This document shows positions 1 through 64,000 of a stretch of DNA of 64,000 nucleotides, piece after piece (positions within the stretch are counted from its first letter, which is position 1; each line of letters starts with the position of its first letter). Where the stretch lies: contig NZHE01000026.1 in the NCBI GenBank assembly GCA_002691145.1, positions 114,546 to 178,545 on the forward strand, written 5' to 3'. A model generated the notes under the pieces. That model did not search any database and had not been told where the DNA came from. It saw nothing but the letters and a program-made list of their open reading frames with translations. The translations under genes were made by a program, and so were the position numbers. The stretch is from Rickettsiales bacterium. Its GTDB lineage: Bacteria; Pseudomonadota; Alphaproteobacteria; Methylaequorales; Methylaequoraceae.

Positions 1-629
1 ACTTTAATTCTTATAATTTTAGCAAGAAATATGATGTAGTTTTTTGTTCGCACGTAATCGAACATCAAAGAAATGTTGGATTTTTTTTAGACAAGATTTT
101 TGATATTTTAACCAATAATGGTGTTTTAATAATAACAGGTCCAAAACATCCAGCGGAAAGATTCGTAGAGGGACATTTACACAGTACAATACTTCCTTTG
201 TTTTTACAAAATCTAGTTTTTGCTGGTTTTGATTGTAAAAAGGGTAAAATTTTATGTTTGGGTGGTATTGAAAATTCGTTCATAGTAAAGAAGGCAAACA
301 ACTTTGACAAAAAAGAAAGACAAGAACTTTGTTATTCATGGACAAAAAAACATTTAGATAGATCAATTATAAATTTAAAACATAAAACATACATACCAAA
401 TCAAACAATTTTTCTAGAAAATTGTGAATTTTTAAAACTTGAAATAGTAAAGTCAACAGAAGATAATAATGCAATAAACAACTTTGGATTGAGTTTAAAC
501 TTTCCTAAAGGGTATAAATACAAAGACTTTCTAATAAATTTTCACATAAGAAGTCATTTTCAAATATTAGACTCTAAAAAGAAAATATTGTGTAAGGAAA
601 ATTCTGAATACGTTGAGATGAAGGTTTAA
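1..629 (+). CDS. Class I SAM-dependent methyltransferase-like protein, 5'-truncated by the window edge (paralog A of the following gene)
   Basis: Open frame from nt 3; translation '...YDVVFCSHVIEHQRNVGFFLDKIFDILTNNGVLIITGPKHPAERF...' resembles methyltransferase motif II/III regions. About 45% of the region aligns with the next ORF. Confidence 0.6.
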   Translation, partial: FNSYNFSKKYDVVFCSHVIEHQRNVGFFLDKIFDILTNNGVLIITGPKHPAERFVEGHLHSTILPLFLQNLVFAGFDCKKGKILCLGGIENSFIVKKANNFDKKERQELCYSWTKKHLDRSIINLKHKTYIPNQTIFLENCEFLKLEIVKSTEDNNAINNFGLSLNFPKGYKYKDFLINFHIRSHFQILDSKKKILCKENSEYVEMKV

Positions 630-1433
630 ATGAGTAAAGATAGTAATAATAAAAATAATTCCTTCTATATTTTTGGAAATTATCCTTTGCTAGAGTTTTT
701 GGTTAGTCAAAAATCAAACTCAAAAAAGAAAGATAAAATGCTAGTTTTGGGTAAAATCTCAAATAATCAAAAAAACTTAATAAAAAAATTTGAATATGAA
801 CCCACCGTTATTAGTTCTTCAATTTCATTATCAAAATTTATAAACAAAAAAATCAGTAACACATATGATGCCATTTTATGCAATAATATTATTCAATATC
901 AAAAAAATACTGGTTTTTTTCTTGATAAAATCTTTGATTCATTAAAAAATGAAGGGCAACTGATTATCACAGGTCCGAAAAATAAAGCAGATGTTTTGGA
1001 AGAAGCTAATTTGTTTATTCCAACATTAACACTTTTAATTCAAAATCTAATTTATTCCGGATTTGATGCTAAAGATTGCAAAATAATCTCATTTGTTGAG
1101 GAAAATTCAATTATCATTAAAAAGGCTAAAGACTTTAAATTTTTGGAAAGAAATGAAACTGGATATAAATGGAAAGAAATTCATCATAAAAGATCTCCCT
1201 TTGCAAAATTAATATCGGGAATGAGTATACACGAGGAAAAAATATTTTTTGTTAATTGTAACTTTTGGAAAATTGGTCCATCTTTTGGTGAAAGTAGATT
1301 AGCTATTAAACCTGAATTTCCAGAAAATTATTTGCCAAAAAATTTTAAACTTAGTTTTCAAGTGCCCCAAAAAGTAGATTTTTATGAAAAGCAATTTTTA
1401 AGTTCAGGAAAAATATCAGAAATTGTTTTATAA
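630..1433 (+). CDS. Class I SAM-dependent methyltransferase-like protein (paralog B, 267 aa)
   Basis: Glycine-poor motif-I-like 'MLVLGKIS', then 'YDAILCNNIIQ...FFLDKIFDSLKNEGQLIITGPKNKADVLEE' paralogous to the upstream gene. ATG directly follows the upstream TAA stop. Confidence 0.55.
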   Translation: MSKDSNNKNNSFYIFGNYPLLEFLVSQKSNSKKKDKMLVLGKISNNQKNLIKKFEYEPTVISSSISLSKFINKKISNTYDAILCNNIIQYQKNTGFFLDKIFDSLKNEGQLIITGPKNKADVLEEANLFIPTLTLLIQNLIYSGFDAKDCKIISFVEENSIIIKKAKDFKFLERNETGYKWKEIHHKRSPFAKLISGMSIHEEKIFFVNCNFWKIGPSFGESRLAIKPEFPENYLPKNFKLSFQVPQKVDFYEKQFLSSGKISEIVL

Positions 1434-1480
1434 AATTTATTTTATTTTATATATTTTAAATATAAAATATATTTATTGAA

Positions 1481-1876
1481 ATGCCACATCTTCAGTTTGA
1501 AATAAGCAAAAAAGTTAACATAGAAAAGAAAAAAAAATTCATTGAAGAAGTGAAACTAATATTTTGTGAAGTCATGCAAACTGGCTCTTATCATATTGCA
1601 ATCACTTTAAGAGAAATAGATAGATATTCAATTGAACTAGGAAAAGTTTCACAAAACGAGGATGTTTGTTTAATGAACTTAGACATAAGAGAAGGTAGGA
1701 CAGGCAAACAAAAAAGAATTTTAGCTAAAGAATTTATTTTATTAGTAAAGGAGAAATTTGATATTAAAAAAGAAAATCAATACGTTACTATTACAGAGCA
1801 TAAGGGTTCCGACTTTAATTTATTTGAAAAATCACTTAAAACTTGGAAAAAAAATGATAAACCACTTAATGGGTAG
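1481..1876 (+). CDS. Tautomerase-superfamily protein (fused two-unit 4-oxalocrotonate-tautomerase-like, MSAD/cis-CaaD size)
   Basis: Begins Met-Pro ('MPHLQFEIS...'), Pro1 being the catalytic nucleophile of this family. The second half 'NLDIREGRTGKQKRILAKEFILLVKEKFDI..VTITEH' matches the 4-OT beta-alpha-beta unit; 131 aa. Confidence 0.5.
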   Translation: MPHLQFEISKKVNIEKKKKFIEEVKLIFCEVMQTGSYHIAITLREIDRYSIELGKVSQNEDVCLMNLDIREGRTGKQKRILAKEFILLVKEKFDIKKENQYVTITEHKGSDFNLFEKSLKTWKKNDKPLNG

Positions 1877-1913
1877 CAAGAAATTATATACAAGAAATTT
1901 ATTTATTTAAAAT

Positions 1914-2750
1914 TTAATTTAGTCCTTTTCCGATTTTCTTGGCCATAACTAGGTTTTGTAAAATTCCCTCCTCCTCAAACTTAATTAAATTGAAATTATG
2001 TCTCTGAAATAACAGTTTCATTGACTGAAAGGAAAAGATAGAAACGTGTCCATTTCTTGGAGCGATGTACCATGAGTGAAGGATTTTATCCCTCGGTGCC
2101 GAAAAATAATGGTGTCCACCAAAAATTTCCTCATTATTTGTGTTTATTTCATGAAGCATTGTTTGAATCCATAAAAAACCATTATCATCCAAAAGTTCTG
2201 ACAAATTTTTGCATGTCTTTTCGAGTTCATGACAATGCTCTATTACTTCAATCATAAAAATAAAATCGAATTTCTGATTTATATTATTTACATTATTTTC
2301 TTTAAAAAACGGATCATATGATTCCAAATTAAAACCATTTGCTTTTAAACCTCTTCCAAATGAACTCAAAGAACCGCCAGAACCATAATCTAATATTTTT
2401 ATTTCTTCTCTAGATTTTGATATCTTTTTATTTTTTATTAGTCCTAAAATTATGTTAGAGAAATAGTTGCCATAATGATAACCCGAATTAGTTTTCTCTC
2501 CCTGAGAATTTTCCTTAGGATCAGCTAAAATATAGTCATCATTATATATATTTTTTTTAAAATCTGACTTATTCCAGTTATCCATAAAATCAGTAAATAT
2601 AAAATTACAATTTCTACAAATGAAATAAGGGACCAAAATTTTTGAACTCTTGAAGACACTTGAAGTTGGCTTGTCCTCGCATGTTTTATTAAAATTAATA
2701 TTCCCTAAAAAGGACGACGTATTAAAACAGCATTTACACACAGTATTCAT
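1914..2750 (-). CDS. SAM-dependent methyltransferase with N-terminal Cys4 zinc-ribbon
   Basis: N-terminus 'CKCC...CRNC' zinc ribbon, 'ILDYGSGGS' motif I, 'DFIFMIEVIEHCHE' motif II. Architecture resembles sugar/natural-product C-methyltransferase-type enzymes. Confidence 0.6.
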   Translation of the reverse strand: MNTVCKCCFNTSSFLGNINFNKTCEDKPTSSVFKSSKILVPYFICRNCNFIFTDFMDNWNKSDFKKNIYNDDYILADPKENSQGEKTNSGYHYGNYFSNIILGLIKNKKISKSREEIKILDYGSGGSLSSFGRGLKANGFNLESYDPFFKENNVNNINQKFDFIFMIEVIEHCHELEKTCKNLSELLDDNGFLWIQTMLHEINTNNEEIFGGHHYFSAPRDKILHSWYIAPRNGHVSIFSFQSMKLLFQRHNFNLIKFEEEGILQNLVMAKKIGKGLN

Positions 2751-2986
2751 ATATATATATTAATTAAACTTAAAAAAAATTAAAGTTACTAATTAGAATT
2801 TTTATATTAATGAATAGATTTTTTTAATTTTCCTTGAATATGCAAACTTTTCTTTTCTTCAATATCTATCTTGTCAAAATTTCAGTTCTCCAATTTTGAT
2901 TATGAGATGGCTGTGATACCTATGATCAATATTACTGTGTTGTTTGTAATGAGAACTGAGGAACCCCCTACTCTTTTTGGTTTTTA

Positions 2987-3063
2987 TGGTAGCGGAGGAG
3001 GGACTTGAACCCCCGACACGCGGATTATGATTCCGCTGCTCTAACCACCTGAGCTACTCCGCC
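2987..3063 (-). tRNA. tRNA with CAU anticodon (elongator tRNA-Met or tRNA-Ile2 with lysidine); 77 nt with encoded CCA
   Basis: Reverse complement GGCGGAGTAGCTCAGGTGGTTAGAGCAGCGGAATCATAATCCGCGTGTCGGGGGTTCAAGTCCCTCCTCCGCTACCA folds as a cloverleaf: 7-bp acceptor stem, D-loop AGCTCAGGTGGTTAGAGC, anticodon loop AT-CAT-AA, T-arm GGTTCAAGTCC. Anticodon stem lacks the three G-C pairs of initiator tRNA. Confidence 0.9.
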
Positions 3064-3141
3064 ATAAAGATAAATTATCTATATTTAGCCAATAAAGCAA
3101 GTGACGGACTATATTATTGATAGAGGTTAAGATGAAGTATA

Positions 3142-3166
3142 TCGCGCCACTGAAATCGTGGCGCGA
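3142..3166 (-). terminator. GC-rich hairpin downstream of the dehydrogenase gene (putative terminator, minus-strand transcript)
   Basis: TCGCGCCAC-tgaaatc-GTGGCGCGA, a perfect 9-bp stem that stands out in AT-rich context, 9 nt after the stop of the 3175..4482 gene. The U-tail is weak. Confidence 0.45.
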
Positions 3167-3174
3167 AATAGTAG

Positions 3175-4482
3175 TTACTTAGTAGCTGTTGCAGTAATTT
3201 TGTAGATCTCTCCTTCATCTACTGCTGCATACAAAGCTCCGTCAGGTCCAAGTCTTAGACCTCTGAATCTCTTAGTAAGACCAGATGGCATGTGAATAAC
3301 ACTCTTAATTGACTTACCATCTTTAGCAATGTCAACAATGTCAATTCTCATTCCAGATGGAGTTCCGCCGAAACCAATACCCATAATTCCAACAGCTAAA
3401 CGACCTTCCCAATAGCCCCAGTTACTTCCTTTTAAGAAAGCAGCTGATCCAGTACCTTGAGAAAGACCATTATTGTTCCAAGCTGGTGGCATTAAATCAC
3501 CAAAACGCTCATCACTCATTGGCATGAACGCAGCACGAGCTGCTGGAAGCATTCCTTCTTTTTGGTTAGGCATGTAGCCACAATACTTATCTGGACAATC
3601 ACCACGACCACCGACGTTTGGACGAGGATCCCATCCACCATTACCACCATTTACTAATGCAGTAATTTCGTCATTTTGCCATGGACCATGCTCAGCTGTA
3701 AAAGCTCTTCCATCACTTGGACGGAAATCAATACCTTGAACATTTCTGTGACCATATGTGTACATACGCTTATCAAATCCCTTTGGTGGCTTATTACCAG
3801 GATGAGCCTTACCATCAGTATCAATTCTTAGAACGTTTCCGCCTAATAGTGTTGGAGATTGTGGTACGACACCTCTGTGACGATCACCAGTTGTAGCCCA
3901 TAAATAGCCATCAGGACCGAAACGAAGTCTGTTACCATTATGTGCACCAGGACCTCCAAAAGGATGGTCTGATTCGAATGGCTTATATTGAATATCTTTT
4001 ACAATATCAACACGGTTTGACACACTTTTCATGTCTTTACTTACTTCAAATCTCATAATGATGTTTCCATCACATCTAGAGAAGTTGTCTTTACATCCAG
4101 AACCGTGATACTTGTTTGAAGTTGAAGCAACATAAACTCTTCGGTTTTTGTTAAAGTTTGGATCTAAAGCAACACCCATCATGCCTGCTTGACCAGAACA
4201 AAAAAGGTCACTATTACCACTTGCGTAGCCTTTTGCGCCTTTCATTCCAGCTAAAGCATTCACTGAGCCTGAAGAAGTTTTTACTGAAAGACCTTTACAT
4301 TTTTCAGTGTAAAACATATCACCACCAGAAGTGAAAGCCATATCCCAAGGGTTTTCTAAACCGTTAAGAATTGACATAGCACTAATCTTTGGCGTACCCA
4401 TAGTATCAGCTTGGCTTGAAGTTGCAAATAAGGCCATTGCCGAAATTGCAGCCGCTGATAAAAGTTTAGTAGTTTTAAACAT
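3175..4482 (-). CDS. Soluble PQQ-dependent sugar (glucose/sorbosone) dehydrogenase family beta-propeller, secreted
   Basis: Signal peptide 'MFKTTKLLSAAAISAMALFATSSQA'. 'GLENPWDMAFTSGGDMFYTEK' and C-terminal 'GLRLGPDGALYAAVDEGEIYKI' match the GSDH/YliI family pattern. Confidence 0.7.
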   Translation of the reverse strand: MFKTTKLLSAAAISAMALFATSSQADTMGTPKISAMSILNGLENPWDMAFTSGGDMFYTEKCKGLSVKTSSGSVNALAGMKGAKGYASGNSDLFCSGQAGMMGVALDPNFNKNRRVYVASTSNKYHGSGCKDNFSRCDGNIIMRFEVSKDMKSVSNRVDIVKDIQYKPFESDHPFGGPGAHNGNRLRFGPDGYLWATTGDRHRGVVPQSPTLLGGNVLRIDTDGKAHPGNKPPKGFDKRMYTYGHRNVQGIDFRPSDGRAFTAEHGPWQNDEITALVNGGNGGWDPRPNVGGRGDCPDKYCGYMPNQKEGMLPAARAAFMPMSDERFGDLMPPAWNNNGLSQGTGSAAFLKGSNWGYWEGRLAVGIMGIGFGGTPSGMRIDIVDIAKDGKSIKSVIHMPSGLTKRFRGLRLGPDGALYAAVDEGEIYKITATATK

Positions 4483-4515
4483 AAATATATATTTCCTTTC
4501 TTAGTTTATATTTAT

Positions 4516-4833
4516 TTAGTTTTGCACACTTGACAAGTATGCTGCTAAATTTGCGATTTCCTCATCTGATAAAGGCATTGCCATCATTATCATTAAAGAA
4601 GAATTAGGTCCTATTTTTTTTCCGGATCTGTAAGTTTGAAGTCTATCAACTAGATAAGAGATCTCTTTGCCAGATATTTTTGGATAACTTGCTAAACCCA
4701 TTCCTCCAGGCCCATGACAATTGCCACAGTTCTGTGAATAACGAGCTTTGCCAGCATCGGGATCTCCGGCTAAAACTAAAGAAGCCGAAACTAAAAAAAA
4801 AGTAAAAATGAACATGAAAATCATGTATTTCAT
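4516..4833 (-). CDS. Class I c-type cytochrome (single haem, CxxCH)
   Basis: 'CGNCHG' haem-binding motif, signal peptide 'MKYMIFMFIFTFFLVSASLVLA'. Start chosen at the ATG preceded by a strong SD AGGGAGGAA (rc of 4837-4845); the track ORF extends further upstream without an RBS. Confidence 0.7.
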   Translation of the reverse strand: MKYMIFMFIFTFFLVSASLVLAGDPDAGKARYSQNCGNCHGPGGMGLASYPKISGKEISYLVDRLQTYRSGKKIGPNSSLMIMMAMPLSDEEIANLAAYLSSVQN

Positions 4834-5034
4834 ATATTTCCTCCCTAACAATTTAATTTTCAATTTGAAGTTAACCAAATTTAGAATACGCAAATTGTCA
4901 TGTTATAAAGATAGAATTTAATTATGCTTTGTCAAGAATAACTACCAACTTTATGCTTATATATTTGGAAAAAATACAATTAATTATCACATTAACAACA
5001 ATTTTGTATTTATTGTTATTAAATGTGCAATAAT

Positions 5035-6198
5035 TCAGATAATAAACTGTAAATTTGTCTTTTCAGCTGCAGTTATCCAACCACCACCCAGCATTTTATT
5101 CTTTTTATAAAAAACACATGCTTGGCCTGGAGCAACACCAAACTCAGCATTAGAAAGATTCACAACTCCAGTTTTATTATTTTTACAAATATTGACTGTG
5201 GCTTTTACTTTCTTTAAACCAGATCTAATTTTTATTTCAGCATTAAACTCTTTAGATTTTATGTCTGAAATAAGGTTAACTTCTTTTAAATATATCTTAT
5301 ACGATTTTAATTTATCCCTAGTTCCAACGATAACTTTATTTTCATTTTTATCTATTTGCACAACATAGAGAGGTTCACCCTCTTTTTGTCCTGATACACC
5401 TCCTAGTCCGATTCCTTTTCTTTGTCCTACTGTATAGTTAATAATTCCATTATGATATCCTAAAACATGTCCAGCTGTATTTTCAATTACACCTCTTGAA
5501 GAAAAACTTAAGTTTCTTTTCTTTATAAATTCTCGATAATTGCCATTTGGTATGAAACAAATATCCTGGCTATCCGGTTTAAAGGCATTTTTTAGTTCAA
5601 ATAATTTTGCTAATTCTCTAACCTGTTCTTTCTTAAAATTTCCAATTGGGAATCTTAACATTTGCAGTTGTGGTTTGGTTGTAGCAAATAAAAAATAACT
5701 TTGATCTTTTAAAAGATCAGAAGCTTGAAATATATTAAAAGTCTTCCCAACCTCTTTTCTTCTTACATAATGACCAGTAGCAAGATATTTACTACCAATT
5801 TTTTTTGTAAAATTTATTAAGTCTGTAAACTTTACTGTTTGGTTACATCTTATGCAAGGAACAGGAGTTTCCCCATTCAAATAACTATCAACAAATTCGT
5901 CAATTACTGATGATTTAAACTGTTTTTTATAATCTATTACGTAATGCTTAAATGAATGTCTTTTTGCTACCTCTCTAGCGTCTGCTATATCTATTCCTGA
6001 GCAGCAAGTTTTGGAATTACTTACTTTTATTTTTGATTCGTGTAGTTGCATAGTTACTCCAATAACCTGATAGCCAGCTTTTGATAATAAAACCGCTACA
6101 ACTGACGAATCAACTCCACCAGACATGGCAACAACAACTTTTTCACCTTTTTTTGGTAAATTATTGTCTTTAATAATATCATCAAAGTTTAATCTCAT
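5035..6198 (-). CDS. mnmA: tRNA-specific 2-thiouridylase MnmA
   Basis: PP-loop 'VVVAMSGGVDSSVVAVLL', conserved 'CIRCN' and full-length similarity to MnmA/TrmU. Confidence 0.9.
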   Translation of the reverse strand: MRLNFDDIIKDNNLPKKGEKVVVAMSGGVDSSVVAVLLSKAGYQVIGVTMQLHESKIKVSNSKTCCSGIDIADAREVAKRHSFKHYVIDYKKQFKSSVIDEFVDSYLNGETPVPCIRCNQTVKFTDLINFTKKIGSKYLATGHYVRRKEVGKTFNIFQASDLLKDQSYFLFATTKPQLQMLRFPIGNFKKEQVRELAKLFELKNAFKPDSQDICFIPNGNYREFIKKRNLSFSSRGVIENTAGHVLGYHNGIINYTVGQRKGIGLGGVSGQKEGEPLYVVQIDKNENKVIVGTRDKLKSYKIYLKEVNLISDIKSKEFNAEIKIRSGLKKVKATVNICKNNKTGVVNLSNAEFGVAPGQACVFYKKNKMLGGGWITAAEKTNLQFII

Positions 6199-6399
6199 TT
6201 AATCTCTTTCTTCGATCCATGCCATCTGAATCGATTCTAAGATTTTTTCATTCGATGCGTTAGGATCATCATCGAAATTTTCTAACTCAATTATCCATTT
6301 ATGAAGATCTGTAAATCTTAGATTTAAATTATCAATATTTGGATATTTTTCCTCCAACGCAATTGCAATCTCCAAACTGTCTTTCCAAGTTAAAATCAC
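6199..6399 (-). CDS. iscX: Fe-S assembly protein IscX (YfhJ)
   Basis: 66 aa acidic protein '[46 protein letters not shown]' at the end of the isc operon. Confidence 0.75.
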
Positions 6400-6731
6400 T
6401 TATCCACACTCATATTTCTTGTCCCACTTGGTAATTTAATTTTTATACCATCTAAATCATCATTAATTATTATTTGACATCCAAGTCTGGATGTATGTGT
6501 AAGTCCAAAAGCTAGATCTAACATATCCTCTTCTTCTTCAGTAGGTTCATTTAAACTATCAAAAATTTCTTTTTCTAGTATTACGTGACAAGTAGCACAT
6601 GCCAGAGATCCCTCGCAAGCGCCCTCCAAATCAATTCCATTTTTATGAGCAACTTCTAAAATTGACAATCCCTTTTCCGCTTCAACTGTTTTTTCAACTC
6701 CCTCTGAATCAATAAATATTACTTTAGGCAT
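6396..6731 (-). CDS. fdx: [2Fe-2S] ferredoxin of the ISC system (adrenodoxin-type)
   Basis: '[12 protein letters not shown]' and 'RLGCQI' cysteine motifs; position between hscA and iscX. Confidence 0.9.
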
Positions 6732-6746
6732 TATTTACTCCCTACT

Positions 6747-8555
6747 TTATATATTATCATACTTATTTCCTACTAGACCAGACTTCAAACTAGATTTTAT
6801 TCTTTTTTCAGAAAAACTCTGCGTAGATTCATCAAGCTTTTCTATTAGAAATTTAATTTGTTCCACACTTTTTTCTTCTAATGCATTTCTTAAATCAGTG
6901 ATGATGTTATTTATCTCTTTTACTTCAGATTTAGAGCACAAATTATTGAGTTCGTCATTTAAGGATTCTAGATGATTAAGCAATCTCTGGGCATCAATTT
7001 TTGCTTCATATAAATTTCTCTTTTTGATATCTTCTTTTGCATTAATAATACTTTCGTTGATCATATTCTTCATTTCATCAATATCCAAATCTGAATGGGG
7101 TTTTATCTCAAGCTCTTTTGTCTTTTCACTATCGCTTTCTGAGGCAGAAACATTAAGTATTCCATTGGCGTCAACAGTAAATTTTACCTTTATTCTTGGA
7201 ATTCCAGGTGGTTTTGGAGATATACCATCTAATATAAATTCTCCCAAACTTCTATTGTCACTTATAATTTCTCTTTCACCCTGAATAATATTAATCTTAA
7301 TAGAAGTTTGTCCATCTTCATAAGTAGTAAAATCTTGTTCCTTAGAAATTGGAATTGGAGAATTTCTTTGTATTATTTTTTCCATTAAACCACCTGCTGT
7401 TTCAATCCCTAGGGAAAGAGGAATGATGTCTAACAGCAAATTATCCGAACCATTGAGAAGTCCGTCTGCATGGAGAGCTGCCCCTTTAGAAACAGCAAAG
7501 TCTGGATCAATTTCAGAAAATATTTTTAACTCAAATTCCTTTTTTATCATTTCACTTATTAGACTTATTCTCGAAGAACCACCTACAAGAATAAAACCGT
7601 CTAAATCATTCAAAGATAATTTTGACTCTCTTAAAGCATCTTTGCAAATATTGATAGTTTTTTCTATTTGAGCTTTAATGACATCATTAAATTCTTTCTT
7701 GGTAATACTAATTGTTTTATTTAAGTTAAAAAAAAATACACTTTTCTTAAAAAAGTCTTCTTTGGATAAATACTCTTTAATCTTTTTAGCAAATTTAATA
7801 AAAGCCAGAAATTCTTTATCTACTATCTCTTCAAGTTTTAAGTTAAAGAATTTATTAAGTAAATATTTTGCCAGCGTATAATCAATATCATCACCTCCAA
7901 ACCTTGAGTCACCCCCAGTTCCAACAACTTGAAATATTCCCTCATTTAACTTTAAAATTGATACATCAAAAGTTCCACCTCCGAGATCATATACAAAATA
8001 ATTACCTCTTTTATTTTTTTCAAGACCATATGCGTACGCTGCTGATGTTGGTTCATTGATTAATCTTAAAACATTGAATCCTGCGATTTTAGCTGATTTT
8101 CTAATGCCAGATCTGGCAATATCGTCAAAATATGCCGGAACTGTAATTACGCAATTTTCAATGTCCATTTTAGTAAAGCTTGTAGAAATCTTTTTTAAAT
8201 ATTTAAAGATCTTAGTAGCAAGTTCAACTGGTGAATATGATTTATTTATTTTACTTAAAAATTCTATTTTATTAGGATCATTGTTGAACATGCGTTTAAT
8301 GGAAAATATACATTTATCAATTTCTTGATTTATTTTCTCAAGTCCTTGATTCCCAATTAAAATCTCACTTTCTGTAAAATAAAGTACACTTGGTATTAGT
8401 CCTTTACCAAACTCATCTTTCACAATTTTTATTTTTTTATCAATTCTTACCGAGCACACACAATTAGAGGTGCCAAAGTCAATTCCTAATGCATAACTAT
8501 CTTTCGCATGAGGTTCTGGTGATTTTCCTGGTTCACTAATTTGTATTAAGCTCAT
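6747..8555 (-). CDS. hscA: Fe-S cluster assembly Hsp70 chaperone HscA
   Basis: Hsp70 motifs 'GIDFGTSNC', 'VYDLGGGTFDVSIL', 'LVGGSSRI'; 602 aa; follows hscB. Confidence 0.9.
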   Translation of the reverse strand: MSLIQISEPGKSPEPHAKDSYALGIDFGTSNCVCSVRIDKKIKIVKDEFGKGLIPSVLYFTESEILIGNQGLEKINQEIDKCIFSIKRMFNNDPNKIEFLSKINKSYSPVELATKIFKYLKKISTSFTKMDIENCVITVPAYFDDIARSGIRKSAKIAGFNVLRLINEPTSAAYAYGLEKNKRGNYFVYDLGGGTFDVSILKLNEGIFQVVGTGGDSRFGGDDIDYTLAKYLLNKFFNLKLEEIVDKEFLAFIKFAKKIKEYLSKEDFFKKSVFFFNLNKTISITKKEFNDVIKAQIEKTINICKDALRESKLSLNDLDGFILVGGSSRISLISEMIKKEFELKIFSEIDPDFAVSKGAALHADGLLNGSDNLLLDIIPLSLGIETAGGLMEKIIQRNSPIPISKEQDFTTYEDGQTSIKINIIQGEREIISDNRSLGEFILDGISPKPPGIPRIKVKFTVDANGILNVSASESDSEKTKELEIKPHSDLDIDEMKNMINESIINAKEDIKKRNLYEAKIDAQRLLNHLESLNDELNNLCSKSEVKEINNIITDLRNALEEKSVEQIKFLIEKLDESTQSFSEKRIKSSLKSGLVGNKYDNI

Positions 8556-9157
8556 AAAGTGTTTCTGTTCAAATTAAAGTTGTCAATATCTTTAATCAGC
8601 TTTTTTAAATACGATATTCTAACGTTTGTTTTAAATGCCTCATCTAATTTTTTAGAATTAAAATTTTTAATTAATGTATTCATGTCATTCTTTACTAAAT
8701 TTTCAACTTTTTTTTGAAGAATCTTTTTTTCTTTCTCATTCTGAATCTCTTCTAATTCCTCTTGAAGAAACATAATTTCATTTAAAGTTTGAACATCATT
8801 AAAGGTGCTACTCTCAAATTTAATATCAAAACCTAATATTTTTAATAATTCATTTGCTCTAGATACAGAATCATTAATTTTTTTATAGGCATCATTGATA
8901 TTAGCAGTATGCATTTGGGCAAATAATTTTTCATTCTCTGGAGAATTTATAAAATTATCTGGATGAATTTCTCTTTGCAATGAAAAATATTTTTTTTCTA
9001 TTTCTTCATGATTAATAATAAAATTAGGAAATAAACTAAAAGTCTCAAAGATATTAAGATTTTTAGGTTTTTGAACTTTATTACATCTTAAGCAAAAAAA
9101 AGTTGTTGTACTTGAATCTTCATTACAATTCCAACATTTCCAATTTTCCTGAGGCAT
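8552..9157 (-). CDS. hscB: Fe-S co-chaperone HscB with N-terminal Cys4 zinc finger
   Basis: 'CWNC...CLRC' zinc finger as in eukaryotic/alphaproteobacterial HSC20, J-domain 'HPDNF', C-terminal helical bundle; overlaps the hscA start. Confidence 0.85.
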   Translation of the reverse strand: MPQENWKCWNCNEDSSTTTFFCLRCNKVQKPKNLNIFETFSLFPNFIINHEEIEKKYFSLQREIHPDNFINSPENEKLFAQMHTANINDAYKKINDSVSRANELLKILGFDIKFESSTFNDVQTLNEIMFLQEELEEIQNEKEKKILQKKVENLVKNDMNTLIKNFNSKKLDEAFKTNVRISYLKKLIKDIDNFNLNRNTL

Positions 9158-9165
9158 TTATATTT

Positions 9166-9489
9166 TTAGACATGAAATGATTCGCCGCAGCCACATCTTC
9201 CTTTTTCATTGGGGTTGCTAAATTGAAAGCCGGATTGAAGATCATCTTCTACATAATCCATTTTTGTACCTATTAAAAATAAGGATGCTTTTGGATCAAT
9301 AAATACATTTACGTCATCAACAACAATTTTTTCATCTGAATTATCTTTTGTATCAACGTATTCTAATGTATAAGAAAGACCTGAGCAACCTTTGGTTTTA
9401 ACACCAATTCTGATACCCTCAGAATCTTTTTTCCTATCTTCAAGTAATTTTTTAACGGCTTGGATAGCTTTAGTTGTAAGCGTGATCAT
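9166..9489 (-). CDS. iscA: Fe-S cluster insertion protein IscA (HesB family)
   Basis: 'GCSGLSY' and C-terminal 'CGCGESF' motifs; 107 aa. Confidence 0.9.
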   Translation of the reverse strand: MITLTTKAIQAVKKLLEDRKKDSEGIRIGVKTKGCSGLSYTLEYVDTKDNSDEKIVVDDVNVFIDPKASLFLIGTKMDYVEDDLQSGFQFSNPNEKGRCGCGESFHV

Positions 9490-9494
9490 AAAAA

Positions 9495-9878
9495 TTATTT
9501 GTCATTTTTTTTCTTGTAGTCGTTAACTGCAGCTTTAATTGCATCTTCTGCGAGTACAGAGCAATGAATCTTAACTGGAGGCAAAGCCAAATGCTGGGCA
9601 ATTTCTGTATTTTTGATTTTGTTGGCTTCGTCAATATTTTTTCCTTTTACCCACTCTGTAATTAATGAACTCGATGCGATTGCCGAACCACATCCAAATG
9701 TTTTAAATTTAGCATCTTCAATAACGCCATCGTCGTTCACCTTAATTTGGAGTTTCATAACATCTCCGCATGCTGGAGCTCCAACTAAACCAGTTCCAAC
9801 CTTTTCATTGTCCTTGTCCATTGAACCAACATTTCTAGGTTTTTCGTAATGATCTAATAATTCTTTACTGTACGCCAT
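9495..9878 (-). CDS. iscU: Fe-S cluster scaffold IscU
   Basis: 'GAPACGDVMKL', 'FKTFGCGSAIASSS', 'LPPVKIHCS' – canonical IscU. Confidence 0.95.
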   Translation of the reverse strand: MAYSKELLDHYEKPRNVGSMDKDNEKVGTGLVGAPACGDVMKLQIKVNDDGVIEDAKFKTFGCGSAIASSSLITEWVKGKNIDEANKIKNTEIAQHLALPPVKIHCSVLAEDAIKAAVNDYKKKNDK

Positions 9879-9906
9879 TTGAGTGTCTCCTATGTTTGAG
9901 TTTTAG

Positions 9907-11136
9907 TTAGTGTTCTGCCCATTGTATTTTACTAATATCAATTCCCTCTTGGGCCATTTCCCATAAAGGACTTAATTTTCTTAACCTCGTTACTTCTTTT
10001 ACTATAGAACTAAGTGCAAGATCAACTTCTTTTTCAGTTGTAAACCTTCCAAATCCAATTCTCAGACTTGTATGAGCAAGTTCCTCTTCGACACCAAGCG
10101 CTCTTAATACATAAGAAGGTTCTAAAGAAGATGAAGTGCATGCAGAACCAGAAGAAACCGAAAGGTTTTTAATTCCCATCATTAGAGATTCACCTTCTAC
10201 ATAAGCAAAGCTTAAATTTAAATTTCCGGGGATTCTTTTTTTATCACAACCGTTAAGAAATACATCTTTACATGCTTTGTTAATTCCATCTAAAAATTTA
10301 TTTCTGTAATATTCAAGCTTCTTTCTTTCATCATCCATTTCATTCAGACAAATTTTACAAGCCTCACCAAGTCCAATACATAATGCGGGAGATAAAGTAC
10401 CTGATCTCATGCCTCTTTCCTGACCACCTCCACTCATCATTGCTTTTATTCTAATCCTGGGCTTTCTTCTCACATACAATGCTCCTATCCCTTTGGGTCC
10501 ATATATTTTATGTCCTGAAATACTCATCAAATCAATGTTCATATCGTTGACATCTAATTTAATTTTTCCGATAGCTTGAGCGCAATCGGTGTGAAAGAAA
10601 ATTTGATTTTTTCTACAAAGCTCGCCAATCTCTTTGATTGGTTGAATTACACCAATTTCGTTGTGAACAGCCATTATTGAGACAAGCAAAGTATCATCTC
10701 TGATGTTTTTTTCTAAAAGCTTTAAATCAATAAGCCCATTCTGATTAACAGGTAAATAAGTAATTTCAAATCCAGATTCGTTTAAAGAACGACATGATTC
10801 TAAAACACACTTATGTTCTGTTACACACGTTATAATGTGTTTTTTTTTATCACCATAAAAATCGGCAACACCCTTTATAGCTAAATTATTTGATTCAGTT
10901 GCACCTGACGTAAAGACAATCTCTTTTGGGTTAGCGTTGATGATTTTAGCAACTTGCTCACGAGCCATTTCTGTAGCTTCTTCCGCTTCCCAGCCGAAGG
11001 AATGATTTCGTGAATGCGGGTTTCCAAACTTTTCACCAAAGTAAGGTAACATTTTGTTTAAAACTCTTGGATCGAGTGGTGTAGTTGCTTGGTAATCTAA
11101 ATAAATGTTCTTTGATAGTTTCATTAACCTAACCAT
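9907..11136 (-). CDS. iscS: Cysteine desulfurase IscS
   Basis: PLP-lysine '[12 protein letters not shown]' and active-site loop 'SSGSACTS'. True start is probably the internal '[16 protein letters not shown]'. Confidence 0.95.
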
Positions 11137-11298
11137 ATTTGTTTATATACAATATAGTACTTGTTTTTAACTTTTCCATAAAAATCCACAGTCTTTTTCT
11201 ATTTATCATACTTTTTTTAAACTATTATTTAATCTCATTTTGTTGCATGTTAATTAAATCAAAAATTCAAATAAATTATTTAACTTTACGCCCTGGAT

Positions 11299-12060
11299 TC
11301 ACCTTAATTTTTTTTCTCTACTAGATTTGCTAATTATAATATTTTCTAGATCACTCCTTTTTTTTGCTAAATAGTCGATATCACTCTCAATAGAACTAAT
11401 TTTTCGTTCAAGCTCGTAGAATTCATTCAATAATGCAATAATACTTTTTTTATTAGGATCATCAATTTTTCCCTCAACAATCCCATAAGGATCAAAATTT
11501 CCGGGTACATTGACTTTGTTTACCCTTCTAGCAGGAACTCCAATAAAAGTCTCGTTATCTGGAACATCCTTAAGAACAACTGCATTAGAACCAATTCTAG
11601 CGTTTTTTCCAATTGAAATTGGACCTAAAATTTGTGCCCCTGAGCCAACAATAACTCCATCTTTTAAAGTTGGATGCCTTTTTGTTTTGGCTTGATTTTT
11701 TGAGTTTATCGACGGAGATATACCACCTAGAGTTACTTGCTGATACATTGTTATATTTTTCCCAAGTAATGCAGTTTCTCCGATTACTAAGCCTGCACCA
11801 TGATCAATAAAAAAGGATTCATCAATTCTTGCACCTGGATGTATTTCAATAGAAGTAATGATTCTAAATATATTACTCACAAATCTTGCAATTAACTTTA
11901 GTTTAATTTTCCACAAAAAGTGAGATAATCTGTAAGCTATAACTGCATGAAAACTTGAATAGGTAAGAATTATTTCTAAATAAGAATTTGCTGCTGGATC
12001 TCTATATCGAGCTGCTTTTAAATCACTAAGTATTAATCTAAAAATATTTTTTTTTGACAT
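11299..12060 (-). CDS. cysE: Serine O-acetyltransferase
   Basis: SATase N-domain 'RDPAANSYLEIILTYSSFHAVIAYRLSHFLW' followed by hexapeptide repeats 'IHPGARIDESFFIDHGAGLVIGETA...'. Confidence 0.85.
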   Translation of the reverse strand: MSKKNIFRLILSDLKAARYRDPAANSYLEIILTYSSFHAVIAYRLSHFLWKIKLKLIARFVSNIFRIITSIEIHPGARIDESFFIDHGAGLVIGETALLGKNITMYQQVTLGGISPSINSKNQAKTKRHPTLKDGVIVGSGAQILGPISIGKNARIGSNAVVLKDVPDNETFIGVPARRVNKVNVPGNFDPYGIVEGKIDDPNKKSIIALLNEFYELERKISSIESDIDYLAKKRSDLENIIISKSSREKKLR

Positions 12061-12134
12061 AAATTAGTATTTATAATAAACATACTCTTAAATCATTAAC
12101 TTATTATATCTGACCAAATTAGTCAAGTTTTCGT

Positions 12135-12773
12135 ATGCCCGAAATATTAATCAACGGCCCTGTCGGTAGAATTGAATCAAGATATACGCATAGTGTGAAA
12201 ACGAATTCACCAACAATGTTAGTTTTACACGCTCATCCCGGTCACGGGGGTAATATGGATAATCATTTATCAGTGTTACTGCATAAGAATTTTTCTGACC
12301 TTGGTTTTTCAACTTTGAGATTTAACTTTAGAGGAGTTGGTAAATCAGATGGAGAGCACGATGGTAGTGAGGGTGAGTTGGCAGACTCTGCTATTGCTCT
12401 TGATTGGATACAAGGTCAAAACGAAAGCTCCAATGAGCACTGGATATGTGGAATATCCTTTGGTGCATGGATAGGAATGCAGCTTTTAATGAGAAGACCT
12501 GAGATAACAAAATTTATATTAATAGGACCGCCAGCTGGGAAATATGACTTTAATTTTCTTGCACCTTGCCCATCCTCTGGCCTCGTTTTTTCAGGAGATA
12601 AAGATTCTTTGATTGATCATGATACACTTAAGGATCTCATAAAAAAACTTAATGAGCAAAATAACATAAATGTAACACACGAAATTGTTAAAAACTCAAA
12701 TCATTTTTTTCTTAATCAAGAAAATTCTGTCATAAATAAAATTAATAACTACATCAAAATTAATAAGACTTAA
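12135..12773 (+). CDS. Alpha/beta-hydrolase fold protein (esterase-like)
   Basis: 'LVLHAHPGHGGN' oxyanion region and nucleophile elbow 'GISFGAWIG'. Confidence 0.6.
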   Translation: MPEILINGPVGRIESRYTHSVKTNSPTMLVLHAHPGHGGNMDNHLSVLLHKNFSDLGFSTLRFNFRGVGKSDGEHDGSEGELADSAIALDWIQGQNESSNEHWICGISFGAWIGMQLLMRRPEITKFILIGPPAGKYDFNFLAPCPSSGLVFSGDKDSLIDHDTLKDLIKKLNEQNNINVTHEIVKNSNHFFLNQENSVINKINNYIKINKT

Positions 12774-13893
12774 AAACTAATTCACCGCATACAGTTGGTT
12801 TTTGAACACCAGTTGTTCCTGGAAATGTGGAAGGAAGAGATATAATTTTTCTGATAGCTAGATATGCAAATGCTTGAGATTCAACAAAGTCAGAATTCCA
12901 ACCATATTTATCTGAAACAATGACTTTTTTTAGTTTTTTCGATAAGATATTCATTAAAAATAGGTTTTTAGAGCCTCCGCCACAAATTATCCATTCATCA
13001 ATTTCTTCTTTAAAAAAAACTTTTGATAATTCAATAATTTTGGCAGTAAAATAAGTAAGTGTACATATTAAATCATAATTAATAGTTTTGTTTTTAGGTA
13101 ATATTTTATCTATTAAAATATAATCACTTAAATTGAAAAAAAAGTTATCAAACGATTTTGGGATTTTCTTTTTGATAAAAGATTTATTTAACCAAATATT
13201 GAGTAGTTTAGGTATTAAATTACCTTTCGAACCATTTTTTCCCTCATAGTCTAAAGATTTTTTAAATGCAATTTCACTAAATTTATCAATAAGAACATTT
13301 CCTGGACCAATGTCTGAAGAAATCAGAATATTTTTCTTACCAAGGAATGTTATATTAGTTATTCCACCAATATTTACTATAGCTCTTGTAATTTTAGAAT
13401 CTTTAAAAATAGCCTTATGAAAAATTGGAACTAGAGGAGCACCCTGCCCACCATTTTTAATATCACTATTTCTAAAATTAAATACACATCGAGTTTGAAA
13501 ATACTTACTTAAAAAATCCCCAGAGCCTACCTGAAGTGATATTTTTTTGTTTGGATTATGGTAAATAGTATGACCATGTAACCCTATTACATCTAGATTT
13601 GAAATAGAAAAATTAAATCTTTTGCAAAAATCCAATATTTTATTTTTTACAAAGATGTTAAATTTATCTTCCAATTTTAAATAATTGATATTTTTGCTAA
13701 TATTCTCTGTATTACCTTTATTTACAAAAGTTATAAAATTTTTGATTTCAATTTCTAAATTTTTTGGGTATTTATAAGTTATGTCATTTATTGAGTCTAC
13801 AATCTTATCACCATCAGAGTTGATTAATGATATGTCTATGCCATCCATAGAAGTTCCACTCATAATACCCATTGAGGTAAATAATTTTCTCAT
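12760..13893 (-). CDS. anmK: Anhydro-N-acetylmuramic acid kinase
   Basis: N-terminus 'GIMSGTSMDGIDISLI' typical of AnmK; ASKHA fold length 377 aa. Confidence 0.8.
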   Translation of the reverse strand: MRKLFTSMGIMSGTSMDGIDISLINSDGDKIVDSINDITYKYPKNLEIEIKNFITFVNKGNTENISKNINYLKLEDKFNIFVKNKILDFCKRFNFSISNLDVIGLHGHTIYHNPNKKISLQVGSGDFLSKYFQTRCVFNFRNSDIKNGGQGAPLVPIFHKAIFKDSKITRAIVNIGGITNITFLGKKNILISSDIGPGNVLIDKFSEIAFKKSLDYEGKNGSKGNLIPKLLNIWLNKSFIKKKIPKSFDNFFFNLSDYILIDKILPKNKTINYDLICTLTYFTAKIIELSKVFFKEEIDEWIICGGGSKNLFLMNILSKKLKKVIVSDKYGWNSDFVESQAFAYLAIRKIISLPSTFPGTTGVQKPTVCGELVFKSY

Positions 13894-13911
13894 TTTTATT
13901 AATATGAATTT

Positions 13912-15162
13912 ATGAATAAGTCCTTTCTAGAATATCTTAATCAAAGAGGTTTTTACAATCAATGTACAAATTATGAAAATTTTGATTTGTCACTAAAAAA
14001 ACCTTTAGTCGGATATGCAGGTTTTGATTGCACAGCCGATAGTTTGCATGTTGGCTCATTAGTTCAAATTATGTTATTAAGGGCTTTTCAAAAATTTGGA
14101 CATAAACCCATAATTCTTTTAGGCGGAGGAACTTCATTAATTGGAGACCCTTCTGGGAAAGATGAGACAAGAAATATTTTAAATATAAAAACTGTAAACT
14201 ATAATAAAAATAAATTATTGTATCTCTTTAAAAAGTTTATCAATTTCGATAAATCAAGAACTGGTGCAATTCTTGTAGATAATTTTGATTGGATAAAAAA
14301 GATTAATTATTTAGATTTTATAAGAGATATTGGTAGTCAATTTTCTGTTAATAGGATGTTATCATTTGATTCCGTGAAGCTTAGACTTCAAAGAGAACAA
14401 AATTTAAGTTTCTTAGAGTTTAATTACGTTTTAATTCAATCTTATGATTTTCTAGAACTATATAAAAGAATGGAGTGTACTGTTCAATTTGGAGGTTCTG
14501 ATCAATGGGGAAATATAGTATCTGGTATTGAATTGATAAAAAAAAAAAAAAATCAAGAAGTTTTTGGCTTAACCTCACCTCTAATAACAACATCGAATGG
14601 GGGAAAGATGGGAAAAACAAATCAGGGGGCGGTATGGTTGACCTCAGAAAAATTAAGTCCATACGAATATTGGCAATTTTGGAGAAATACTTCAGATTCG
14701 GATGTAATTAGGTTTCTTAAATTATTTACTGAGTTACCAATAGAACAAATAAATAAATTTCAGGAGTTGAAAGGTAAAGATTTGAACGAGGCAAAGATTT
14801 TACTTGCAAATGAGGCTACCAAAATTTGCCATGGAGAAAATAACTCAACAAAAGCATATAATTCTTCGATTAAAATTTTTAATAACAACCAAATTGATGA
14901 ATCAATTCCAGAAAAAAATATTTTTAAAGTTGACTCGAATTATTTAAAAGATGGTTTTATTTTAAAAGAAGCACTTATAAAAATTAATTTTTCAAATTCT
15001 AATGGAGAATCAAAAAGACTGATAATAAATGGTGGAGTAAGGATAAATAACATTAAAATTTCAGATAAGGATTATAAGATAACTGAGTCTGATTTTGGAG
15101 AAGAAAAGAAGATAAAAATTAGTGTTGGTAAAAAAAAATACGGTCTGATAACAATTAATTAG
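13912..15162 (+). CDS. tyrS: Tyrosine--tRNA ligase
   Basis: 'HVGS' (HIGH) and 'KMGKT' (KMSKS) motifs, C-terminal S4-like domain. Confidence 0.9.
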   Translation: MNKSFLEYLNQRGFYNQCTNYENFDLSLKKPLVGYAGFDCTADSLHVGSLVQIMLLRAFQKFGHKPIILLGGGTSLIGDPSGKDETRNILNIKTVNYNKNKLLYLFKKFINFDKSRTGAILVDNFDWIKKINYLDFIRDIGSQFSVNRMLSFDSVKLRLQREQNLSFLEFNYVLIQSYDFLELYKRMECTVQFGGSDQWGNIVSGIELIKKKKNQEVFGLTSPLITTSNGGKMGKTNQGAVWLTSEKLSPYEYWQFWRNTSDSDVIRFLKLFTELPIEQINKFQELKGKDLNEAKILLANEATKICHGENNSTKAYNSSIKIFNNNQIDESIPEKNIFKVDSNYLKDGFILKEALIKINFSNSNGESKRLIINGGVRINNIKISDKDYKITESDFGEEKKIKISVGKKKYGLITIN

Positions 15163-18082
15163 TATCACCTAATTTAATTAAATTTCTAATTATACTTGGT
15201 ACTAAAACTGAAATAGGGTTAAATTCAATTTTCACATCGTCATTAAAATTTTTTATATTAAAAGTTGTAGCTAATATACCCTCCTCTGGAGACCCGATAG
15301 TAATGATATCTCCAATAATTGGTACACTTGTGATTAACGTATTTATTGTGTAAGCGGGCACTAAGGTTCCAGAAACATCAAAATCATTTGTGTGAAGATT
15401 TATTTCACCATTGAAAGTTAACCCAAGATCACTTCCTCTCATCAAACCATTATCCAATAAAATAGTGCCATTTTCAAAAATATAATTGCTTTCTAAAGAT
15501 TCAAAAAAAACACCTCCATCTTTAAGATTTTGCTCTAATCCATCTAAAGAAAAAAGAGTCAAAACTTTTGCAAAGAAAGGTGCATCATAAGCAACCAAAC
15601 TATTTAGAAGAATTTTTCCATTATATGCATTATTTTTTTCAATAGCCTCGACAAAAAGTTTCCCCATTTTGACATTCGGATCAATGTCAAAAAAATTCAA
15701 AAGAGTTTCTCCATTATCAGAGTTAATTTGAAACATTTTTTTTTTATTTTTTTTAAAAATTTTGATGCTGTGATACTCATTATTATCTATAAATTCAAAT
15801 AAAAAATTCTCAAAATACCCCCTTTTCATACTTCCAAAAAAAGTTGGTTTGTAGGCTGATAAATTATTATAGTTTAGTTCATCAATTTTTACTGAAAAAT
15901 CTAGGTTTAAATTATTTTTTCCTTGTTCAACGTTGTCAAAAAAATTCTCAAAGTTGAACTTTTTTCCAGTTATCACAACATCAAATTTTTCATCAGTTTT
16001 TTTTATTTTTGCAGAAAAATCTTGTGTTGGAGAAACGACTTTATTTAAATTTATATTTATTTCGTTATTCTTATTTTTTATAAATTCAGAATCTATCTTA
16101 AAATTCTCAGAATTAATTAAAAAGTTAGATGTATGAGTGTTGAGATTGTAATTTATATTGGATGAAAATATGATTTTACCACTTGAATAATTGTGCTCAT
16201 AATCTAATTTGCTCAATAATCCTGAAAAAGAGCTTAGATCTCCCTGACCAGAAATGTCTATATAATTACCAAGTTTGTCAATAATAATATTGATATTTAA
16301 TGGTATTATGCCATTGGCATTTAAAATGAAGTTATTACTTAAGTCATTGACCAGTAAAGGGTTTAAATCAATAAAAACCTTAATATTTTCTTTTTTTTTT
16401 ACCTCATATAAATTTTCTTCTCCCTCAAATTTAACTTTCATATTCTTTAAAAAACCTCTACCATTATATTTTATTGATTCCTTATTAACTAAAATTGAAA
16501 TATCTGAGTTATTAAGAATGAAGTTACTATAAATATTATTTATTGTTGAATTAATGTAATTTAGTTGCGCAAAATAATTTATTTGTTCCAAACTAAGATC
16601 TAGTAATAATGGAAAATCTAATTTTAAATTTATGGATGGTTCTCCTTGAATAAGTTTAAGCCTTTCAAAATTCGAAATATCAATTGGAGACTCAGATAAA
16701 TAATTCAAAAAATCTACAGAGTTCGATTCTAAATTTAATTCAATGAAAATTTTTTCTATAGATTGGTTCAAATCAGTAATAGTAACAACACTATTTTTTA
16801 AAAGAATTTTCTCTGAAAAACCTTGATCAATATAAAAATTAAGATTTTTTTCATTAAATTCTGCACTACCTGAGATATTTTCAACTTTAGGCATTTGTTC
16901 TTGATATTTTACAGATACATCAAAATAGTCAAATTTTGCACTGAATTTATCAATATCAAAGTAAGAATTTTCTAAAAATGAAAAACTTATTCTTACATTA
17001 TTTAATTGTCCATTAATGTTAGGTTTAATCCAATCAACTGCAGGTGTATTAATTGCATTGGGCCAATATTCTTTTAAATTTTGCATAGAGATGTTATCTA
17101 CATTAAAATTTAATTTTTTACTTACTTTTCTCTCTGTATCAAATAAATAAGTCGTGTTGATTTTTGAAACTTTATCAGTTAAGTTTAGATTTGTGTAAAG
17201 TATGCTTTCATTAAAACTACTCTCAAAATTACCTTCAACAAAGTTTTCTTTATCGATATCATCAATTTTAAAGTTGCAATCAAATAAGATGTTAGAAGAA
17301 AAGTTTGAGATGACAAAATCATTTGAAAATTTTAATTCAGTGTTTCCATTTAAGATTAGTTGCGTAAATTTGAAATATTTAAATTCTTCTATGATTTCTG
17401 GTGGAGGCTCTACTTTGAAATTTTCAAAATTCATTTTTAAATTTAAAAAATTTTCTTTTGAAAATTCAAATGATAAAAACTCATTTTTTTCTTTTTGAAT
17501 TAAACCTTTAAGTTTGTAATCACTCTCTTTTTTTTCAATTTTTAAGTCTATGGGCCCGAAATTTATACTCTTATTATTTACAAAATCTATATTTAAAAAA
17601 GAATTACTAAGTTCAATAATTTCAAAATTATTAAGAAATTTTTCAAGATTCTCATCTTTTTTCTCAAAATAACTCTCAAATAATTTCATATCAAGTTCAT
17701 GAATCGTATTTTTGTAATCTTGAAAGTTTAAGGATAAGTCTGAATCATAAACTTTTAGTATAGTTGGATGAAAAGAACCTTTTAAAAGATTTTTTATGTT
17801 TATACCTAATAATAAATTTGGAATATTAAAGGATTCGCTTTTAATGTCATCAACCAAAATTTCAAACTTTTTTGAAAACTTATTAAAACTAAAGTAAACA
17901 TCCCCAATTTTATTAATTTTATAATTTTCTAAAATATTTTGATTATCGATTATTTCATTAATAAAGTTTATCTTTACAGGTTTTAAACTAACTAATAAAA
18001 ATAGCAAAGCTATTGCTGATGTAAAAAAAAGAAACATCCACGATATAAATTTTGAAATCTTTTTTAATTTTAAAATTTTCAT
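15155..18082 (-). CDS. AsmA/YhdP-family large envelope protein (975 aa, N-terminal TM anchor)
   Basis: N-terminal TM helix, long beta-rich Asn/Phe-rich body, C-terminus '...GSPEEGILATTFNIKNF...' as in YhdP/AsmA_2-type proteins. Confidence 0.55.
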   Translation of the reverse strand: MKILKLKKISKFISWMFLFFTSAIALLFLLVSLKPVKINFINEIIDNQNILENYKINKIGDVYFSFNKFSKKFEILVDDIKSESFNIPNLLLGINIKNLLKGSFHPTILKVYDSDLSLNFQDYKNTIHELDMKLFESYFEKKDENLEKFLNNFEIIELSNSFLNIDFVNNKSINFGPIDLKIEKKESDYKLKGLIQKEKNEFLSFEFSKENFLNLKMNFENFKVEPPPEIIEEFKYFKFTQLILNGNTELKFSNDFVISNFSSNILFDCNFKIDDIDKENFVEGNFESSFNESILYTNLNLTDKVSKINTTYLFDTERKVSKKLNFNVDNISMQNLKEYWPNAINTPAVDWIKPNINGQLNNVRISFSFLENSYFDIDKFSAKFDYFDVSVKYQEQMPKVENISGSAEFNEKNLNFYIDQGFSEKILLKNSVVTITDLNQSIEKIFIELNLESNSVDFLNYLSESPIDISNFERLKLIQGEPSINLKLDFPLLLDLSLEQINYFAQLNYINSTINNIYSNFILNNSDISILVNKESIKYNGRGFLKNMKVKFEGEENLYEVKKKENIKVFIDLNPLLVNDLSNNFILNANGIIPLNINIIIDKLGNYIDISGQGDLSSFSGLLSKLDYEHNYSSGKIIFSSNINYNLNTHTSNFLINSENFKIDSEFIKNKNNEININLNKVVSPTQDFSAKIKKTDEKFDVVITGKKFNFENFFDNVEQGKNNLNLDFSVKIDELNYNNLSAYKPTFFGSMKRGYFENFLFEFIDNNEYHSIKIFKKNKKKMFQINSDNGETLLNFFDIDPNVKMGKLFVEAIEKNNAYNGKILLNSLVAYDAPFFAKVLTLFSLDGLEQNLKDGGVFFESLESNYIFENGTILLDNGLMRGSDLGLTFNGEINLHTNDFDVSGTLVPAYTINTLITSVPIIGDIITIGSPEEGILATTFNIKNFNDDVKIEFNPISVLVPSIIRNLIKLGDTN

Positions 18083-18128
18083 TGATAACTGAATTATATA
18101 AACTTATTTTAAGAATACATCATGTATT

Positions 18129-18602
18129 TTGTTTAAGGAAAAAAATATGAAAGAAAATGAGATAATTAAAGATTTAAAATTATACATTAGCAAAGATAAG
18201 ACACTCACTGAAAATGACCTAAAGGGAAAAAAAAATATTATTTATTTTTACCCTAAAGACGATACGCCAGGTTGTACTAAAGAAGCAATTAGTTTTTCGG
18301 AGCATTTACAAGATTTCAAAGTTCATAATACCCAAATTTTTGGAGTTTCAAAAGATTCTGAAGAAAAACACAACAAGTTTATAAACAAATATAATCTTAA
18401 AATAAATTTAATTTCTGATTTAGACTGCATACTTTGTAAAAAATTTAATGTGTGGGTTGAAAAATCAATGTATGGAAAAAAGTATATGGGAATTGAAAGG
18501 TCAACATTCTTAACTGACGAAAATCTAAAAATTATTAAAGTTTGGAGAAAAGTAAAAGTTTCTGGTCACGTCTCAGATGTTTTAAATTATCTTGAAAATT
18601 AA
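18129..18602 (+). CDS. bcp: Peroxiredoxin Bcp (thiol peroxidase)
   Basis: 'FYPKDDTPGCTKEA' peroxidatic Cys motif. True start probably 'MKENEI' at 18147. Confidence 0.85.
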   Translation: MFKEKNMKENEIIKDLKLYISKDKTLTENDLKGKKNIIYFYPKDDTPGCTKEAISFSEHLQDFKVHNTQIFGVSKDSEEKHNKFINKYNLKINLISDLDCILCKKFNVWVEKSMYGKKYMGIERSTFLTDENLKIIKVWRKVKVSGHVSDVLNYLEN

Positions 18603-18604
18603 TA

Positions 18605-19697
18605 TTACAACTCTTTTAACTGAGATTTTAAAAACCTGTCTATTTTACCATCTAAAACCGACAATACATTTTTTTCCTCATGATTTGTTCTATGATCCTT
18701 AACAAGTTGGTAAGGTTGCATCACATATGACCTAATTTGGTGACCCCACCCTATTTCTGTTTTTTTTTCTTCTTTTTTTTTTCTTTCCTCATCTTCTTTT
18801 TTTAATCTTATTTCGTATAATTTAGATTTTAACATTTCCATCGCAATATTTTTATTTCTGTGCTGAGACCTACTACTCTGGCACTGAACACTAATTTTTG
18901 TAGGAATGTGAGTAATTCTAACTGCACTATCTGTTTTATTGACATGTTGGCCACCAGCTCCACTTGCTCTATAGGTGTCAATTCTAATATCTTTGTCAAT
19001 AATCTCAATTGAAATTGAATTATCGATTTCAGGAAAACAAGATACAGATGCGAAACTTGTGTGCCTTCTAGACTGAGAATCAAAAGGGGATATCCTAACT
19101 AATCTATGGATACCAGATTCATATTTAAGCCATCCATATGATTTGTCTCCAGAAACTTTAATCGTAACAGATTTTAAACCAGCTTCCTCTCCATCTGTTT
19201 GTTCTATAAGTTCAACTTTATAGGATTTAGATTCTGCCCACCTACTATACATTCTCAAAATCATTTCTACCCAGTCTTGAGATTCTGTTCCACCGGCTCC
19301 TGCATGTATTTCTAGAAAACAATTTTTTGAATCTATTTGTCCATTCATAAGAGTCTCTATGTACAAATCGTTCAATTCAAATTGAATTTTAATTAATTCA
19401 GATTCTAATTCCGAAATTAAATTTTGATCGTTTTCTTTTTCAGATAATTGCAATAAATCATTTGTGTCTGAGAATCTTATTTCTAAATTTTCTTTTTTAT
19501 TCAAAAAATTATTAATCGAATTTTTTTGCTTTAAAAAATTATTTAACTTTGTGTGGTCTTTCCAAATAGCTTCCTCTGAAATTTTTCTTTCAATTTCTTT
19601 TAAGTTTTTTTTAATTTCTTTTTTTTCAAACAAACCCCCTTAGGTTTTCAAATAAAACCCCTATTTCGTTAATAATTAATTGAGTTTCAAATTTCAT
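18605..19697 (-). CDS. prfB: Peptide chain release factor 2, expressed via programmed +1 ribosomal frameshift (in-frame UGA at 19628..19626)
   Basis: A 23-codon ORF0 'MKFETQLIINEIGVLFENLRGFV' ends at UGA. It is preceded by the SD-like AGGGGG 3 nt upstream of the shift codon 'GUU UGA A'. The +1 frame continues 'EKKEIKK...' to the GGQ motif 'SGAGGQHVNKTDSAVRITH' and 'SPF' tripeptide-determinant region. The architecture parallels E. coli 'LRGYL-UGA'. Confidence 0.9.
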
Positions 19698-19699
19698 CT

Positions 19700-22060
19700 C
19701 TAGTAAAAACCTTTGAATCTTGTGTCAATATCTGAAGACTCATTTACATCCTCTTTATTAATAAAATTAAAGTCTTTTTTAAAAACTTCCTGAATGAAAT
19801 TTTTATTTGAAGGCAAACCAGATTTAATATCAACATTTACAAATTTCACACCCTCTGGTGGAAAAAAAGGCTTGGGAACTTTTTCAACATAAACGTTTTT
19901 CATAAAATCTGCAAAAATAGGGGCCGCAACTTTTGAACCTGTTTCATTTGGTCCCAAAGTTCTGGGTTTGTCATATCCAACATACAATCCCACAGTAATT
20001 TCTGAGTTAAAGCCAATAAACCATGAATCTTTGTTATTATTCGTTGTTCCTGTTTTTCCAGCTACCTCAAAATCAAAAAAATTAATATTCTTTGCCGTTC
20101 CTCTTTTGATAACACCCATTAAAAAAGAGGTCATTTGATAGGCAGATTCTTTAGAAATCACTCTTTTTCTATTTTCAATAATTTCTGGGAAAGTTTTAAA
20201 ATTTTTTAATTCTTCGTCAGAATATTTATCAATATCAAATGAACAATTATTACATTCTCTCTTATCGTGTTTATAAATTGTCTTACCGTATCTATCTTGA
20301 ACCTTATCAATAAGAGATGGTTTAACAAAATAACCTCCATTTGCGATTATTGCGTATGCATTTGCAATATTTATCAGATTAGTTTCTACTGAACCCAGGG
20401 ATGAAGACATTAATTCTGGAAAATTTTCATATATTCCTAACTGTTTTGAAAAACTAGAAATTTTTTCTAAGCCAACAGATCTAGATAACCTTACAGTCAT
20501 TAAATTTCTTGACTTCTCTATACCTAATCTTAGGGTGCTCAAACCATAAAACTTATTTCCATAATTAGTTGGTCGCCATTGTTTTTCATCATCATCTTTT
20601 GTATTTTCAATGATTACAGGTGCATCTAATATCTTACTTACTGGACTTAGGCCTTTTTCTAATGCTAATAAATACACAAATGGCTTAAAAGCTGAACCAG
20701 GTTGTCTTTTGGCTTGAATTACTCTATTAAAAGAAGAGCTTGAATCATAACCACCAACCATTGCTAAAATTCTTCCAGAACTATTTTCAATTACAACCAT
20801 TCCACCATTGACGTCAGGTATTTGTGATAAAACCTCTTTTTCGCCTTTGCTTTCAACAACAATAACATCTCCAATTGCAAAAAAATCACTTAAATTTCCA
20901 ATTTTTAAATTTTTGACTATCTTCAAATCTGTAATATTTAATCTAGATACTTTTCCACTTTCAAAACCAACTTCTAGAGAATCACTAAATACTTTTAAAA
21001 CTATTGCTAATTTATCTTGGTATAAACCTTTAGGTTTTTTGATTTTCTTTAACTCAGATTGCCACCCATTTTTATTGTTTATATTTCCTAATGGGCCTCT
21101 CCAACCCTTTCTTGAATCAAATTTTTTAATTCCATTTTGAAAAGATTTTTCAGCTTTGATTTGCAGATCCGTATCCAAACTCGAGATTATTGATAAGCCT
21201 TGATCATACAATTTTTTTTGATCATATTTTTTAATAATTTCTCTTCTTATTGCTTCTTTATAAAATGAAGCTTTAGTGGATAAAACTTTATTTCTTTTGT
21301 TTAACACTATGGGTTTTGCAACAGCTTCATCAAATTCTTTTTTCAATATAAATTTTTCTTCAACTAACCTTGTTAAAACCCAATTTCTCCTCTTGAGTGC
21401 TTTGTTCTGATTGGAGAAAGGGTTGTATGTGCTCGGGGCTTTTGGTAACGCCGCGAGAAGTGCCATTTCCTGTAAATTTAAGTCATTAAGCGACTTATTA
21501 AAGTAATTTACTGCTGCTGCAGAAATACCATAAGAACGATTTCCAAGATAAATCTCGTTAAGGTAAAGTTCAAGTATTTGTTCTTTAGATAAAGTTTTTT
21601 CTATTCTTAAAGATAATATAATCTCTTTGATTTTTCTAGTGTAGGAGATTTCTCCAGATAACAAAAAATTTTTTGCAACTTGTTGTGTTATCGTTGAAGC
21701 CCCTTCTGGCCTTCTATCATTAAAAAAGTTTCTTAAATTTTTTGAAAAAGCTCTAATAATACCTTTAATATCAAATCCAATGTGGCTATAAAAATTTTTG
21801 TCCTCTGCTACTAAAAAACAATTTATAACTTGTCTAGGAATCTGATTGAAATTGGTAAAGACTCTATTTTCCCTAGAGTATTCTTCAAGAAATTCTCCGT
21901 TAGAAGCAAATACTTTTGAAACTACAGGTGGCTCATAATTTGATAAGGATTTAAAATCTGGAAGATCTCTTCCAAAAAACCAAAAAGCCGAAACTATTAA
22001 AATTAATAAAGTAATTAAAAGAATAAAAAAAAAGTATAAAAAATTTGTGATATATTTCAT
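19700..22060 (-). CDS. mrcA: Penicillin-binding protein 1A (bifunctional transglycosylase/transpeptidase)
   Basis: GT51 motifs 'EDKNFYSHIGFD', 'GASTITQQ'; transpeptidase 'SAFKPF' (SxxK), 'SRN', 'KTGT'. Confidence 0.9.
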   Translation of the reverse strand: MKYITNFLYFFFILLITLLILIVSAFWFFGRDLPDFKSLSNYEPPVVSKVFASNGEFLEEYSRENRVFTNFNQIPRQVINCFLVAEDKNFYSHIGFDIKGIIRAFSKNLRNFFNDRRPEGASTITQQVAKNFLLSGEISYTRKIKEIILSLRIEKTLSKEQILELYLNEIYLGNRSYGISAAAVNYFNKSLNDLNLQEMALLAALPKAPSTYNPFSNQNKALKRRNWVLTRLVEEKFILKKEFDEAVAKPIVLNKRNKVLSTKASFYKEAIRREIIKKYDQKKLYDQGLSIISSLDTDLQIKAEKSFQNGIKKFDSRKGWRGPLGNINNKNGWQSELKKIKKPKGLYQDKLAIVLKVFSDSLEVGFESGKVSRLNITDLKIVKNLKIGNLSDFFAIGDVIVVESKGEKEVLSQIPDVNGGMVVIENSSGRILAMVGGYDSSSSFNRVIQAKRQPGSAFKPFVYLLALEKGLSPVSKILDAPVIIENTKDDDEKQWRPTNYGNKFYGLSTLRLGIEKSRNLMTVRLSRSVGLEKISSFSKQLGIYENFPELMSSSLGSVETNLINIANAYAIIANGGYFVKPSLIDKVQDRYGKTIYKHDKRECNNCSFDIDKYSDEELKNFKTFPEIIENRKRVISKESAYQMTSFLMGVIKRGTAKNINFFDFEVAGKTGTTNNNKDSWFIGFNSEITVGLYVGYDKPRTLGPNETGSKVAAPIFADFMKNVYVEKVPKPFFPPEGVKFVNVDIKSGLPSNKNFIQEVFKKDFNFINKEDVNESSDIDTRFKGFY

Positions 22061-22069
22061 TGATTTTAA

Positions 22070-22888
22070 CTACTTATCCATTTTCCATTTAAAATAATTA
22101 TCAATTCCATTGTTTATACTATCAATTATTTTTTCATGGTAATTATTTTTAACTAAAAGTTCTGCATCTTTTTTATTTGAAAGGTATCCCATTTCAATCA
22201 AAACTGAGGGAATATCAGGAGCCTTCAAAACTGCAAAACCTGCGAATCTATGTGTCCTTTGTAACAGTTTTGTTCTAATTCTAAATTCTTTGATAAGGAA
22301 ATCAACAAAATAACTCGATTGATTCATTGTTTCTCTTTGAGTTAAGTCAATTAAGATATTTGCAACCTCTTTTGATTCTAAACTTAAATCTAATCCTTCA
22401 ATTAAATCTGACTTATTTTCTCTCTTTGCAAGAGCTTCTGCTTCTTTATCAGATGCTCTTTCAGATAAAGTATAAATTGAAACTCCACTTACATTTTTGT
22501 TTCTATGAAAATCAGCATGAAGTGAAATAAATAAATCAGCTTTATTCTTTCTTGCAATTTTTACTCTATCCCTTAGTCTTAAATATCTATCCCCCTGCCT
22601 AGTTAAGATAACTCTATAATTTTTATTCTTCTGCAATCTTTTTTTAAGTTTTTTTGCAACCACTAAGGTGACATCTTTTTCCAATATTTTTCTAACACCA
22701 ATGGCACCAGAATCTTTTCCACCATGACCAGCATCAATGATAATTATCTTTTCTCTAACATTCTTTTCATTGTTTATAGATTTTTCTTTAAGAGAAAAAT
22801 CTATTACGATTCTAAAATCTTTAATACTATTTTTTTTTATCGAATAAAGATTCTTGATTTGAATCTCTTTTTTAAAGATAATGGTCAC
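22070..22888 (-). CDS. N-acetylmuramoyl-L-alanine amidase (Amidase_3 catalytic domain); N-terminal part lies out of frame upstream
   Basis: 'IIIDAGHGGKDSGAIG', 'SLHAD', 'VLIEMGYLSN' Amidase_3 signature. ORF in the track starts with GTG. Confidence 0.85.
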   Translation of the reverse strand: MTIIFKKEIQIKNLYSIKKNSIKDFRIVIDFSLKEKSINNEKNVREKIIIIDAGHGGKDSGAIGVRKILEKDVTLVVAKKLKKRLQKNKNYRVILTRQGDRYLRLRDRVKIARKNKADLFISLHADFHRNKNVSGVSIYTLSERASDKEAEALAKRENKSDLIEGLDLSLESKEVANILIDLTQRETMNQSSYFVDFLIKEFRIRTKLLQRTHRFAGFAVLKAPDIPSVLIEMGYLSNKKDAELLVKNNYHEKIIDSINNGIDNYFKWKMDK

Positions 22889-22983
22889 TTTTTTTTCGTT
22901 AGAAAAAAAATCAATTTTTTCTACATACTCTGTATTGTACTTTTTTTTTGAAATATTTTTGAGATCTTTAAAAAAAATTAATT

Positions 22984-23244
22984 CTAATTTTTTTTATAAA
23001 TAAGAGATTTAAATTTTACATCATTTGATATATCTAAAACAATTCTGTTAACCTCATTTTTTTGACCAAACCTAATGTCTTTTATTTCAAACGCTGATAA
23101 ATTATTAAAGCAATTGAAAAAAAATATTAAAAATATTAATTTAGAAAAAAAATACAAATTACAACAAAATTTTGTTACTATACAACATATAGTAAAATTA
23201 GAATAAAAAAAAACAATATCTTTGATTTTTTTAAATTTTTTCAA
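22984..23244 (-). pseudogene. Signal-peptide + AMIN-domain N-terminal fragment of the amidase, separated from the catalytic ORF by a frame change in an A/T homopolymer region
   Basis: 'FSKLIFLIFFFNCFNNLSA' signal-like h-region, then 'IKDIRFGQKNEVNRIVLDISNDVKFKSLIYKKN*' (AMIN beta-strand pattern). The downstream frame opens 6 nt after this stop and contains the second AMIN-like segment '...KDFRIVIDFS'. Confidence 0.5.
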
Positions 23245-23314
23245 TTTTATAGTATATTTAACAAATATTGATAAAAAACAATTATAAAAAATAAGGATTA
23301 TTTAGGAAAAAATA

Positions 23315-25483
23315 ATGACAAAAAAAATGCTAATAGATGCAAATCAGCCAGAGGAAACAAGAATGGCTATAGTTGAGGGGGAAAAACTTTTAGAATATGA
23401 ATCTGAAGTATTAAATCTTAAACCAATTAAAGGAAATATTTACTTAGCTAAGATAATAAGGGTAGAACCATCTCTTCAAGCAGCTTTTGTGGACTATGGG
23501 GGACAAAGGCATGGATTTTTAGCTTACAATGAAATTCATCCTGATTACTTCAAAATTCCAACTTCCGATAAAGAAAAATTATTAGCTGCTGAAAATGAGA
23601 TGACATCTAATTACAATCTTGAAGAAGAAAGCATCGTTGTAGAAGAAGAATCAGAATTAAAAAATAAAAAAACCAAAATAAAAAATAGTTCAAACAAAGA
23701 TAAAAAATCTTTTTTAGAAAAAATTTTAAATTTTTTCAATTATAGTCCCATTGATGACGAGGAAATAATTTCCAAAAATGAGTTTTATAAGAAAAAAAAA
23801 AATAAAAAGCAAAGTCAAAATAAGATTAGAAATTTTTCTATTCACAGAAGATACAGCATTCAAGAAGTAATAAAGAGAAACCAGGTTATACTTATACAAA
23901 TAGTAAAAGAAGAGAGAGGCAACAAAGGTGCAGCTGTTACAACACGCTTATCTTTAGCTGGAAAGTATTGTGTATTAATGCCAAATACGAATAAAGGTGG
24001 AGGAGTATCAAGAAAAATTACAGATTTAAAACTAAGAAAAAATTTAAAAAATATTTTAAGTTCGCTAGATATTAAAAACGGAATTGGAGTGATAATCAGA
24101 ACCGCAGGTCAACTAATGAACAAAGCTCAAATTAATCGAGATTACAAAGCTCTTTTAAAGCTTTGGAATGATATCACCTCAAAAACTATTAAGTCTACCG
24201 CGCCATCCTTAATTCATGAGGAAGGAAATTTATTAAAAAGATCTATAAGAGACTATTTTTCAAATGATATCAGTGAAGTAATAGTAAATAACAAAGATGT
24301 ATTTAAAAATGCAAAAGAAGTAATGAAAGCTTTTATGCCAAGTCATATTAAGCAAATAAAAATGCAAGATAAATCAGAAAATTCACTATTTGGAATCAAT
24401 AAGATTGAAAAACAGGTTAATGAAATTTTCAAACCTGTAGTTTATTTACGATCAGGTGGATATCTAGTAATCAATCAAACTGAGGCTTTAGTTGCAATAG
24501 ATGTTAATTCCGGAAAATATACAAAACAAAGAAATATTGAAGATACAGCATTGAAAACAAATTTAGAAGCTGCTGAAGAGATTCCTTTTCAATTGAGGTT
24601 AAGAGATCTTGCTGGTTTAATCGTAGTTGACTTTATTGACATGCTTGAAAGATCAAATAATTTTAAAGTAGAAAGAAAAATCAAAGAATCTGTAAAAAAT
24701 GATAGAGCAAGAGTGCAATACGGAAGGATAAGTAATTTTGGTTTGTTGGAAATATCTCGTCAAAGATTAAAACAAGTGATTAACACAACAACTTCTCATA
24801 AATGTCATCATTGTAATGGAACAGGAAGAATTAACTCGATTGAGTTTACCGCAATGCAGATTCTAAGAGTTTGTGAAGAAAGCTTAATTAATACAACTTT
24901 TAAAAGTTTAACAATACTAGTTAATAATGAAGTGGCGAATTTCATAAACAACAAAAGGATTAAGTTTTTAAATGAAATTATAAAAAAGACAAGACGAAAA
25001 ATTTACATAAAGGAATATGAAGATTTTTCTACTTCTGAGTCAGCTATTTTTAATAAACAAGAAATTATATACGAGAATTGTGATGATGAACAAAAATTAG
25101 CGAGTGCGGCAAGTCATTTGGAATTTATCAGTCAAAAATTTACCAAAAATAAAACCCGGTCCTATGGTCTTGAGAAGTTAGATGAAAAAAAAGAGAATGC
25201 AAAAATGCAAAATGAAAAATCATCTAAAAACTTAAAAAATATCAAAAACAAAAAATCTTATGAGAAAAAACAAAATGAAGATACAAAAACTTCCGAAGTT
25301 TCTGAAACTAACGTTTCAAGTTTAAAACAAAAAAGAACAAGTTTTAGGGCTAATGCAGAGGATTTTACAAAAGTAAATAAAAAAAAAATAAGAGTTAAAA
25401 AATTAAAAGATGTATCAAAATCTAATGTTAAAAATGAAGCTTTATTAAATACGGAAAAAAGAGAGGGATGGTGGAATCAATAG
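23315..25483 (+). CDS. rne: Ribonuclease E/G family endoribonuclease (RNase E, short alphaproteobacterial form with S1-domain insertion)
   Basis: S1 domain 'GNIYLAKIIRVEPSLQAAFVDYGGQRHGFL', catalytic region 'IDVNSGKY', Zn-link 'CHHCNGTGRI', lysine-rich C-terminal tail. Confidence 0.85.
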   Translation: MTKKMLIDANQPEETRMAIVEGEKLLEYESEVLNLKPIKGNIYLAKIIRVEPSLQAAFVDYGGQRHGFLAYNEIHPDYFKIPTSDKEKLLAAENEMTSNYNLEEESIVVEEESELKNKKTKIKNSSNKDKKSFLEKILNFFNYSPIDDEEIISKNEFYKKKKNKKQSQNKIRNFSIHRRYSIQEVIKRNQVILIQIVKEERGNKGAAVTTRLSLAGKYCVLMPNTNKGGGVSRKITDLKLRKNLKNILSSLDIKNGIGVIIRTAGQLMNKAQINRDYKALLKLWNDITSKTIKSTAPSLIHEEGNLLKRSIRDYFSNDISEVIVNNKDVFKNAKEVMKAFMPSHIKQIKMQDKSENSLFGINKIEKQVNEIFKPVVYLRSGGYLVINQTEALVAIDVNSGKYTKQRNIEDTALKTNLEAAEEIPFQLRLRDLAGLIVVDFIDMLERSNNFKVERKIKESVKNDRARVQYGRISNFGLLEISRQRLKQVINTTTSHKCHHCNGTGRINSIEFTAMQILRVCEESLINTTFKSLTILVNNEVANFINNKRIKFLNEIIKKTRRKIYIKEYEDFSTSESAIFNKQEIIYENCDDEQKLASAASHLEFISQKFTKNKTRSYGLEKLDEKKENAKMQNEKSSKNLKNIKNKKSYEKKQNEDTKTSEVSETNVSSLKQKRTSFRANAEDFTKVNKKKIRVKKLKDVSKSNVKNEALLNTEKREGWWNQ

Positions 25484-26634
25484 TTTTGATTTATCCATTT
25501 AGTTAGTTTTTTCATTCCATTTGTAAGATAATCATGATTGGAAGAAAAAGATAATCTTAAAGTACTATTTCCATTTTTGGCATCGAAGTCAATTCCTGGT
25601 GTAAGCGCTACACCACACTCATTCAGAACTTTTTTAACAAGTTTTTTTGAATCAGTAGTATATTTTGATATGTCTATATAAGTATAAAACGATCCATCAG
25701 CTCTAGTAAACCGATTCCAAGAAGTTTTTCCTAACATATCTAAAACCAGATCTTTGTTCTTTTTGTATATTTCAGTGATCTTCTTATATTCTTCAACACA
25801 ATCTAAAGAGTCAATTGCCAATTTTTGAGCAATACTCCCACAAGATATAAAAAGATTTTGAGACAATCTGAGAAAGTTTTCTACCAATTTTTTTGGCACA
25901 ATTACCCATCCTAATCTCCACCCAGGCATACAGAAAAATTTTGAAAAACTATTAATAACAACAACCTCTCTTCCAAACTCTCGCATAGAGAAAGTTTGCT
26001 TATCGAACGAAATACCATGATAGATTTCATCAGATATCAGTCTTATATTGTTTTTAAGACAGAATTCATAAATAAATTTTAATTCTTTTTCATCAAAAAT
26101 CTGTCCATTAGGATTGTTTGGACTTGAAATAATTAAACCATCAATTTTTTTAAAATTTTTAATTTCATCTAAATCAATGAATAGTTTATTTTTTGAATGA
26201 ATTTCAATTACTTCTATGTTAACTGAACTTAGGATATTCTTATATGCGGGATAAGTAGGTGAAAATATAGCAACCCTATTACCAGGATCAAAACATGTTA
26301 AAAAGGTTAGAAGAAATGCACCAGATGAGCCCACCGTTATAAATATATCGTCTGCATTTACTTTAATATTTTTTTTTAAATAATAAGTCTCTAATTTCTC
26401 TCTAAGCTCCCGCATTCCATTAGAGGGAGTATACCCGGGTATTTTTGAAAAATTGAATTGATTTAATCTTTCAGTTAACTTTTTTGGAATAAAATTTATT
26501 GGTTCCCCAAGCTCTAAGTGAAATATCTCTTTTCCCGAATGCTCAAGGTTACTTGCTTCATTGAGAACGTCCATGACTAAAAACTTCTCAATTAATGACC
26601 TTTTTGATGGAAGAAAATCTTTTTTTGTGTTCAT
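25477..26634 (-). CDS. Class I/II PLP-dependent aminotransferase
   Basis: Fold-type I aminotransferase pattern with 'SFSKFFCMPGWRLGW' (PLP-lysine region) and C-terminal 'G..LRLSF'. Confidence 0.7.
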   Translation of the reverse strand: MNTKKDFLPSKRSLIEKFLVMDVLNEASNLEHSGKEIFHLELGEPINFIPKKLTERLNQFNFSKIPGYTPSNGMRELREKLETYYLKKNIKVNADDIFITVGSSGAFLLTFLTCFDPGNRVAIFSPTYPAYKNILSSVNIEVIEIHSKNKLFIDLDEIKNFKKIDGLIISSPNNPNGQIFDEKELKFIYEFCLKNNIRLISDEIYHGISFDKQTFSMREFGREVVVINSFSKFFCMPGWRLGWVIVPKKLVENFLRLSQNLFISCGSIAQKLAIDSLDCVEEYKKITEIYKKNKDLVLDMLGKTSWNRFTRADGSFYTYIDISKYTTDSKKLVKKVLNECGVALTPGIDFDAKNGNSTLRLSFSSNHDYLTNGMKKLTKWINQNY

Positions 26635-27978
26635 ATGATTATGTTTTATATGATTTTTATGAAAAAAAAAATAAATTATCTTTTTATTGTTTTTATATTT
26701 AATTTCAATTCAGTTTTCTCGCAAAATATAAATTTAATTAGAGATGCTGAAATAGAAAATTTTATTTATGATTTATCGTCCCCAATTTTGAAAAGCGCAA
26801 GATTAGAAAAAGAGAATATTAATTTCTATCTAGACCAACAATCATTCGTAAACGCTTTTGTCACTTTTGGAAATAATATTTTTTTGACAACTGAACTGAT
26901 AAAAAAAGTAAAAAATGTTGATCAAATTGCAGGTGTGATTGCTCACGAAATTGGACATTTAAAAGGAGGGCATTTAAATAAAAGATTAAACGAGAGTAAA
27001 AGTTCTCTTTTAAATTCAGTGCTTTCAGGGATTTTAGCTGCAGGAGCAATTGCAGCAGGATCTGCAGAAGCAGGTACTGCAATAATAATGGGTGGACAAC
27101 ATATTAACAGACAAAGTATGTTATCATTTTCTAGAAAACAAGAGTCATATGCAGACCAAGCAGCGATAAAATATTTAAAGTCATCTAATTATTCCGTAAG
27201 AGGAATGGTTGAGCTGTTTACTTTACTTGAACAAAATGAAAGATTCTCAAATATTAATCCCTATTCAATAACACACCCACTTTCAAAAGAAAGAAAAAAA
27301 ATAGTAAAGTTACATCTATATGAACAAGAAGAATTAACAAAGAATTATGAACTCAATCAAAGATTAAAGATTGTTCAAGCAAAGCTAATTGGTTTTATAA
27401 TAGATACGAATAAAGTGTCAAAATATTATCCTTTAGACCAAAAAACAAAAGAATCTTGTTATGCTAATTCCATTAAATATTATAGGATGGGTCAGATTTC
27501 AAATTCATTAAAATTTATTGATTTGTGTATTGAGTTGGATAATAAAAATCCATATTTTCACGAACTTAAAGGTCAAATTTTATATGAGAATGGTGATAGT
27601 AAACTGGCTATCAATGCATTTAAGAATGCTCTTGAACGGAAGAAAAATGAAAAATTTTTTCATCTAGCTCTTGCAAAGGCATATTACTCCTCCGGCAAAA
27701 GGCAAAATTATCTTAAATCAATTGAACTATTAAAAAAATATATAAAAGAAGATAAATTTCCTGTTGAGGCATGGCATTATATGGCATTATCTTATGGAAA
27801 ATTAAAAAACTTTTCTTTTGCAGCTTTAGCTTTAGCAGAAAAGTTTTTATTATTGAATGATATTAAAAATGCAAAACAACAGCTTAAAAAAATTGAGAAA
27901 ATTAATGACAAAAATCCAGAAATAATATCATTAGTAGAAGATATAAAAAACACTATTGCTCAAAGAGAAAAAAAATGA
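26635..27978 (+). CDS. M48-family zinc metallopeptidase with C-terminal TPR repeats (BepA/YfgC-like periplasmic chaperone-protease)
   Basis: 'IAHEIGHLKGGH' HExxH motif, signal peptide, TPR-like helical repeats in the C-terminal half. Confidence 0.75.
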   Translation: MIMFYMIFMKKKINYLFIVFIFNFNSVFSQNINLIRDAEIENFIYDLSSPILKSARLEKENINFYLDQQSFVNAFVTFGNNIFLTTELIKKVKNVDQIAGVIAHEIGHLKGGHLNKRLNESKSSLLNSVLSGILAAGAIAAGSAEAGTAIIMGGQHINRQSMLSFSRKQESYADQAAIKYLKSSNYSVRGMVELFTLLEQNERFSNINPYSITHPLSKERKKIVKLHLYEQEELTKNYELNQRLKIVQAKLIGFIIDTNKVSKYYPLDQKTKESCYANSIKYYRMGQISNSLKFIDLCIELDNKNPYFHELKGQILYENGDSKLAINAFKNALERKKNEKFFHLALAKAYYSSGKRQNYLKSIELLKKYIKEDKFPVEAWHYMALSYGKLKNFSFAALALAEKFLLLNDIKNAKQQLKKIEKINDKNPEIISLVEDIKNTIAQREKK

Positions 27979-28415
27979 AAAATATTTTAATTATTAATGG
28001 TCCAAATCTTAACCTTTTAGGACAAAGAGAAGTAGAAATTTATGGGAAAAGAACATTAGAAACAATCAATGAGGATTGTAAGGAATTTGTGTTCAAACAC
28101 AATATCAATGTTAAGCTTTCTTTTTTTCAAAGTAACTCAGAAGAACAAATAATTAATAAAATACAAAGTTCTAAAAGTTTCGACGGACTAATAATAAATG
28201 CTGCTGCTTTCACTCACACATCGATAGCAATCCATGACAGCTTAAAAATAGTAAATTTTCCAATAGTTGAAGTTCATCTTTCTAATTTATATAATAGAGA
28301 GGAATTTAGACAAAAATCTCTTATAAGTCCTATTGCCTCTGGAATAATATTAGGATTTGGTTCTGATGTATATAAATTAGCCATAATGGCTTTGAATTTT
28401 AAAATAAAAAACTAA
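27975..28415 (+). CDS. aroQ: 3-dehydroquinate dehydratase, type II
   Basis: 'ILIINGPNLNLLGQRE', 'INAAAFTHTSIAIHD' hallmark residues. Confidence 0.9.
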   Translation: MKNILIINGPNLNLLGQREVEIYGKRTLETINEDCKEFVFKHNINVKLSFFQSNSEEQIINKIQSSKSFDGLIINAAAFTHTSIAIHDSLKIVNFPIVEVHLSNLYNREEFRQKSLISPIASGIILGFGSDVYKLAIMALNFKIKN

Positions 28416-28418
28416 TTC

Positions 28419-28850
28419 ATGAATAAATTAAATAAAAAGTTAGTTGAAGAAATGTCTAAATTAATGGATGAGTTGGGGTTAACTGAATTTGAATTTTCAG
28501 ATGAAAAAATAAAGATTAAGCTAGGAAAAAATATTTTTACATCCCATAAAGAGGACGTCTACTCAAAAAATTCAAGACAGGTAAATAGTAATATAAACAA
28601 GGAATCTGATGAAAATGAAAATATTGTAAAAGCGCCATTAGTTGGAACAGTCTATCTAGCTCCTGAACCGGGATCCAAAAATTTTGTTGAAGTTGGGCAA
28701 GATGTCAAAATTGGTCAGGTATTATTGATTGTTGAAGCTATGAAAACAATGAACGAAATTACTTCGCATAAAACGGGAAAAATTAAAGAGGTTTTTGTAA
28801 AAAATTCCGAGCCAGTAGAATTTGGTGAGCCTTTAGTATTAATTGAATGA
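28419..28850 (+). CDS. accB: Acetyl-CoA carboxylase biotin carboxyl carrier protein
   Basis: Biotinyl-lysine motif 'EAMKTMNEI' and lipoyl/biotinyl fold at the C-terminus. Confidence 0.9.
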   Translation: MNKLNKKLVEEMSKLMDELGLTEFEFSDEKIKIKLGKNIFTSHKEDVYSKNSRQVNSNINKESDENENIVKAPLVGTVYLAPEPGSKNFVEVGQDVKIGQVLLIVEAMKTMNEITSHKTGKIKEVFVKNSEPVEFGEPLVLIE

Positions 28851-30183
28851 GATGTTTAACAAAATATTAATAGCTAATAGAGGGGAAATAGCTCTTAGAA
28901 TTCACAGAACATGCCAAGATATGGGAATCAAAACAGTTGCTATACATTCTACCGCAGACGAAAACGCAATGCATGTTAAATTAGCAGATGAAAGTGTTTG
29001 TATCGGTCCTCCTCAAATAAAAGATTCTTATCTAAATATACCCTCAATTATCTCAGCAGCAACAATAGCCAATGTAGATGCTGTACATCCTGGGGTAGGA
29101 TTATTGTCGGAAAACTCAGAATTTGCAAAAATTGTAAATGATCATGGTTATTGTTTTATTGGACCAAAATATGAACATTTGGCTGTGATGGGTGATAAAA
29201 TTGAAGCAAAAAAGATGGCAAAAAAAATAGGCTTACCAATTCTACCAGGTAGTACAAATAATATAAAAAATCTCAGGGAAGCGATTGAAATCTCAAAAAA
29301 TATTGGTTTTCCATTATTAATTAAAGCAACCAAAGGTGGCGGCGGAAGAGGAATAAAAAAAGTTTTTTCGTCTGATGATTTAGAACTGCAATTTTCTCTT
29401 GCAAAATCAGAGGCAAAAAATAGTTTTGGAGACGATTCTGTTTATATTGAGAGATATCTTACAAATCCAAGACATATTGAAATTCAGATAATCGCTGATA
29501 ATCATGGAAATGTAATACATATTGGCGAGAGAGATTGTTCAATCCAAAGAAGAAGTCAAAAAATTCTTGAAGAATGTCCCTCACCCGCACTTAATGATGA
29601 TGAAAGAAGTAGAATTTACGAAATTTCGGTAAAAGCTATGGAAAATCTAAAATACCAAAATCTAGGTACAATTGAATATTTATATGAAAATGGAGAGTTT
29701 TATTTCATAGAGATGAATACTAGACTTCAAGTTGAACATCCGGTTAGTGAAATAGTATATGGAATAGACATTGTTAAGGAGCAAATCAGAGTTGCTTCAG
29801 GTAAAAAAATTTCATTTGTTCAAGACGATATTAAAAAATATGGTCATTCAATAGAATGCAGAATTAATGCAGAAAATCCCAAGAATTTCTATCCATCAAG
29901 TGGCTTAATAAAAACTTACCATGTACCTGGAGGACCAGGAATTAGGGTTGACTCTGCGCTATATTCAGGACTCGAGATTTCAAATTATTATGATGGTCTT
30001 ATTGCTAAACTAATTATTCAAGGAAGAGACAGAACAGAATGTTTAATGCGATTAAGAAGAGCTCTAATAGAGTTTGTTATAGAGGGAATTGATACAACAA
30101 TCCCACTTCATAAATCCATCATTGAAAAAGAAGAATTCATTAATGGTGAATATGATATTAATTGGTTAGAAAAAAATATCTAA
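28843..30183 (+). CDS. accC: Acetyl-CoA carboxylase biotin carboxylase subunit
   Basis: ATP-grasp 'GGGGRGI', 'EMNTRLQVEHPVSE' motifs; 446 aa. Confidence 0.95.
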   Translation: MNEMFNKILIANRGEIALRIHRTCQDMGIKTVAIHSTADENAMHVKLADESVCIGPPQIKDSYLNIPSIISAATIANVDAVHPGVGLLSENSEFAKIVNDHGYCFIGPKYEHLAVMGDKIEAKKMAKKIGLPILPGSTNNIKNLREAIEISKNIGFPLLIKATKGGGGRGIKKVFSSDDLELQFSLAKSEAKNSFGDDSVYIERYLTNPRHIEIQIIADNHGNVIHIGERDCSIQRRSQKILEECPSPALNDDERSRIYEISVKAMENLKYQNLGTIEYLYENGEFYFIEMNTRLQVEHPVSEIVYGIDIVKEQIRVASGKKISFVQDDIKKYGHSIECRINAENPKNFYPSSGLIKTYHVPGGPGIRVDSALYSGLEISNYYDGLIAKLIIQGRDRTECLMRLRRALIEFVIEGIDTTIPLHKSIIEKEEFINGEYDINWLEKNI

Positions 30184-30185
30184 AT

Positions 30186-30812
30186 ATGTTTCTTTCTCCA
30201 AACCACATCATTGAGGGCTATAAAAAAGGTATTTTTCCAATGTCTAATTCCTCAGATGATCCCTATATTTTTTGGGTAAGTCCTGAAAAAAGAGGTATAA
30301 TTGAGTTAGAAAAATTTAGACTTTCAAAAAGTTTAAAAAAGGAAATTAGAAAAAATAGATTTAAAGTTCAAATAAACAAAAATTTTAAAAAAGTAATAGA
30401 TAACTGCAGGAAACCAGATATTAAGAGAGAATCAACTTGGATTAATCAACAAATCATTGATAATTATTGTTATCTTTTTTTAAACGGATACGCAGTATCA
30501 GTCGAAACGTATGAAAATAATCAACTAGTTGGAGGATTGTATGGTGTTAAAATTGGAGGATTATTTTTTGGAGAAAGTATGTTTAGTAAAACAACAAATG
30601 CAAGTAAAGTAGCGTTAGTTTTTTTGGCAGCACATTTAAAACAAGGAGGTTTTCAAATAATCGATACCCAATTTTTAACTAAGCATCTAGAACAATTTGG
30701 CGCAACTGAAGTATGTAAAAAAGAGTATCTTATAAAACTTAGAAAAAATATTAAAAAAAACATAAGATTTCCAGTTACACTAAAAAAAAATGTGCTAGAT
30801 TATTTTAGTTAA
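30186..30812 (+). CDS. aat: Leucyl/phenylalanyl-tRNA--protein transferase
   Basis: 'GIFPMSNSSDDPYIFWVSPEKRGII', 'GESMFS' motifs of L/F-transferase. ATG at 30186 is preferred over the track start that overlaps accC. Confidence 0.8.
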   Translation: MFLSPNHIIEGYKKGIFPMSNSSDDPYIFWVSPEKRGIIELEKFRLSKSLKKEIRKNRFKVQINKNFKKVIDNCRKPDIKRESTWINQQIIDNYCYLFLNGYAVSVETYENNQLVGGLYGVKIGGLFFGESMFSKTTNASKVALVFLAAHLKQGGFQIIDTQFLTKHLEQFGATEVCKKEYLIKLRKNIKKNIRFPVTLKKNVLDYFS

Positions 30813-31227
30813 GTAATTTAATATTTGGAAATAAAGGATCGTTTTTTAGGCAACTTTCTAATTTAATATCTAGAATTGGATGTTCGATATTATTTAAAGA
30901 TGGAGATGATTTAATCAGCCATCCAAGAAAATCAGGAACATTTGGATTTTTTTCGATAGATTCGAACTTTAATAAAGCCAAGTGTTCATCTATTTTATTT
31001 TTGTCTATAACTACACATTTAAAAACTACAAATTTATGCATTTCTAATTCTAAGGATTGACCAATAGGACTCACTACCTCAAATCTTTTTGTTGAAACTT
31101 TATTAAGGATTTTAAGAACAACTCCATAACCAATTTCCTCTTTGTGAAGCACGTGATCATCCGAATTAGTTGAGGAAAAAGTCACTAATAAAAATGAAAA
31201 AATTAAGAGGCAAAAAAACTTAATCAA
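30805..31227 (-). CDS. Secreted hypothetical protein (signal peptide; possibly DUF2155-like)
   Basis: N-terminal 'MIKFFCLLIFSFLLVTFSS' signal. Small secreted proteins of this type often neighbour the NDUFA12-like gene in alphaproteobacteria. Confidence 0.4.
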   Translation of the reverse strand: MIKFFCLLIFSFLLVTFSSTNSDDHVLHKEEIGYGVVLKILNKVSTKRFEVVSPIGQSLELEMHKFVVFKCVVIDKNKIDEHLALLKFESIEKNPNVPDFLGWLIKSSPSLNNIEHPILDIKLESCLKNDPLFPNIKLLN

Positions 31228-31438
31228 AGGAATATTTTATATTTTTTACAATTCTAAGAATTTTTAATTTTACGTCTAAACTATCACAACCCATCAATAG
31301 TGCATCATCATATAAACTTTGAACCATATTTTCTAATTCATTAATATTTTCGTTTAAAATCTTATTTTTTTCATCGCAAGAGATAATTTTTTTATCCTTT
31401 GCTTTCCATACATATTTGTTTTTTTCTAAATCCATCAA
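31220..31438 (-). CDS. Small hypothetical protein (72 aa)
   Basis: ORF tightly packed between neighbours; no recognisable motif. Confidence 0.25.
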   Translation of the reverse strand: MMDLEKNKYVWKAKDKKIISCDEKNKILNENINELENMVQSLYDDALLMGCDSLDVKLKILRIVKNIKYSFD

Positions 31439-31440
31439 AT

Positions 31441-31923
31441 TTATTGAGTTGCTAAAAATATTATTTTACTTACCTGATCTTCAATCGACTCATAGTCGTT
31501 TACCTTTTCGATTAACTCATTTTTCTGTAAGAATCCAGATGATTTGTCACCAGGAATAATTGATAAATATTTATTACCCAAAATACCCTCACTTGCCACA
31601 CTGACTTGACTATCTTTGGGGATCAAAATATTGCTATATACAAAAAATTTTACTTCAGCAAAATATTCATCATTCAAAGTTACGCTAGATACTGTACCTA
31701 CTTTTACACCCCTTAACTTTACATCATTCCCAACTTGAATTCCTCCGACTTTCAAAAAATTTGCTGATAATTCATAATTTTCATATTCACTTCTATCAAA
31801 GTTTACTGATATATATTTAAACAAAAAGAATGCTGATATTATTAATATTATGAAGCCTATTGCCGACTCAAAGTAATTGCTTTTCATAATTTCCTTTCTA
31901 AATTTATAATTTATTTTCACCAA
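31441..31923 (-). CDS. MlaD/Mce-domain protein (paralog 1), N-terminal TM
   Basis: 'LKVGGIQVGNDVKLRGVKVGTVSSVTL...IPKDSQVSVASEGILGNKYLSIIPG' matches the MlaD substrate-binding domain. Confidence 0.7.
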   Translation of the reverse strand: MVKINYKFRKEIMKSNYFESAIGFIILIISAFFLFKYISVNFDRSEYENYELSANFLKVGGIQVGNDVKLRGVKVGTVSSVTLNDEYFAEVKFFVYSNILIPKDSQVSVASEGILGNKYLSIIPGDKSSGFLQKNELIEKVNDYESIEDQVSKIIFLATQ

Positions 31924-32338
31924 TTTTAATTATTTTACTTAGTAATTCTTCAATTAGCATTGAGTCTTCAGTAAAAATAATTTCATCACCATTTTTTATA
32001 TAATCAAATGAACCCCCAGGCTCTATAGATAAATATTTTCCTCCAAATAATCCGTCTGTCTGTATAGAAATTGAAGAGTCTGATGGTATACCGATTTCTT
32101 TATTTAAACTTATTAAAACTTCTGGTTTGTTTTGATTCAAGGAAATTTTTATCACTTTACCAACTATCACCCCTGATAATCTAACTTCAGAGCCAAGCAA
32201 AAGTCCATCAATTCTATTAAACTTAGCTTTTGCAGTAAAGAGGTTAGCAAAATCATTTTCACCTTTTATAAAAATAAAATTAAAAATAATAGACAAAAAT
32301 ATAATTCCTAAAACAAACTTAAATTTTGATTTATTCAT
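31904..32338 (-). CDS. MlaD/Mce-domain protein (paralog 2), N-terminal TM
   Basis: 'IDGLLLGSEVRLSGVIVGKVIKISL...IPSDSSISIQTDGLFGGKYLSIEPGG' – canonical MlaD pattern. Confidence 0.75.
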   Translation of the reverse strand: MNKSKFKFVLGIIFLSIIFNFIFIKGENDFANLFTAKAKFNRIDGLLLGSEVRLSGVIVGKVIKISLNQNKPEVLISLNKEIGIPSDSSISIQTDGLFGGKYLSIEPGGSFDYIKNGDEIIFTEDSMLIEELLSKIIKIGENKL

Positions 32339-32696
32339 CAGGTTCCCATAATGAGTATTTATTTTCTACCTTACCTCTATTTTTAATACTTTCATAAGTA
32401 TTAGATTTTTCAGTTCCTGTCATATTAGGTAAATGTTTTTTTATCCATCTAGGTTTTCTTTGGTTGTTTTTGGGAATTTCATTAGTAACGTGATGAAGCC
32501 ATGCGTTCCACTCAGGCGGAACTTTGCTAGCTTCAACTTCCCCACTATAAATTACCCATCTTCTTTTTCTATTATTATTTGCAATACTTTTTTTCTTGGA
32601 TGTAAAATACAAATTATTGTAAACATCAACTCCAACCTTTACTGAAAATAGCAAACTAAAAATTCTTAAAAAAAATTGATTATATGATAAATTCAT
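32331..32696 (-). CDS. NADH:ubiquinone oxidoreductase subunit NDUFA12-family protein
   Basis: '[25 protein letters not shown]' – hallmark of bacterial NDUFA12-like proteins. Confidence 0.8.
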
Positions 32697-32737
32697 TCTA
32701 TTTTATATATTTAATTATAATACATGAAAATATCATA

Positions 32738-33565
32738 ATGGTAAAAAAATTAAATACAAAAGAAGTTATTCATATATTCCTTAAAAACCTTAAAGACAAA
32801 TTAAATGAAGATAATTTTGATTTAACTCAAAGGAATAAAATAACAAAAGATATTGATAGTTTTTTAGCAAGTTCTAATGTCGCATCAAAATATTCAAAAG
32901 TTGTTAGAAATAGATTGCCACATAGAAGAAAGGGATATACCCAAAAAGCTTCAATTAATAGTCATAAAGTTTATCTTAGAACAGGTGAATATATGGATGG
33001 TTCGTTAGGAGAGATCTTTATTGATATGCATAAAGAGGGTGCCTCTTTCAGAAGTTTAATGAATAATTTTGCAATTTCTATATCTATAGGATTACAGTAT
33101 GGAGTGCCATTGGAAGAATTTGTAGAGGCATTTACATTTACAAAATTTGAACCAAGTGGTAAAGTTAAAGGAAATGAAGAAATAAAATTTTCTACTTCTA
33201 TACTTGATTATATTTTTAAAGAGTTAGCTATTTCTTATCTTGGAAGAGATGATTTCAGTAATATCGAAGATAATAGCCAGACCACAGAATTGAATCCAGA
33301 AAAAAATTATTTATCTGAAAATGATGAAGACAAAGAAAAGTTTTTACTTTCTTTTACAAGCAAAGGATATATAAGAAAAAAAATTTATGATAATAACCTT
33401 ACTCTTATAACTAATACGAGTAAAAACCTAAAGACAAATAAAGATTTAAAAAAAGATAAACAAGACTTTGAGGAAGATCCATGCAGTAAATGTGGCAACT
33501 TCACAAAATATAGACAAAGTAATTATCTGATTTGTTTATCCTGCGATTTTAAACAAAAGGTGTAG
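32738..33565 (+). CDS. TSCPD-domain protein (class II ribonucleotide-reductase C-terminal-like domain) with C-terminal Cys4 zinc ribbon
   Basis: '[48 protein letters not shown]' closely resembles the conserved segment of NrdJ-type RNR C-termini and standalone TSCPD proteins. C-terminal 'CSKCGN...CLSCDF'. Start taken at 'MVKKLN'. Confidence 0.55.
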
Positions 33566-33663
33566 ACATATTTATTGTAAATAATTTAAAAAAACTTGGT
33601 TTTGAAACAGATCATAAACCCAAAAATTTAGCTTTTTATAAGCCTTACACAATTTCCAACAAT

Positions 33664-34038
33664 TTGATTTTTATTTCTGGTCAACTTCCAACATTGAATA
33701 GTGAGATTATATTTTCAGGAAAAATTGGGGAAGATTTAAGTGAAAATGATGCAAAAAAAGCTGTTAGACAAGCAACTTGTAACTTACTGTTAACTCTTAA
33801 TTTAGCTATCAGTGAAAATAATTTGAAAAAAAATTTCATAAAAATGACTAATCTTAAAGGATACATTAATTCTAATAGTAATTTTTTTAATCACTCCAAA
33901 ATCCTAAATGAAGCATCTGAAATGGTCGTATATGTTATGGGAGAAAAAAATGGCATGCATTCTAGAAGTGTTATTGGGGTAAATTCACTTCCATTTAATT
34001 CATCAGTTGAAATTGAGGGTATTTTTTCAATATCTTAA
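33664..34038 (+). CDS. ridA: RidA/YjgF/TdcF family reactive-intermediate deaminase (start probably further upstream on a non-ATG codon)
   Basis: 'LIFISGQLP' + 'AVRQATCNL' family motifs. The in-frame upstream extension 'KPKNLAFYKPYTISNN' still matches the family N-terminus and lacks an ATG. Confidence 0.65.
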   Translation: MIFISGQLPTLNSEIIFSGKIGEDLSENDAKKAVRQATCNLLLTLNLAISENNLKKNFIKMTNLKGYINSNSNFFNHSKILNEASEMVVYVMGEKNGMHSRSVIGVNSLPFNSSVEIEGIFSIS

Positions 34039-34040
34039 TT

Positions 34041-35186
34041 ATGCAACAAAGAAAAAATCTAGAAATTTCATGTGTTAAGAGTGTAACTGAAATTCCAAAA
34101 AGTACTTGGAATATGCTCTCAAAGAATAATATTTTAACTGATTATGACTTTTTTCATGCGCTCGAAATAAGTCAGTGTACCTCTGATAAAACAGGTTGGA
34201 TTCCAAATCATATCGTTTTTAAACTTGATAAAATAGTTGTAGCTATAATTCCTACATTTAAAAAATTAAATTCATTTGGAGAATATGTTTTTGATCATTC
34301 ATGGGCAGATGCTTATCACAGAATGGGAATTAATTATTATCCAAAACTTTTAACTGCAATTCCTTTCACACCTATAAATACGGACAAAATTCTTGTAAAT
34401 AAAATTTATGTTGAAAGATTTGACGAAATTATAACTAAGCTCAGAGAATATTTATTAAGTTATAATCTCTCATCTTACCACATAAACTTTATTAATTTAA
34501 AAGATTCTGATAAATTAAAAAATTTTAATTTTTTTCAAAGAACAGGCATACAATATCATTGGAAAAATAATCATTATTCCAATTTTAATGATTTTTTATC
34601 CGAGTTCAGATCAAAAAAAAAAAAAAATATAGTTAAAGAAAGGAATTATCTTATTAAAAATAAGATCAAGATTTCCCAATTAATCGGTGATGAAATTTCA
34701 AAGGATGATTTAAATTTTTTTTACAAATGCTATTCTAATACCATTGAAAAAAAATGGTCACAAAAATATCTTAATTTGAATTTTTTTGAAAATATACTTA
34801 AATCTAATCTCAAAAAAAAAATACTATTAATCACAGCTAAAGATAATGATGAAAATTATTTAGCCTGTTCACTAAACTTTATAGATAAGGACAAATTAAT
34901 TGGAAGATATTGGGGTTGTCAGAATGAGATTCCTTTCCTTCATTTTGAACTTTGTTATTATCAAACTATTGATTTCTGCATTAAAAATAATATCAACCTT
35001 ATAGAAGCAGGAGCGCAAGGTGAACATAAGATTGCCCGAGGTTATAGACCAACACTCACATTTTCAAATCATTGGGTAAATAACAAAGTAATGGAGGAAC
35101 CTATTGCAAATTTTTTGAGTCATGAGAACAAAGTAATAAAAAGAAATTTATCTTTTTTGAATAATTACCTTCCTTTTAAAAAATAA
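34041..35186 (+). CDS. FemAB-like/BioF2-like GNAT-fold N-acyltransferase family protein (DUF482-type)
   Basis: 'HFELCYYQTIDFCIKNNINLIEAGAQGEHKIARGYRPTLTFSNHW' matches the conserved C-terminal block of this family; 381 aa. Confidence 0.5.
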   Translation: MQQRKNLEISCVKSVTEIPKSTWNMLSKNNILTDYDFFHALEISQCTSDKTGWIPNHIVFKLDKIVVAIIPTFKKLNSFGEYVFDHSWADAYHRMGINYYPKLLTAIPFTPINTDKILVNKIYVERFDEIITKLREYLLSYNLSSYHINFINLKDSDKLKNFNFFQRTGIQYHWKNNHYSNFNDFLSEFRSKKKKNIVKERNYLIKNKIKISQLIGDEISKDDLNFFYKCYSNTIEKKWSQKYLNLNFFENILKSNLKKKILLITAKDNDENYLACSLNFIDKDKLIGRYWGCQNEIPFLHFELCYYQTIDFCIKNNINLIEAGAQGEHKIARGYRPTLTFSNHWVNNKVMEEPIANFLSHENKVIKRNLSFLNNYLPFKK

Positions 35187-35189
35187 TTT

Positions 35190-37460
35190 CTATTTCTTTA
35201 CTATTTTAGGAACTTTATTAGGTTTTATTTTGATTTCTATCCCATCCTTGGACTTATTTAAAGCAATTGAGATATGCCCACCATTTTTCAATTTGCCGTC
35301 TAGAATATCATTAGCAATTGGAACCTTTATTTGGTCCTTTATAACTTTAGCCATCGGACGTGCACCGTTATAGGGATCAAATCCTTTTTTTAATAACCAT
35401 TTTTTTGCGTTCACTGTGATTTCTAATGTTAAATTTTTGGATGTAAAAATTGTTTCTAACTCAAAAATGAATTTATCAACAACCTTTAACGCATTTGCTT
35501 CACTTAATTTTGAAAATTGAATTATTGCATCAAGCCTATTTTTAAATTCTGGGCTAAAATACTGATTAATTGAATCCTCTATATCTATGTTGCTTTCGTT
35601 TCCAAGAAACCCAATTTTTTCTTTAAACAGCTCTCTAGCTCCCACATTACTTGTCATTATTATTATCGCATTTGTAAAATCAACTGTCTTACCAAGATGA
35701 TCTGTTAGTTTTCCATAATCAAAAACTTGAAGTAAGATATTGAACAAGTCTGGATGAGCTTTTTCTATTTCATCTAACAATAAAACGCTATGTGGTTCTT
35801 TATCTATTGAATCTGTTAACAAACCACCTTGATCGTAACCCACATAGCCTGGAGGTGCTCCAATGAGCTTTGAAACACTATGTCTCTCCATATATTCAGA
35901 CATATCGAATCTTATAAAATTTATACCAAGGATATTTGACAACTGCTTAGCTAATTCTGTTTTACCGACACCCGTAGGACCCGTAAAAAGGTATGAACCA
36001 ATAGGCTTTGAATTATTATTTAGGCCTGCTTTTGATAACTTCACAGCAGATGACAACTGTTTAACGGCCTTGTCTTGTCCAAAAATTAGGGTTTTTAAAT
36101 TTCTTTCTAAGTTTTTAAATTTTGTCTTCTCGGTGCTTGATATAGTCTTTCTTGGAATTTTAGCCATCTTTGAAATGACAATTTCAATATCACTGACGTT
36201 AACTATTTTTTTATTTCTTCTAGAATCTATCTTCACTGCTGCTGCTGCCTCATCTAAAATATCAATAGCCTTGTCTGGTAACTTTCTGTCTGAGATGTAT
36301 TTTTTCGATAGTTCGACGGCCAATTTGAAACAATCTGACTCATACTTTATATTATGAAAATTTTCATAATAAAACTTAATTCCTTGAAGGATTTTAATTG
36401 AATCTTCAGAGGAGGGTTCATCAATATCAACTTTCTGAAATCTTCTACTTAGTGCCCTGTCTTTTTCAAAAAAATTTCTATATTCCGAATAAGTAGTTGA
36501 GCCAATACATCTCAATGTTCTTTTAGATAGTGCAGGTTTAAGTAAATTGGATGCATCCATTGTTCCAGAGTTTGTGCCACCTGCTCCAATCAATGTGTGA
36601 ATTTCATCAATGAATAATATAAAATCATCATTTTTTTCAAAAATATTAATTATTTTTTTCAGTCTTTCTTCAAAGTCACCTCTGTATCTGGTACCTGCAA
36701 TTAGCGAACCTAAATCTAAAGAAAATAAAGTAGAATTATTTAAGTTATCAGGAACATTATTGTTAACGATTTCAATCGCCAAACCCTCAGCTAATGCTGT
36801 TTTTCCAACACCTGGGTCACCTACGAAAATTGGGTTATTTTTATTTCTTCTTGATAGAATTTGAATTGTTCTAGATATTTCATCCTCTCTCCCAATAATT
36901 TTATCAATTTTATTAGATGAAGCTTTTTTATTTAGATTAGTACAGTATTTTTCTAGAAAATTTTCTTTTACTTTATTTGCAGCATCATTTTCATTGAAAT
37001 TCTCTTGTGAGAAAATTTCTTCATCATCATTTTTTTCTGTTCCATGAGATATATAATTAATTACATCAAGTCTTGTTAAATCCTGTTTTTGGAGAAAATA
37101 AACTGCATGAGATTCTCTTTCAGAATATAAAGCAGCAAGTATGTTCTGACCGTTAGCTTCTTTTTTACCAGAAGATTGAACATGAATCACAGCCCTTTGT
37201 ATAACTCTCTGAAAACCTAGAGTTGGCTTTGGTTCAAAGTCTTCTTTTATGACTAAGTCATTAAGTTTATTTTGTATAAAATCATCAACTTCTCTTTTTA
37301 AAAGTTCAAAATTAACATCGCATGCTTTAAATATTTTCATTGCATCAAGATCATCTAACAAAGCAAACAAAAGGTGTTCTAGTGTAATAAACTGGTGGTT
37401 ACATACTATAGCCTTATCAAGTGCTTTTTGTACGGTCTTTTCAAGCTCGTCAGATAACAT
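35190..37460 (-). CDS. clpA: ATP-dependent Clp protease ATP-binding subunit ClpA
   Basis: N-domain 'LEHLLFALL', two AAA+ modules with Walker A 'GDPGVGKT' and 'GPTGVGKT'. Start at 'MLSDEL', which overlaps the clpS stop as TAATG. Confidence 0.9.
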   Translation of the reverse strand: MLSDELEKTVQKALDKAIVCNHQFITLEHLLFALLDDLDAMKIFKACDVNFELLKREVDDFIQNKLNDLVIKEDFEPKPTLGFQRVIQRAVIHVQSSGKKEANGQNILAALYSERESHAVYFLQKQDLTRLDVINYISHGTEKNDDEEIFSQENFNENDAANKVKENFLEKYCTNLNKKASSNKIDKIIGREDEISRTIQILSRRNKNNPIFVGDPGVGKTALAEGLAIEIVNNNVPDNLNNSTLFSLDLGSLIAGTRYRGDFEERLKKIINIFEKNDDFILFIDEIHTLIGAGGTNSGTMDASNLLKPALSKRTLRCIGSTTYSEYRNFFEKDRALSRRFQKVDIDEPSSEDSIKILQGIKFYYENFHNIKYESDCFKLAVELSKKYISDRKLPDKAIDILDEAAAAVKIDSRRNKKIVNVSDIEIVISKMAKIPRKTISSTEKTKFKNLERNLKTLIFGQDKAVKQLSSAVKLSKAGLNNNSKPIGSYLFTGPTGVGKTELAKQLSNILGINFIRFDMSEYMERHSVSKLIGAPPGYVGYDQGGLLTDSIDKEPHSVLLLDEIEKAHPDLFNILLQVFDYGKLTDHLGKTVDFTNAIIIMTSNVGARELFKEKIGFLGNESNIDIEDSINQYFSPEFKNRLDAIIQFSKLSEANALKVVDKFIFELETIFTSKNLTLEITVNAKKWLLKKGFDPYNGARPMAKVIKDQIKVPIANDILDGKLKNGGHISIALNKSKDGIEIKIKPNKVPKIVKK

Positions 37461-37792
37461 TATTCTTTCTCCAAAATACATTTAAGCGGATGTTCATCAT
37501 TCTTGGCCATTTGATTGACAGTTTTGACTTTAGTTTCAGCAACCTCAAGAGTGTAAACCCCACAAACACCAGAACCTTTTTTATGAACTGTAAGCATTAT
37601 ATTAACTGCTTGATCTTGAGACCTATTAAAAACTTTTTTTAACAGTGTGACAACATACTCCATTGGAGTGTAATCGTCGTTGAGCAAAATAACTTTATAA
37701 AGCTTTGGTTTTTTTACTTTAATGGATTCTCTTGAGATGACGGCAATTTCATCAACGTTATTATTATTTTTGTAGGTATTTTTATTTGGCAT
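37460..37792 (-). CDS. clpS: ATP-dependent Clp protease adaptor ClpS
   Basis: 'YKVILLNDDYTPMEYVV' core motif; immediately upstream of clpA. Confidence 0.9.
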   Translation of the reverse strand: MPNKNTYKNNNNVDEIAVISRESIKVKKPKLYKVILLNDDYTPMEYVVTLLKKVFNRSQDQAVNIMLTVHKKGSGVCGVYTLEVAETKVKTVNQMAKNDEHPLKCILEKE

Positions 37793-37838
37793 AATTTAAC
37801 TTCGTTATATATAAAAATAGAAAAAAAAAATTACAGTT

Positions 37839-39212
37839 TCAAGCAATTATTTGATTACTTAGATCTTTACTTATCTTTTTTAGTTCGAGCTTAACCTTTG
37901 AGACTATTTTTTTTAAATTATCTTCAGAATTTGCCTCACATCTGATAACTAAACATGGTTGTGTGTTTGATGCACGTAATAACCACCAACCCTCTTCTTC
38001 TTTAACCCTCAAACCATCAATTAAAATTGCATTTCTATTCTTTTGATTTCTAACTATTTTTTCAACAACAGAAAACTTTAATTCGTCGGAACACTCAATT
38101 CTAATTTCCGGTGTATTAAAAGTTTTTGGAAAGTTATTCACTATCTCAGATAATTTTTTTTCAGAACTCGATACCAAATTAATAAGTCTTACAGCAGCAT
38201 ATAATGCATCATCATAACCATAATATTTATCAGCAAAAAACATATGACCACTCATCTCTCCAGCAATATCTGCTTTTTCTTTCTTCATCATTTGCTTTAT
38301 GAGACTATGACCTGTTTTTGACATAAAGGATTGGCCACCAATTTTTTTTATGTAATCAAATAAAACTTGACTGCACTTCACATCGGCAATAATTTTTGCA
38401 TCATTTTTTTTTAAAATTAATTCTTGAGCATAGATTAGTAATAATATATCTCCAGGAACTATCTTTCCATTGTTGTCCACAACACCAATACGATCTCCAT
38501 CTCCATCAAATGCGATTCCAAAATCTAGTTTTTTTTCTTTCACTACATTAATAACATCTTTTAAATTTTCTGGCACAGAGGGATCAGGATGATGATTAGG
38601 AAAATTTCCGTCAATGTTACAAAATAATAAAACTTGATTTCCTTTAACAGACTTAGATAAACTTTTCATTACCTCTCCTGCTGAACCGTTACCTGCATCC
38701 CAGGCTATGTTTAATTCTTTTTTTTGATTTAAACATGTTATAAGTTTGTTTACATATTTTATTTTTGTCACCAGTTTTCTTGATTTTAAAGAACTTTGTT
38801 TTTTTTTATATTCAATTGTCTTATCTGTGAGTTTTTTTAGTTCTTTTCCGAAAAAAGGGCTATTATTTTTTATTACCTTAAATCCATTATGACTCGCTGG
38901 ATTATGAGAACCAGTTATCATGATTCCAGCCTCAGCATCATTTAAATATGAGGAATAATAAAGCATAGGAGTTGGGCCAACTTCAATTTCAAATACATTT
39001 GCTCCCCCGTTTATTAAACCTTTAAGTAAATATTCTTTCAAAGGTAATGAGGAATGTCTTCCATCCATACCCACATTTACAATCTTATTACCGATTAATG
39101 TTTTAGCAAAAATATAACCAAATATTTCAGCATCTATTAGATTTAGAGATTCTTTAAAAACTCCTCTAATATCATATTCTCGAATGATAAATGGATTAAA
39201 CTTATGTTTCAT
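37839..39212 (-). CDS. Phosphomannomutase/phosphoglucomutase
   Basis: Active-site 'TGSHNPASHNGFK', Mg-binding 'FDGDGDR', sugar-binding 'GEMSGH'. Confidence 0.85.
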   Translation of the reverse strand: MKHKFNPFIIREYDIRGVFKESLNLIDAEIFGYIFAKTLIGNKIVNVGMDGRHSSLPLKEYLLKGLINGGANVFEIEVGPTPMLYYSSYLNDAEAGIMITGSHNPASHNGFKVIKNNSPFFGKELKKLTDKTIEYKKKQSSLKSRKLVTKIKYVNKLITCLNQKKELNIAWDAGNGSAGEVMKSLSKSVKGNQVLLFCNIDGNFPNHHPDPSVPENLKDVINVVKEKKLDFGIAFDGDGDRIGVVDNNGKIVPGDILLLIYAQELILKKNDAKIIADVKCSQVLFDYIKKIGGQSFMSKTGHSLIKQMMKKEKADIAGEMSGHMFFADKYYGYDDALYAAVRLINLVSSSEKKLSEIVNNFPKTFNTPEIRIECSDELKFSVVEKIVRNQKNRNAILIDGLRVKEEEGWWLLRASNTQPCLVIRCEANSEDNLKKIVSKVKLELKKISKDLSNQIIA

Positions 39213-40540
39213 TTAAAAATCTTATTTGGTCTTCCTAAAGAATAATATTTGAAACCCATTTCAATCATTTCTTTAGGATTGTATATGTTCCTAAAGTCAA
39301 TCAATACTGGTTCTTTTAATAAATTCTTTATTTTTTCTAGATTCAATGCTCTAAATTGATTCCATTCTGTTAATATAATAAGTGCATCTGAATTCTCTAC
39401 TGCTTCATATGTCTCATTGAACCATTGAATTTCTGTAAAATATTTTTTGAATTTTTTTTTTGCTTCTCTCATTCCCTCAGGATCATACAAATTAATTTTC
39501 ACACCCTCTTTAATAAGTGCTGGAACTAGATCCAAACTAGGACTATCTCTCATGTCGTCTGTGTTTGGTTTAAAAGTTAATCCTAAAATTGTTAATGTTT
39601 TATTTTTTAAATTGTAGCCACATACCTCCATAACTTTTTTATAGAGATTTTGTTTTCTTTGATTATTACTTTTAACTACATGTTCAATTAATCCTAAATT
39701 AAAATTGTGTTCTTGTGCTGTTTTAACCAGTGCTAGAGTATCTTTAGGAAAACAAGAGCCTCCATAACCTGGTCCTGGATGAAGAAATTTTTTACCAATT
39801 CTTCCATCTAAACCAATCCCAGTTGATACGTCTCCAATATTGGCACCAACTTTTTCACAAAGTTCTGACATCTCATTTATAAAAGTAATTTTTGTTGCCA
39901 AGAAAGAATTAGCAGCGTACTTTATTAGTTCTGATGTTTCCCTTTTGGTAAAAATTATAGGTGTTTCCAAAAGATACAAAGGTCTATAAAGTTCACTTAA
40001 TAATTTTTTTGCTTTATCGCTTTCACAACCAATAACAATACGATCAGGTCTCATAAAATCGTCGATAGCTGAGCCTTCTCTTAAAAATTCTGGATTTGAC
40101 GCCACATCGAAGTTAAGTCTGTTATTTTCTTTCTTAATAATCTCAAACACACGTTTGCCAGTTCCTACAGGCACAGTTGATTTGTTAACTACAACAGCAT
40201 AATGATTTAACTTTTTTCCAATTTCTTGTGCAACTTTAAAAACAAAGCTCAGATCAGCATGCCCATTGTCTTTTCTGGGAGGCGTTCCTACTGCAATAAA
40301 TATTACCTGGGAATCCAAAATTGATTTAGAAAGATCTGTTTCAAATTTTAATCTCTTCTGCTCAAGATTCTTTTTTACTAAAGATTCCAAACCAGGTTCA
40401 TATATGGGAATAATACCTTTTTTTAAATTTTTAATTTTTTCTATATTATTATCTACACATGTTACATCTACTCCAAACTCTGCAAAGCAAGTTCCAGAAA
40501 CTAAACCAACATATCCTGTTCCTATAATTGTGATTTTCAT
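39209..40540 (-). CDS. ugd: UDP-glucose 6-dehydrogenase
   Basis: Rossmann 'MKITIIGTGYVGLVSG', catalytic Cys region 'GGSCFPKD'. Confidence 0.85.
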   Translation of the reverse strand: MKITIIGTGYVGLVSGTCFAEFGVDVTCVDNNIEKIKNLKKGIIPIYEPGLESLVKKNLEQKRLKFETDLSKSILDSQVIFIAVGTPPRKDNGHADLSFVFKVAQEIGKKLNHYAVVVNKSTVPVGTGKRVFEIIKKENNRLNFDVASNPEFLREGSAIDDFMRPDRIVIGCESDKAKKLLSELYRPLYLLETPIIFTKRETSELIKYAANSFLATKITFINEMSELCEKVGANIGDVSTGIGLDGRIGKKFLHPGPGYGGSCFPKDTLALVKTAQEHNFNLGLIEHVVKSNNQRKQNLYKKVMEVCGYNLKNKTLTILGLTFKPNTDDMRDSPSLDLVPALIKEGVKINLYDPEGMREAKKKFKKYFTEIQWFNETYEAVENSDALIILTEWNQFRALNLEKIKNLLKEPVLIDFRNIYNPKEMIEMGFKYYSLGRPNKIFK

Positions 40541-41400
40541 TTTCTTTTTAAAAACTCTAAAAGTTCATTTTTTATATTTTTTTGTCTAAGGGCAAATCCA
40601 ATATTGGCTTTTACAAATCCTAAACTACTTCCACAGTCGTATCTCTCCCCCTTAAACTTATAACCATAAACCTTAGATACCTTTAATAAATCATCTATAG
40701 CATCCGTAAGTTGAATTTCACCACCTACTCCTATCTTTTGTTTTTCTAAAAAATTAAAAATTTTAGAATCTAGAATGTATCTTCCAATTACAGATAAGTT
40801 TGATGGAGCGTCTTTCGGTTCTGGTTTTTCGATAATATTTTTAATTAAAAGATAATCTTTAAATTTTTTTTTTACATCAACAATTCCGTACTTGTGCGTC
40901 TCACTTTTTGAAACTTGCTCTAAAGACAAAATTGAACCCCCTATACTAGCTTCAAGTTCAAGCATTTGAAGGGTAACTTTTTTCCTTGCATAAATTAAAT
41001 CGTCTGGAAGAATAACAACAAACTTTTCATTTTTGTTAATCAAATTTCTTGCGCACCAGATTGCATGTCCAAGTCCTCTGGGTTCGTGTTGTATTACCGT
41101 AATAATTTCTCCCATCTGGGTTTGTCTTTTGATTAATTCAAGTTCCTTAAGTTTTTTTTTTCTTTTTAAATTATCCTCTAAAACTAAAGATCTATCAAAA
41201 TGTTCGCTTAAAAGATTTTTCTTTGATGAACTAACAAAAATAATTTGTTCAATTCCAGATTCAAAAGCTTCTGAAACAGCCCACTCAATAATGGGTCTAT
41301 CTAATACTATAAGCATTTCTTTCGGAACTGCTTTTGTCGCAGGCAGAAATCTTGTGCCAAGACCGGCAACTGGGATTATAGCTTTTTTTATTTTACTCAT
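40537..41400 (-). CDS. galU: UTP--glucose-1-phosphate uridylyltransferase
   Basis: 'KAIIPVAGLGTRFLPATKAVPKEML' N-terminal signature. Confidence 0.85.
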   Translation of the reverse strand: MSKIKKAIIPVAGLGTRFLPATKAVPKEMLIVLDRPIIEWAVSEAFESGIEQIIFVSSSKKNLLSEHFDRSLVLEDNLKRKKKLKELELIKRQTQMGEIITVIQHEPRGLGHAIWCARNLINKNEKFVVILPDDLIYARKKVTLQMLELEASIGGSILSLEQVSKSETHKYGIVDVKKKFKDYLLIKNIIEKPEPKDAPSNLSVIGRYILDSKIFNFLEKQKIGVGGEIQLTDAIDDLLKVSKVYGYKFKGERYDCGSSLGFVKANIGFALRQKNIKNELLEFLKRK

Positions 41401-41428
41401 TTGTATTATTCTTATATTACAAGAAATA

Positions 41429-41875
41429 TCAATTTAAAAGAGTTTCTTTCGCTTTATTTATCCTAGAAGTAACCCAATCAGATCCACCTAAATCGGGATG
41501 ATTTTTTTTAATTTGCTTTCTATAAGCTGCGATGATGTCATCTTTTGTTGCTCCATCATTCAGTCCAAGAATTCTCAGAGCCTCATCTCTACTCATTGAA
41601 CTACTGAAATCTTTGTTTTCTTTTTTTTTAAAAATAAAATTTTTTATAAATAAAATTACAGAGCGCCATCTTATGAAAAACCAAAAAGCAGCAGGGATAA
41701 ATGAAAAAAAAGATGGATAAACTCTGTACAGCAGAAAACAGCTTAAAATTATTAAGAATAAAATTATTATATTAAGAAAAAGTTTAAAATTTTTAAAAGA
41801 TGAATTAGAAATTTTTTTTAAAAAAAAAATAACTAACAAAAGAGAAAATATTCCAACTAATAAAAGAAAAAACAT
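41429..41875 (-). CDS. J-domain inner-membrane protein (DjlA-like)
   Basis: Two N-terminal TM helices, C-terminal J domain 'AYRKQIKKNHPDLGG' (HPD). Confidence 0.6.
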   Translation of the reverse strand: MFFLLLVGIFSLLLVIFFLKKISNSSFKNFKLFLNIIILFLIILSCFLLYRVYPSFFSFIPAAFWFFIRWRSVILFIKNFIFKKKENKDFSSSMSRDEALRILGLNDGATKDDIIAAYRKQIKKNHPDLGGSDWVTSRINKAKETLLN

Positions 41876-41895
41876 GATATGTTTTTAAAAAAATT

Positions 41896-42369
41896 ATGAC
41901 TAAAAGTAAACTTTTATATTTTGTTAGTGAGGATAAATATTTTCTAACTCACAAATTATCGCATGGTTTAGCTGCATTAAAAAATGGATTCGATGTTTTG
42001 GTCATTTGTAATATTTCTGTCTATAAAAAAAAATTAGAGACATATGGCTTTAAAGTATTAAACTTTCCATTTAACAGAAAGAGTATCAATCCTATTAAGG
42101 AAATAATTTATGCTTTTAAATTTTTAAGGATATTAAATAAGGTTAAACCAGATATAGTCCAATGTATTGCTTTAAAACCAATCTTATATTTTATTATTTG
42201 TGAATTTTTTTATAAATTTAGTGTACAAAAAATTTTCGCAATTGTTGGATTAGGATACATCTTCATTAATAAAAATTTCAAAACTAAATTTCTTAAGTTT
42301 GTTTTGCTAAATATGATTGCATTTTCATTGAAAAAAAAAAAACTCTATAGTTGTTTTCCAAAATATTGA
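41896..42369 (+). pseudogene. Glycosyltransferase family 4 (GT1-fold), N-terminal half; interrupted within an A12 homopolymer (42331-42342)
   Basis: GT4 N-domain pattern. The frame terminates 27 nt after the A-run, while the downstream ORF's frame is open back to the A-run ('KKKNSIVVFQNIDDMNYF...'). Confidence 0.6.
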
Positions 42370-42373
42370 TGAC

Positions 42374-43033
42374 ATGAATTATTTTTTACAAAGAAGAATT
42401 GTTGAAAAAGATAAAGTTTTGATAATTCCTGGGTCAGGTGTAAACACTAGCTATTTTAAACCAAGAAATGTAGCAAAAAAATACGACTTAATTTTACATT
42501 CAAGAATGCTAATTGATAAAGGAGTTGTCGATATAATAACAGCTTTACAAATTTTGCAAAAAAAAGAAATATTTTTAAAAACGCTTTTTTTAGGAAACCC
42601 AGATTATAACAATTTAGCCTCGATTAAGACTAATGAATTAAAATTGTGGAATAAGCAAAAACTTATAGTTTGGATTCCAGAAAAAAAAAAAATTTTAAAA
42701 TATATATTACAGTCTAGGATATCGATACTTCCTTCTTTAAGAGAGGGATTTCCAAAGAGCTTACTTGAAGCCGCAAGTTGCGGTCTACCCTTGATTTCTA
42801 CTGACGTTCCTGGTTGTAGAGAAATTTGTATAAATAATTATAACGGATTATTAGTAAAAAAAAATAACCCTCAAGATTTATCTATAGCTATAGAACGTCT
42901 TATAAAAAATAAAAACAAGTTAAAAACTTTTGGATACAACAGCAGAAAACTTGTTGTTGAAAATTTTTCGGATAAAATTATTTCTAAGCAATTTTTAAGT
43001 TTATACAATACAAGAGCTAAAAAAGTCCTTTGA
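42374..43033 (+). pseudogene. Glycosyltransferase family 4, C-terminal half (continues the upstream ORF after the +1 frame change)
   Basis: 'EGFPKSLLEAASCGLPLISTDVPGCREI' GT4 C-domain signature (E-x7-E region). Confidence 0.6.
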
Positions 43034-44699
43034 TCTGGTCTTTTTGATCAACCCCAACTTCGTAAGCCGCTGGTTTTTTCGGAAGTCCAGGCATAGTCAT
43101 TATATCCCCTGCTACTGCAACAATAAATTCGGCGCCTGCCGAAATTCTTATCTCTCTGATTGTTATAGTATGATCTTTTGGTGCACACTTTTTGGAAGGA
43201 TCAGTACTAAAACTATACTGAGTTTTTGCCATGCAAACTGGAAAATGATTAAATCCAAGAGTATCAATTTCCTTTAATTTTTTTATAGCAGCTGGTGAAA
43301 AAGTTACCTCATCTGCTCGGTATATTTCTTTTGAAATTATATTTATTTTTTCTTCAGTAGTATTTTCATTATCATATAAAAACTTAAAATTTGCATTATT
43401 CTCATCAGTCTTTTTAACAACCTCTTTTGCTAAATTTGCTGCACCTTCCCCGCCCTTGGCCCAATGTTCTGCCAGAATTGCATTCACACCATATTGCTTA
43501 CAAACATCTTGAACAGCATCAATTTCTTTATCAGTATCAGTTGGAAATTTATTTATTGCAACAACACTTGATAATCCAAACTTTGATATATTCTCAATAT
43601 GCCTAAGTAAATTTGGTAATCCTAATTTTAACGCGCCAATATCCTCTGTACCTAGACTTTTTGGTTCAGCATTTCCGTGAAGTTTTAGAGCTCTAACTGT
43701 TGCCACAATAACAGCACATGATGGAGCAATTCCTGATTTTCTGCATTTTATATCTAGGAATTTTTCAGCACCTAAATCTGCACCAAAACCAGCTTCGGTA
43801 ACTACATAATCGGATAGCTTCAAGGCTGTTTTAGTTGCAAGAACTGTATTACAACCATGGGCTATATTTGCGAACGGTCCTCCATGAATAAAAGCGGGGT
43901 TATTTTCTAAAGTTTGTACTAAATTAGGTTGTAATGCATCTTTTAACAAAGCTGACATAGCACCATCAGCTTTAATGTCTTTGCAAGTAACTGGATTCAT
44001 GTCGCTATCATATGCAACAATTATTTTACCTAGCCTATTAAATAAATCATCAAAATCATTTGCCAAACACAATATAGCCATAACTTCAGAGGCAACTGTG
44101 ATATCAAATCCATCCTCTCTAGAAAATCCATTAGCTACTCCTCCCAAAGAATTAACTATTGTTCTTAGAGCTCTATCATTCATATCAACCACTCTTCTCC
44201 AGAATACTCTTCTTGAATCAATTCTCGGTTCTAAGCGCCAGTATATGTGATTATCAATCATTGCCGACAAAAGATTATGTGCTGATGTTATGGCGTGAAA
44301 ATCACCAGTAAAATGAAGATTAATATCCTCCATTGGAACAACTTGAGCATAACCTCCGCCTGCTGCTCCTCCTTTCATTCCGAAACAAGGTCCCAAACTT
44401 GGTTCACGAAGAGCTACCATTGCTTTCTTTCCAATATAGTTTAAACCATCAGTAAGACCAACCGAAGTTGTGGTTTTCCCCTCTCCAGCAGTAGTTGGTG
44501 TCATTGCTGTAACTAAAATTAATTTTCCATCTTCTTTATTTTTAAGATTATTTATGACCTTGAATGGTATTTTTGCCTTGTCATGACCATAAGGAATCAA
44601 GTCGTCAGAGTTTAAATTTAATCTCGTTCTTGCAAGTTCAAGTATAGGTGTTTTTTTTGCTAGTCTGGCAATTTCTATATCAGATTTATAATCAGTCAT
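43017..44699 (-). CDS. fhs: Formate--tetrahydrofolate ligase
   Basis: '[15 protein letters not shown]' P-loop and full-length FTHFS similarity. Confidence 0.95.
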
Positions 44700-45165
44700 C
44701 AGATGACTATACTATGAAAATAAAAAATTTTAAATTTTTTTTTTAGATTATTGATCAATTTCTTTTCCTAATCTCGATATTTCTTTATTGATGATATTTT
44801 ATACAAATTTTGTTTTAGGAAAATACTTCATCTAGAAATTTATGGACTAATTTGTTCTAAACTTATTTAAAATTCTTTTTTTTTCATAATCTTTAAAACA
44901 TGATTTTTTTCATAAAGAATATATGAACTCATAAAATAGTTTTATTAAAATCAATTTTTTTATTACAAACCCTATTACTTTTTTTCATAAAAAGCCATGA
45001 TTGGATATTTTCTATCATAAACTCTTTCTCGAATTTCTAAACTTGAACAATATTAACTTTAAAATCATGATTTTTATCTTTATAGTCAATATTTAAACTA
45101 ACCAAGTTACTAAAAATAATAATTAAATATTCTTACAACATAAATTGAATTGCATATACTTGTAA

Positions 45166-45825
45166 ATGAAATCATTAATTAAAAATACAAACGATATTAT
45201 ATCAAAAAAAACCGCTAAAATATTAATTAATATTGGTTCAATAAATTTTAGTCCTAATAAACCGTTTAAATTAACATCTGGAAAATTTAGTCCTGTATAT
45301 TGTGACTGTAGAAGGATAATTTCATTTCCAAAAGAAAGAGCAAAACTAATTAATTTTGCTACGAAAAAAATTAAAAATGAGTCTTTTTTTAATAAAATAA
45401 CAAATATTTCAGGCGGAGAAACCGCTGGAATACCTTTTTCAGCATTAATCGCTTCAAAACTAAATTTACCAATGACATACATTAGAAAAGAAAAAAAAAA
45501 ATTCGGAAAAAAAGAACAAATTGAGGGAATTTTAAATGAATCTGAAAACGTGATACTAGTCGAAGATTTGATAACTGATGGGGGTAGTAAACTAAGTTTT
45601 ATAAATGCGTTAGAAGAAAAAAAAGTAAAATTAAGAGCAATATTTGTTATTTTCAATTATGGTATTTTTTTCAATAAGTTCCAACACAAAAACAAATCAA
45701 TTAAATTAATACACCTAACAACATGGAAAGACGTAGTTCAGATGGCATTTTCGATGAATAAAATAACTTTAAAGGAAAAGAAAATTATTAACGATTTTCT
45801 AAAAGAAATAGGAGTTAAAAATTAG
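45166..45825 (+). CDS. pyrE: Orotate phosphoribosyltransferase (long-form)
   Basis: PRPP-binding motif 'VILVEDLITDGGS', 'FKLTSGKFSPVY' OPRTase N-terminal region. Confidence 0.7.
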   Translation: MKSLIKNTNDIISKKTAKILINIGSINFSPNKPFKLTSGKFSPVYCDCRRIISFPKERAKLINFATKKIKNESFFNKITNISGGETAGIPFSALIASKLNLPMTYIRKEKKKFGKKEQIEGILNESENVILVEDLITDGGSKLSFINALEEKKVKLRAIFVIFNYGIFFNKFQHKNKSIKLIHLTTWKDVVQMAFSMNKITLKEKKIINDFLKEIGVKN

Positions 45826-46624
45826 AAATCTTTCCATGATTTGATGTTGAAAGCCTAGAATATTTATTTTGTTCTATCATACCTGATAAAAAAGCTTTTC
45901 TTCCAGCTCTAACTGCTAATTTCATTGCTTCAGCCATATGTTTAGGCTCTAGTGATCTTGCAACAGATGAATTTAATAGAACTCCATCAAAACCAAGTTC
46001 CATAACTTTAGCTGCATCACTTGGTTTTCCAATGCCAGCATCGACAATTACATTGCCTTTACAAAATTCTCTAATTAATTCTAAATTATGTTGATTTCTA
46101 ATTCCCAAGCCTGAGCCAATTGGTGAGACAAGGGGCATTACTACTTCACATCCAACTTCCTCAAGTTTTAGACATATTACAGGATCATCAGAACAATATG
46201 CTAAAATCTTAAATCCTTTTTTTACAAGTTCCCTAGAAGTGTTAACCAATTCAATGGAGTTTGGAAGTAAAGTATCTTCATCGGCGATTATTTCTAATTT
46301 TAGAAGATTAGTTTCTAAAGCTTCTCTCGACAACTCGGCCGTTAAAATTGCTTCTCTTGAGGATAGACAACCTGCTGTATTTGGCAAAAAAGTGTATTTT
46401 TCTTTTAATCTTTCAAAAATATTATCATTTGAATTAAAATCAACTTTTCTAATCGATACAGTAATTATTTCTGCCCCTGAAAGTGCCAGAGACTCCTCTA
46501 AAATTTTATCATTTGGATATTGGGATGTCCCCATTATCAGTCTGGATGAGTATTTTTTATTATTTATTTTTAATTTGTCTGTCACCATAAATTTATCCCC
46601 CTGGAAATGGAGTAACAATTTCAA
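45815..46624 (-). CDS. thiG: Thiazole synthase
   Basis: 'SRLIMGTSQYP', 'LPNTAGC', 'VMPLVSPIGSGLG' ThiG motifs. True start likely the internal 'MVTDKL'. Confidence 0.9.
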   Translation of the reverse strand: MKLLLHFQGDKFMVTDKLKINNKKYSSRLIMGTSQYPNDKILEESLALSGAEIITVSIRKVDFNSNDNIFERLKEKYTFLPNTAGCLSSREAILTAELSREALETNLLKLEIIADEDTLLPNSIELVNTSRELVKKGFKILAYCSDDPVICLKLEEVGCEVVMPLVSPIGSGLGIRNQHNLELIREFCKGNVIVDAGIGKPSDAAKVMELGFDGVLLNSSVARSLEPKHMAEAMKLAVRAGRKAFLSGMIEQNKYSRLSTSNHGKISNF

Positions 46625-46817
46625 TTATATCATTCGATTTCAGTGTATATATAGCCCAATCTTTCTTTTTAATTAAATTTTTATTAACAGCAACAGCAAT
46701 ATTTTTTTTGTTGAAGTTAGGAATTTTTGTTTTCAATAGAAGACCTAAATTCGGAATGTCCGTATAAAAAAAACTAATTTTTTCTTCGTTAACAGTTAAT
46801 TCTATTTTTTCTTTCAT
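46593..46817 (-). CDS. thiS: Sulfur-carrier protein ThiS
   Basis: Small ubiquitin-like ORF ending in Gly-Gly ('...VTPFPGG'), between thiO and thiG. Confidence 0.8.
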   Translation of the reverse strand: MKEKIELTVNEEKISFFYTDIPNLGLLLKTKIPNFNKKNIAVAVNKNLIKKKDWAIYTLKSNDIIEIVTPFPGG

Positions 46818-47098
46818 AATTTTTTTTTTAAAAACCTTGTTGGCGACAAACTTTGATTAATTTTTTTGCCCATGATTACATCATATACTAATTCAGCTGT
46901 TATTGGTGATAAAAGTACTCCATGTCTATAATGACCAAAGGCACAAATAATGCTTTTTGATATTTCATCTATTGTGCCGATAATTGGAAGCCCGTCGTAA
47001 CTTGCAGGTCTCAAACCAGAATTTAAACTTTTAATTTCAAGTTCTTCTGTAAAAGGTAGCGATTCTTTTAAATTTTTCACCAAAAAAAAAAATTTCAT
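46814..47098 (-). pseudogene. thiO: Glycine oxidase ThiO, C-terminal segment (separated from the N-terminal part by a frame change in a T11/A11 homopolymer at 47082-47092)
   Basis: 'GLRPASYDGLPIIG...AFGHYRHGVLLSPITAELV' = ThiO/DAO C-terminal signature. Removing one T from the run joins it in-frame to the upstream ORF. Confidence 0.65.
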
Positions 47099-47918
47099 CT
47101 ATATTAATCCCTGATTTAAACCCTCTATCATCCTCAGTAGCTCCAACCATAATCTCATTGTCATCTCTTGGTGCTATATAAATATTTCTAAACCACAAGT
47201 TATGAGTAATTTTTTGATTATTGTTACAACTTAAATTTAATGAAACCCCTTTTAGAGGTTTCGATGAAATATTTATTGAGAATGAACGTTTTAAAACTTT
47301 TTGACTCCAAGCTCCCGCAGCTAAAATAATTTTATCGGAATAAAATTTTTCACCATCATAACTCACACCAACTTTTTTATTTTCAAAAATTATTTTTTCA
47401 ATATTTTTATTAATAATTTTTCCTCCATTTTTTAAAAAACAATCTTTCAAACACATTTTCAAGTTTATTGGATTAACCTGATCTTGTGATTTACAATATA
47501 GTGAACCTTGAACATTATCATTTAAATTAGGTTCAAATTTTAAAGTCTCTTCTCTATCTAAAAAGTCAATATTTTTACCGAGTTTCAAGAAAAATTTTTG
47601 TTTAAACTTTAATCTCTGTAAATCATCAAAATTATTTGCAACCATTAAGGCAGACGTCTTTTTAAAATTAATTTCAAGACTTGAATGTTCACTTATTTTT
47701 TTAGCATATTCTTCCCACTTTTTTTTTGAGAGTTCTAATAAATTGAATAAATCTTCCTCTGAGGGTTTAGCTTCTATTATTGGTGCTAACATTCCTACAG
47801 ACGCTAGACTAGATTCTCTTGAATCATCATAATTAAATATTGTTACTTCAAAACCATTCGTTATAAGTTTAAATCCAATTGATAAACCTATCAAACCTGA
47901 GCCAATTATAAAAATCAT
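47037..47918 (-). pseudogene. thiO: Glycine oxidase ThiO, N-terminal FAD-binding segment
   Basis: 'MIFIIGSGLIGLSIGFKL' dinucleotide-binding motif, '...YIAPRDDNEIMVGATEDDRGF'. Confidence 0.65.
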
Positions 47919-47987
47919 TTAACTTTTAAAATAAATTACTACTTTAATCCTTGAATATATAGATTATTATAATTAAAAACTTATTAA

Positions 47988-48386
47988 ATGTTTAAATTAG
48001 ATAAAAAAAAATTAAAACACAAACTTAATCACTTAGCCTTTGAAGTGACCCAAAATAATAGCACTGAACCTGCTTTTTCAGGTCAGTACTACGATTTTTT
48101 CGAGGAAGGTACATATAATTGTATATGTTGCGGTAAAGAACTTTTCAACTCAAAGGATAAATATGATTCTGGAAGTGGCTGGCCAAGTTTTTCTGCTTCT
48201 ATAAACGATAAAGAACTTAAGTTAGTTAAAGATAAGAGCTTCGGCATGGTAAGAATCGAGGTAAGGTGTCGTAAATGCGATTCACATTTAGGTCATCTTT
48301 TTGACGATGGTCCTAAACCTACCTTTAAAAGATTTTGTATTAATAGTGTTTCATTGAAATTCGAAAGTGACAAAGATGAATTATAA
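47988..48386 (+). CDS. msrB: Peptide-methionine (R)-S-oxide reductase
   Basis: Two CxxC zinc motifs and catalytic 'RCRKCDSHLGHLFDDGP'. Confidence 0.9.
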   Translation: MFKLDKKKLKHKLNHLAFEVTQNNSTEPAFSGQYYDFFEEGTYNCICCGKELFNSKDKYDSGSGWPSFSASINDKELKLVKDKSFGMVRIEVRCRKCDSHLGHLFDDGPKPTFKRFCINSVSLKFESDKDEL

Positions 48387-49587
48387 TAATTTTTTTAAAG
48401 AAAACTTGGAGAGTTTAAAAAATCAAGGTAAATACAGAACTTTTGCAGACTTGGAAAAAATAGCTGGGAACTTTCCTCAAGCAATAAACTATGAGGGTAA
48501 TCTGGTTAAAGAAGTTACTGTTTGGTGCAGTAATGATTATTTAGGTATGAGTCAAAATAAAGAGGTTTTGAAACAAATGTCATTTGCTCTTAACAAAGTT
48601 GGAGCTGGTTCAGGTGGAACTAGAAATATTTCTGGAACTAATCATTATCATGTATTGCTCGAAAGAGAATTATGTTATCTGCATCAAAAAGAGGCGGCAC
48701 TATTGTTCAATTCAGGTTATTTAGCCAACTTAGCTACTTTATCAACATTTGGAAAAATGATGCCAAACTGTACATTTATATCTGACGAAAAAAATCATGC
48801 TTCAATGATTCAAGGCATCAAGCATTCAAATGCAAAAAAATTTATTTTTAGACACAATGATCTCAATGATTTAGAGGATAAATTAAAAAAAATAAATCCT
48901 AACCATCCAAAAATTATTGCTTTTGAATCCGTCTATTCTATGGATGGAGATTTTGCTCCCGTTAAAAATATTGTAAAAATAGCAAAGAAATATAAAGCTC
49001 TTACTTATGTTGATGAAGTACATGCCGTTGGTATGTACGGAAAAAGAGGGGCTGGAGTTTGCGAACAAGAGGGTGTAATGAATCAAATAGATATTCTTCA
49101 GGGCACATTAGCAAAGGCATTTGGGGTTATGGGAGGATACATATCAGGTAATAGATATCTTATTGATTTTATAAGAAGTCATGCTTCTGGTTTCATCTTT
49201 ACAACTTCACTCCCACCCTGCATTGCCGCAGGTGCATATACAGCAATGAGACATCTTAAATTTTCAAAAAATGAAAGAAATGAGCAAATAAAAGTTGTTA
49301 ATAAAGTAAAGAAAAAATTTTTAGAAGAAAACATACCTTTTCTTGATTATGAAAGTCATATAATACCGGTTATTATTGCAGATGCGAAGTTATGTAAACT
49401 TGCAAGTAAAATACTTCTTGAAAATCATAATATATATGTTCAACCTATTAATTATCCCACAGTTCCAATTGGAAAAGAGCGGCTAAGAATTACTCCAACC
49501 CCTCTTCATTCTGATGCAATGATAAGAAAACTCATATATGGCATAAAATCAGTTTTTGAAACGCTTAAGATAAAGCTAAACACTTAA
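48376..49587 (+). CDS. hemA: 5-aminolevulinate synthase
   Basis: 'NYNNFF...LKNQGKYRTF', 'VTVWCSNDYLGMSQN', PLP-lysine region '...GTLAKAFG' typical of alphaproteobacterial ALAS (alpha-oxoamine synthase family). Confidence 0.85.
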   Translation: MNYNNFFKENLESLKNQGKYRTFADLEKIAGNFPQAINYEGNLVKEVTVWCSNDYLGMSQNKEVLKQMSFALNKVGAGSGGTRNISGTNHYHVLLERELCYLHQKEAALLFNSGYLANLATLSTFGKMMPNCTFISDEKNHASMIQGIKHSNAKKFIFRHNDLNDLEDKLKKINPNHPKIIAFESVYSMDGDFAPVKNIVKIAKKYKALTYVDEVHAVGMYGKRGAGVCEQEGVMNQIDILQGTLAKAFGVMGGYISGNRYLIDFIRSHASGFIFTTSLPPCIAAGAYTAMRHLKFSKNERNEQIKVVNKVKKKFLEENIPFLDYESHIIPVIIADAKLCKLASKILLENHNIYVQPINYPTVPIGKERLRITPTPLHSDAMIRKLIYGIKSVFETLKIKLNT

Positions 49588-49590
49588 TTA

Positions 49591-50166
49591 TTATGGAAAT
49601 AAAAGCTTACTATCCCATTTCTTTGCTTTTTTAAAAAAATACTCTCTTTCATGAAGTCTGTACTTTCCTTGTTTCCAAAACTCAAAATCTATAGGCTCAA
49701 TTTTTATTCCTGCCCAATGAGAGGGTCTGGGAATAAATTTATTTTTGAATTTTTTCCTATAATACTCTATTCTTCTCAAAAAAAAAGTTCTTGAATCTAG
49801 TTTTTTAGATTGGTTTGAAGCCCAAGCACCAATCCTACTTTCTCTTGGTCTTGTAAAAAAATACTCATCTGAAGATTTTTCATCAATCAATTTTCCAATT
49901 CCGGTAATTCTTATTTGCTTTCCAATACTTTCCCAATAAAAACACATTGACATTTTATTATTAAATTCAAATTGCTTTCCTTTATTACTTTTTAGATTGG
50001 TAAAAAAAACAAATCCATCATCTAATATTTTTTTTAACAAAACCATTCTTATGTAAGGTTGATTTTTCTTATCTGATGTTCCCAATGCGAATGCAGTAGG
50101 GTCTTGAGTTTTTTTGTTTTCAACTTCATTGAACCATTGGTTAAATTTTTTATAAGGATCAGTCAT
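49591..50166 (-). CDS. pdxH: Pyridoxamine 5'-phosphate oxidase
   Basis: 'PYIRMVLLKK..GFVFFTN' and C-terminal 'IEFWKQGKYRLHER' PNPOx signatures. Confidence 0.85.
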   Translation of the reverse strand: MTDPYKKFNQWFNEVENKKTQDPTAFALGTSDKKNQPYIRMVLLKKILDDGFVFFTNLKSNKGKQFEFNNKMSMCFYWESIGKQIRITGIGKLIDEKSSDEYFFTRPRESRIGAWASNQSKKLDSRTFFLRRIEYYRKKFKNKFIPRPSHWAGIKIEPIDFEFWKQGKYRLHEREYFFKKAKKWDSKLLFP

Positions 50167-50246
50167 AAGTAATAGTTGGTATTTTCTTAAATCTATATTA
50201 TAAATTTAAATAATATATAAAATCTTACAAACAATAATAAAATTAC

Positions 50247-51059
50247 ATGAATAAATCTATAATAAATTTGAAAGGCAAAAAAGGGATAATCATGGGTGTT
50301 GCAAACGAACGTTCTGTTGCTTGGGGCATCGCATCAGCTTTATCGAATAGTGGAGCAGAGCTTGCTTTTTCTTATGTTAATGAGTCTATTAAAAAAAGGG
50401 TTGTTCCTCTTGCTGAAAAGTGTAACTCAAGTTTAGTTTTTGAATGCGATGTTGGCTCTGACAAAAGTATAAAAGAATTTTTTAATAAGATCTCAGGTTC
50501 GTGGGCTGATTTTGATTTTCTCGTACATTCAATCGCATTTTCTGATAAAAATGAATTAAAAGGAGAATATATTGATACCTCGAGAGAAAACTTTGTTAAC
50601 ACACTTAATATTTCATGTTATTCGTTAACAATATTAAGTAAAGAAGCTAGTAAACTCATGAAAAATGGAGGGCAAATATTAACTTTATCTTACTTAGGTG
50701 CAGAAAGAGTTATGCCTCATTACAACGTGATGGGAATTGCAAAATCGGCGCTTGAAACAAGTGTAAAATACTTGGCGTCTGATTTAGGAAAATTAAATAT
50801 TAGAATTAATTCAATTTCGGCTGGTCCAATAAAAACACTTGCCTCATCTGGTATCTCAGATTTTAAATATATACTTAAATGGAACGAATATAATTCTCCA
50901 ATGAAACGAATAACAGATATTGATGAAGTAGGAAAAAATGCTCTGTATTTATTATCTGATTTGTCTTCAGGTGTAACAGGAGAAAACATTCATGTTGATT
51001 GTGGCTATCATGTAGTAGGAATGAAAGCTGTTGATGCCCCAGACATATCAGTTATATAA
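50247..51059 (+). CDS. fabI: Enoyl-[acyl-carrier-protein] reductase (NADH)
   Basis: '[20 protein letters not shown]' N-terminus and '[10 protein letters not shown]' catalytic Tyr/Lys. Confidence 0.9.
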
Positions 51060-52129
51060 TGTCAGGAAGCAGTTTTGGTGAAATATTCAAGTTAACTACA
51101 TGGGGAGAAAGTCATGGTGATGCAATTGGATGTGTTATTGAGGGAGTGCCTTCTGGAATAAAATTAACCGAGAATTGTATTCAGAATTATCTAGACAAGA
51201 GAAAACCAGGCCAATCAAAATTTACAACCCAAAGAAAAGAACCAGATAAAATAAAAATTCTTTCTGGTTTATTTGAAAATACGACTACGGGCACGCCTCT
51301 ATCAATGGTTATTTATAATGTTGATAAAAAAAGTAAGGATTATAAAGATATTTCTGAATCTTTTAGACCTGGGCACGCAGATTATACCTATGAAAAAAAA
51401 TTTGGGCTCAGAGATTACAGGGGTGGTGGAAGGGCCTCAGCCAGAGAAACTGCTATGAGAGTGGCCGCTGGAGCAATTGCCCGAAAAATATTATCCAACA
51501 AAATTAAGATTCGAGGAGCACTGATCCAAATTGGAAAAATTAAAATCAATAAAAAAAATTGGAATTGGAAAGAAGTAACTAAAAACGATTTTTTCTCACC
51601 TGATAAACATATAGTTAAAATATGGGAAGAGTATCTTTTAAAGGTTAGAAAAGAGGGCTCTTCTATTGGTGCAATTATTGAGATAAGGGCATCTAATGTT
51701 CCGGTAGGCTTAGGGGAACCTGTATTCGACAAAGTTGACGCACTTATTGCAAAAGCAATGATGAGTATACCAGCGGTCAAAGGTGTTGAGATAGGAAAAG
51801 GTTTTGAAAGTGCTGAAATTAGAGGGGAGGAAAATGTTGACGAAATATATATAAAAAATAATAAAGTTACATTTAATTCAAATAATGCTGGTGGAACTCT
51901 TGGAGGAATTACTTCAGGTCAAGATATTGTGATTAGATTTGCGGTAAAGCCAACAAGTTCAATTCTTAAACCAAAAAATACCATTACCAAATCTGGCAAA
52001 GAGACAAAAATTATTACTAAAGGTAGACACGATCCATGCGTAGGAATTCGAGCAGTCCCGGTAGGTGAAGCAATGCTTGCAATTGTTTTAGCTGACCTTT
52101 TTTTAAGAAAAAAAGCAATGGCTAAATAA
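51059..52129 (+). CDS. aroC: Chorismate synthase
   Basis: 'GESHG', '[18 protein letters not shown]' motifs. Confidence 0.95.
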
Positions 52130-52133
52130 ATTA

Positions 52134-52898
52134 TTAGTTATTCGTCATGTAAAGAAAAAATTCTTTATTACCTTTTTGACCTTTGATTGGACTCTCAATA
52201 AGATCGACGAAATTTAGATTTAGATTTTTTGTAAACCATTCAATTAATTCATTACAGACTTTATTATGGATAAGCTTATCTTTTATAATACCTCCTTTTC
52301 CAACATATTTTCTTCCTGCTTCAAACTGAGGCTTTATCAATAGAATTATTGAGGACTTTGGATTCAAAAATTTTAAACTTGGTGGTATTACTTTTTTTAA
52401 AGAAATAAAGCTTACATCGCATACAAGCAAATCTAATTTATCTTTAATTTTTTTTTCATCTAAATATCTTGCGTTTGTTCGTTCTAAAACTTTTACTTTA
52501 TTGTTATTTCTAAGTTTCCAATCAAGTTGTCCATAACCAACATCTATTGAATATACTAAATTAGCACCGTTACTAATTAAGACTTCAGTAAATCCTCCAG
52601 TAGAAGACCCAATATCTATGCAAATTTTTTCTCTAACCTTTAAATTAAAATATTTAATAGCATAAGATAATTTTATTCCGCCTCTAGAAACCCACTCATG
52701 CTCATTTTCAATTATTTTAATATAAGAGCCTTTTTTTACTATAAATCCTGGCTTATCAATTTTCTTGTCATCTATGAAAACGGCACCAGAAATTATTTTT
52801 GAAACTGCTTTTTGTCTAGAATTAAATAATTTTAAATTAATTAAAACAGTGTCTAACCTGAGTTTATTTTGTTGCTGTGGTACAATTAGATTTTTCAA
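52134..52898 (-). CDS. tlyA: TlyA-family rRNA 2'-O-methyltransferase (S4 + FtsJ domains)
   Basis: N-terminal S4 domain 'LRLDTVLINLKLFNSRQKA', FtsJ-like MTase 'CIDIGSSTGGFTEVL', 'VCDVSFISL'. Confidence 0.8.
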   Translation of the reverse strand: MKNLIVPQQQNKLRLDTVLINLKLFNSRQKAVSKIISGAVFIDDKKIDKPGFIVKKGSYIKIIENEHEWVSRGGIKLSYAIKYFNLKVREKICIDIGSSTGGFTEVLISNGANLVYSIDVGYGQLDWKLRNNNKVKVLERTNARYLDEKKIKDKLDLLVCDVSFISLKKVIPPSLKFLNPKSSIILLIKPQFEAGRKYVGKGGIIKDKLIHNKVCNELIEWFTKNLNLNFVDLIESPIKGQKGNKEFFLYMTNN

Positions 52899-52901
52899 GA
52901 T

Positions 52902-53792
52902 TTAATAATTTCTCTCAATTATTAGTTTCGTAATTTTCGTTAAGTTGTTTGATTTAGAACCAAAGCTAGATATTAGATCAATTGACTCGTCGATTAAATC
53001 TTTTGCCATCTGTTTTGCTTTTTTTACTCCTAAGAATGAAATGAAAGTTTTTTTTCCTTGTAATTTATCTTTATTTATTTTCTTTCCAACTTTACTCTCT
53101 TCTCCCTCAAAATCGAGCAGATCATCTTTTATTTGAAAAGCAATTCCGAGATTAAATGAATATTTCTCAAATAATTCATAAAATTCTTTTTCTTTTTTTG
53201 CTAATATTGGAGCAGAAATGCAAGAAAATCTAAATAATTCCCCAGTTTTAAGTCTCTGAAGTTTCTTTATATCTCCAAAATTTAGATCCTTACTTGAGGC
53301 TTCTAAGTCTAACATTTGCCCCTCAACCATACCTGTAACACCTGCAGATTTACAGAGCTCATTTATTAAATTACACCTAACAGCAGAACATGGATGTGTC
53401 TCTTTTTCTGATAAGATTTGAAATGACAAACATTGCAGAGCATCACCAACTAATATAGCCGTAGCAACATCAAATTTTTTATGACAAGTCAGACTTCCTC
53501 TTCTCATGTCATCGTTATCCATTGCTGGCAAATCGTCATGAACTAAAGAGTAACAATGCATTAATTCAATACTTATTGCAACATTCACTGCTTGCTTTAT
53601 ATCTACATCTAAAATTTTGGCAATTTCCAAAACAAAAATAGGTCTTAATCTTTTTCCACCAACATTTAAAACATATTTTATTGCCTCCAATATAGAAGCA
53701 TCTGAAAATTTTGCTCTACTTACAAACTTTAAAATCTTGTCCGTAACATATTTAGAATAATTTTCTAAATAAGCTTTGAATTCACTATTCAT
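52902..53792 (-). CDS. ispA: (2E,6E)-farnesyl diphosphate synthase / geranyltranstransferase
   Basis: 'LVHDDLPAMDNDDMRRG' (first DDxxD) and 'GIAFQIKDDLLD' (second DDxxD). Confidence 0.9.
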   Translation of the reverse strand: MNSEFKAYLENYSKYVTDKILKFVSRAKFSDASILEAIKYVLNVGGKRLRPIFVLEIAKILDVDIKQAVNVAISIELMHCYSLVHDDLPAMDNDDMRRGSLTCHKKFDVATAILVGDALQCLSFQILSEKETHPCSAVRCNLINELCKSAGVTGMVEGQMLDLEASSKDLNFGDIKKLQRLKTGELFRFSCISAPILAKKEKEFYELFEKYSFNLGIAFQIKDDLLDFEGEESKVGKKINKDKLQGKKTFISFLGVKKAKQMAKDLIDESIDLISSFGSKSNNLTKITKLIIERNY

Positions 53793-54062
53793 TTATTCAT
53801 CAAAGTTTTCTAACTTATTTTTATCAATGACTTTTTTTATTTTCATTTCTGCATTTTTTAATTTGAAATCACAGTGATTTTTCAATTTTATCCCTAATTC
53901 ATATAACTTTATCGATTCATCTAAGTCAGATTCTTCACTTTCAAGTTTACTAATTATATTTTCAAGCATCTTAAACGATTCTTCAAAACTCAATTTTTCA
54001 ATTTCATCTTCCCTAATAGTATCTTGCATATTAAAAACTAACTTTTTTTTATTGTAAAACAA
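53793..54062 (-). CDS. xseB: Exodeoxyribonuclease VII small subunit
   Basis: 'FEESFKMLENIISKLESEE..LDESIKLYELGIKL' coiled-coil signature; classical xseB-ispA linkage. Confidence 0.75.
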   Translation of the reverse strand: MFYNKKKLVFNMQDTIREDEIEKLSFEESFKMLENIISKLESEESDLDESIKLYELGIKLKNHCDFKLKNAEMKIKKVIDKNKLENFDE

Positions 54063-54268
54063 ACAACTTTATTAATATTTTCTTGATTAAGAATTTTTAT
54101 ATTCAAATTTTTTGATAACTCTAATAAATCTTGCTTAAAATTTGGATCATCAGCTTGAATTTCAATAATTGAATCTTTTTCAACTTCTTTGATTTTTTTT
54201 GCAACTTTTAATACTGGGATTGGACACTTAAAACCAACCAAGTTCAATTTAGTAATTTTTTGTTTCAT
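54038..54268 (-). CDS. TusA-family sulfurtransferase
   Basis: 'LNLVGFKCPIPVLKVAKKI' – CPxP active-site motif of TusA/SirA. Confidence 0.75.
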   Translation of the reverse strand: MKQKITKLNLVGFKCPIPVLKVAKKIKEVEKDSIIEIQADDPNFKQDLLELSKNLNIKILNQENINKVVCFTIKKS

Positions 54269-54338
54269 AAAATAATAAATTTAATATTTAAATTGAGAAC
54301 TATATTATATATATTAATATGAATTCTATTATATTATT

Positions 54339-55301
54339 ATGAAATATTTTAAATATATATTAACTTTAGTAGTCTTTTTTTCTTTTGATCTAAGCTTTGC
54401 ACAGAACAAAATTAAAATTGGTACCCTTCAATATGGGAGTGTCAATTGGGAGCTTGAACTCATTAAACAATTATCACTAGACAAAAAAAATAACATTAAT
54501 GTAGAAATTGTTCAGCTTGCAAGTAAGAATGCGGCAGCTGTAGCACTTCAAGGTAATGCTGTTGATTTGATTGTTACTGATTGGTTTTGGGTCTCAAGAC
54601 AAAGAGCTTTAAACAGAATGTTTTCCTTTGTACCTCATTCTATGGCCGCGGGTGGGCTTATCGTAGATGAGAACTCAGGTATTCAGAGTATTGACGATCT
54701 TAAAGGAAAAAAAATTGGCATTGCTGGCGGCCAAGTAGATAAAAGCTGGTTGATATTTAGAGCTTTCTATCAACAAAAATTTGGTAATGATCTAATAAAT
54801 GAAACAAAACAAATTTTTGGAGCTCCACCATTGCTTAACAGAAAGATAGAGCAAGGTAGTTTTGACGCCATTTTAACATATTGGCCTTATCAGGCTAGAT
54901 TACTCTCAAAAGGATTTGTAAAAGTGATAAATGTTAATGATATTATCAAAAATTTGGGAATAAACAGTAATATGCCAATAATCGGATGGGTATTTAGGGA
55001 TGAATGGGCGCAGGAAAATCCAAATTTATTAGAAAACTTTATAAATACATCAAATGAAGCCAAAGAGTTGATGTTGAAAAAAGATGAAGTTTGGGAAAAT
55101 ATCAAGCCCATTATGAAATCAGAAAATGATAAAGTTTTCAATAATCTTCGTGATATTTATCGCGAAGGCATACCAAGAAATTTTGGTTCATCCAATGTAG
55201 ACGGCGCATCAATTCTTTATAGTACTCTTTCTGAAATTGGTGGCAAAGCTCTTGTTGGAAACTCAAAGGAAATTGCCCCAGGAACATTCTGGTTAGAATA
55301 A
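54339..55301 (+). CDS. ABC transporter periplasmic substrate-binding protein, NMT1/SsuA/TauA family (sulfonate/nitrate/taurine or pyrimidine-precursor type)
   Basis: Signal peptide, type-2 PBP fold with 'GKKIGIAGGQVD' segment characteristic of the family. Confidence 0.7.
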   Translation: MKYFKYILTLVVFFSFDLSFAQNKIKIGTLQYGSVNWELELIKQLSLDKKNNINVEIVQLASKNAAAVALQGNAVDLIVTDWFWVSRQRALNRMFSFVPHSMAAGGLIVDENSGIQSIDDLKGKKIGIAGGQVDKSWLIFRAFYQQKFGNDLINETKQIFGAPPLLNRKIEQGSFDAILTYWPYQARLLSKGFVKVINVNDIIKNLGINSNMPIIGWVFRDEWAQENPNLLENFINTSNEAKELMLKKDEVWENIKPIMKSENDKVFNNLRDIYREGIPRNFGSSNVDGASILYSTLSEIGGKALVGNSKEIAPGTFWLE

Positions 55302-55302
55302 C

Positions 55303-56052
55303 ATGAAAATTTTTTCCAATAGTACTAGCCTAAGGCTTTTATCCTTATTGGCTTTCCTCTCTTTATGGTATCTAGTAAGTTTCTTAGTTGATAATTCACT
55401 GTTACCTAGTCCCTCAAATGTTTTGATAAAAATTAACGATGAAATTAATGCTAATGAATTATTTAAGCATACAGGCATTACTCTTAGAAGAGTATTCTTA
55501 TCATTTAGTATTGCAATGATAATAGGTGCAGCCATTGGAATATTTATGGGAAGAAGAAAGAAGATTAATGACTTTTTCGATGATTGGTTAGTTTTAGGAT
55601 TGAATGTTCCAGCTTTAGTTATCATTATTTTATGTTATGTTTGGTTTGGGTTGAATGAATCTGCAGCAATTTTAGCAGTTTCCTTAAATAAAATACCAAT
55701 GGTTGCTGTTATTATGCGGGAAGGCTCTAGATCCATTGATGAACAATATATCGATGTAGCAAAATTTTATAATATTAGTAAAAAAAAACTTTTTTATAAA
55801 ATAATTATACCACAACTATATCCATATCTAATGTCTGCAGCTCGGTCTGGATTGTCCCTAATTTGGAAAATAGTTCTAGTTGTTGAACTGTTGGGAAGAA
55901 GTGATGGAGTAGGTTTTAAATTATACGGTCTTTTTCAATTTTTTGATATAAGTGGAATCCTAGCCTATACTTTTACATTTGTTGCAGTAATAATATTTGT
56001 TGAATTTATTTTTGTAAGACCCCTTGAAAGAAAGTTAACATTATGGCGTTAA
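55303..56052 (+). CDS. ABC transporter permease (BPD_transp_1; SsuC/TauC-like)
   Basis: Six TM segments and the 'EAA-like' loop region; follows the SBP. Confidence 0.75.
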   Translation: MKIFSNSTSLRLLSLLAFLSLWYLVSFLVDNSLLPSPSNVLIKINDEINANELFKHTGITLRRVFLSFSIAMIIGAAIGIFMGRRKKINDFFDDWLVLGLNVPALVIIILCYVWFGLNESAAILAVSLNKIPMVAVIMREGSRSIDEQYIDVAKFYNISKKKLFYKIIIPQLYPYLMSAARSGLSLIWKIVLVVELLGRSDGVGFKLYGLFQFFDISGILAYTFTFVAVIIFVEFIFVRPLERKLTLWR

Positions 56053-56055
56053 AAA

Positions 56056-56808
56056 ATGAGTATTTCTATTAAGATCAAGGAAAAATTTTTTCTAAGCAAG
56101 GATAAACAAGAGAAGATAGTTGCTCTCAGAAATATTAACACAAAAATTAAATCAAAAGAATTTGTATGCATTGTTGGACCATCGGGATGTGGTAAAACAA
56201 CTCTAATGAACTTAATTGGAGGATTGGTGGCGTCTAATGACTCTGAAATTTTAATTAATGAACAAGAACTTAGTTCAAAAAATTCTTTAGGTTATGTATT
56301 TCAAACATCAAGATTAATGCCATGGCTAAATCTTTTCGAAAACATAAAATTGGTTTGTAATGACTCAATAGATTCAGAAAAAAAAATAAAGGAAATACTA
56401 GAAAATTTTGAACTTTCAGAATTTTTAAATGCATTTCCAAGTACCATATCCGGTGGTATGAGACGAAAAGTTGCATTAGCCCGAGCTTTTGTGAATAGCC
56501 CAGAAGTACTATTAATGGACGAACCATTTGTTTCTTTGGATCAACCAACAACTGAAAACTTATATAAGGTACTCATTGACTATTGGGAAAAAATGCCTAC
56601 AACTGTAATCTTTATAACACACGTTTTAAAAGAGGCTCTTTTACTAGGAGATAGAATTTTGTTTTTTACCAAAAGACCTGGAACCATAGTATTAGACTAC
56701 AAAGTAAAATCAAAGCGCTCCCCATTAAAAATAGACAATGATGAAGTTGCAAAAGAATATGATGCTCTGAACAAAAAGTATCCAAGTCTGTTAAAAGGAA
56801 TTCTATGA
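56056..56808 (+). CDS. ABC transporter ATP-binding protein
   Basis: Walker A 'GPSGCGKTT', signature '[14 protein letters not shown]', Walker B 'LLMDEPF'. Confidence 0.9.
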
Positions 56809-57434
56809 ATTTTGAATTTCTGTTAACTTATTTTGATAAGGGTGGTTTTATTTTTGCTTTATTATTGATGATTTCTTTGGTTTCAATAACCATAATAATA
56901 TACAAAATCTTCCAATTTTTTTTTATTGATAATGCTAACGCAGAAAAATTGGAGATTCTAATACAAGAATCTGCGTCTATTCGTGAGTTCAAAAATAAGA
57001 TTTTACTTTTAAATAATAAGGAAAATATTTTTTTTTCTACAATTAAATACGCGTCAGCAATATTTGAAAAAAAATCAATCAATGATGAAGATAAAGTAAA
57101 TGCAATTAAGATACACGTACAAAAAAAAGTAAATAAAGTTGAGTCTTTTCTCTCCGTACTTGAAATAATAGCACAAGTAAGTCCTCTTCTTGGTCTTCTA
57201 GGCACAATTCTAGGAATGATAGCATCGTTTACCGAACTAGAAGTTGGAGGAAGTAATATAGATCCGTCTATATTGGCCGGTGGAATTTGGACGGCTCTGC
57301 TAACAACTGCGATTGGTCTTATTGTAGCAATCCCTGCATTAGTTGCATTTCATTTTTTTGAAAAGAGAGTTTTATCCATAAAAAATAAATTAAACAATCT
57401 TTTACTTCAGCTCAACGGAATTAAAGATAATTAG
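56805..57434 (+). CDS. exbB: MotA/TolQ/ExbB-family proton channel
   Basis: Three TM helices with '[15 protein letters not shown]' signature. Confidence 0.8.
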
Positions 57435-57451
57435 AGTATTAGCTAATCGAA

Positions 57452-57862
57452 ATGTTTTTGGAAGAAAAAGAAGAGAAAAATAGAACTATTAACATAATCC
57501 CACTTATAGATATTATTTTTCTTATGCTAATTTTTTTTATGTTGGCAACAAATTTTTATAAAGACAAGGAGATTGATTTCATAGTTCCAAAAAATAAAGT
57601 TGAATTAACAAATACATCTGAAGAATTTTTGGAGATAAGATTAAATGAAGATAAATATCTTTGCAACAATGAAGAAATGAATTTTGGGGAGTTATCCGAA
57701 AAATTTTTGAAAATTTGGAGAGAAAAAGATTATGAAGGAGTAGTTATATTTAACAATGAAAAATCTGAAGTAAGGAACCTTATTAAGTTACTCGATATTT
57801 TAAACAAAAATAAAGTTTCGAAATTTTTCTTTGGAGAGAAAAATGTTTATAAAAAAAGATAA
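57452..57862 (+). CDS. exbD: ExbD/TolR-family protein (copy 1)
   Basis: 'INIIPLIDIIFLMLIFFM' N-terminal TM typical of ExbD/TolR. Confidence 0.8.
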   Translation: MFLEEKEEKNRTINIIPLIDIIFLMLIFFMLATNFYKDKEIDFIVPKNKVELTNTSEEFLEIRLNEDKYLCNNEEMNFGELSEKFLKIWREKDYEGVVIFNNEKSEVRNLIKLLDILNKNKVSKFFFGEKNVYKKR

Positions 57863-58247
57863 GTTTAAAAAAAAGGAAATTAATCTGATTCCTATGATTA
57901 ATATTATATTTCTCTTACTAATTTTTTTTATGCTAACAGGTACAATAAAATATCAGGAATATCCTCAGATTATGAAGCCATATTCCGAGCAAGCATATAA
58001 AGAATCTAACTATAGTGAAAATAATTTTAATCTCGGAATTTTAGCTAATGGTGAATTACTTTTTAAACAAAAGAAAATAAATTTGAATGACCTAGGCAAA
58101 AAAGTAACAGAATTATCAAAGACCAAAAAAATTTTATTAAGCGTTCATAAAAATACAAAAATCGAAAAATTCAAAGAAGTATTAGGAGTTTTCAAACAAA
58201 ATAATTTTGAAAAAGTTTATGTTTTAACAACTAATGAAGATATATGA
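57831..58247 (+). CDS. exbD: ExbD/TolR-family protein (copy 2)
   Basis: 'INLIPMINIIFLLLIFFMLTG'; paralog of the preceding gene. Confidence 0.8.
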   Translation: MERKMFIKKDKFKKKEINLIPMINIIFLLLIFFMLTGTIKYQEYPQIMKPYSEQAYKESNYSENNFNLGILANGELLFKQKKINLNDLGKKVTELSKTKKILLSVHKNTKIEKFKEVLGVFKQNNFEKVYVLTTNEDI

Positions 58248-59004
58248 CATGTCGAATTTAAAAATAGCATTTTTGGCATTAAACTTTTCTATTTTATGTC
58301 ACATTTTTTTTATCTTATTACTTCTTGAAAAAAAAAGTAGTGAAAAAAAGTACGCTGTAGTTGATCTTTCAAATTTCAGTAAATTTCAAACAATCAATAT
58401 CAAGAAAAAAGAAAAAATTGATAATACGAAAAGCTCAGAAAAAAAAAAAAATAGTGATAACAAAAAAACATTACAAAAAAATTTAGAAACCTCAAAGCAA
58501 GAACCAAAAAAAGTAATAAAAAAAAATGATTTAACTTATCCAAAAGTTGAAGTTTTAAAAAAGCCTGAAAAAAAAAATCCATTTTTTGAAAAGGAAAAAG
58601 ATGTAGAAGAAAATGAAAAAAAAAAAAAAGAGAAGACTTTTGATAGTAGCGATGAATATCAGAAACAAAGTTCAGCTGCCAAAGAATTATTAATTATTAA
58701 AGATAAAGCCCTTTATAACTATTTAAAACAAATATCTACTGAAATTAATATTTTAGCAAATAAGGCATATCCAAAGCGTTCAATTTTAAGAAGAGAACAA
58801 GGAAAAATTTTGACGAGAATTACCATTGGTTATTCAGGAGAGGTAATAAATATACAAATTTTAACAAAAAGACCGAAAAACTTAGCAAAAAGTGCTGAAA
58901 AGATATTAAAACAAAGAAATAAACTTCCAGCGCCACCTGAAATTTTAATCAAAAATTCTAAAAGTATAGTTGTTGAGATACCTATAAATTATATTCTCAA
59001 GTAA
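58234..59004 (+). CDS. tonB: TonB-family energy transducer
   Basis: N-terminal TM anchor, Lys/Glu/Pro-rich spacer, C-terminal TonB_C-like 'YPKRSILRREQGKILTRITIGYSGEVINIQILTKRP...LPAPP'. Confidence 0.7.
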   Translation: MKIYDMSNLKIAFLALNFSILCHIFFILLLLEKKSSEKKYAVVDLSNFSKFQTINIKKKEKIDNTKSSEKKKNSDNKKTLQKNLETSKQEPKKVIKKNDLTYPKVEVLKKPEKKNPFFEKEKDVEENEKKKKEKTFDSSDEYQKQSSAAKELLIIKDKALYNYLKQISTEINILANKAYPKRSILRREQGKILTRITIGYSGEVINIQILTKRPKNLAKSAEKILKQRNKLPAPPEILIKNSKSIVVEIPINYILK

Positions 59005-59024
59005 TAATTATGTTGTATAAAAAC

Positions 59025-59049
59025 AACATTTTATCAAAAATGTTACAAT
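59025..59049 (+). promoter_or_regulatory. Candidate extended -10 promoter (TGTTACAAT) overlapped by a perfect 8-bp inverted repeat AACATTTT-atca-AAAATGTT, upstream of the porin gene
   Basis: Read directly: 59025-59032 AACATTTT, 59037-59044 AAAATGTT (reverse complements), TGn-TACAAT at 59041-59049, about 80 nt upstream of the start codon. Confidence 0.45.
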
Positions 59050-59128
59050 ATACAGAATATTATGTTTAAGAAAACTTTATTATAATGTAAAAAGAGAATA
59101 CTATTAACAATAATTAAGGGAGGGAAAA

Positions 59129-60442
59129 TTGAATAAATTTTCTAAAAAAATCGCTGTAGCCGCAATACCTGCTGTTATGGCCCTTTCTGCATCTGCTGTC
59201 GACTCAAAACAACTTCTAATGAGTGAAGGTGGCTGGGAAATATCGTTTGATGGTGCAGCAAACGCATTTTATAACGTGACTAATTCTGATGCTACCAACG
59301 ATGCAACATTCGCTGGTGCTAATACTGTAACAACTTTTGAAACTGCAGGTGATTTCATTGCAAGTGATGGAGCTCAAACAAGTTCTATTTCTGTTGGTTT
59401 ATTACCTAACGTTTTTGGTTTTACCATAAAAGCCCCAACTTCTAATGGACTAGATGTTTCAGGTAGATTAGGTATTTATACACACATGAACGCAGATGGT
59501 TCTTCTGCTGCTAGTAACGCACCTAATATGCGTGAAACTAGTTTTACAGTTGCTGGTTCATTTGGTTCTATACTTGCCGGAAGACATTTAGGTCTATGGC
59601 AAAGAAAGGCTATCGTAAACGATGTAACACTCTTTGGCGTTGGTGGTACGGCTGGTAACATTACAGGAACCACATTAGGTAGAATTGGTTCTGGTTATGT
59701 TTACGCTGACTGGTACCCTCAAATTCAATGGACACTTCCAACAATGGGTGCTGTAACTGCTACTGTAAGTTTACTTCAGGCCACACCATTGATTTCCACA
59801 ACTGCTAACTATGGTGCGACTGAAACAGCAACTCCAAGAGTTGAAGTTTTAATTGACGCTAATCACTCTTTCGGTGGAGCTGACATTAACTTCTGGCTTG
59901 ACGGTCAATTTCAAGAGTTAGAGAGAACAACAACCCAAACTACTACTGTTAGAGCTGGAGCAACAGCTTATAATGGTGCTAGCACTGATGAGGCTGATGC
60001 AATAACTGCATACGGTGTTGGAGCTGGTGCAAAGATTACTGTAGGTAGTTTTGATTTAGTAGCTTCCTTTTTCAAAAACCGTGGAGTTGGTATTCAGTTC
60101 CAAGGTAATACAGGTGGATCAACTTACTCAGGTGCACTTGACGCAGTTGGAAAAGCTAGACACTTCTACGGTGGATACATCCAAGCACATGCTGATCTCG
60201 GTGGCGGAACTAATGCCGCTTTCTCGTACGGTCAAAACAAAGCTGTAGCTACTGGTAGTGATATCGAATCACTCACTGTTGCCGAAAGAAATACAGTTGA
60301 ACATTGGAATGGAATGCTTTGGCATAACTTAACTGATGATTTCAGAGTCATCGCTGAAGGTTCTTATTCTGAACAAAGTCTACACATGGGCGGTAGCCAA
60401 GATTCAACAAATGTTTCTCTTGGTGCTTTCTTCTTCTGGTAA
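59129..60442 (+). CDS. Major outer-membrane porin-like beta-barrel protein (Ala/Gly/Thr-rich, C-terminal aromatic)
   Basis: Signal peptide 'MNKFSKKIAVAAIPAVMALSASA', alternating amphipathic beta-strand pattern, ends '...SLGAFFFW'. Strong SD AAGGGAGGG before the TTG start; higher GC and biased codon use suggest high expression. Confidence 0.7.
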   Translation: MNKFSKKIAVAAIPAVMALSASAVDSKQLLMSEGGWEISFDGAANAFYNVTNSDATNDATFAGANTVTTFETAGDFIASDGAQTSSISVGLLPNVFGFTIKAPTSNGLDVSGRLGIYTHMNADGSSAASNAPNMRETSFTVAGSFGSILAGRHLGLWQRKAIVNDVTLFGVGGTAGNITGTTLGRIGSGYVYADWYPQIQWTLPTMGAVTATVSLLQATPLISTTANYGATETATPRVEVLIDANHSFGGADINFWLDGQFQELERTTTQTTTVRAGATAYNGASTDEADAITAYGVGAGAKITVGSFDLVASFFKNRGVGIQFQGNTGGSTYSGALDAVGKARHFYGGYIQAHADLGGGTNAAFSYGQNKAVATGSDIESLTVAERNTVEHWNGMLWHNLTDDFRVIAEGSYSEQSLHMGGSQDSTNVSLGAFFFW

Positions 60443-60465
60443 AATTTATCAGATTGTTATAAACT

Positions 60466-60496
60466 GAAGGGAGATTTTTTAATCTCCCTTTTTTTA
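60466..60496 (+). terminator. Rho-independent terminator after the porin gene
   Basis: GAAGGGAGAT-ttttttaa-ATCTCCCTT followed by TTTTTT. Confidence 0.8.
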
Positions 60497-60505
60497 TGCT
60501 TAAAT

Positions 60506-61429
60506 ATGAAAAAAATCACCTCATTAATTCTGTTTTTCTTTTTAAATTCGTGTGCGGTTTCTGAATTTTTATTTAATGAAGATATATTATGGCTTAGGAC
60601 GATTGAAAATGTTAAATTAGTTGATCAAGACTCAAAAATAGTTCCTAATGTTCATCCAATAAAGATTTCACCCGATCGAGTACAAGGTGCTTTTAGACTT
60701 ATTCTAGTTAGATATAATCAAAAAATGGTACAATTATTTTCAGAGGACAAGTTATATGTTGTTTCACAAGCTATAAGTGAAGGACTTAGAAAAGCAAAGC
60801 CTGATCAAGATATTGTTTTTACTCTCGAGGATTGGTACAAAGGAAAATATACGAAGGATAACAAAGTAACATCAGGTAGAGTATTTTATAATAAAGATGG
60901 CTTGAATATTATTTTTGGCTCAATCCTAAGAAAGGGTTTGATGAATGAGAGTGATCCAATGGTTGCTGCAGTGAATGAGGATTTGAGGATTAACCCATAT
61001 GTTCCAGGTTCTAGAAAAATAAGTATCAAAAATAAATTCTTTCTAGCTGCTCCGCCTAAGTCCGGAGTTTTTAGACCCAGAAATGCTAAAGGAAGGGTAG
61101 ATTGGTTGGTTTTTACAAATAAAGCCTTAAGAGCAAGAGCAATGCTAGGGAATGAGGAAAAAAGAATTTCTCAAAGAAGTAAAATCGAAGTTCAAAGTCT
61201 CAGCAGTGAGGTTAAACAACTTAGAAAGGAAATTGAAAATCTGAGAAGAAACCCAAATCAAGTAAATAGAAGTTCAAACCGAGAATATCAGAGTAATAAA
61301 TATAGAACACAAAATTATAATACAGGTAGTAAAAACAATTTAGAAATCAAAGCATTAAAGAATCTAAGAAGTAAAGGTATTATAAGTGAAAAAGAGTACA
61401 GGGAAAGATTGAGACAGTTAGGCTATTAA
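60506..61429 (+). CDS. Lipoprotein with C-terminal SHOCT domain
   Basis: Lipobox 'FFLNSC', coiled-coil 'EVQSLSSEVKQLRKEIENLRR', C-terminal 'LKNLRSKGIISEKEYRERLRQL' = SHOCT motif. Confidence 0.6.
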   Translation: MKKITSLILFFFLNSCAVSEFLFNEDILWLRTIENVKLVDQDSKIVPNVHPIKISPDRVQGAFRLILVRYNQKMVQLFSEDKLYVVSQAISEGLRKAKPDQDIVFTLEDWYKGKYTKDNKVTSGRVFYNKDGLNIIFGSILRKGLMNESDPMVAAVNEDLRINPYVPGSRKISIKNKFFLAAPPKSGVFRPRNAKGRVDWLVFTNKALRARAMLGNEEKRISQRSKIEVQSLSSEVKQLRKEIENLRRNPNQVNRSSNREYQSNKYRTQNYNTGSKNNLEIKALKNLRSKGIISEKEYRERLRQLGY

Positions 61430-62163
61430 AACTCCACCTCAATATTCCAAATTAGCGCGTTTTTTGAGGCATCTTTTGTAATCCCTTTTAAGTAACCCAA
61501 TTCTAGTTCAAGCTCATATTTATTAATCAAAAATTCTTTACCTAATAAAAAACCAATTTGATGTTCTTGTTTTTGTAATGAGTGAAAATTTGATAATTCG
61601 CCAAATTCCGAGAAATTAATTAAACCTATTTTAAACAAGTTTAATATATTTTTACTAAATTCCAAATAATTGGATAACCCAAATTCAGTAGAACCCGAAG
61701 CAGAAGTACCTATTTGTTTTTCAAAAATAAAGTTTGTTATTAAACTAAACTCTTTAAATAAAAATTGATTAAGAAATTTATATTCTATTTCATCACCTTT
61801 TCTTTCACTCGAATTAAAATTATATGAGAAATAGAGCGCGCTTGCTAGGTACTGTAAGTCTATGATTTGTAGCTGATTTTGTAACTCTGTTTTTTCCCAG
61901 TCTAATGGGGTATCTGTTTTATCAGAAATGTGAAATTCTACTTCACTTTGCCAATAAGAATTCCAAGAATATTCAGTTTCAAAAACCTGATGGTAACTTT
62001 TATCAATCGAATTTGACGATTCTAAATTAAAATGACCTCTCCATTCAAATGATTGACGTCCCTCTTCTACCCTTGGACTATAGATTTTATGATGAGCATT
62101 ACCATTGTTAAATACTAACATAAAGAAAAAAAATAACAAACTACGAATCAAGTAGATCTTCAT
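61426..62163 (-). CDS. Secreted/outer-membrane hypothetical protein (possible small beta-barrel)
   Basis: Signal peptide 'MKIYLIRSLLFFFFMLVFNNGNA', alternating pattern, C-terminal '...IWNIEVEF'. Confidence 0.45.
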   Translation of the reverse strand: MKIYLIRSLLFFFFMLVFNNGNAHHKIYSPRVEEGRQSFEWRGHFNLESSNSIDKSYHQVFETEYSWNSYWQSEVEFHISDKTDTPLDWEKTELQNQLQIIDLQYLASALYFSYNFNSSERKGDEIEYKFLNQFLFKEFSLITNFIFEKQIGTSASGSTEFGLSNYLEFSKNILNLFKIGLINFSEFGELSNFHSLQKQEHQIGFLLGKEFLINKYELELELGYLKGITKDASKNALIWNIEVEF

Positions 62164-62353
62164 CTAAAATTGTCATATGAAATTGATAACTTACTTCTCC
62201 ATCTTCTTCGTCTTTATATATCAGGCCAATAAACTCATCTTTAAAATATAATTCACAAGAATTGTTTTTTACATCATCTTTAATACTAAATTTATCACTT
62301 TCAAATTTAGAGTTTAAATATAATTCTAACTTTTTTAATTCAAATTGTTTCAT
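62141..62353 (-). CDS. Small hypothetical protein (70 aa)
   Basis: ORF only; overlaps the start of the preceding gene by 23 nt. Confidence 0.25.
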   Translation of the reverse strand: MKQFELKKLELYLNSKFESDKFSIKDDVKNNSCELYFKDEFIGLIYKDEEDGEVSYQFHMTILDEDLLDS

Positions 62354-62404
62354 TGACTAGAATTTATAGTAAGAGATAATATAATACTATTACAAAATAA
62401 TAAT

Positions 62405-62794
62405 ATGAAAAATATAATTATTTTTTTCACTCTTCTTGGCGTTTTACCTCTTTATTTAGGTATTATTTTTAATAAGCAATATTTTTACTTAAATAATGAA
62501 AAAATTGAGCTTTATTGCCTTTTAATTTTATCTTTTCTGTGTGGAATGCATTGGCAAGTTCTGATATTTAAGAATAAAAATTCTATTTTTATAATGTCTA
62601 TACCAATTCTTATTTTCATTTGGGGTTGGAGCTCGCAATTTAATAATTTTTTCGATACTCGCCTTATACTAATCACAAGTTTTATCCTCTCATTATTTTT
62701 TGATTATGTCTGTAATATATTTAAGCCTGAAAAATGGTATTTAAAATTAAGAACAATTGTAACAACTTTAGTAATTATTGCACTTTTTCTGTAA
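62405..62794 (+). CDS. Small integral membrane protein (4 predicted TM helices)
   Basis: Hydrophobic segments 'IIIFFTLLGVLPLYLGIIF', 'LYCLLILSFLCGMHW', 'IFIMSIPILIFIWGW', 'LILITSFILSLFF'. Confidence 0.45.
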   Translation: MKNIIIFFTLLGVLPLYLGIIFNKQYFYLNNEKIELYCLLILSFLCGMHWQVLIFKNKNSIFIMSIPILIFIWGWSSQFNNFFDTRLILITSFILSLFFDYVCNIFKPEKWYLKLRTIVTTLVIIALFL

Positions 62795-62927
62795 TTTTTA
62801 GTACTTATATTTCAATGACTTACAAAAAAAGTAAAGATTTTTTCTTGAATTAACTCAATAAGTTAGGCAAGGTCTTAGAAGTTTATTACTTGTGGGGAGG
62901 GTTTAGGCATTACTTACATCCGTTCCG

Positions 62928-62968
62928 CATTAACATTAACATTAATATTAATGTTTAATTAATATTAA
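62928..62968 (+). promoter_or_regulatory. Tandem hexamer repeats (CATTAA)x3-TATTAA and two copies of the palindrome TTAATATTAA in the proteorhodopsin 5' region
   Basis: Read directly: 62928-62951 cattaacattaacattaatattaa; 62942-62951 and 62959-62968 are identical self-complementary TTAATATTAA; 25-65 nt upstream of the PR ATG (SD AAAGGA). Confidence 0.4.
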
Positions 62969-62993
62969 GCATAATTATGAAAGGATATTAGTT

Positions 62994-63689
62994 ATGGATG
63001 GAATGCTACAAACATCTGATTTTGTTGGTGTGACATTTTGGATCATCTCTGTTTCAATGGTTGCCTCAACTTTCTTTTTTTTCTCAGAGGCCAACAATGT
63101 TGGTAAACACTGGGGTACATCAGTCAGAGTAGCTGGTTTGGTTACTTTAATTGCTGCTGTTCACTATTATTACATGCGAGACGTATGGGTAGGCACTGGT
63201 GAAACACCAACGGTACTAAGATATATTGACTGGTTATTAACCGTACCACTTCAAATGATCGAATTCTACTTAATATTAGCTGCTGTAGGTGCTGCAACAG
63301 CTGGAATGTTCTGGCGCCTTTTAATTGGAACACTTGTTATGTTGATAGCTGGCTTCATGGGCGAAGCTGGTTTTATTAATGCAACAGTTGGTTTTGTTGT
63401 AGGCATGGCTGGATGGATTTACATTCTTTATGAAGTGTTCGCAGGTGAAGCTGCTCAAGCTAATACTTCAAGTAATTCTGAAGCTCAAAAATCAGCATTT
63501 AATGCTATGAAATGGATTGTATCAATAGGTTGGTCTATTTACCCTATTGGATATTTCTTAGGATATCTCGCAGGAGGCACTGATGATAGTTCATTAAATG
63601 CAATTTATAATTTAGCAGACTTTATCAACAAGATTTTGTTTGGTCTAGTAATCTGGGCAGCTGCAAAGTCTGAAACTGCTAAAGCTTAA
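62994..63689 (+). CDS. Proteorhodopsin, blue-tuned (Gln at the spectral-tuning position)
   Basis: 'RYIDWLLTVPLQMIEFYLIL' (Asp acceptor, Gln tuning residue, Glu donor), Schiff-base lysine in 'DFINKILFGL', 7 TM helices; 231 aa. Confidence 0.95.
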   Translation: MDGMLQTSDFVGVTFWIISVSMVASTFFFFSEANNVGKHWGTSVRVAGLVTLIAAVHYYYMRDVWVGTGETPTVLRYIDWLLTVPLQMIEFYLILAAVGAATAGMFWRLLIGTLVMLIAGFMGEAGFINATVGFVVGMAGWIYILYEVFAGEAAQANTSSNSEAQKSAFNAMKWIVSIGWSIYPIGYFLGYLAGGTDDSSLNAIYNLADFINKILFGLVIWAAAKSETAKA

Positions 63690-63712
63690 ATAGCTAATGT
63701 TTCTTTAATTTA

Positions 63713-63747
63713 AAAGGGGAAGTACAAATTACTTCCCCTTTTTTTTA
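63713..63747 (+). terminator. Rho-independent terminator after proteorhodopsin
   Basis: AAGGGGAAGTA-caaatt-ACTTCCCCTT followed by T8. Confidence 0.8.
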
Positions 63748-63749
63748 AG

Positions 63750-64000
63750 ATGAGCAAAATTTTATTAAATAAAAAATCCATTGAAAATATAAATGTTCTT
63801 GCAAACAGTAAACACTGGAACATTATTAATGATTATAATGTAAAAAATTTAAATCTAAATCTGAACTCAAAGCTCCTAAGAACCCAATTAAAAAAAGTTG
63901 AAAAACTTATTTCTGAACAGACATGTGACAATTCTTGGATGGGAGAATGTGCTAAGTATCACCTAAATTCAGGAGGAAAAAGGTTTAGAGCAGCTCTCGC
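63750..64000 (+). CDS. crtE: Polyprenyl (geranylgeranyl) diphosphate synthase CrtE-like, 3'-truncated by window end
   Basis: Not in the ORF track because it has no stop. Translation 'MSKILLNKKSIENINVL...ECAKYHLNSGGKRFRAALA' carries the 'GGKR.R' motif that precedes the first DDxxD of trans-prenyltransferases. Located directly downstream of PR, as expected for retinal/carotenoid genes. Confidence 0.55.
   Translation, partial: MSKILLNKKSIENINVLANSKHWNIINDYNVKNLNLNLNSKLLRTQLKKVEKLISEQTCDNSWMGECAKYHLNSGGKRFRAAL

What the first reader, a model, noticed from the sequence alone, without database searches (positions are those of the whole stretch)
41896..43033. GT4 glycosyltransferase in a surface-sugar cluster split within an A12 tract – candidate phase-variable gene
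The N-terminal (41896..42369) and C-terminal (42374..43033, 'EGFPKSLLEAASCGLPLISTDVPG') halves of one GT4 enzyme are in different frames. The only place where both frames are open is the 12-A homopolymer at 42331-42342. Homopolymer slippage is a classic ON/OFF switch for LPS/capsule glycosyltransferases in other bacteria, and this gene sits right after manB-ugd-galU. It may equally be a sequencing artefact (see the thiO finding).
Basis: partly seen in the sequence, partly recalled or inferred. Interest (0 to 1): 0.5.

Follow-up and report, generated by a model that had tools for sequence, protein, structure and literature searches.

The report
Glycosyltransferase split by homopolymer miscount
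A sugar-transferase gene looks broken at a run of twelve A's in this metagenome-assembled genome, but nearly all other assemblies of the same wild population carry eleven A's and an intact gene, so the break is most likely an assembly or sequencing miscount, not an on/off switch.

Summary
ORFs 41896..42369 and 42374..43033 are the two halves of one PglA-like GT4 glycosyltransferase, out of frame across an A12 run (42331-42342). Deleting one A gives a 378-aa protein identical to P0122, which is recorded on at least 24 contigs.

The window is an Illumina metagenome-assembled genome ("Rickettsiales bacterium", CMM91_10695/10700). I compared it over about 43 kb with up to 15 contigs that are 99.65-99.94% identical. 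Every indel falls in an A/T run of 8 or more bases.

The window carries three such deviations, and each breaks a gene:
- the amidase gene (T8 against T9 in 10 of 10 other contigs)
- this GT (A12 against A11)
- thiO (T11 against T10 in 12 of 12)

Other assemblies show the same problem. Essential tyrS is broken at an A15 run in two of them, and three contigs end at another A15 run.

The tract is absent from syntenic orthologues. Long coding A/T runs are exactly as common as codon usage predicts. A12 does recur in two other assemblies, and the gene's second A12 run reads A13 in two more, so a real minority slippage allele cannot be excluded without reads. A dedicated phase-variation switch is not supported. 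Low interest.

The parts
41896..42369 (+). N-terminal ORF (157 aa) of the GT4 gene. It matches the intact protein up to K148, then reads out of frame (KLYSCFPKY*).
   Evidence: Pfam Glyco_trans_4_2 E 1.2e-10. Deposited as MAI85377.1 / OUV52934.1.
42331..42342 (+). A12 homopolymer, the site of the +1 frameshift. A11 in 13 of 15 near-identical contigs; A12 also in L013 and L014.
42374..43033 (+). C-terminal ORF (219 aa, starts at M160 of the intact protein). It holds the Glycos_transf_1 domain with the E283-x7-E291 motif.
   Evidence: Both glutamates are invariant in 36 homologues. Deposited as MAI85378.1 / OUV52935.1.
42681..42692 (+). Second A12 run in the same gene, in frame here (E-K-K-K-I). 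It reads A13 in L016 and L017, which truncates the protein to 273 aa (P0123).
42856..42864 (+). A9 run in the same gene. It reads A8 in L014, which truncates the C-terminal ORF to 170 aa (P0126).
46814..47918 (-). thiO (DAO family), split into 293 + 94 aa by T11 on the coding strand (+ strand A11, 47082-47092). It reads T10 in 12 of 12 other contigs. The repaired protein equals P0130 (367 aa).
22070..23300 (-). Amidase_3 (AmiC-like) gene, frameshifted in the window by a run of 8 (22988-22995). The run is 9 in 10 of 10 other contigs, where the gene is 391 aa.
14538..14552 (+). A15 run inside tyrS (13912..15162), intact in the window. It serves as a control: it reads A14, with tyrS split into 184 + 219 aa, in L105 and L109.
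34613..34627 (+). A15 run inside the FemAB_like ORF (34041..35186). It serves as a control: its length is invariant where covered, but three contigs end at or within 16 nt of it.

Best explanation
The organism's gene is an intact 378-aa PglA-like GT4 glycosyltransferase with an A11 run. The A12 in this window is a one-base over-count of a long homopolymer, introduced when Illumina metagenome reads were assembled into this unpolished MAG contig.

Shown:
- The window equals the intact allele apart from one extra A.
- The intact allele dominates the public assemblies of this population.
- The same contig carries two further gene-breaking homopolymer deviations that no other assembly shares.
- Other assemblies of the population make the same kind of error in an essential gene and break at long A runs.

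Inferred:
- The extra A arose technically, from polymerase stutter or loss of base quality in long A/T runs, followed by bubble resolution or consensus calling during assembly. Cross-sample Minimus2 merging of Megahit contigs may have contributed, if the window belongs to the Tully data sets (PMC5507172). That attribution rests on my recollection of the accession series.
- The extra A did not arise in the cells.
For: 1. Repairing A12 to A11 gives exactly P0122. P0122 is carried by at least 24 contigs, in 39 index blocks, from Tara, JGI, Logan and NCBI records.
2. Eleven contigs retrieved through the intact protein are 99.65-99.94% identical to the window, and the only indels are in homopolymers.
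3. Over about 43 kb compared, the window has three deviations from the consensus of the other assemblies, and each breaks an ORF: amidase T8 against T9 in 10 of 10, the GT, and thiO T11 against T10 in 12 of 12. One cell line carrying all three lesions at 99.9% identity to intact relatives is implausible.
4. Essential tyrS is split by A14 against A15 in 2 of 9 sequences covering that tract (window included). ugd is split in L006.
5. Three contigs physically end at the A15 run at 34613-34627.
6. A12 carriers hold 3 of the 5 non-GT homopolymer deviations although they are 3 of 16 assemblies (binomial P 0.049).
7. The window's proteins are deposited as 'MAG... Rickettsiales bacterium', locus tag CMM91. 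The pipeline I believe produced it pools per-sample Megahit contigs and merges them with Minimus2 at 95% identity, and no read-level polishing step is mentioned in the methods passages read (PMC5507172).
8. L005 and L007 (GCA_902525415.1, GCA_902615335.1) are probably single-cell assemblies, judged from the accession series only. Both have A11 and intact thiO. The same two contigs, fetched as L106 and L112, have an intact amidase gene.
Against: A12 at this tract is not private to the window. It also occurs in L013 (ENA ERZ17173334, contig label cov 21) and L014 (GCA_001757005.1), on at least two SNP backgrounds. The gene's second tract reads A13 in two further assemblies.

At the level of the whole collection, the two GT tracts deviate in 5 of 60 to 5 of 90 tract observations. 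Other tracts of 10 or more bases deviate in 5 of 196. The rate is higher for the GT, but not significantly (Fisher P 0.057 to 0.30).

Majority-rule assemblers should normally report the dominant length, so A12 may truly dominate in some samples. No reads were available to check.
Confidence: 0.6

Rival explanations
1. There is a real but non-adaptive slippage polymorphism. Replication slippage at A11/A12 runs keeps producing +/-1 loss-of-function alleles of this GT. These alleles sit at low to moderate frequency in some water samples, and the assembler sometimes picks them up. Such alleles might be leaky, because RNA polymerase and ribosomes slip on runs of this length.
For: Deviating lengths recur at both long tracts of the gene in five assemblies, on more than one SNP background. 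One carrier contig is labelled cov 21. [quoted passage not shown] Transcription insertions rise exponentially with A/T run length (PMC5574713).
Against: The same kind of deviation occurs in tyrS, thiO, ugd and the amidase gene, where real alleles should be strongly selected against. The GT rate is not significantly above that of other tracts. The carrier assemblies are error-prone at other tracts too. The two probable single-cell records have the intact allele.
Confidence: 0.25
2. It is an evolved contingency locus. The A run acts as an ON/OFF switch for a surface glycosyltransferase, maintained because switching helps the population, for example by escape from phage that bind the glycan.
For: Two of the longest coding runs in this stretch sit in one monocistronic surface-sugar gene. 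Frame-toggling lengths occur at both, on different backgrounds. Homopolymer switching of glycosyltransferases is well established in Campylobacter, Neisseria and Helicobacter (for example PMC3025981, listed).
Against: The tract is not conserved. Syntenic orthologues read AAG AAG AAT AAT, or A8 or shorter, at tract 1, and GAA AAG AAG AAC at tract 2. Coding runs of 11 or more and 12 or more bases are exactly as frequent as synonymous-codon shuffles predict (8 observed against 8.3 expected; 5 against 4.7). Runs of A13 to A15 sit in tyrS, FemAB_like and TonB-like genes. The gene is positionally conserved across relatives with only 46-52% GT identity, so it is not an accessory island gene. The ON state dominates heavily. 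Searches for SAR11 with 'homopolymer' and Pelagibacter with 'phase variation' turned up no report of SSR phase variation in these bacteria among the titles and abstracts listed and the two papers opened.
Confidence: 0.1
3. The split gene works as it stands, either as two polypeptides (a split GT-B enzyme) or through programmed frameshifting on the A run.
For: The break lies near the boundary between the two Rossmann-like domains, and each ORF keeps a recognisable domain. A-rich runs are slippery for ribosomes and for RNA polymerase (PMC5009743, listed; PMC5574713).
Against: Residues 149-159 (NSIVVFQNIDD) are encoded by neither ORF. This stretch includes F154, Q155, N156 and D159, which are invariant in 36 homologues. 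No canonical start codon precedes M160 in the second frame. The shifted arrangement is rare, and it is absent from every orthologue examined.
Confidence: 0.03

Closest known systems
Assembly-induced homopolymer frameshifts in AT-rich marine bacterial assemblies (for example split genes in Pelagibacter assemblies, bioRxiv 10.64898/2026.04.03.716430)
   Same: One gene is called as two adjacent ORFs. The lesion is a single-base indel in an A/T run. Housekeeping and essential genes are hit as well. The lesion is recognised by comparison with intact near-identical sequences (here).
   Different: That report concerns Oxford Nanopore basecalling. Here the evidence points to short-read assemblies: the MAG is attributed, from memory of the accession series, to an Illumina Tara data set, and the comparison contigs carry Megahit/SPAdes-style names. 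In such data homopolymer errors are less expected and appear only at runs of about 8 or more bases.
Homopolymer-driven phase variation of glycosyltransferase genes (contingency loci of Campylobacter jejuni, Neisseria, Helicobacter pylori; PMC3025981, PMC6232127, PMC5381349)
   Same: A mononucleotide run lies inside the ORF of a surface-glycan GT, and its length decides the reading frame. Different lengths are seen among closely related sequences.
   Different: Several things known for those systems are missing here: enrichment or conservation of the tract, variation specific to the locus, evidence from a clonal lineage, and an accessory or variable genomic context. From general knowledge, the classical tracts in Campylobacter and Neisseria are poly-G/C in host-adapted pathogens.
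Poly(A)-tract frameshifts rescued by transcriptional slippage in Buchnera and Blochmannia (Tamas et al. 2008, cited in PMC5574713; PMC3017870)
   Same: An AT-rich small genome, a single indel in a run of 10-12 A's in an otherwise intact gene, and long runs tolerated in essential genes.
   Different: In the endosymbionts the frameshifted state is fixed, and in some genes it is conserved between populations or species. Here the intact allele is the norm and the shifted one is rare. No RNA data are available.
PglA, the Campylobacter GT4 that adds GalNAc to Und-PP-diNAcBac (PDB 8DQD)
   Same: It is the best solved-structure match (E 2.6e-34 over residues 31-371). The two-domain GT4 layout is the same, and the E-x7-E motif is present.
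   Different: No NCBIfam equivalog model reaches its cut-off. No pgl-type neighbours are present; the neighbours are galU, ugd, manB, a DnaJ-domain gene and FTHFS. Donor and acceptor are unknown.

Membership tests
GT4 / GT-B retaining glycosyltransferase (PglA-like) | An N-terminal Glyco_trans_4-type domain together with a C-terminal Glycos_transf_1 domain | tested here: met
   On the repaired protein, Pfam gives PF13477 at E 1.8e-10 and PF00534 at E 8.1e-32.
GT4 / GT-B retaining glycosyltransferase (PglA-like) | The E-x7-E motif in the C-terminal domain | tested here: met
   E283 and E291 (REGFPKSLLEAASCG) are both invariant in 36 homologues.
GT4 / GT-B retaining glycosyltransferase (PglA-like) | Same specificity as PglA (Und-PP-diNAcBac acceptor, UDP-GalNAc donor) | not testable with these tools
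   There is only sequence similarity to 8DQD. No equivalog model passes its cut-off.
SSR-mediated phase-variable (contingency) gene | A slippage-prone simple repeat inside the ORF whose length sets the frame | tested here: met
   A12 at 42331-42342. A11 or A14 would be in frame.
SSR-mediated phase-variable (contingency) gene | Tract length differs among closely related cells or strains and toggles the gene | tested here: inconclusive
   A11 in 13 contigs and A12 in the window and 2 contigs. Tract 2 reads A13 in 2 contigs. These are assemblies, not cells, and the same noise is seen in essential genes.
SSR-mediated phase-variable (contingency) gene | The tract is longer or more frequent than composition predicts, or is conserved in orthologues | tested here: not met
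   Synonymous shuffles give 8.3 expected against 8 observed for runs of 11 or more, and 4.7 against 5 for runs of 12 or more. Orthologues have interrupted or short runs.
SSR-mediated phase-variable (contingency) gene | Instability is specific to the locus and not shared by all runs of similar length | tested here: not met
   5 of 60 to 5 of 90 for the GT tracts against 5 of 196 for other tracts (Fisher P 0.057-0.30). tyrS A15 deviates in 2 of 9.
SSR-mediated phase-variable (contingency) gene | Reversible high-frequency switching within a clonal lineage | not testable with these tools
   This needs a culture or read-level data.
Transcriptional-slippage-rescued frameshifted gene (endosymbiont type) | A single indel in a poly(A/T) run of an otherwise intact gene | tested here: met
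Transcriptional-slippage-rescued frameshifted gene (endosymbiont type) | The frameshifted state is fixed or conserved across populations | tested here: not met
   The intact allele is on at least 24 contigs; the shifted allele is on about 3.
Transcriptional-slippage-rescued frameshifted gene (endosymbiont type) | A mixed mRNA pool with corrected transcripts | not testable with these tools
   No transcriptome data were available.
Assembly/sequencing homopolymer artefact | Differences from near-identical sequences are confined to homopolymer length | tested here: met
   All indels over about 43 kb against up to 15 contigs lie in A/T runs of 8 or more bases.
Assembly/sequencing homopolymer artefact | The same assembly carries several such lesions in unrelated, including housekeeping, genes | tested here: met
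   The window has lesions in the amidase gene, the GT and thiO.
Assembly/sequencing homopolymer artefact | The lesion is private to the assembly | tested here: inconclusive
   The thiO and amidase lesions are private. The GT A12 is shared with L013 and L014.
Assembly/sequencing homopolymer artefact | Reads do not support the assembled length | not testable with these tools
   No reads were accessible.

The most novel reading that the evidence does not exclude
The +/-1 length differences among assemblies could be real. In that case this very AT-rich, nearly clonal marine alphaproteobacterium would carry a standing pool of frameshift alleles at many unconstrained A11-A15 coding runs. Its conserved PglA-like surface glycosyltransferase has two such runs and would be the locus where OFF alleles reach visible frequency. 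That would amount to an unplanned contingency switch, possibly buffered by transcriptional slippage and possibly relevant to phage escape.
Probability: 0.1. Interest if true: 0.55.

Novelty: not a real feature. Interest (0 to 1): 0.12.

Why it matters
The main value is as a caution. Illumina-based MAG and metagenome contigs of very AT-rich bacteria can carry one-base errors at A/T runs of about 8 or more bases. These errors split genes, and the deposited annotation here lists the halves as separate 'hypothetical proteins' (MAI85377.1 and MAI85378.1; also the thiO halves). Such splits can be misread as pseudogenes, auxotrophies (thiO) or phase variation.

The intact gene is a positionally conserved PglA-like GT4 next to galU/ugd/manB, and it should be annotated as one gene. 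If the minority lengths turned out to be real, this would be a first hint of homopolymer switching of a surface glycan gene in an abundant free-living marine bacterium, and read data would test it directly.

Tried and rejected
- **Metagenome scans.** Two scans of the JGI metagenome-contig collection found nothing: a variable-gap pattern around tract 1 and a plain 29-mer next to it. The pattern works on the loci already held. An unbiased tract-length census from that collection was therefore not possible.
- **Genome scan.** It returned only distant relatives (52% identity or less) and neither the source species nor named isolates.
- **Taxonomy.** The FTHFS search returned only 'Rickettsiales', 'Alphaproteobacteria' or 'Pseudomonadota bacterium' labels, and no record named Pelagibacter. 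I therefore did not use the argument that SAR11 lacks mismatch repair. Rfam and ARAGORN found only one tRNA-Met in the window.
- **Clonal A12 lineage.** Rejected. No SNP is shared exclusively by the three A12 carriers.
- **Working two-piece enzyme.** Rejected because invariant residues 154-159 are lost.
- **Other candidate frameshift sites.** One search flagged 27945, 27968, 30170, 34022, 43019 and 57851; one search flagged 46597, 46820, 49778 and 54043. I judge these to be ordinary gene junctions or short chance ORFs. 57851 is the junction of two complete ExbD genes, and 54043 showed no convincing split on translation. The others were judged from the ORF map only.
- **Literature.** Searches for SAR11 with 'homopolymer' and Pelagibacter with 'phase variation' gave nothing specific among the listed titles and abstracts and the two papers opened.

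Full report
**1. The observation**

The window is 29.2% G+C. ATG 41896 opens a frame that runs to TGA 42367-42369, giving 157 aa. The +1 frame is closed by TGA 42329-42331 and is then open to 43033. Its first canonical start is ATG 42374, giving 219 aa. The two frames are therefore both open only across 42332-42369, and the A12 run at 42331-42342 lies in that stretch.

Pfam puts Glyco_trans_4_2 on the first ORF and Glycos_transf_1 on the second. A sequence with one A removed gives a single 378-aa protein with both domains.

There is a second, in-frame A12 run in the same gene (42681-42692). The window also contains 23 A/T runs of 10 or more bases.

**2. What the gene is**

The repaired protein is a GT4 (GT-B) enzyme.
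- Its best solved relative is Campylobacter PglA (8DQD, E 2.6e-34, residues 31-371).
- No NCBIfam equivalog reaches its cut-off.
- The E283-x7-E291 motif and the FQN..D motif (154-159) are invariant in 36 homologues.

The gene stands alone on the + strand. Its start is 20 bp from the divergent start of a DnaJ-domain gene, which is followed on the - strand by galU, ugd and manB/pgm. Its 3' end overlaps the convergent FTHFS gene by 17 bp.

The order manB-ugd-galU-DnaJ | GT | FTHFS is kept in L002 (GT 72% identical). It is also kept in L018, L019 and L024, where the GT is only 46-52% identical. The gene is therefore a positionally conserved member of a housekeeping neighbourhood (clpA/S, thiamine genes, FTHFS). 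It is not part of a variable O-antigen or capsule island.

**3. Where the window comes from**

Exact look-up shows the two half-ORFs are deposited as MAI85377.1/OUV52934.1 and MAI85378.1/OUV52935.1. They are labelled 'MAG: hypothetical protein CMM91_10695/10700 [Rickettsiales bacterium]' and sit on a 215,087-bp contig.

From my own knowledge of these accession series, these are the Tara Oceans MAGs of Tully and colleagues; I did not verify this. That pipeline pools per-sample Megahit contigs, collapses them at 99%, and cross-assembles them with Minimus2 at 95% identity. No read-level polishing step is mentioned in the methods passages I read (PMC5507172).

**4. The intact allele is the norm**

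The A11-repaired protein is identical to P0122. P0122 is carried by at least 24 contigs (39 index blocks) from Tara/ENA, JGI, Logan and NCBI records.

Eleven such contigs were compared with the window. They are 99.65-99.94% identical over up to 21 kb. Each differs from the window by one fewer A at 42331-42342.

A look-up anchored on the neighbouring FTHFS protein does not depend on the GT state. It found 21 contigs, and all six displayed have a 378-aa GT. Similar places are collapsed in that output, so carriers of the split allele can be hidden.

**5. The window carries three homopolymer lesions, two of them private**

Over 31.9-53 kb (15 contigs) and 9.7-32 kb (10 contigs), every indel between the window and the other assemblies lies in an A/T run of 8 or more bases. 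The window deviates from the consensus at three places, and each deviation breaks a gene:

| Gene | Window | Other assemblies | Effect |
|---|---|---|---|
| Amidase_3 (22988-22995) | run of 8 | run of 9 in 10 of 10 | 391-aa gene elsewhere |
| GT (42331-42342) | A12 | A11 in 13 of 15 | split 157 + 219 aa |
| thiO (47082-47092) | T11 | T10 in 12 of 12 | repaired = P0130 |

A single lineage that had lost a cell-wall amidase, the thiazole-pathway oxidase and this GT, while staying 99.9% identical to intact relatives, is implausible. A contig with a few homopolymer miscounts is not.

**6. Controls from the other assemblies**

- The essential tyrS gene carries an A15 run (14538-14552). It reads A14, and tyrS is split into 184 + 219 aa, in L105 and L109. 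That is 2 of the 9 sequences covering the tract, window included.
- ugd is frameshifted (T11) in L006 only.
- Three contigs (L008, L009, L017) physically end at or within 16 nt of the A15 run at 34613-34627. Assembly graphs therefore break at long A runs in these data.
- The three A12 carriers hold 3 of the 5 non-GT homopolymer deviations seen in the 31.9-53 kb region, although they are 3 of 16 assemblies (binomial P 0.049). This points to assembly quality and not to locus biology.

**7. What argues for something real**

A12 at tract 1 is also present in L013 (ENA ERZ17173334, contig labelled cov 21) and L014 (GCA_001757005.1). The three carriers do not share a private SNP and sit on at least two backgrounds. 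Tract 2 reads A13 in L016 and L017, and the A9 run at 42856 reads A8 in L014.

Counted over the whole collection, the two long GT tracts deviate in about 5 of 60 to 5 of 90 observations. Other tracts of 10 or more bases deviate in 5 of 196. The GT rate is higher, but not significantly (Fisher P 0.057-0.30). The GT tracts are also longer than most comparators.

Without reads I cannot separate recurrent miscalling at the two longest runs of the gene from a genuine minority allele.

**8. Is the tract built for switching?**

No sign of that was found.
- In the syntenic orthologue L002 the codons at tract 1 are AAG AAG AAT AAT, and at tract 2 GAA AAG AAG AAC.
- In L018 and L019 the run at tract 1 is A8 or shorter, while long runs occur at other, non-homologous positions (A14 in L019).
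- AAA makes up 82% of lysine codons, and lysine is 10.7% of residues.
- Synonymous-codon shuffles predict 17.4, 8.3 and 4.7 coding runs of at least 10, 11 and 12 bases. The observed counts are 21, 8 and 5.
- Runs of A13 to A15 sit in tyrS, FemAB_like and a TonB-like gene.

The tract is what AT bias and a K-K-K-N loop produce.

**9. Mechanism and ranking**

Most likely (0.6): a technical one-base over-count in an unpolished metagenome contig. The organism makes an intact enzyme from an A11 allele.

Second (0.25): a real, non-adaptive slippage allele present in some samples. On general grounds it would be leaky, because RNA polymerase inserts bases in A/T runs at rates that rise exponentially with run length (PMC5574713). 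Frameshifted poly(A) genes of endosymbionts also yield some full-length product (PMC3017870).

Third (0.1): an evolved phase-variable switch of the Campylobacter/Neisseria type. The tests for locus specificity, tract enrichment and tract conservation were not met.

A working two-piece enzyme is unlikely (0.03). Residues 149-159, including invariant F154, Q155, N156 and D159, are encoded by neither ORF.

**10. Novelty and value**

The finding is ordinary, and the split gene should be read as one gene. The useful by-product is a documented case in which Illumina-derived metagenome contigs of a very AT-rich, nearly clonal marine population carry gene-splitting errors at A/T runs of about 8 or more bases, including in essential genes.

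A comparable problem is described for Nanopore assemblies of Pelagibacter (bioRxiv 10.64898/2026.04.03.716430). Long homopolymers at this density are rare among bacteria (PMC9262707).

**11. Dead ends**

- The JGI metagenome scans found nothing.
- Taxonomy could not be refined beyond 'Rickettsiales/Alphaproteobacteria bacterium'.
- Rfam found only a tRNA.
- The literature searches, as far as the listed titles and abstracts and the two papers opened show, gave no report of homopolymer phase variation in SAR11-like bacteria.

Noticed in passing
window 22988-22995 (gene about 22070-23300, - strand): The Amidase_3 (AmiC-like) gene is frameshifted in the window by a run of 8. The run is 9 in all 10 other assemblies, where the gene is 391 aa. 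This is a third homopolymer lesion in this contig.
   Followed up: yes
window 46814-47918 (- strand), tract 47082-47092: thiO (DAO family) is split into 293 + 94 aa by T11. It reads T10 in 12 of 12 other assemblies, and the repaired protein equals P0130 (367 aa). The apparent thiO pseudogene is not a real auxotrophy signal.
   Followed up: yes
window 14538-14552 (tyrS, 13912..15162); L105 and L109: An A15 run lies inside the essential tyrosyl-tRNA synthetase gene. Two other assemblies read A14 and so call tyrS as two ORFs.
   Followed up: yes
window 34613-34627 (FemAB_like ORF 34041..35186); L008, L009, L017: Another in-frame A15 run. Three independent contigs end at or within 16 nt of it, so assemblies break at this run.
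   Followed up: partly
window 57452-59004: Two tandem ExbD genes are followed by a TonB-like gene. The TonB-like gene carries A13, A10 and A14 runs in frame, so it is another gene that would be easy to mis-assemble.
   Followed up: no
whole window (coding regions): Coding A/T runs are not depleted relative to synonymous-codon shuffles. Runs of 8 or more bases are even enriched (107 observed against 89 expected). This differs from the purging of long runs reported for most bacteria.
   Followed up: partly
window 9700-53034 against L001, L003-L017 and L104-L113: The population is unusually clonal for an AT-rich marine bacterium. More than 25 contigs from Tara, JGI, Logan and NCBI records are 99.65-99.94% identical, and contigs reach 250 kb. 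The SNP patterns are mosaic.
   Followed up: partly
window 41875-41896: Only 20 bp separate the divergent start codons of the DnaJ-domain gene and the GT, so both promoters must lie inside coding sequence.
   Followed up: no
L006 (window 39452-39461 equivalent): ugd is truncated to 375 aa in this Tara scaffold by T11 in place of T10. This is another single-assembly homopolymer lesion.
   Followed up: partly
window 53792-54339 and 44699-45166: These intergenic gaps (about 550 and 470 bp) are unusually long for this compact genome. Six-frame translation of the first showed no convincing gene.
   Followed up: partly

Follow-up and report, generated by a model that had tools for sequence, protein, structure and literature searches.

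One-base A/T homopolymer miscalls as the probable cause of three frameshifts in an AT-rich alphaproteobacterial MAG contig

Within a 64,000-nucleotide stretch of an alphaproteobacterial MAG contig (hereafter the window), three genes are each split into two open reading frames (ORFs) at a long A/T homopolymer. Have the cells lost these genes, or does the deposited consensus misreport them? The genome has a G+C content of 29 per cent and many long A/T tracts. The original prediction, made from the letters of the window, described three single-base frameshifts in 64 kb at A/T homopolymers; this description holds once the run in one of the genes is corrected. We consider it probable (about 80 per cent), on the strength of near-identical assemblies, that the three frameshifts are technical one-base A/T homopolymer miscalls in the consensus of the MAG contig and not mutations of the living genome.

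The glycine oxidase gene thiO (46814..47918, minus strand) is divided into an ORF of 293 aa (47037-47918), which ends in ...INIDEIFFFGEKFKRIATFYRRT followed by a stop, and an ORF of 94 aa in the +1 frame (46814-47098), which carries ...GLRPASYDGLPIIG...AFGHYRHGV. As had been predicted from these ORFs, the break coincides with a T11 run in the sense strand (A11 on the plus strand, 47082..47092), where the minus strand reads ...GGGATTAATATAGATGAAA-T11-GGTGAAAAATTTAAAAG (GATGAAA-T11-GGTG); the frame of the 293-aa ORF enters the run and stops 15 codons on. Compared with the NCBIfam equivalog model TIGR02352, the longer product matches positions 1-273 (176.2 bits) and the shorter one positions 279-351 (68.5 bits), both below the cutoff of 250.8 bits, and because these matches cover consecutive parts of the model, the two ORFs represent one gene cut at the tract. 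With T10 in place of T11, a single ThiO of 367 aa results. The T10 ThiO of near-identical contigs scores 257.3 bits against the same cutoff and matches model positions 1-351 of 351, in agreement with the claim that removing one T restores a glycine oxidase of about 370 aa. On its own strand, thiO is immediately followed by the genes for ThiS (PF02597) and ThiG (PF05690), which completes a thiO-thiS-thiG context.

The GT4 glycosyltransferase gene (GT; 41896..43033, plus strand) encodes Glyco_trans_4_2 plus Glycos_transf_1, now on separate ORFs of 157 aa (41896-42369) and 219 aa (42374-43033), respectively. The two ORFs, together with the A11 allele of most relatives, bear out the predicted break at a run of 12 A (42331..42342) that is one base too long: with the majority allele A11 the gene reads ...SLKKKNSIVVFQNIDDMNYF... 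and yields an intact product of 378 aa, as in the relatives. The gene contains two further poly-A tracts, one of them also A12 (42681..42692), which is in frame here and codes for PEKKKILKY, and the other at 42856-42864.

The third gene encodes an N-acetylmuramoyl-L-alanine amidase (Amidase_3, AmiA/AmiC-like; 22070..23244, minus strand), split into ORFs of 86 aa (22984-23244) and 272 aa (22070-22888). Its break lies within the range given in the prediction, but the run responsible is a sense A8 at 22988..22995 (T8 on the plus strand) and neither the A8 at 22970-22977 nor the T9 at 22941-22949. A three-frame reading of the junction gives YKKN and a stop in one frame, and a stop followed by KKLELIFF in the other. 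Relatives have A9, read YKKKLELIFF... without interruption, and encode an intact amidase of 391 aa. The amidase therefore does not repeat the pattern of the other two genes, as had been supposed: its run is one base too short (A8 versus A9), whereas those of thiO and GT are one base too long. Neither does the AMIN domain attributed to this gene find support. Amidase_3 is the only Pfam match at E ≤ 0.01 (residues 168-383), the AMIN domain (PF11741) giving no match at that threshold, and the NCBIfam models AmiA, AmiC, and AmiB match the catalytic domain only, far below their cutoffs.

To place the window, we looked up its split products by exact sequence. They are NCBI proteins named 'MAG: hypothetical protein CMM91_10585 ... 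10730 [Rickettsiales bacterium]', and the window is part of a MAG contig of 215,087 bp, in which it spans the locus tags CMM91_10585 to CMM91_10730. The same look-up returned the thiO pieces of 94 aa and 293 aa as MAI85383/4, the GT pieces of 157 aa and 219 aa as MAI85377/8, and the 86-aa amidase piece as MAI85356; all of them also occur as OUV529xx. From the style of the accessions and locus tags, and from near-identical contigs of Tara origin, we infer that the MAG comes from the Mediterranean Tara Oceans assemblies of Tully et al.

The window was compared with 33 loci from 20 other assemblies, which were reached via the neighbouring intact FTHFS, PBP1A, 307-aa protein, HscA, and ThiS. The set is made up of MGnify Megahit assemblies of single Tara runs, Tara scaffolds, one JGI assembly, Logan per-run contigs, other ENA assemblies, and 2 single-cell genomes. 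Over positions 2934-64000, the 20 assemblies are 99.77–99.97 per cent identical to the window, and against them the window's own coding indels are limited to those in thiO, GT, and the amidase gene, with shifts of +1, +1, and −1, respectively. The in-frame length is found in all other assemblies that could be scored for thiO (T10, 6/6) and the amidase (A9, 10/10), and in 8/10 for GT (A11); the T11 and A8 of the window recur in none of them (0/6 and 0/10). Additionally, in all places listed among 22 contigs with an identical ThiS, a complete gene encodes a ThiO of 367 aa; a third single-cell genome and an unrelated run belong to this group. The three single-cell genomes are GCA_902525415.1, GCA_902615335.1, and GCA_902538015.1. 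In a clustered collection of about 15 billion proteins, three of the split products (293 aa and 94 aa from thiO, 86 aa from the amidase) are each confined to one contig, the window's own. Judged from these assemblies, the real population is shown to carry T10 in thiO, A11 in GT, and A9 in the amidase gene, with all three genes intact.

The intactness of all three genes in near-identical independent assemblies, together with the confinement of the thiO and amidase products to one contig, upholds the preference of the prediction for sequencing or assembly error over real pseudogenes. The converse case, in which the relatives are wrong and the window is right, is rejected on account of the full-length family matches of the relatives and the deviation of the window in both directions (+1, +1, −1).

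More distant orthologues, whose comparison had been suggested alongside the prediction, are in frame as well as the near-identical relatives (8/10 for GT). Specifically, the single-cell genome SAG AG-896-A16 ('uncultured Alphaproteobacteria', an unclassified alphaproteobacterium; L034) has in-frame orthologues of ThiO (49 per cent identical) and GT (53 per cent amino-acid identity). At the site of the thiO tract it has no run and reads ATGTTTTATTTA, and its GT keeps LKKKN and an in-frame 12-A tract. This genome supplies the best FTHFS match among the matches listed (81 per cent), which do not include the window's own species. In the same matches, FTHFS is only 62–64 per cent identical to Pelagibacteraceae, no nearer than to Rhodobacterales, and the label 'SAR11-like' that had been applied to the window is therefore unsupported and doubtful. 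Other searches added nothing to the set. A search of genome contigs with the intact ThiO protein gave no confirmed relative, and neither a variable-gap pattern over the thiO tract nor a fixed 35-mer beside it had a match among JGI metagenome contigs, a collection that apparently lacks the contigs in question; the variable-gap pattern does match L001-L006, one of which is a JGI contig.

If the breaks are miscalls, how are such errors distributed? We took a census of every A/T run of at least 5 bases over all assemblies and counted minority-length calls by majority length. There were 0 such calls among 8,054 at run lengths of 5-8, 4 among 273 at length 9, 2 among 142 at length 10, and 6 among 76 at length 11 or more. 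Minority calls thus climb with run length, and they depend on run length alone; 3 of the 12 are in the window and the remainder are distributed over six other assemblies. All coding indels of the whole set sit in A/T runs of at least 9. Because A/T runs of at least 8 make up only about 1,100 of the 64,000 bases (1.7 per cent of the window), the location of 3/3 indels in them is not due to chance (P-value ~5e-6). From these counts, roughly 1–2 per cent of A/T runs of 9-10 and about 8 per cent of those of at least 11 are miscalled even in Illumina assemblies of AT-rich marine genomes.

The minority calls of the other assemblies include one in an essential gene. In tyrS, A15 is shortened to A14 in 2/8 other assemblies (L010 and L014; 2/9 with the window), which splits the gene into 184 + 219 aa. 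In an abundant population, most cells cannot do without a working tyrosyl-tRNA synthetase. At least the tyrS calls must therefore be technical, and they look exactly like those of the window. The minority calls strike any gene that contains a long run, whatever its importance. Further ones include a change from T10 to T11 in the ugd run of another assembly, one from A13 to A14 in a TonB-like gene (L024), one at the 5' end of cysE, and one in an intergenic run.

Nucleotide substitutions in the same assemblies behave differently. The 219 SNP variants comprise 107 synonymous, 73 nonsynonymous, 39 intergenic, and 0 nonsense changes, versus a composition-matched neutral expectation of 50, 146, 14, and 10, respectively; the SNPs are under strong purifying selection. 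Among indel sites, 8/9 are coding frameshifts, and 94 per cent of runs of at least 9 are coding. The coding share of the indels is therefore the same as the coding share of long runs, which indicates that the indels are not filtered by selection. One further indel (~59114-59117) is intergenic and precedes the ribosome-binding site (AGGGAGGG) of an ORF at 59129. Its alleles are AATTA-AGGG and AATCATAGGG, the insertion is common to 5/8 assemblies, and in the aligned assemblies it is linked to nearby SNPs. Unlike the homopolymer miscalls, this indel looks like a real haplotype polymorphism.

The history of the source material suggests how such miscalls could have arisen. The Tara metagenomic libraries were sequenced on Illumina instruments after 12 PCR cycles (PMC5538240). 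On Illumina, the error at mononucleotide runs increases exponentially as the run gets longer, and PCR, whose stutter is biased towards −1, makes it several times worse (PMC4417121), and the fraction of reads with the true length falls with each PCR cycle (PMC11878640). If the source DNA of the window took this route, both amplification and sequencing would be expected to yield 'stutter' reads of lengths n−1 and n+1 at A/T runs from about 9 bases upwards. In the pipeline of Tully et al., Megahit contigs of each sample are clustered at 99 per cent with CD-HIT-EST (0.99) and cross-assembled with Minimus2 (PMC5507172; PMC5769542). The text of these papers does not describe a read-based polishing step, and the word 'polish' is absent from the 2018 text (PMC5769542). 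Because no such polishing is described, a path or contig of minority length could have been frozen into the deposited consensus; the step that fixed it was presumably either the path choice of Megahit or the Minimus2 consensus. Since the MAG is attributed to an Illumina project, the platform is unlikely to have been 454, Ion Torrent, or nanopore, to which the original prediction had assigned the errors.

The window shares several features with PCR and Illumina homopolymer stutter in unpolished metagenome assemblies. Its single-base indels are confined to runs that are A/T tracts of at least 9 in the true sequence, and across the assemblies such indels become steeply more frequent in longer runs, as described for stutter (PMC4417121; PMC11878640). 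Across the assemblies they also show no sign of selection, affecting essential genes such as tyrS equally. As expected of sporadic errors, independent assemblies do not reproduce the alleles of thiO (0/6) and the amidase (0/10), a resemblance that is only partial for GT (2/10). The likeness fails in one respect, as 2/3 of the errors in the window are +1, whereas PCR stutter favours −1. This direction and the recurrence of the GT A12 in two other assemblies speak against an artefact, and the recurrence could mean that the GT tract is really unstable.

The explanation that survives best beside miscalling is real slipped-strand heterogeneity, in which A/T tracts mutate fast and the assembler caught real minority or locally common lengths. 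We regard it as unlikely overall, and nearly all of the likelihood that it has belongs to GT. Its most likely form is an on/off contingency switch of a surface-glycan enzyme at the GT poly-A tracts; glycosyltransferases are classic phase-variable genes. The A12 allele is present in the window, in L019 (ERZ17173334), and in L020 (MDTB01014356.1), which gives 8 A11 versus 3 A12 with the window included. L019 carries A12 on nearly the SNP haplotype of the window and L020 on a different one, whereas L008 has the haplotype of the window but A11. With at least two SNP backgrounds involved, A12 arose more than once, and this repeated origin fits recurrent error, of which it is equally expected, as well as it would fit a truly unstable tract. 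The GT gene of L020 also has an A9 shortened to A8. The second long tract of the gene is frameshifted on two further ENA contigs, where the product P0025 (273 aa) ends in ...PEKKKNFKIYITV, a peptide from which the tract on those contigs would be A13.

The numbers also give a weak hint of instability that is specific to the GT site, as its A11 tract has 3/11 minority calls and two other A11 tracts (23792-23802 and 45491-45501) have 0/19. The retention of LKKKN and of a 12-A tract in the orthologue from AG-896-A16 likewise counts in favour of this reading. Against slippage in living cells, the alleles of thiO and of the amidase each turn up only once, and essential tyrS, whose disruption cannot be the majority state in living cells, is equally discordant (2/9). 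Comparison with the phase-variable glycosyltransferase loci of Campylobacter, Haemophilus, and Neisseria is similarly divided. For GT only, the window resembles these loci in having a poly-A tract in the 5' half of a GT4 gene and two tract lengths among assemblies of different backgrounds. It differs from them in that housekeeping tyrS and ugd, as well as thiO, are equally discordant here, and in that its tracts, known from assemblies alone, are ordinary Lys-codon runs of a genome with 29 per cent G+C.

Taken to its full extent, such heterogeneity would make the three GT4 poly-A tracts hypermutable contingency tracts. Through them a marine alphaproteobacterium that is free-living and streamlined would turn its glycosyltransferase for surface polysaccharide on and off, for example in defence against phages. 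More broadly, A/T tracts of 9-15 bases would constitute standing frameshift heterogeneity that is buffered by transcriptional slippage. This larger proposal is unlikely, somewhat more so than slipped-strand heterogeneity in general. Housekeeping tracts of similar length are discordant to an extent comparable with the GT tract.

Less probable still is the real loss of thiO, GT, and amidase in one sub-lineage, possibly with partial rescue by RNA-polymerase slippage on U11/A12. A or T runs of at least 9 are known sites of transcriptional slippage in bacteria, and rescue by slippage is documented for poly(A) frameshifts in the AT-rich endosymbionts Buchnera and Blochmannia (PMC5009743); the low G+C content of the genome and its many long tracts would suit such a reading. 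The window and the endosymbionts have an AT-rich genome, A/T runs of 8 to 12, and intact orthologues in common. The endosymbiont frameshifts, however, are backed by sequencing of the organism itself, whereas the thiO and amidase frameshifts of the window are absent from near-identical relatives, and the GT A12 is present in 2/10. None of the other assemblies, single-cell genomes, or Logan contigs retrieved has the thiO or the amidase allele of the window, and the nearest species among the matches listed lacks the thiO tract altogether, reading ATGTTTTATTTA. Three inactivations in 61 kb at about 0.1 per cent divergence from intact relatives would imply dozens genome-wide, and because this misfits the strong purifying selection and the 0 nonsense changes among SNPs of the same population, fixed pseudogenes are unlikely. 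Programmed recoding, in which the breaks would be conserved, functional +1/−1 ribosomal frameshift or slippage sites, has the slippery homopolymers at the junctions as its only point in favour and can be excluded, because the out-of-frame arrangement is not conserved in near-identical relatives (in frame in 8/10 for GT) or in the orthologues of 49–53 per cent identity, with L034 lacking any run at the position of the thiO tract.

Miscalling, our preferred reading, has consequences for the use of the MAG. The deposited annotation presents thiO, GT, and amidase as pairs of 'hypothetical proteins', and a metabolic reconstruction from it would wrongly infer an auxotrophy for thiazole (thiamine) and impaired cell separation. 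Neither thiO nor amidase should be counted as lost in metabolic inference from this MAG, and pseudogene counts in AT-rich marine MAGs should not be taken as biology without read-level checks. The value of the result lies mainly in quality control, as miscalls reach essential genes such as tyrS. A further locus is relevant to any reading of thiO 'loss' as auxotrophy: an NMT1/ThiY-like binding protein, an ABC permease, and an ATPase are encoded at 54339-56808, about 6.4 kb from thiO-thiS-thiG, and this system may serve the uptake of a thiamine precursor.

Several genes of the window contain even longer tracts that are in frame and have the same length in most assemblies. These are Lys runs in the sense strand of tyrS (A15, 14538-14552), of a FemAB-like gene (A15, 34613-34627), and of the TonB-like gene (A13, 58439-58451, and A14, 58616-58629). 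At this length, poly-A tracts should make RNA polymerase slip and ribosomes slide, in-frame tracts included. The window has nine A/T runs of at least 11, each of them A on the plus strand, T runs reaching a maximum of 10. Eight of the nine are sense Lys-codon runs in plus-strand genes, and in minus-strand genes the sense A runs do not exceed 10; this strand bias may reflect chance plus gene content.

For a marine bacterium with 29 per cent G+C, the population is clonal to an unusual degree, at 99.8–99.97 per cent identity across many Tara and unrelated samples and in contigs of 215–250 kb (the window and L001-L033). Similarity to the relatives ends at ~2934-2987, to the left of a tRNA-Met gene (2987-3063). 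The relative contig L030 (ERZ17173334) ends at ~2934-2987, as would k127_400459 by coordinate offset, and L029 runs on past the tRNA-Met boundary into other small genes, one of them an Adhesin_E-like ORF. Positions 1-2987 of the window look like a strain-variable island adjoining tRNA-Met. At the opposite end, a rhodopsin gene (PF01036; 62994-63689) is the only member of its cluster inside the window. To its right, L021 (12489-18699) encodes polyprenyl synthase, phytoene desaturase, phytoene synthase, lycopene cyclase, and a BCD-family protein (PF15461), which together form a carotenoid/retinal cluster.

Follow-up and report, generated by a model that had tools for sequence, protein, structure and literature searches.

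In E. coli, the porin genes ompF and ompC are controlled by the EnvZ/OmpR system, in which one factor co-regulates several porins from OmpR sites about 40-100 bp upstream of promoters with weak -35 elements; these sites are built of GTTACA-like 10-mers repeated in tandem in the same direction. FNR binds the palindrome TTGAT-N4-ATCAA, and CRP occupies class I positions at -61.5, -71.5 and -82.5. A different kind of element is found in the 5' UTR of E. coli ompA, where a 5'-terminal stem-loop, hp1, stabilises the mRNA and is defined by its structure at the RNA 5' end. NtrX, which is among the few response regulators that SAR11 keeps, likewise has a palindromic site, and the alphaproteobacterial NtrX recognition sites have been given as CAA-N2-5-TTG (PMC9223101). 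The abundance of the OmpU protein of 'Ca. P. ubique' shifts under nitrogen limitation (PMC3870248).

Here we describe a conserved 18-bp palindrome, TGTTGTATAAAAACAACA, at positions 59011-59028 of a 64,000-nt stretch of alphaproteobacterial DNA (hereafter the window), upstream of a porin gene, and propose it as a transcription-factor binding site. The element resembles the OmpR sites in lying upstream of a putative porin promoter with a weak -35 and in the prospect of a shared factor. It is, however, one inverted repeat with an A/T centre, at odds with the tandem GTTACA-like half-sites of OmpR-type porin control; no OmpR-type regulator gene was found near the window's porin. The palindrome core, TTGTA-N4-TACAA, may be likened to the CRP/FNR sites in its FNR spacing, its A/T-rich centre and its predicted class I position near -80, whereas its arms differ from the FNR core at positions 4-5 and extend 2 bp further out (TG...CA), and no CRP/FNR gene was identified. 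Like ompA hp1, it is able to form a hairpin and precedes, by about 115-130 nt, the start codon of a gene for an abundant outer-membrane protein, but it keeps its sequence rather than its pairing, and its weak stem lacks a conserved promoter upstream. In comparison with the NtrX sites, the arm order is opposite (TTG...CAA) and both the spacing and the arms are longer; NtrX was ruled out as the palindrome-binding protein by the opposite arm order and shorter spacing of its CAA-N2-5-TTG sites.

The gene downstream (59129-60442, forward strand) encodes 437 aa from a TTG start, exactly as a first-pass annotation made from the letters of this DNA had placed it. Its N-terminus, MNKFSKKIAVAAIPAVMALSASA..., is a signal peptide and its C-terminal FFFW an aromatic beta-signal, and both are kept in 25 homologs. 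The annotation had also called the product a beta-barrel porin, which was borne out by an AlphaFold2 model of moderate confidence (pLDDT 65, pTM 0.64) consisting mainly of strands. The best Foldseek matches of this model were 6eus DcaP, 2fgq Omp32, 3a2s PorB and OmpF (E = 6e-15 to 1e-10), with a target-normalised TM of up to 0.73 against solved porins. By predicted fold, the product is thus a 16-strand general porin. It shares with the general diffusion porins (Porin_4 / OmpF-PorB-Omp32 type) the signal peptide, the C-terminal aromatic residue and the predicted 16-strand barrel, and differs from them in its long extra loops (437 aa) and in not reaching Pfam Porin_4 alone: at E <= 0.01 the window protein has no match to that family, which is matched by 7 of the 25 homologs (best E = 3.7e-6). 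Searches of solved structures with the single porin sequence and with a profile returned no sequence matches. The porin follows an NMT1-ABC / exbB / exbD / exbD / tonB cluster, whose final gene is tonB (58234-59004, forward strand; Pfam TonB_C, E = 2e-10) and whose synteny is kept in the orthologous loci L001-L005.

Orthologous loci were collected through the protein (porin identity 30-78%). GTTG-N7/8-CAAC is present in all 34 of the other loci, and over the 35 loci its distance to the start codon stays within 115-127 nt, while its distance to the tonB stop codon varies by about 2-30 nt. The half-site is TGTTGYA and the centre A/T only, giving the consensus TGTTGYA-N4-TRCAACA. Most arm positions carry 1.8 bits of information or more and the lowest about 1.0, as against about 0-0.4 bits in the flanks. 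Across 37 sequences nine positions never change, among them the G, T, T, G and C, A, A, C of the arms, although the intergenic bases beside them are saturated with changes. The element combines dyad symmetry with conservation far above its flanks across orthologs, as looked for in a dimer-bound site, and a fixed spacing to the gene start and to promoter-like blocks, as looked for in a transcription-factor site. In the window, TGTTGTATAAAAACAACA is the sole exact TGTTG-N8-CAACA. About 74 kb of the genome around the window hold this one copy, and the 10 kb past the window end, where a PAS protein and an rpoH-like sigma factor are encoded, contain no second one. In several loci a further match, GTTGYGGNAAAACAAC, occurs about 2.9 kb upstream; it was set aside as coding sequence, apparently the Walker A (GxGKT) motif of an ABC ATPase gene. 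A literature search for the motif strings gave nothing relevant, and the study of P. ubique RNA motifs by Meyer et al. 2009 (PMC2704228) mentions neither porins nor the palindrome.

The palindrome also recurs, across metagenomes, upstream of functionally related but non-homologous genes. An exact-pattern scan, in which loci were chosen on the palindrome alone, gave 80 metagenome loci. In 28 of these, an outer-membrane-protein-like gene (signal peptide, and a C-terminal F or W where the ORF was complete) starts 92-190 nt from the palindrome, and 4 further loci are the same SAR11-type locus truncated where the contig stops. The remaining 48 of 80 matches to the exact 18-mer do not stand beside outer-membrane protein genes, some being on unrelated contigs, and the 18-mer sequence alone is therefore not diagnostic. 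Sampled genes beside the palindrome matched Pfam Porin_4 or OMP_b-brl. In addition to the tonB-linked porin, at least two further families carry it upstream, namely SAR11-type OmpU-like Porin_4 porins and small 8-strand-type barrels of roughly 220 aa (OMP_b-brl), so that at least three beta-barrel families are preceded by it. In most of the other families its spacing to the gene is 92-135 nt. For the SAR11-type porin we drew an unbiased, protein-based sample, in which the palindrome lies 109-112 nt upstream in 7 of 7 loci from 4 lineages, within a divergent intergenic region flanked on one side by a DUF3576 lipoprotein gene and on the other by the porin, each reading away from it. These porins are tentatively assigned to SAR11 from their low GC, abundance, OmpU name and synteny; SAR11_0359 bears the OmpU name (PMC3870248). 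Judged by sequence, many streamlined bacteria of aquatic, mostly marine, habitats carry the palindrome ahead of genes for porins and other putative outer-membrane proteins. In streamlined alphaproteobacteria of low GC, both marine and freshwater, it looks like a signature of a regulon of outer-membrane proteins.

Stacking the loci on the palindrome brings out two promoter-like blocks between it and the start codon. At offset +54 from the palindrome start, the window has a putative -35-like TTTAAG (59065-59070, forward strand), which corresponds to TTyAAT in orthologs and to CTTGCG or CTTGCT in distant porins. At offset +74 to +82, a candidate -10 region reads TG + TAAAAA in the window (59086-59093, forward strand), TGTAnnAT in orthologs, and TATAAn or GATAAn in other outer-membrane protein families. 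The pair is clear in two loci, L056 and L107, as CTTGCG/CTTGCT-N18-CATAAT/GATAAT at those offsets. At the conserved -10 offset, the hexamer of the window species, TAAAAA, is a poor one, and two better-looking -10 sequences occur elsewhere: a perfect TATAAT (59081-59086, forward strand), a species-specific alternative candidate that is off the conserved offset and has no -35 partner, and the TGTTACAAT at 59041-59049 discussed below. An A/T-tract resembling an UP element follows the palindrome, and a conserved leader box, TATTAAC (59102-59108, forward strand; ATATTAAC/TATTAAC across orthologs), lies just upstream of the Shine-Dalgarno sequence. The porin transcription start is predicted near 59100.

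The explanation that we favour, and consider rather probable, is that the palindrome is the DNA-level binding site of a dimeric transcription factor, in a class-I-type upstream position, which co-regulates outer-membrane protein genes. A dimer docking on TGTTGTATAAAAACAACA would meet a TGTTGYA half-site on either side of the A/T-only centre. About 45 bp would separate the site from the weak -35-like hexamer downstream, and about 67 bp from the -10-like one, distances that would put the centre of the site near -80, a value that depends on weakly conserved AT-rich hexamers. The transcript would then begin with a short leader of about 30 nt carrying a very strong Shine-Dalgarno sequence. Such a position would suit an upstream (class-I-type) activator site better than a repressor occluding the -10. 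From the sequence comparison we infer protein binding, the position relative to the promoter, and activation rather than repression. A somewhat more doubtful proposition, which we put at just short of an even chance, is that in SAR11 and in neighbouring alphaproteobacterial lineages with streamlined genomes the major outer-membrane beta-barrel genes are jointly controlled by a single factor via TGTTGYA-N4-TRCAACA about 80 bp upstream of their promoters. A Pfam scan of 40 window ORFs and a search of the 7-20 kb loci of this lineage found no transcription-factor gene. At a distance of 1.7 kb from the SAR11-type porin there is a gene for a 187-aa OmpR-type winged-helix protein (Pfam Trans_reg_C only), which, on synteny, might be a candidate for the factor; a homolog search with this protein was filled, among the matches listed, by close SAR11 copies.

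We regard as unlikely a reading in which the palindrome acts as RNA, whether as a 5'-terminal stabilising stem-loop, as a hairpin for processing or protein binding within a long leader of about 120 nt, or as a weak tonB terminator or attenuator. The constant distance between palindrome and start codon would be expected of a functional leader, the hairpin folds better than shuffles (z = -2.5) and is followed by UUUUAU in the window, and the association with outer-membrane protein genes of high expression is reminiscent of ompA. Its stem is weak, however, with 2 G-C pairs and a fold of -5.7 kcal/mol. A terminator scan passed over it, neither the U-run nor the length of the spacer to tonB is kept, and no -10 is conserved at a fixed distance upstream. 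At the SAR11-type porin, the divergent intergenic position means that the palindrome is no terminator there. The aligned arms show no RNA covariation: the number of paired cells equals the shuffled expectation (317 of 500 shuffles were as high), with one double change in 252 cells. Four of the seven pairs never vary, pair 7, the closing one, is disrupted in 11 of the 36 sequences, and C-A mismatches, three in all, arose in three separate lineages. Position 6/13 is T/A in 26 sequences, T/G in 6, C/A in 3 and C/G in 1, as for two independent half-sites. Beyond pairing, the stem sequence itself is invariant over paralogous families and distant clades. On an RNA hairpin recognised by sequence, invariant stems are neutral. 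An Rfam scan of 58000-61000 gave no family match, and two sub-threshold chance matches only.

Equally improbable in our estimate is a DNA site of another kind, such as the distal operator of a repressor, the target of an architectural or nucleoid protein, or an insulator that keeps neighbouring transcription away from a very strong promoter. All of the evidence for sequence-specific recognition that speaks for an activator site applies here as well. Furthermore, the palindrome always stands at the upstream border of the promoter region, beside the end or start of the neighbouring gene, and the UP-element-like A/T-tract follows it. The points on the other side are not decisive: it is specific dimeric regulators, more than nucleoid proteins, that typically have perfect dyads whose invariant arms contain G/C, a repressor acting alone would be unusual in having its one site at -80, and the weak -35-like hexamers are as in activator-dependent promoters.

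The first-pass annotation had proposed a different regulatory geometry, a repressor operator formed by the inverted repeat AACATTTT-N4-AAAATGTT at 59025-59044 (in the window, AACATTTT-ATCA-AAAATGTT) and occluding an extended -10, TGTTACAAT, at 59041-59049 on the forward strand. Both elements exist as written, the repeat being perfect and the -10 a good match to TGnTAnnnT, and they overlap as a -10-occluding operator would; even so, we think this model very improbable. Neither the repeat nor TGnTACAAT is preserved in the 78%-identical ortholog (L001), and the repeat is missing from all 33 of the other orthologous regions searched. An extended -10 at the same offset has no equivalent in 32 of those 33 regions and a non-homologous match in the other, and the same-species strains L003, L005 and L006 have TACAGT where the window has TACAAT. 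Non-conservation in orthologous promoters had been named beforehand as the result that would count against the operator, and it is what the comparison shows. Nor does the pattern recur beyond chance: it has one match in the window, and with up to 2 mismatches 0.77 are expected per shuffled window, 49 of 100 shuffles containing at least one. Of perfect inverted repeats whose arms measure 8 bp and whose spacers range from 0 to 8, the window has 72 versus 43.7 +/- 8 in shuffles, and eleven of the 72 have a spacer of 4. Most of the left arm is accounted for by a T-run and by the conserved palindrome's 3' end, AACA being all that it shares with 59011-59028. The repeat is probably a species-specific chance occurrence, and the attractive geometry a coincidence limited to one species. 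The underlying idea of a conserved regulatory palindrome at the porin promoter survives, transferred from that repeat to TGTTGTA-N4-TACAACA at 59011-59028.

Least credible of all is that the conservation is a functionless by-product of slow divergence or of a mobile or repeat fragment shared between the loci; these genomes have many AT-rich palindromes and the exact 18-mer also occurs on unrelated contigs, but the flanks are saturated with changes around invariant arms, the element precedes non-homologous outer-membrane protein genes in differing contexts at the same spacing, and one copy per roughly 74 kb makes it no dispersed repeat.

SAR11 and like streamlined marine bacteria retain very few transcription factors, and of their regulatory DNA sites very few are known. 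The palindrome marks porins that rank with the most abundant proteins of their envelope and through which nutrients enter. A site of 18 bp that stays unchanged where the porins share only 30-50% identity, and that also stands at non-homologous outer-membrane protein genes, offers a testable handle; it could serve as bait for the regulator, as a search pattern for the regulon in complete genomes, or as a marker of adjustments in outer-membrane permeability. Should a single coordinating factor exist, perhaps a receiver-less OmpR-type protein, the site would point to an ancient, conserved outer-membrane-protein regulon in organisms with almost no transcriptional regulation.

Most of what the first-pass annotation had said of the porin gene itself was upheld. 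The strong Shine-Dalgarno sequence, AAGGGAGGG (59116-59124, forward strand), lies 4 nt before the TTG at 59129 and is genuine, being kept as AAGGAAGGAAAT or AAGGGAGGG in every porin ortholog. The TTG start is supported because the porin N-terminus and AAGGGAGGGAAAATTG are kept in the sub-clade (L001 and L024, and near-identical in L037 and L038); the remaining orthologs have ATG at the same place. The strong terminator after the gene (60466-60497, forward strand) was found by the terminator scan as an 11-bp stem with a 4-nt loop and a T-run, and its hairpin (60466-60491) with the T-run folds at -15.3 kcal/mol (z = -5.6). The claim of atypical composition held in part. GC is indeed raised over the porin ORF, at 0.41-0.43 versus 0.21-0.31 in the upstream exbB-tonB genes, but the gene is not foreign-looking: its GC3 of 0.23 falls within the 0.17-0.27 of its neighbours, by which foreign origin was ruled out. 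The higher GC is due to amino-acid composition, since Ala, Gly or Thr make up 36% of the residues, with GC1 and GC2 at 0.51. A smaller rise is seen in the proteorhodopsin gene (GC1 0.46, GC2 0.42), where GC3 is low too, at 0.27.

Between tonB (58234-59004, + strand; Pfam TonB_C) and the porin ORF, the intergenic spacer within region 59005-60496 carries a deeply conserved palindrome that is apparently undescribed, no account of it having been found in the searchable literature. Alignments place it at 59011-59028 (TGTTGTATAAAAACAACA), and exact TGTTG-N8-CAACA occurs nowhere else in the window. Using the porin protein as query and one genome per species, we assembled 33 orthologous loci with porin identities of 30-59%. 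GTTG-N7/8-CAAC lies 115-127 nt ahead of the start codon in all 33, as well as in the window and in L001, a syntenic locus whose porin is 78% identical, while the distance from the palindrome to the tonB stop varies by ~2-30 nt via unalignable insertions. In palindrome-anchored stacks, most arm positions hold at least 1.8 bits (minimum ~1.0), and the flanks 0-0.4 bits. The consensus is TGTTGYA-N4-TRCAACA: the 37 sequences show no change at the bases G, T, T, G, A ... C, A, A, C, and the four bases at the centre are A or T in every case. In one porin sub-family (loci L100, L106, L108 and L115) the main palindrome is followed, ~15 nt on, by another small one (TTGTATTACAA-like) at +33..+43 from the start of the main one.

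The conserved palindrome overlaps the left arm of another inverted repeat, AACATTTT-ATCA-AAAATGTT (59025-59044), which the first-pass annotation had interpreted as a repressor operator over an extended -10, TGTTACAAT (59041-59049). All the strings it quoted, including the Shine-Dalgarno (SD) sequence AAGGGAGGG, are present, and the repeat is real but ordinary. Allowing up to two mismatches, its pattern is expected by chance 0.77 times per shuffled window; perfect inverted repeats of comparable form (8-bp arms, spacers of 0-8) number 72 in the window vs 43.7 ± 8 in shuffles, and 11 of the 72 have a spacer of 4. The left arm consists mostly of the tail of the conserved palindrome plus a T-run. 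Both the repeat and TGnTACAAT are gone from L001, and three contigs of the same species (L003, L005 and L006) have TACAGT instead of TACAAT, so that 59041-59049 is polymorphic among strains. Among 33 further orthologous promoters the repeat is found in none, and an extended -10 match at the same offset in one, where it is unrelated. The arrangement is thus not conserved in orthologous promoters, the outcome named beforehand as refuting it, and these comparisons do not support an operator occluding the -10.

The same palindrome recurs at other outer-membrane protein (OMP) genes. A metagenome scan for exact TGTTGTA-W4-TACAACA, with selection on the 18-mer alone, gave at least 120 matching stretches, 80 of which were obtained as loci. 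Only four of these 80 listed loci adjoin the window-porin family (L058 and the distant L051, L056 and L107, at ~29% identity). In 19-23 low-GC loci among those listed, the palindrome separates a DUF3576 lipoprotein gene followed by leuS from a divergent gene for a 320-385-aa protein, which has a signal peptide and a C-terminal F and matches Pfam Porin_4 (E = 7e-15 to 7e-22). A ~220-aa OMP_b-brl protein is encoded 3' of the palindrome in four more of the 80, and further porin-like ORFs stand behind it, as in L041 (Porin_4 match). In 28 of the 80 listed loci the start of an OMP-like gene is 92-190 nt away (in most cases 92-135), the corresponding distance in the window being 100 nt; four more are the DUF3576-porin (SAR11-type) locus truncated at a contig end, and 48 of the 80 exact matches do not adjoin OMP genes. 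Matches away from OMP genes include some between genes in contigs of 0.37-0.45 GC (L059/L067/L098, L072/L077/L102, L082/L103 and others); a part of them form small recurrent contexts, which may be other elements or chance.

For a sample not selected on the motif, seven loci from four lineages were fetched via protein with one of these SAR11-type porins as query. TGTTGTA-N4-TRCAACA lies 109-112 nt 5' of the ATG in all seven, in each case between divergent genes. Relatives of the query number in the thousands and include proteins named OmpU, and from GC content, abundance and this label we infer that the second porin family belongs to SAR11; an ompU porin, SAR11_0359, is present in 'Ca. P. ubique' (PMC3870248). 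Only one copy of the palindrome occurs in ~74 kb of the window genome, and therefore the "regulon" is seen across metagenomes, not within one organism. Taken across these loci, the palindrome appears to mark porin and other OMP genes in streamlined alphaproteobacteria.

It is unlikely that the palindrome acts at the RNA level as a hairpin. A U-run does follow it in the window species, as such a role would favour, but is missing from most others, and the predicted stem is weak (-5.7 kcal/mol). No covariation was seen at the seven possible stem pairs of 36 distinct sequences: percent paired and covariation score match the averages of the shuffled sets, and 317 of 500 shuffles reach or exceed the observed value. 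Four of the seven pairs are invariant, and 11 of the 36 sequences cannot form the closing pair; the counts at position 6/13 (T/A 26, T/G 6, C/A 3, C/G 1) are those expected if two half-sites TGTTGYA vary independently. Rfam has nothing at the palindrome, and the stacks contain no conserved -10 at a fixed distance 5' of it. It was not among the hairpins called in the terminator scan, and in SAR11-type loci its place between divergent genes means that a terminator has no role there. An invariant dyad sequence with an A/T centre, kept across paralogous families, is instead the signature of a putative double-stranded-DNA site for a dimeric protein.

With offsets counted from the palindrome's first T, TTyAAT at +54..59 and TGTAnnAT at +74..81 are conserved among the orthologs, SAR11-type porins and small barrels carry TATAAn or GATAAn at +74..82, and the distant porins L056 and L107 show a clearer CTTGCG/CTTGCT at exactly +54, then CATAAT/GATAAT 18 nt on. 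The corresponding + strand blocks in the window are TTTAAG (59065-59070) at the -35 offset (+54) and TG+TAAAAA (59086-59093) at the -10 offset (+74..82). Conservation of these AT-rich promoter-like hexamers is only moderate; the one found in the window species at the conserved -10 offset is poor, and two better-looking -10s lie elsewhere, at 59081-59086 and at the 59044-59049 of the first-pass annotation. The predicted transcription start is ~59100, with a leader of ~29 nt that opens with a conserved TATTAAC box and includes the SD; this start would put the palindrome centre (59019.5) near -80. We infer, as the weakest step, that the palindrome is placed as an upstream activator site of class-I type would be, and not as the site of a repressor that occludes the -10. 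A DNA-binding site with a non-activating role seems improbable. The best reading, and a reasonably probable one, is that the palindrome is a transcription-factor site ~80 bp upstream of the porin promoter, on which a dimeric factor would dock.

Through the palindrome a regulator could be reached directly in organisms that have very few. Neither the window nor the DNA flanking the orthologous loci contains a regulator gene, and the 7 kb beyond the window add only genes for a PAS protein and an rpoH-like sigma factor. SAR11-type loci encode, 1.7 kb from the porin, a 187-aa protein whose sole domain is Trans_reg_C (OmpR-type winged helix, no receiver-domain hit; L161:5214-5877; also L162, L163, L166, L088 and L108). 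This synteny makes it a candidate, as a lead; it is absent from the window, and the matches listed in a homolog search were saturated by close copies. A 39-aa ArfA-like ORF follows its gene. The inner core TTGTA-N4-TACAA resembles FNR-type sites in its spacing. NtrX was rejected as the binding protein, its published motif not fitting the palindrome.

The 437-aa ORF itself (59129-60442, + strand) is identical to a protein deposited as hypothetical from a 'Rickettsiales bacterium' MAG, gives no Pfam hit and has no relative among solved structures searched by sequence. It has hundreds of full-length homologs, and Porin_4 is reached by 7 of 25 sampled. Modelled by AlphaFold2 with 25 homologs (pLDDT 65, pTM 0.64), the protein is predominantly beta strands, and Foldseek matched the model to the 16-strand general porins DcaP, Omp32, PorB, BpsOmp38, OmpU and OmpF (E 6e-15 to 1e-10). 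Since these matches accompany a signal peptide and a C-terminal FFFW, the ORF is, on its modelled fold, a porin, as had been proposed. Its TTG start, four bases behind the SD AAGGGAGGG (59116-59124, + strand), we likewise take to be genuine because homolog N-termini are conserved from that codon onward and AAGGGAGGGAAAATTG is common to the sub-clade of L001 and L024 (near-identical in L037 and L038); in other orthologs ATG replaces TTG at the same place, behind AAGGAAGGAAAT. The strong terminator was also borne out, the scan finding a hairpin with T-run at 60466-60497 (+ strand; -15.3 kcal/mol, z = -5.6 vs shuffles). The atypical composition holds for GC1 and GC2 (both 0.51), which are raised because Ala, Gly and Thr make up 36% of the protein, but not for GC3 (0.23), which matches neighbouring genes (0.17-0.27); the proteorhodopsin gene has a lesser rise (GC1 0.46, GC2 0.42) and a low GC3 too (0.27).

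The porin ends a cluster in which an NMT1-type ABC transporter (NMT1/THI5-like substrate-binding protein, permease and ABC ATPase) is directly followed by exbB-exbD-exbD-tonB (54339-59004); the window shows no gene for a TonB-dependent receptor. The tonB gene contains five poly-A runs of 9-14 nt within 58328-58629, and A14 at 58616-58629 is A13 in the same-species contig L005 (L005:1984-1996), where tonB is frameshifted into two ORFs; this difference could be slippage or assembly error. After the porin come a SHOCT-domain lipoprotein, a 245-aa ORF on the opposite strand (61426-62163), DUF3126 and DUF3429 genes and proteorhodopsin (62994-63689). The 245-aa ORF has no Pfam hit and no copy of the conserved palindrome upstream; with its signal peptide and C-terminal F it resembles an outer-membrane barrel. 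Just past the window (L168:10757-20206) lie the retinal-pathway genes crtE-crtI-crtB-crtY-blh, the PAS protein (138 aa) and the rpoH-like sigma factor. Elsewhere in the window, iron-sulfur cluster assembly genes occupy 6396-9878 on the - strand (NifU_N/IscU, Fe-S_biosyn (IscA-like), HscB and 2Fe-2S ferredoxin).

Follow-up and report, generated by a model that had tools for sequence, protein, structure and literature searches.

The proteorhodopsin gene near the end of the analyzed window (the whole 64-kb stretch of DNA under study) is preceded by two conserved mRNA hairpins that are not listed in the RNA database Rfam, and it is followed by an intrinsic terminator that ends 3 nt before the start codon of crtE, the first gene of a crtE-crtI-crtB-crtY-blh operon. 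These features suggest an expression model in which the region opens the proteorhodopsin "photosystem" of a marine alphaproteobacterium, AT-rich and uncultured, and the rhodopsin gene is probably transcribed as a compact, separate unit. Transcription would begin near position 62880 from a promoter of the sigma-70 type (TTGAAT-N17-CAAGGT), and the resulting leader of approximately 105-115 nt would fold into two stem-loops, followed by an A/U-rich stretch carrying the Shine-Dalgarno sequence, the coding sequence and the strong terminator. Hairpins at both ends of the message would most likely guard it against ribonucleases and so allow high expression, as in other very abundant membrane-protein messages, while the crtE-crtI-crtB-crtY-blh genes would be transcribed at low level by read-through of the terminator, yielding much opsin and little enzyme. 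We assign this model, taken as a whole, a probability of roughly 0.7. The features on which it is built are collected in Table 1.

Table 1. Features of the rhodopsin locus, in window coordinates.
Feature	Position	Strand	Description
ispA-like gene	52902-53792		Separate from crtE
DUF3429 membrane protein	62405-62794	+	129 aa; Pfam DUF3429, 2.3e-13; upstream neighbor, given for context
Predicted promoter	62838-62873	+	T-tract; -35 TTGAAT at 62845-62850; 17-nt spacer; -10 CAAGGT at 62868-62873
Stem-loop 1	62891-62929	+	5' strand UGUGGGGAGGGUUUAGGC ("GC-rich stretch") paired with CUUACAUCCGUUCCGCA
(CATTAA)3-TATTAA hexamers	62928-62951	+	Linker between the stem-loops, extending into the 5' arm of stem-loop 2
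Stem-loop 2	62942-62968	+	11 bp; arms 62942-62952 / 62958-62968; loop GUUUA
Shine-Dalgarno sequence	62979-62985	+	GAAAGGA, 8 nt before the ATG
Proteorhodopsin	62994-63689	+	231 aa, no signal peptide; Pfam and structure alignments
Rhodopsin key residues (green-proteorhodopsin number)			H57 (75), D79 (97), T83 (101), Q87 (105, tuning site), E90 (108), D209 (227), K213 (231, Schiff base)
Intrinsic terminator	63712-63746	+	13-bp stem AAAAGGGGAAGUA / UACUUCCCCUUUU, 5-nt loop, 8 U
crtE, 5' part (polyprenyl diphosphate synthase)	63750-64000	+	Cut by the window end

A blue-tuned proteorhodopsin and its retinal operon

The rhodopsin open reading frame matches Bac_rhodopsin (PF01036) over residues 11-225 (Pfam, 1e-47), and the closest solved structures to its product are all proteorhodopsins (1e-75 to 1e-84), with E-values of 5e-82 against Med12 and 5e-77 against HOT75. 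The D-T-E motif, composed of the proton acceptor D79, T83 and the donor E90, and the Schiff-base lysine K213 align with their counterparts in solved proteorhodopsins. Spectral type was assigned from position 105 of green proteorhodopsin, where blue types carry Gln and green types Leu or Met. The equivalent residue, within TVPLQMIEF, is Gln 87 (codon 63252-63254), which lies opposite Gln in the blue proteorhodopsins 4KLY and 4JQ6 and opposite Leu in the green 8CQC; it also lies opposite Leu in the 4KNF chain, even though 4KNF was deposited as a blue proteorhodopsin. Gln occupies the tuning site in 15 of 15 close relatives, and in-frame stops are found just 5' of the rhodopsin ATG in the 15 genome-collection relatives checked. 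Judged by its sequence, the protein is an ordinary blue-absorbing, light-driven proton pump.

The window contains the first 83 codons of crtE, with the motif GGKRFR at residues 75-80. This fragment scores below every Pfam polyprenyl-synthase threshold and would be insufficient by itself, and the gene could be identified because full-length copies are available elsewhere. An identical rhodopsin is encoded on at least 23 public contigs; on one of them (L001) the 83 residues are identical to the N-terminus of a 363-aa gene (Pfam polyprenyl_synt, PF00348) that carries the motifs DDLQD (residue 116) and DDLSD (residue 247). The best NCBIfam matches of the full protein are GGPP_syn and short-chain synthases, far under the equivalog cut-offs (135 versus 500 bits), and its putative assignment as a C20 (geranylgeranyl) synthase draws on the operon context and on the presence of the separate ispA-like gene. 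The crtE ATG is considered real because the N-terminal extension of approximately 45 aa that it opens is conserved at the protein level. On eight of the ten contigs fetched (L001-L008) polyprenyl_synt is followed, in the same orientation, by Amino_oxidase (crtI), SQS_PSY (crtB), Lycopene_cycl (crtY) and BCD (blh) domains, with a shortened crtB call in one case, and the remaining two, L009 and L010, stop within crtB and crtI. The products of crtI and blh score above the curated NCBIfam cut-offs (crtI_fam, 541 bits; blh_monoox, 159 bits), crtB and crtY being typed by Pfam only, and the gene order is kept in 15 species-level relatives as far as each fetched locus extends.

The first-pass annotation, made from the letters of the window, had proposed a blue-type rhodopsin on account of the Gln residue, and a polyprenyl synthase with GGKRFR, beginning directly after the rhodopsin terminator, as the first gene of a retinal-precursor operon. 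The alignment of Q87 agrees with the former. The operon prediction holds as well, because contigs with an identical rhodopsin run on into crtE, crtI, crtB, crtY and blh, and the full-length crtE contains both of the DDxxD motifs expected of it. The second gene past blh codes for a short blue-light sensor of the LOV type. The DUF3429 gene adjoins the rhodopsin gene in most fetched relatives with a long enough contig, was undetected in a few and is absent in L100; literature searches on DUF3429 and on a link between LOV proteins and proteorhodopsin returned nothing relevant. The gene content of the locus thus adds nothing new, blue tuning and crtEIBY-blh linkage being textbook features; what is new is the leader.

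Conserved RNA structure in the rhodopsin leader

The intergenic region 5' of the rhodopsin gene measures 199 nt, with a GC content of 26%, and is only about 59% identical overall among relatives. Approximately 65 distinct relatives share in it a promoter-like TTGAAT-N16/17-CAnnnT pattern and a leader of approximately 95-140 nt with two stem-loops. The spacing of this pattern is kept in 13 lineages together with the A and T of the -10 element, which is predicted to begin with C, not T. Elsewhere in the window the pattern is not enriched (5 matches versus 2.9 expected). The transcription start is predicted from these blocks, and would leave approximately 10 nt ahead of stem-loop 1 in the subgroup to which the window belongs, and approximately 3-12 nt overall. 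Alphaproteobacterial heat-shock-type promoters follow the consensus CTTG-N17-18-CYTAT-NT, and a promoter of this type was rejected given the ill-fitting spacing of 20-22 nt in the leader. The Shine-Dalgarno sequence GAAAGGA is invariant in all relatives, at 7-10 nt from the ATG.

The G-rich stretch TGTGGGGAGGGTTTAGGC (62891-62908), in which the first-pass annotation had seen an unusual GC-rich element, is the 5' strand of stem-loop 1; its GGGGAGG core occurs only twice in the window. Minimum-energy folds recover a three-part stem at this place in the window and in most of approximately 70 relatives' leaders, nearly all lineages forming stem-loop 1 when folded independently, and a few full-length folds favor other pairings. 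The basal helix is 84% paired across 65 distinct sequences, compared to 49-61% in slid-partner controls, and its five G pairs are 99-100% paired, switching between G-C and G-U. The observed covariation score was reached by none of 500 shuffles; the variation in the basal helix is mostly one-sided (G-C to G-U), with double changes in 5 of 12 pairs, among sequences that are related. Because G-U pairs are frequent, the fold works only on the plus strand, as RNA. Stem-loop 1 opens with the conserved UGUGGGGAGG, GGGGAG is invariant in 64 of the 65 distinct sequences, and a 1x1 mismatch inside the helix (columns 10/76) is likewise conserved. The apical stems, in contrast, differ wholly between lineages and are still folded: stem-loop 1 has a mean z of -3.1, and the apical parts of 10 lineages with unrelated apical sequences give a combined p of approximately 7e-8, a value that is optimistic because the segments were delimited from the folds themselves. 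Since the apical parts defy alignment, RNAalifold on a MAFFT alignment recovered six core G pairs only, at weak energy.

Stem-loop 2 lacks any conserved sequence, and a hairpin of unrelated sequence occupies its position in nearly all lineages folded. The stem sequences of the leader are replaced from one lineage to another, and the ability to pair is preserved. In the window, its two arms are the two copies of the self-complementary decamer TTAATATTAA (62942-62951 and 62959-62968), which is found exactly twice in the 64 kb; since approximately 1.2 copies would be expected window-wide, two copies 17 nt apart are not a product of chance. In the near-identical strain L160, exact compensatory changes are seen in both stem-loops; in stem-loop 2 a U-A pair has given way to C-G, the decamers reading TTAATACTAA and TTAGTATTAA. 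The preceding hexamers form part of a weak period-6 array (62929-62968; Tandem Repeats Finder score 45, with a usual threshold of 50). They are present in L001-L010 and L160 and absent in L011, L012, L091 and L111, and an (A/U)UUAAC/UUAAU-like motif was seen by inspection, uncounted, at the linker position in most relatives. The CATTAA hexamers look like a lineage-specific expansion of this (A/U)UUAAC linker motif.

Both the hexamers and the decamers, like all other features that the first-pass annotation named, are present where it had placed them. It had recognized the repeats as such and missed that they are arms of RNA stems. It had also stated that their absence from all relatives would mark them as simple low-complexity sequence, a point that stands in part: the hexamers and exact decamers are lost in relatives with rhodopsins as close as 92-94% identity and kept only in the near-identical L160, but the hairpin and the G-rich strand persist across the clade, and because of this conservation they are not plain low-complexity AT sequence.

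Considering the leader as a whole, z was negative for 19 of 19 leaders tested (mean -2.4), and the L016 leader folded no better than shuffles (z of -0.5 to -0.9). Adding 21 nt of coding sequence alters some minimum-energy folds (L108, L094, L020, L102), and in the window an alternative fold, in which the second decamer pairs with the Shine-Dalgarno/AUG region, is nearly as stable as the best one (-27.1 versus -27.7 kcal/mol). Predicted accessibility of the Shine-Dalgarno sequence varies from 0.06 to 0.81 across leaders. That stem-loop 1 sequesters this site through its C/U-rich 3' strand was rejected on these variable values and on complementarity that is confined to a few lineages, and is not supported as a general mechanism. 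A leader peptide beginning after GGAGG was also rejected, since inspection showed suitably spaced starts and short frames only in the L017/L018/L019/L105 subgroup; the window, L013 and L024 lack them.

A covariance model of stem-loop 1 finds a single site in the window (E of 1e-5), with no other significant copy there and none upstream of SAR11, SAR116 or SAR92 rhodopsin genes. A metagenome scan for the promoter-plus-G-block pattern returned 70 AT-rich copies, followed by this rhodopsin in 55 of the 55 that were long enough; the other 17 matches were unrelated GC-rich sequences, approximately the number expected by chance. The motif is confined to one alphaproteobacterial clade. Rfam 15 gave no match to 62795-62993 at E ≤ 1 in a permissive scan of 60000-64000, and nothing near the leader at gathering score across the window. 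Literature searches for a proteorhodopsin leader or untranslated region, including mRNA-level setting of proteorhodopsin in streamlined oligotrophs, returned nothing relevant, and the main text of a Red Sea transcription-start study does not report a rhodopsin start site.

Terminator and read-through into the retinal genes

The hairpin that follows the rhodopsin gene has a ΔG of -21.9 kcal/mol and a z of -4.5; it was missed by a simple terminator scanner because its stem absorbs part of the T-run, and Rfam gave chance-level matches only. Each of the 19 clade loci yielding the junction has a hairpin with U-run here, built from differing stem sequences, and the crtE ATG lies approximately 0-25 nt past the U-run. 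In other groups, such a hairpin with U-run also stands 3' of the rhodopsin gene in 18 of 20 rhodopsin-carotenoid clusters. With crtE starting 3 nt after the U-run, there is no room for a promoter of its own, and read-through transcription of the retinal genes is therefore probable.

Weighing of alternative interpretations

For the leader hairpins, the likeliest role is to stabilize a monocistronic mRNA that is expressed at high level. High expression of proteorhodopsin in surface-ocean transcript pools is widely reported. In keeping with an ompA-type stabilizer, conserved stem-loops lie within the predicted transcribed leader (approximately 65 distinct leaders, with covariation and G-U pairs), whereas the predicted 5' tail of approximately 10 nt exceeds the few unpaired bases that 5'-hairpin protection usually tolerates and counts against such a role. 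The leader could instead be a regulatory RNA in which GGGGAGG, a mimic of a ribosome-binding site, and its C/U-rich partner are recognized by some ligand, protein or small RNA, or by the 30S subunit; light, the energy state of the cell or the supply of retinal could then govern rhodopsin synthesis. The invariance of GGGGAG within so variable a region goes beyond the needs of a passive hairpin and may reflect a sequence-specific partner, and the conserved mismatch, the near-equal alternative fold and the LOV sensor gene past blh would all fit. However, the conserved nucleotides lie mostly within stems, while known riboswitches have them in loops and junctions; no Rfam family matches; by inspection, the 3' strand of stem-loop 1 is complementary to the Shine-Dalgarno sequence in a few lineages only; stem-loop 2 has no conserved sequence; and neutral drift, where pairing alone is constrained, would in any case yield an invariant G strand whose C/U partners vary. 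We regard it as unlikely that the two-hairpin GGGGAGG leader is an undescribed, signal-tuned cis-regulatory RNA specific to the proteorhodopsin of this abundant AT-rich clade (probably AEGEAN-169/HIMB59-like). If it were, a cellular or light signal would tune opsin and, via the abutting terminator, the retinal operon, and the LOV sensor might be linked to it.

Two further readings take the repeats at face value. Slippage in AT-rich sequence could have generated functionless repeats, with hairpins arising by chance, as the weakness of the CATTAA array, its restriction to one narrow lineage, the low intergenic GC content and the poorly folding L016 leader would allow; this reading, already disfavored, is quite improbable in view of the consistently negative z values, the compensatory changes, and a 199-nt spacer of like architecture kept in approximately 65 variants despite streamlined AT-rich genomes, coding density reaching approximately 96% in AEGEAN-169, the suspected clade of the locus (PMC10308909). 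That the decamers and hexamers act as DNA, either as operators to which a transcription factor binds as a dimer or as repeats contacted by a DNA-binding protein that controls the rhodopsin promoter, is hardly credible: the decamer is self-complementary, recurs at 17 nt and nowhere else in the window, and is overlapped by a weak promoter-like TTAACA-18-TAATAT, but the L160 decamers are each non-palindromic and yet mutually complementary, relatives with 92-94% identical rhodopsins carry unrelated sequences that still form hairpins, and the conserved promoter blocks lie approximately 60-90 nt upstream of the decamers. At the other end of the gene, it is possible, if doubtful, that the carotenoid/retinal genes have a promoter of their own, in the rhodopsin 3' end or elsewhere, and that the 63712-63746 hairpin is mainly a 3' stabilizer and not an attenuator. 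In SAR116, SAR92 and Porticoccaceae, 140-240 nt separate a like terminator from the crt genes, leaving room for a promoter, and a promoter-like match does occur within the rhodopsin gene (63583-63611); such matches, however, are no commoner than in shuffles (12 versus 8.5 ± 2.5), and within the clade of the window so little separates the U-run from the crtE ATG that transcription from any upstream promoter must still pass the terminator.

If confirmed, the model of a stabilized rhodopsin message with read-through into the retinal genes would explain how much opsin and little enzyme are made from one promoter in a cell with few regulators, and the leader would become a candidate motif for RNA family databases. 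The locus offers a concrete, testable expression architecture, a clade-specific two-hairpin leader and a terminator before the retinal genes, and it illustrates that what look like "odd repeats" in an AT-rich spacer can be the form that a conserved RNA stem takes in one lineage.

Comparison with known systems

The arrangement of proteorhodopsin with crtEIBY-blh has been known since 2005, when the marine BAC clones MED66A03 and RED17H08 were found to carry proteorhodopsin-linked retinal operons (Sabehi et al. 2005, PMC1175822). The gene set next to the rhodopsin, the order crtE, crtI, crtB, crtY, blh and blh as the beta-carotene-cleaving step are common to those operons and the window locus. 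An isopentenyl-diphosphate isomerase gene, present in the blh-containing operons of that study, was not called just downstream of the rhodopsin here, and unlike in those clones, crtE begins right next to the terminator of the rhodopsin gene and bears the N-terminal extension of approximately 45 aa, and the host belongs to another lineage, with approximately 29% GC. With the solved blue proteorhodopsins (HOT75 BPR, 4KLY/4KNF; Med12, 4JQ6) the window protein shares the TVPLQ context, in which Gln occupies the tuning site, and the same acceptor, donor and Schiff-base residues, differing in that the native protein has 231 aa and no signal peptide.

For the leader, the closest parallel is the two-hairpin ompA leader of E. 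coli, a 5'-untranslated stabilizer of an abundant bacterial mRNA. Like the window leader, it has approximately 110-135 nt and two stem-loops, the first near the 5' end, followed by a single-stranded A/U-rich ribosome-binding region, and it precedes the gene of a very abundant membrane protein; the two have no sequence relationship, stem-loop 1 of the window has an invariant G-rich strand, and the 5' end is here a predicted one. Intra-operon terminators are known to set subunit ratios, and the puf operon of Rhodobacter contains an intercistronic hairpin. There, as at the window locus, the gene of a photopigment protein required in quantity is set apart by a stable hairpin from downstream genes that are needed in smaller amounts; the puf hairpin acts mainly by differential mRNA decay, as established experimentally, whereas here the geometry points to read-through or attenuation. 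The PhotoRC-I/II and psbA-type Rfam motifs, which lie upstream of phototrophy genes, are likewise conserved RNA structures 5' of a light-harvesting gene in marine microbes; the window leader differs from them in matching nothing in Rfam 15 and in belonging to one alphaproteobacterial clade only.

The rhodopsin gene, its operon and its host

The best solved relatives of the encoded rhodopsin are proteorhodopsins (E 1e-75 to 1e-84), and the TVPLQMIEF-bearing rhodopsin named in the first-pass annotation is borne out: in residue-by-residue alignments, the motif pairs with TVPLQVVEF of the blue structure 4KLY and TVPLQIIEF of Med12 (4JQ6), Gln matching Gln, and stands opposite TVPLL in green 8CQC and in the 4KNF chain, which was deposited as blue proteorhodopsin. 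As Gln is the defining residue at the tuning site, blue tuning is supported, the spectrum being a prediction. The protein has the carboxylate acceptor and donor, Thr, His, the counter-ion Asp and the Schiff-base Lys, each numbered 18 below its green-proteorhodopsin equivalent because the window rhodopsin lacks a signal peptide. In 15 of 15 genome-collection relatives checked, the ATG has an in-frame stop a few codons 5' of it. The signal peptide is missing throughout the clade (window 62994-63010; rhodopsin starts of L011-L024 and L044); in the same scan it was absent from SAR92 and Porticoccaceae relatives and present in those of SAR11 and SAR116. In many relatives (L013, L016, L020, L023 and others; start of the rhodopsin gene CAUAUGGAnUAUAUG) a small hairpin joins the start-codon region to codons 3-4 (M-D/E-Y-M); the window gene (MDGM) is without it.

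The exact rhodopsin sequence occurs on at least 23 public contigs. On the eight fetched contigs that reach far enough, the gene is followed, as the proposal of a retinal-precursor operon anticipated, by a 363-aa polyprenyl synthase (crtE), a 491-aa phytoene desaturase (crtI), a 283-aa phytoene synthase (crtB; called shorter on one contig), a 371-aa lycopene cyclase (crtY) and a 294-aa Blh-type beta-carotene dioxygenase; these genes are closely spaced, with overlaps or 0-29 nt gaps. Matches to crtI_fam and blh_monoox exceed the NCBIfam cut-offs. In the window, the open reading frame from 63750 extends past the end and contains GGKRFR; this 83-aa fragment alone had no polyprenyl-synthase match in Pfam. 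It constitutes the first 83 residues of the 363-aa synthase, in which DDLQD at 116 and DDLSD at 247 support the crtE-like assignment; its matches to family models specific for chain length all score far below the cut-offs. An ispA-like synthase gene adjoins an xseB-like gene, the usual home of the housekeeping farnesyl-diphosphate synthase, and its separate presence supports crtE as a second, operon-dedicated carotenoid-pathway enzyme. The proteorhodopsin-crtEIBY-blh arrangement has been on record since 2005 (PMC1175822).

Beyond blh, a 280-aa protein gene without Pfam match (L001:16215-17057, minus strand; faint 2OG-Fe(II) oxygenase likeness, E 8e-4) is present on 8 of 8 fetched contigs extending that far (L001-L008, all with the identical rhodopsin). 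It is followed, two genes 3' of blh and ~6.1-6.5 kb past the window end, by a gene for a 138-aa short LOV protein (L001:17091-17507, plus strand) with the flavin-cysteine motif GKNCRFLQG, a Pfam PAS_9 match and an NCBIfam YtvA-family blue-light photoreceptor match (1.7e-40, under the model cut-off). A putative blue-light sensor gene thus lies near the predicted blue-light pump gene.

Fifteen species-level genomes with rhodopsins 81-93% identical to that of the window share the order unknown(-), DUF3126(-), DUF3429(+), rhodopsin, crtE, crtI, crtB, crtY. A literature search found no link between the DUF3429 or DUF3126 genes and rhodopsin. The window GC content of 29.2% fits the AEGEAN-169/HIMB59 group (27-32.5%; PMC10308909), where we infer the host to belong.

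Features of the rhodopsin locus in window coordinates or by relative position
Feature	Position	Strand	Remarks
ispA-like polyprenyl synthase	52902-53792	-	296 aa; second synthase
DUF3126 gene	62141-62353	-	divergent; upstream of rhodopsin gene in most fetched clade relatives
DUF3429 membrane protein	62405-62794	+	directly 5' of rhodopsin gene in most fetched clade relatives
T-tract, (C)TTGAAT	spacer block 1	+	kept in distant relatives
CAnnnT	16 or 17 nt after TTGAAT	+	A and T invariant
(U)AUGGGGAGG	after CAnnnT	+	conserved
AUCUNCUYGUA-like block	after (U)AUGGGGAGG	+	conserved
(A/U)UUAAC motif	after AUCUNCUYGUA-like block	+	conserved
ACGAAAGGA	last block	+	ATG 7-10 nt beyond GAAAGGA core
G-rich stretch TGTGGGGAGGGTTTAGGC	62891-62908	+	GGGGAGG twice in window
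Stem-loop 1	62891-62929	+	G-rich block is 5' strand
(CATTAA)3-TATTAA	62928-62951	+	Tandem Repeats Finder: weak period-6 array, score 45
TTAATATTAA decamers	62942-62951, 62959-62968	+	exactly twice in 64-kb window
Stem-loop 2	62942-62968	+	11-bp arms, the two decamers
Proteorhodopsin gene	62994-63689	+	231 aa; Bac_rhodopsin (Pfam 1e-47)
Terminator	63712-63746	+	13-bp hairpin, eight T; dG -21.9 kcal/mol, z -4.5

A predicted promoter and a conserved candidate leader RNA precede the rhodopsin gene

The 199-nt spacer upstream of the rhodopsin gene is invariant save one polymorphic position among strains with identical rhodopsin, and only ~59% identical overall in more distant relatives, yet it retains sharply conserved blocks there. 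In its fixed spacing and constant A and T, the arrangement TTGAAT-N16/17-CAnnnT resembles a sigma-70-type -35/-10 pair, which predicts a transcription start near 62880; the rest of the window shows no enrichment of this pattern. About 30 nt 5' of the -35, nearly all relatives carry an (A)AATCAAT/AATCAGT block (alignment columns 30-38; TTTCAAT at 62812-62818 in the window), a possible activator site or, alternatively, a piece of the transcript end of the upstream gene. At L100:530-751 (P0095), a relative with 80% identical rhodopsin, the upstream gene is a different one on the opposite strand, the GGGGAG leader is missing, the ribosome-binding site is AAGGAG and crtE still lies downstream; replacement of the leader is evidently possible.

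The GC-rich stretch that the first-pass annotation had called unusual is the 5' strand of a conserved structure. In 25 of 25 genome- and contig-derived relatives, whose leader 5' regions were folded on their own, the G-rich block forms one side of a three-part stem-loop of 39-56 nt, with variant outer pairing in one. Across 22 aligned sequences, pairing at the 12 basal pairs is 84%, versus 48-60% with slid partners. Scanning of metagenomes for the promoter followed by the G-block returned 87 stretches, 70 of which are this AT-rich leader, followed by this rhodopsin in all 55 that are long enough; the remaining 17 are unrelated GC-rich matches, about the chance number as estimated by hand. Most of the 53 new full leaders adopt this fold as well. 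When 65 distinct sequences were aligned on a model, pairing in the basal helix was again 84% (slid controls 49-61%), the five G positions were 99-100% paired while switching between G-C and G-U, and the covariation score was reached by none of 500 shuffles. Read from the opposite strand, the numerous G-U pairs would become C-A mismatches, which makes the fold specific to plus-strand RNA. The apical stem varies by lineage (GGGCA/UGCCC, AUAGAUGA/UCAUCUAU, GGAUGA/UCAUCC, GGAUAAC/GUUAUCC, AAACUUG/CAAGUUU, AAAUAAU/AUUAUUU) and is a clear hairpin in most; when excised, the apical parts from the window and L011 are no more stably folded than their shuffles. Stem-loop 1 has a mean z of -3.1, and ten mutually unrelated apical sequences give a combined p of ~7e-8; these p-values err on the optimistic side, as the folds themselves served to delimit the segments. 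Searched with a covariance model of stem-loop 1, the window yields a single site (E 1e-5), and the regions upstream of SAR11, SAR116, SAR92 or gammaproteobacterial rhodopsin genes yield no match; no Rfam family matches the leader, and a literature search found no account of a proteorhodopsin leader.

The repeats previously noted, hexamers and decamers alike, are present in the window and absent from four loci with 92-94% identical rhodopsin (L011, L012, L110, L111), where a hairpin of unrelated sequence still occupies the place of stem-loop 2. The self-complementary decamers could be read as protein-binding palindromes. In the near-identical strain L160, however, whose spacer is ~93% identical, the arms are TTAATACTAA and TTAGTATTAA: each has lost its own palindromy while their mutual complementarity is perfect (U-A to C-G), a decisive case that favors the hairpin. 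Stem-loop 1 of this strain has a substitution and an insertion adding one pair in the apical part. The CATTAA array is kept in L160 and seems to have arisen by local expansion of the AUUAAC linker motif.

A terminator separates the rhodopsin gene from crtE

A strong hairpin followed by a U-run lies ~20-40 nt past the rhodopsin stop in 19 of 19 clade loci yielding the junction, with differing stem sequences. From the U-run to the crtE ATG the distance is ~0-25 nt (3 nt in the window), and this ATG must be real since the ~45-aa N-terminal extension of crtE is kept at the protein level. This leaves no space for a promoter, Shine-Dalgarno sequences are mostly absent, and the retinal genes must be transcribed through the terminator. 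Outside the clade, the rhodopsin gene is likewise followed by such a terminator in 18 of 20 rhodopsin-carotenoid clusters of SAR116, SAR92 and gammaproteobacteria (L025-L089), with a gap of 137-244 nt before the crt genes, but 72-111 nt in the gammaproteobacterial ones. Judging from these 18 clusters of other clades, opsin genes generally seem to form monocistronic units, irrespective of the genes that come next.

Proposed role of the leader

The rhodopsin gene would form a promoter-to-terminator unit, its mRNA carrying hairpins at both ends that most likely slow ribonuclease attack and are predicted to support very high expression, with the retinal enzymes made from the minority of transcripts reading through the terminator. 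The proposal has several weak points: the -10 element is atypical, a single-stranded 5' tail of ~10 nt is predicted for the subgroup to which the window belongs, the minimum-energy fold of some leaders changes once coding sequence is added, Shine-Dalgarno accessibility is variable, and the invariance of GGGGAG goes beyond the needs of a passive stem. Owing to these weak points, a regulatory RNA bound by protein, small RNA, 30S or ligand is retained as the main rival, a role that we consider unlikely.

Every feature named in the first-pass annotation is present where it was placed, and was read correctly. The gene content is well known; the contribution here lies in a candidate leader RNA motif specific to the clade and in the terminator/crtE geometry. 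With its two hairpins, the proteorhodopsin leader, proposed here to protect the transcript, resembles the two-hairpin leader of ompA.
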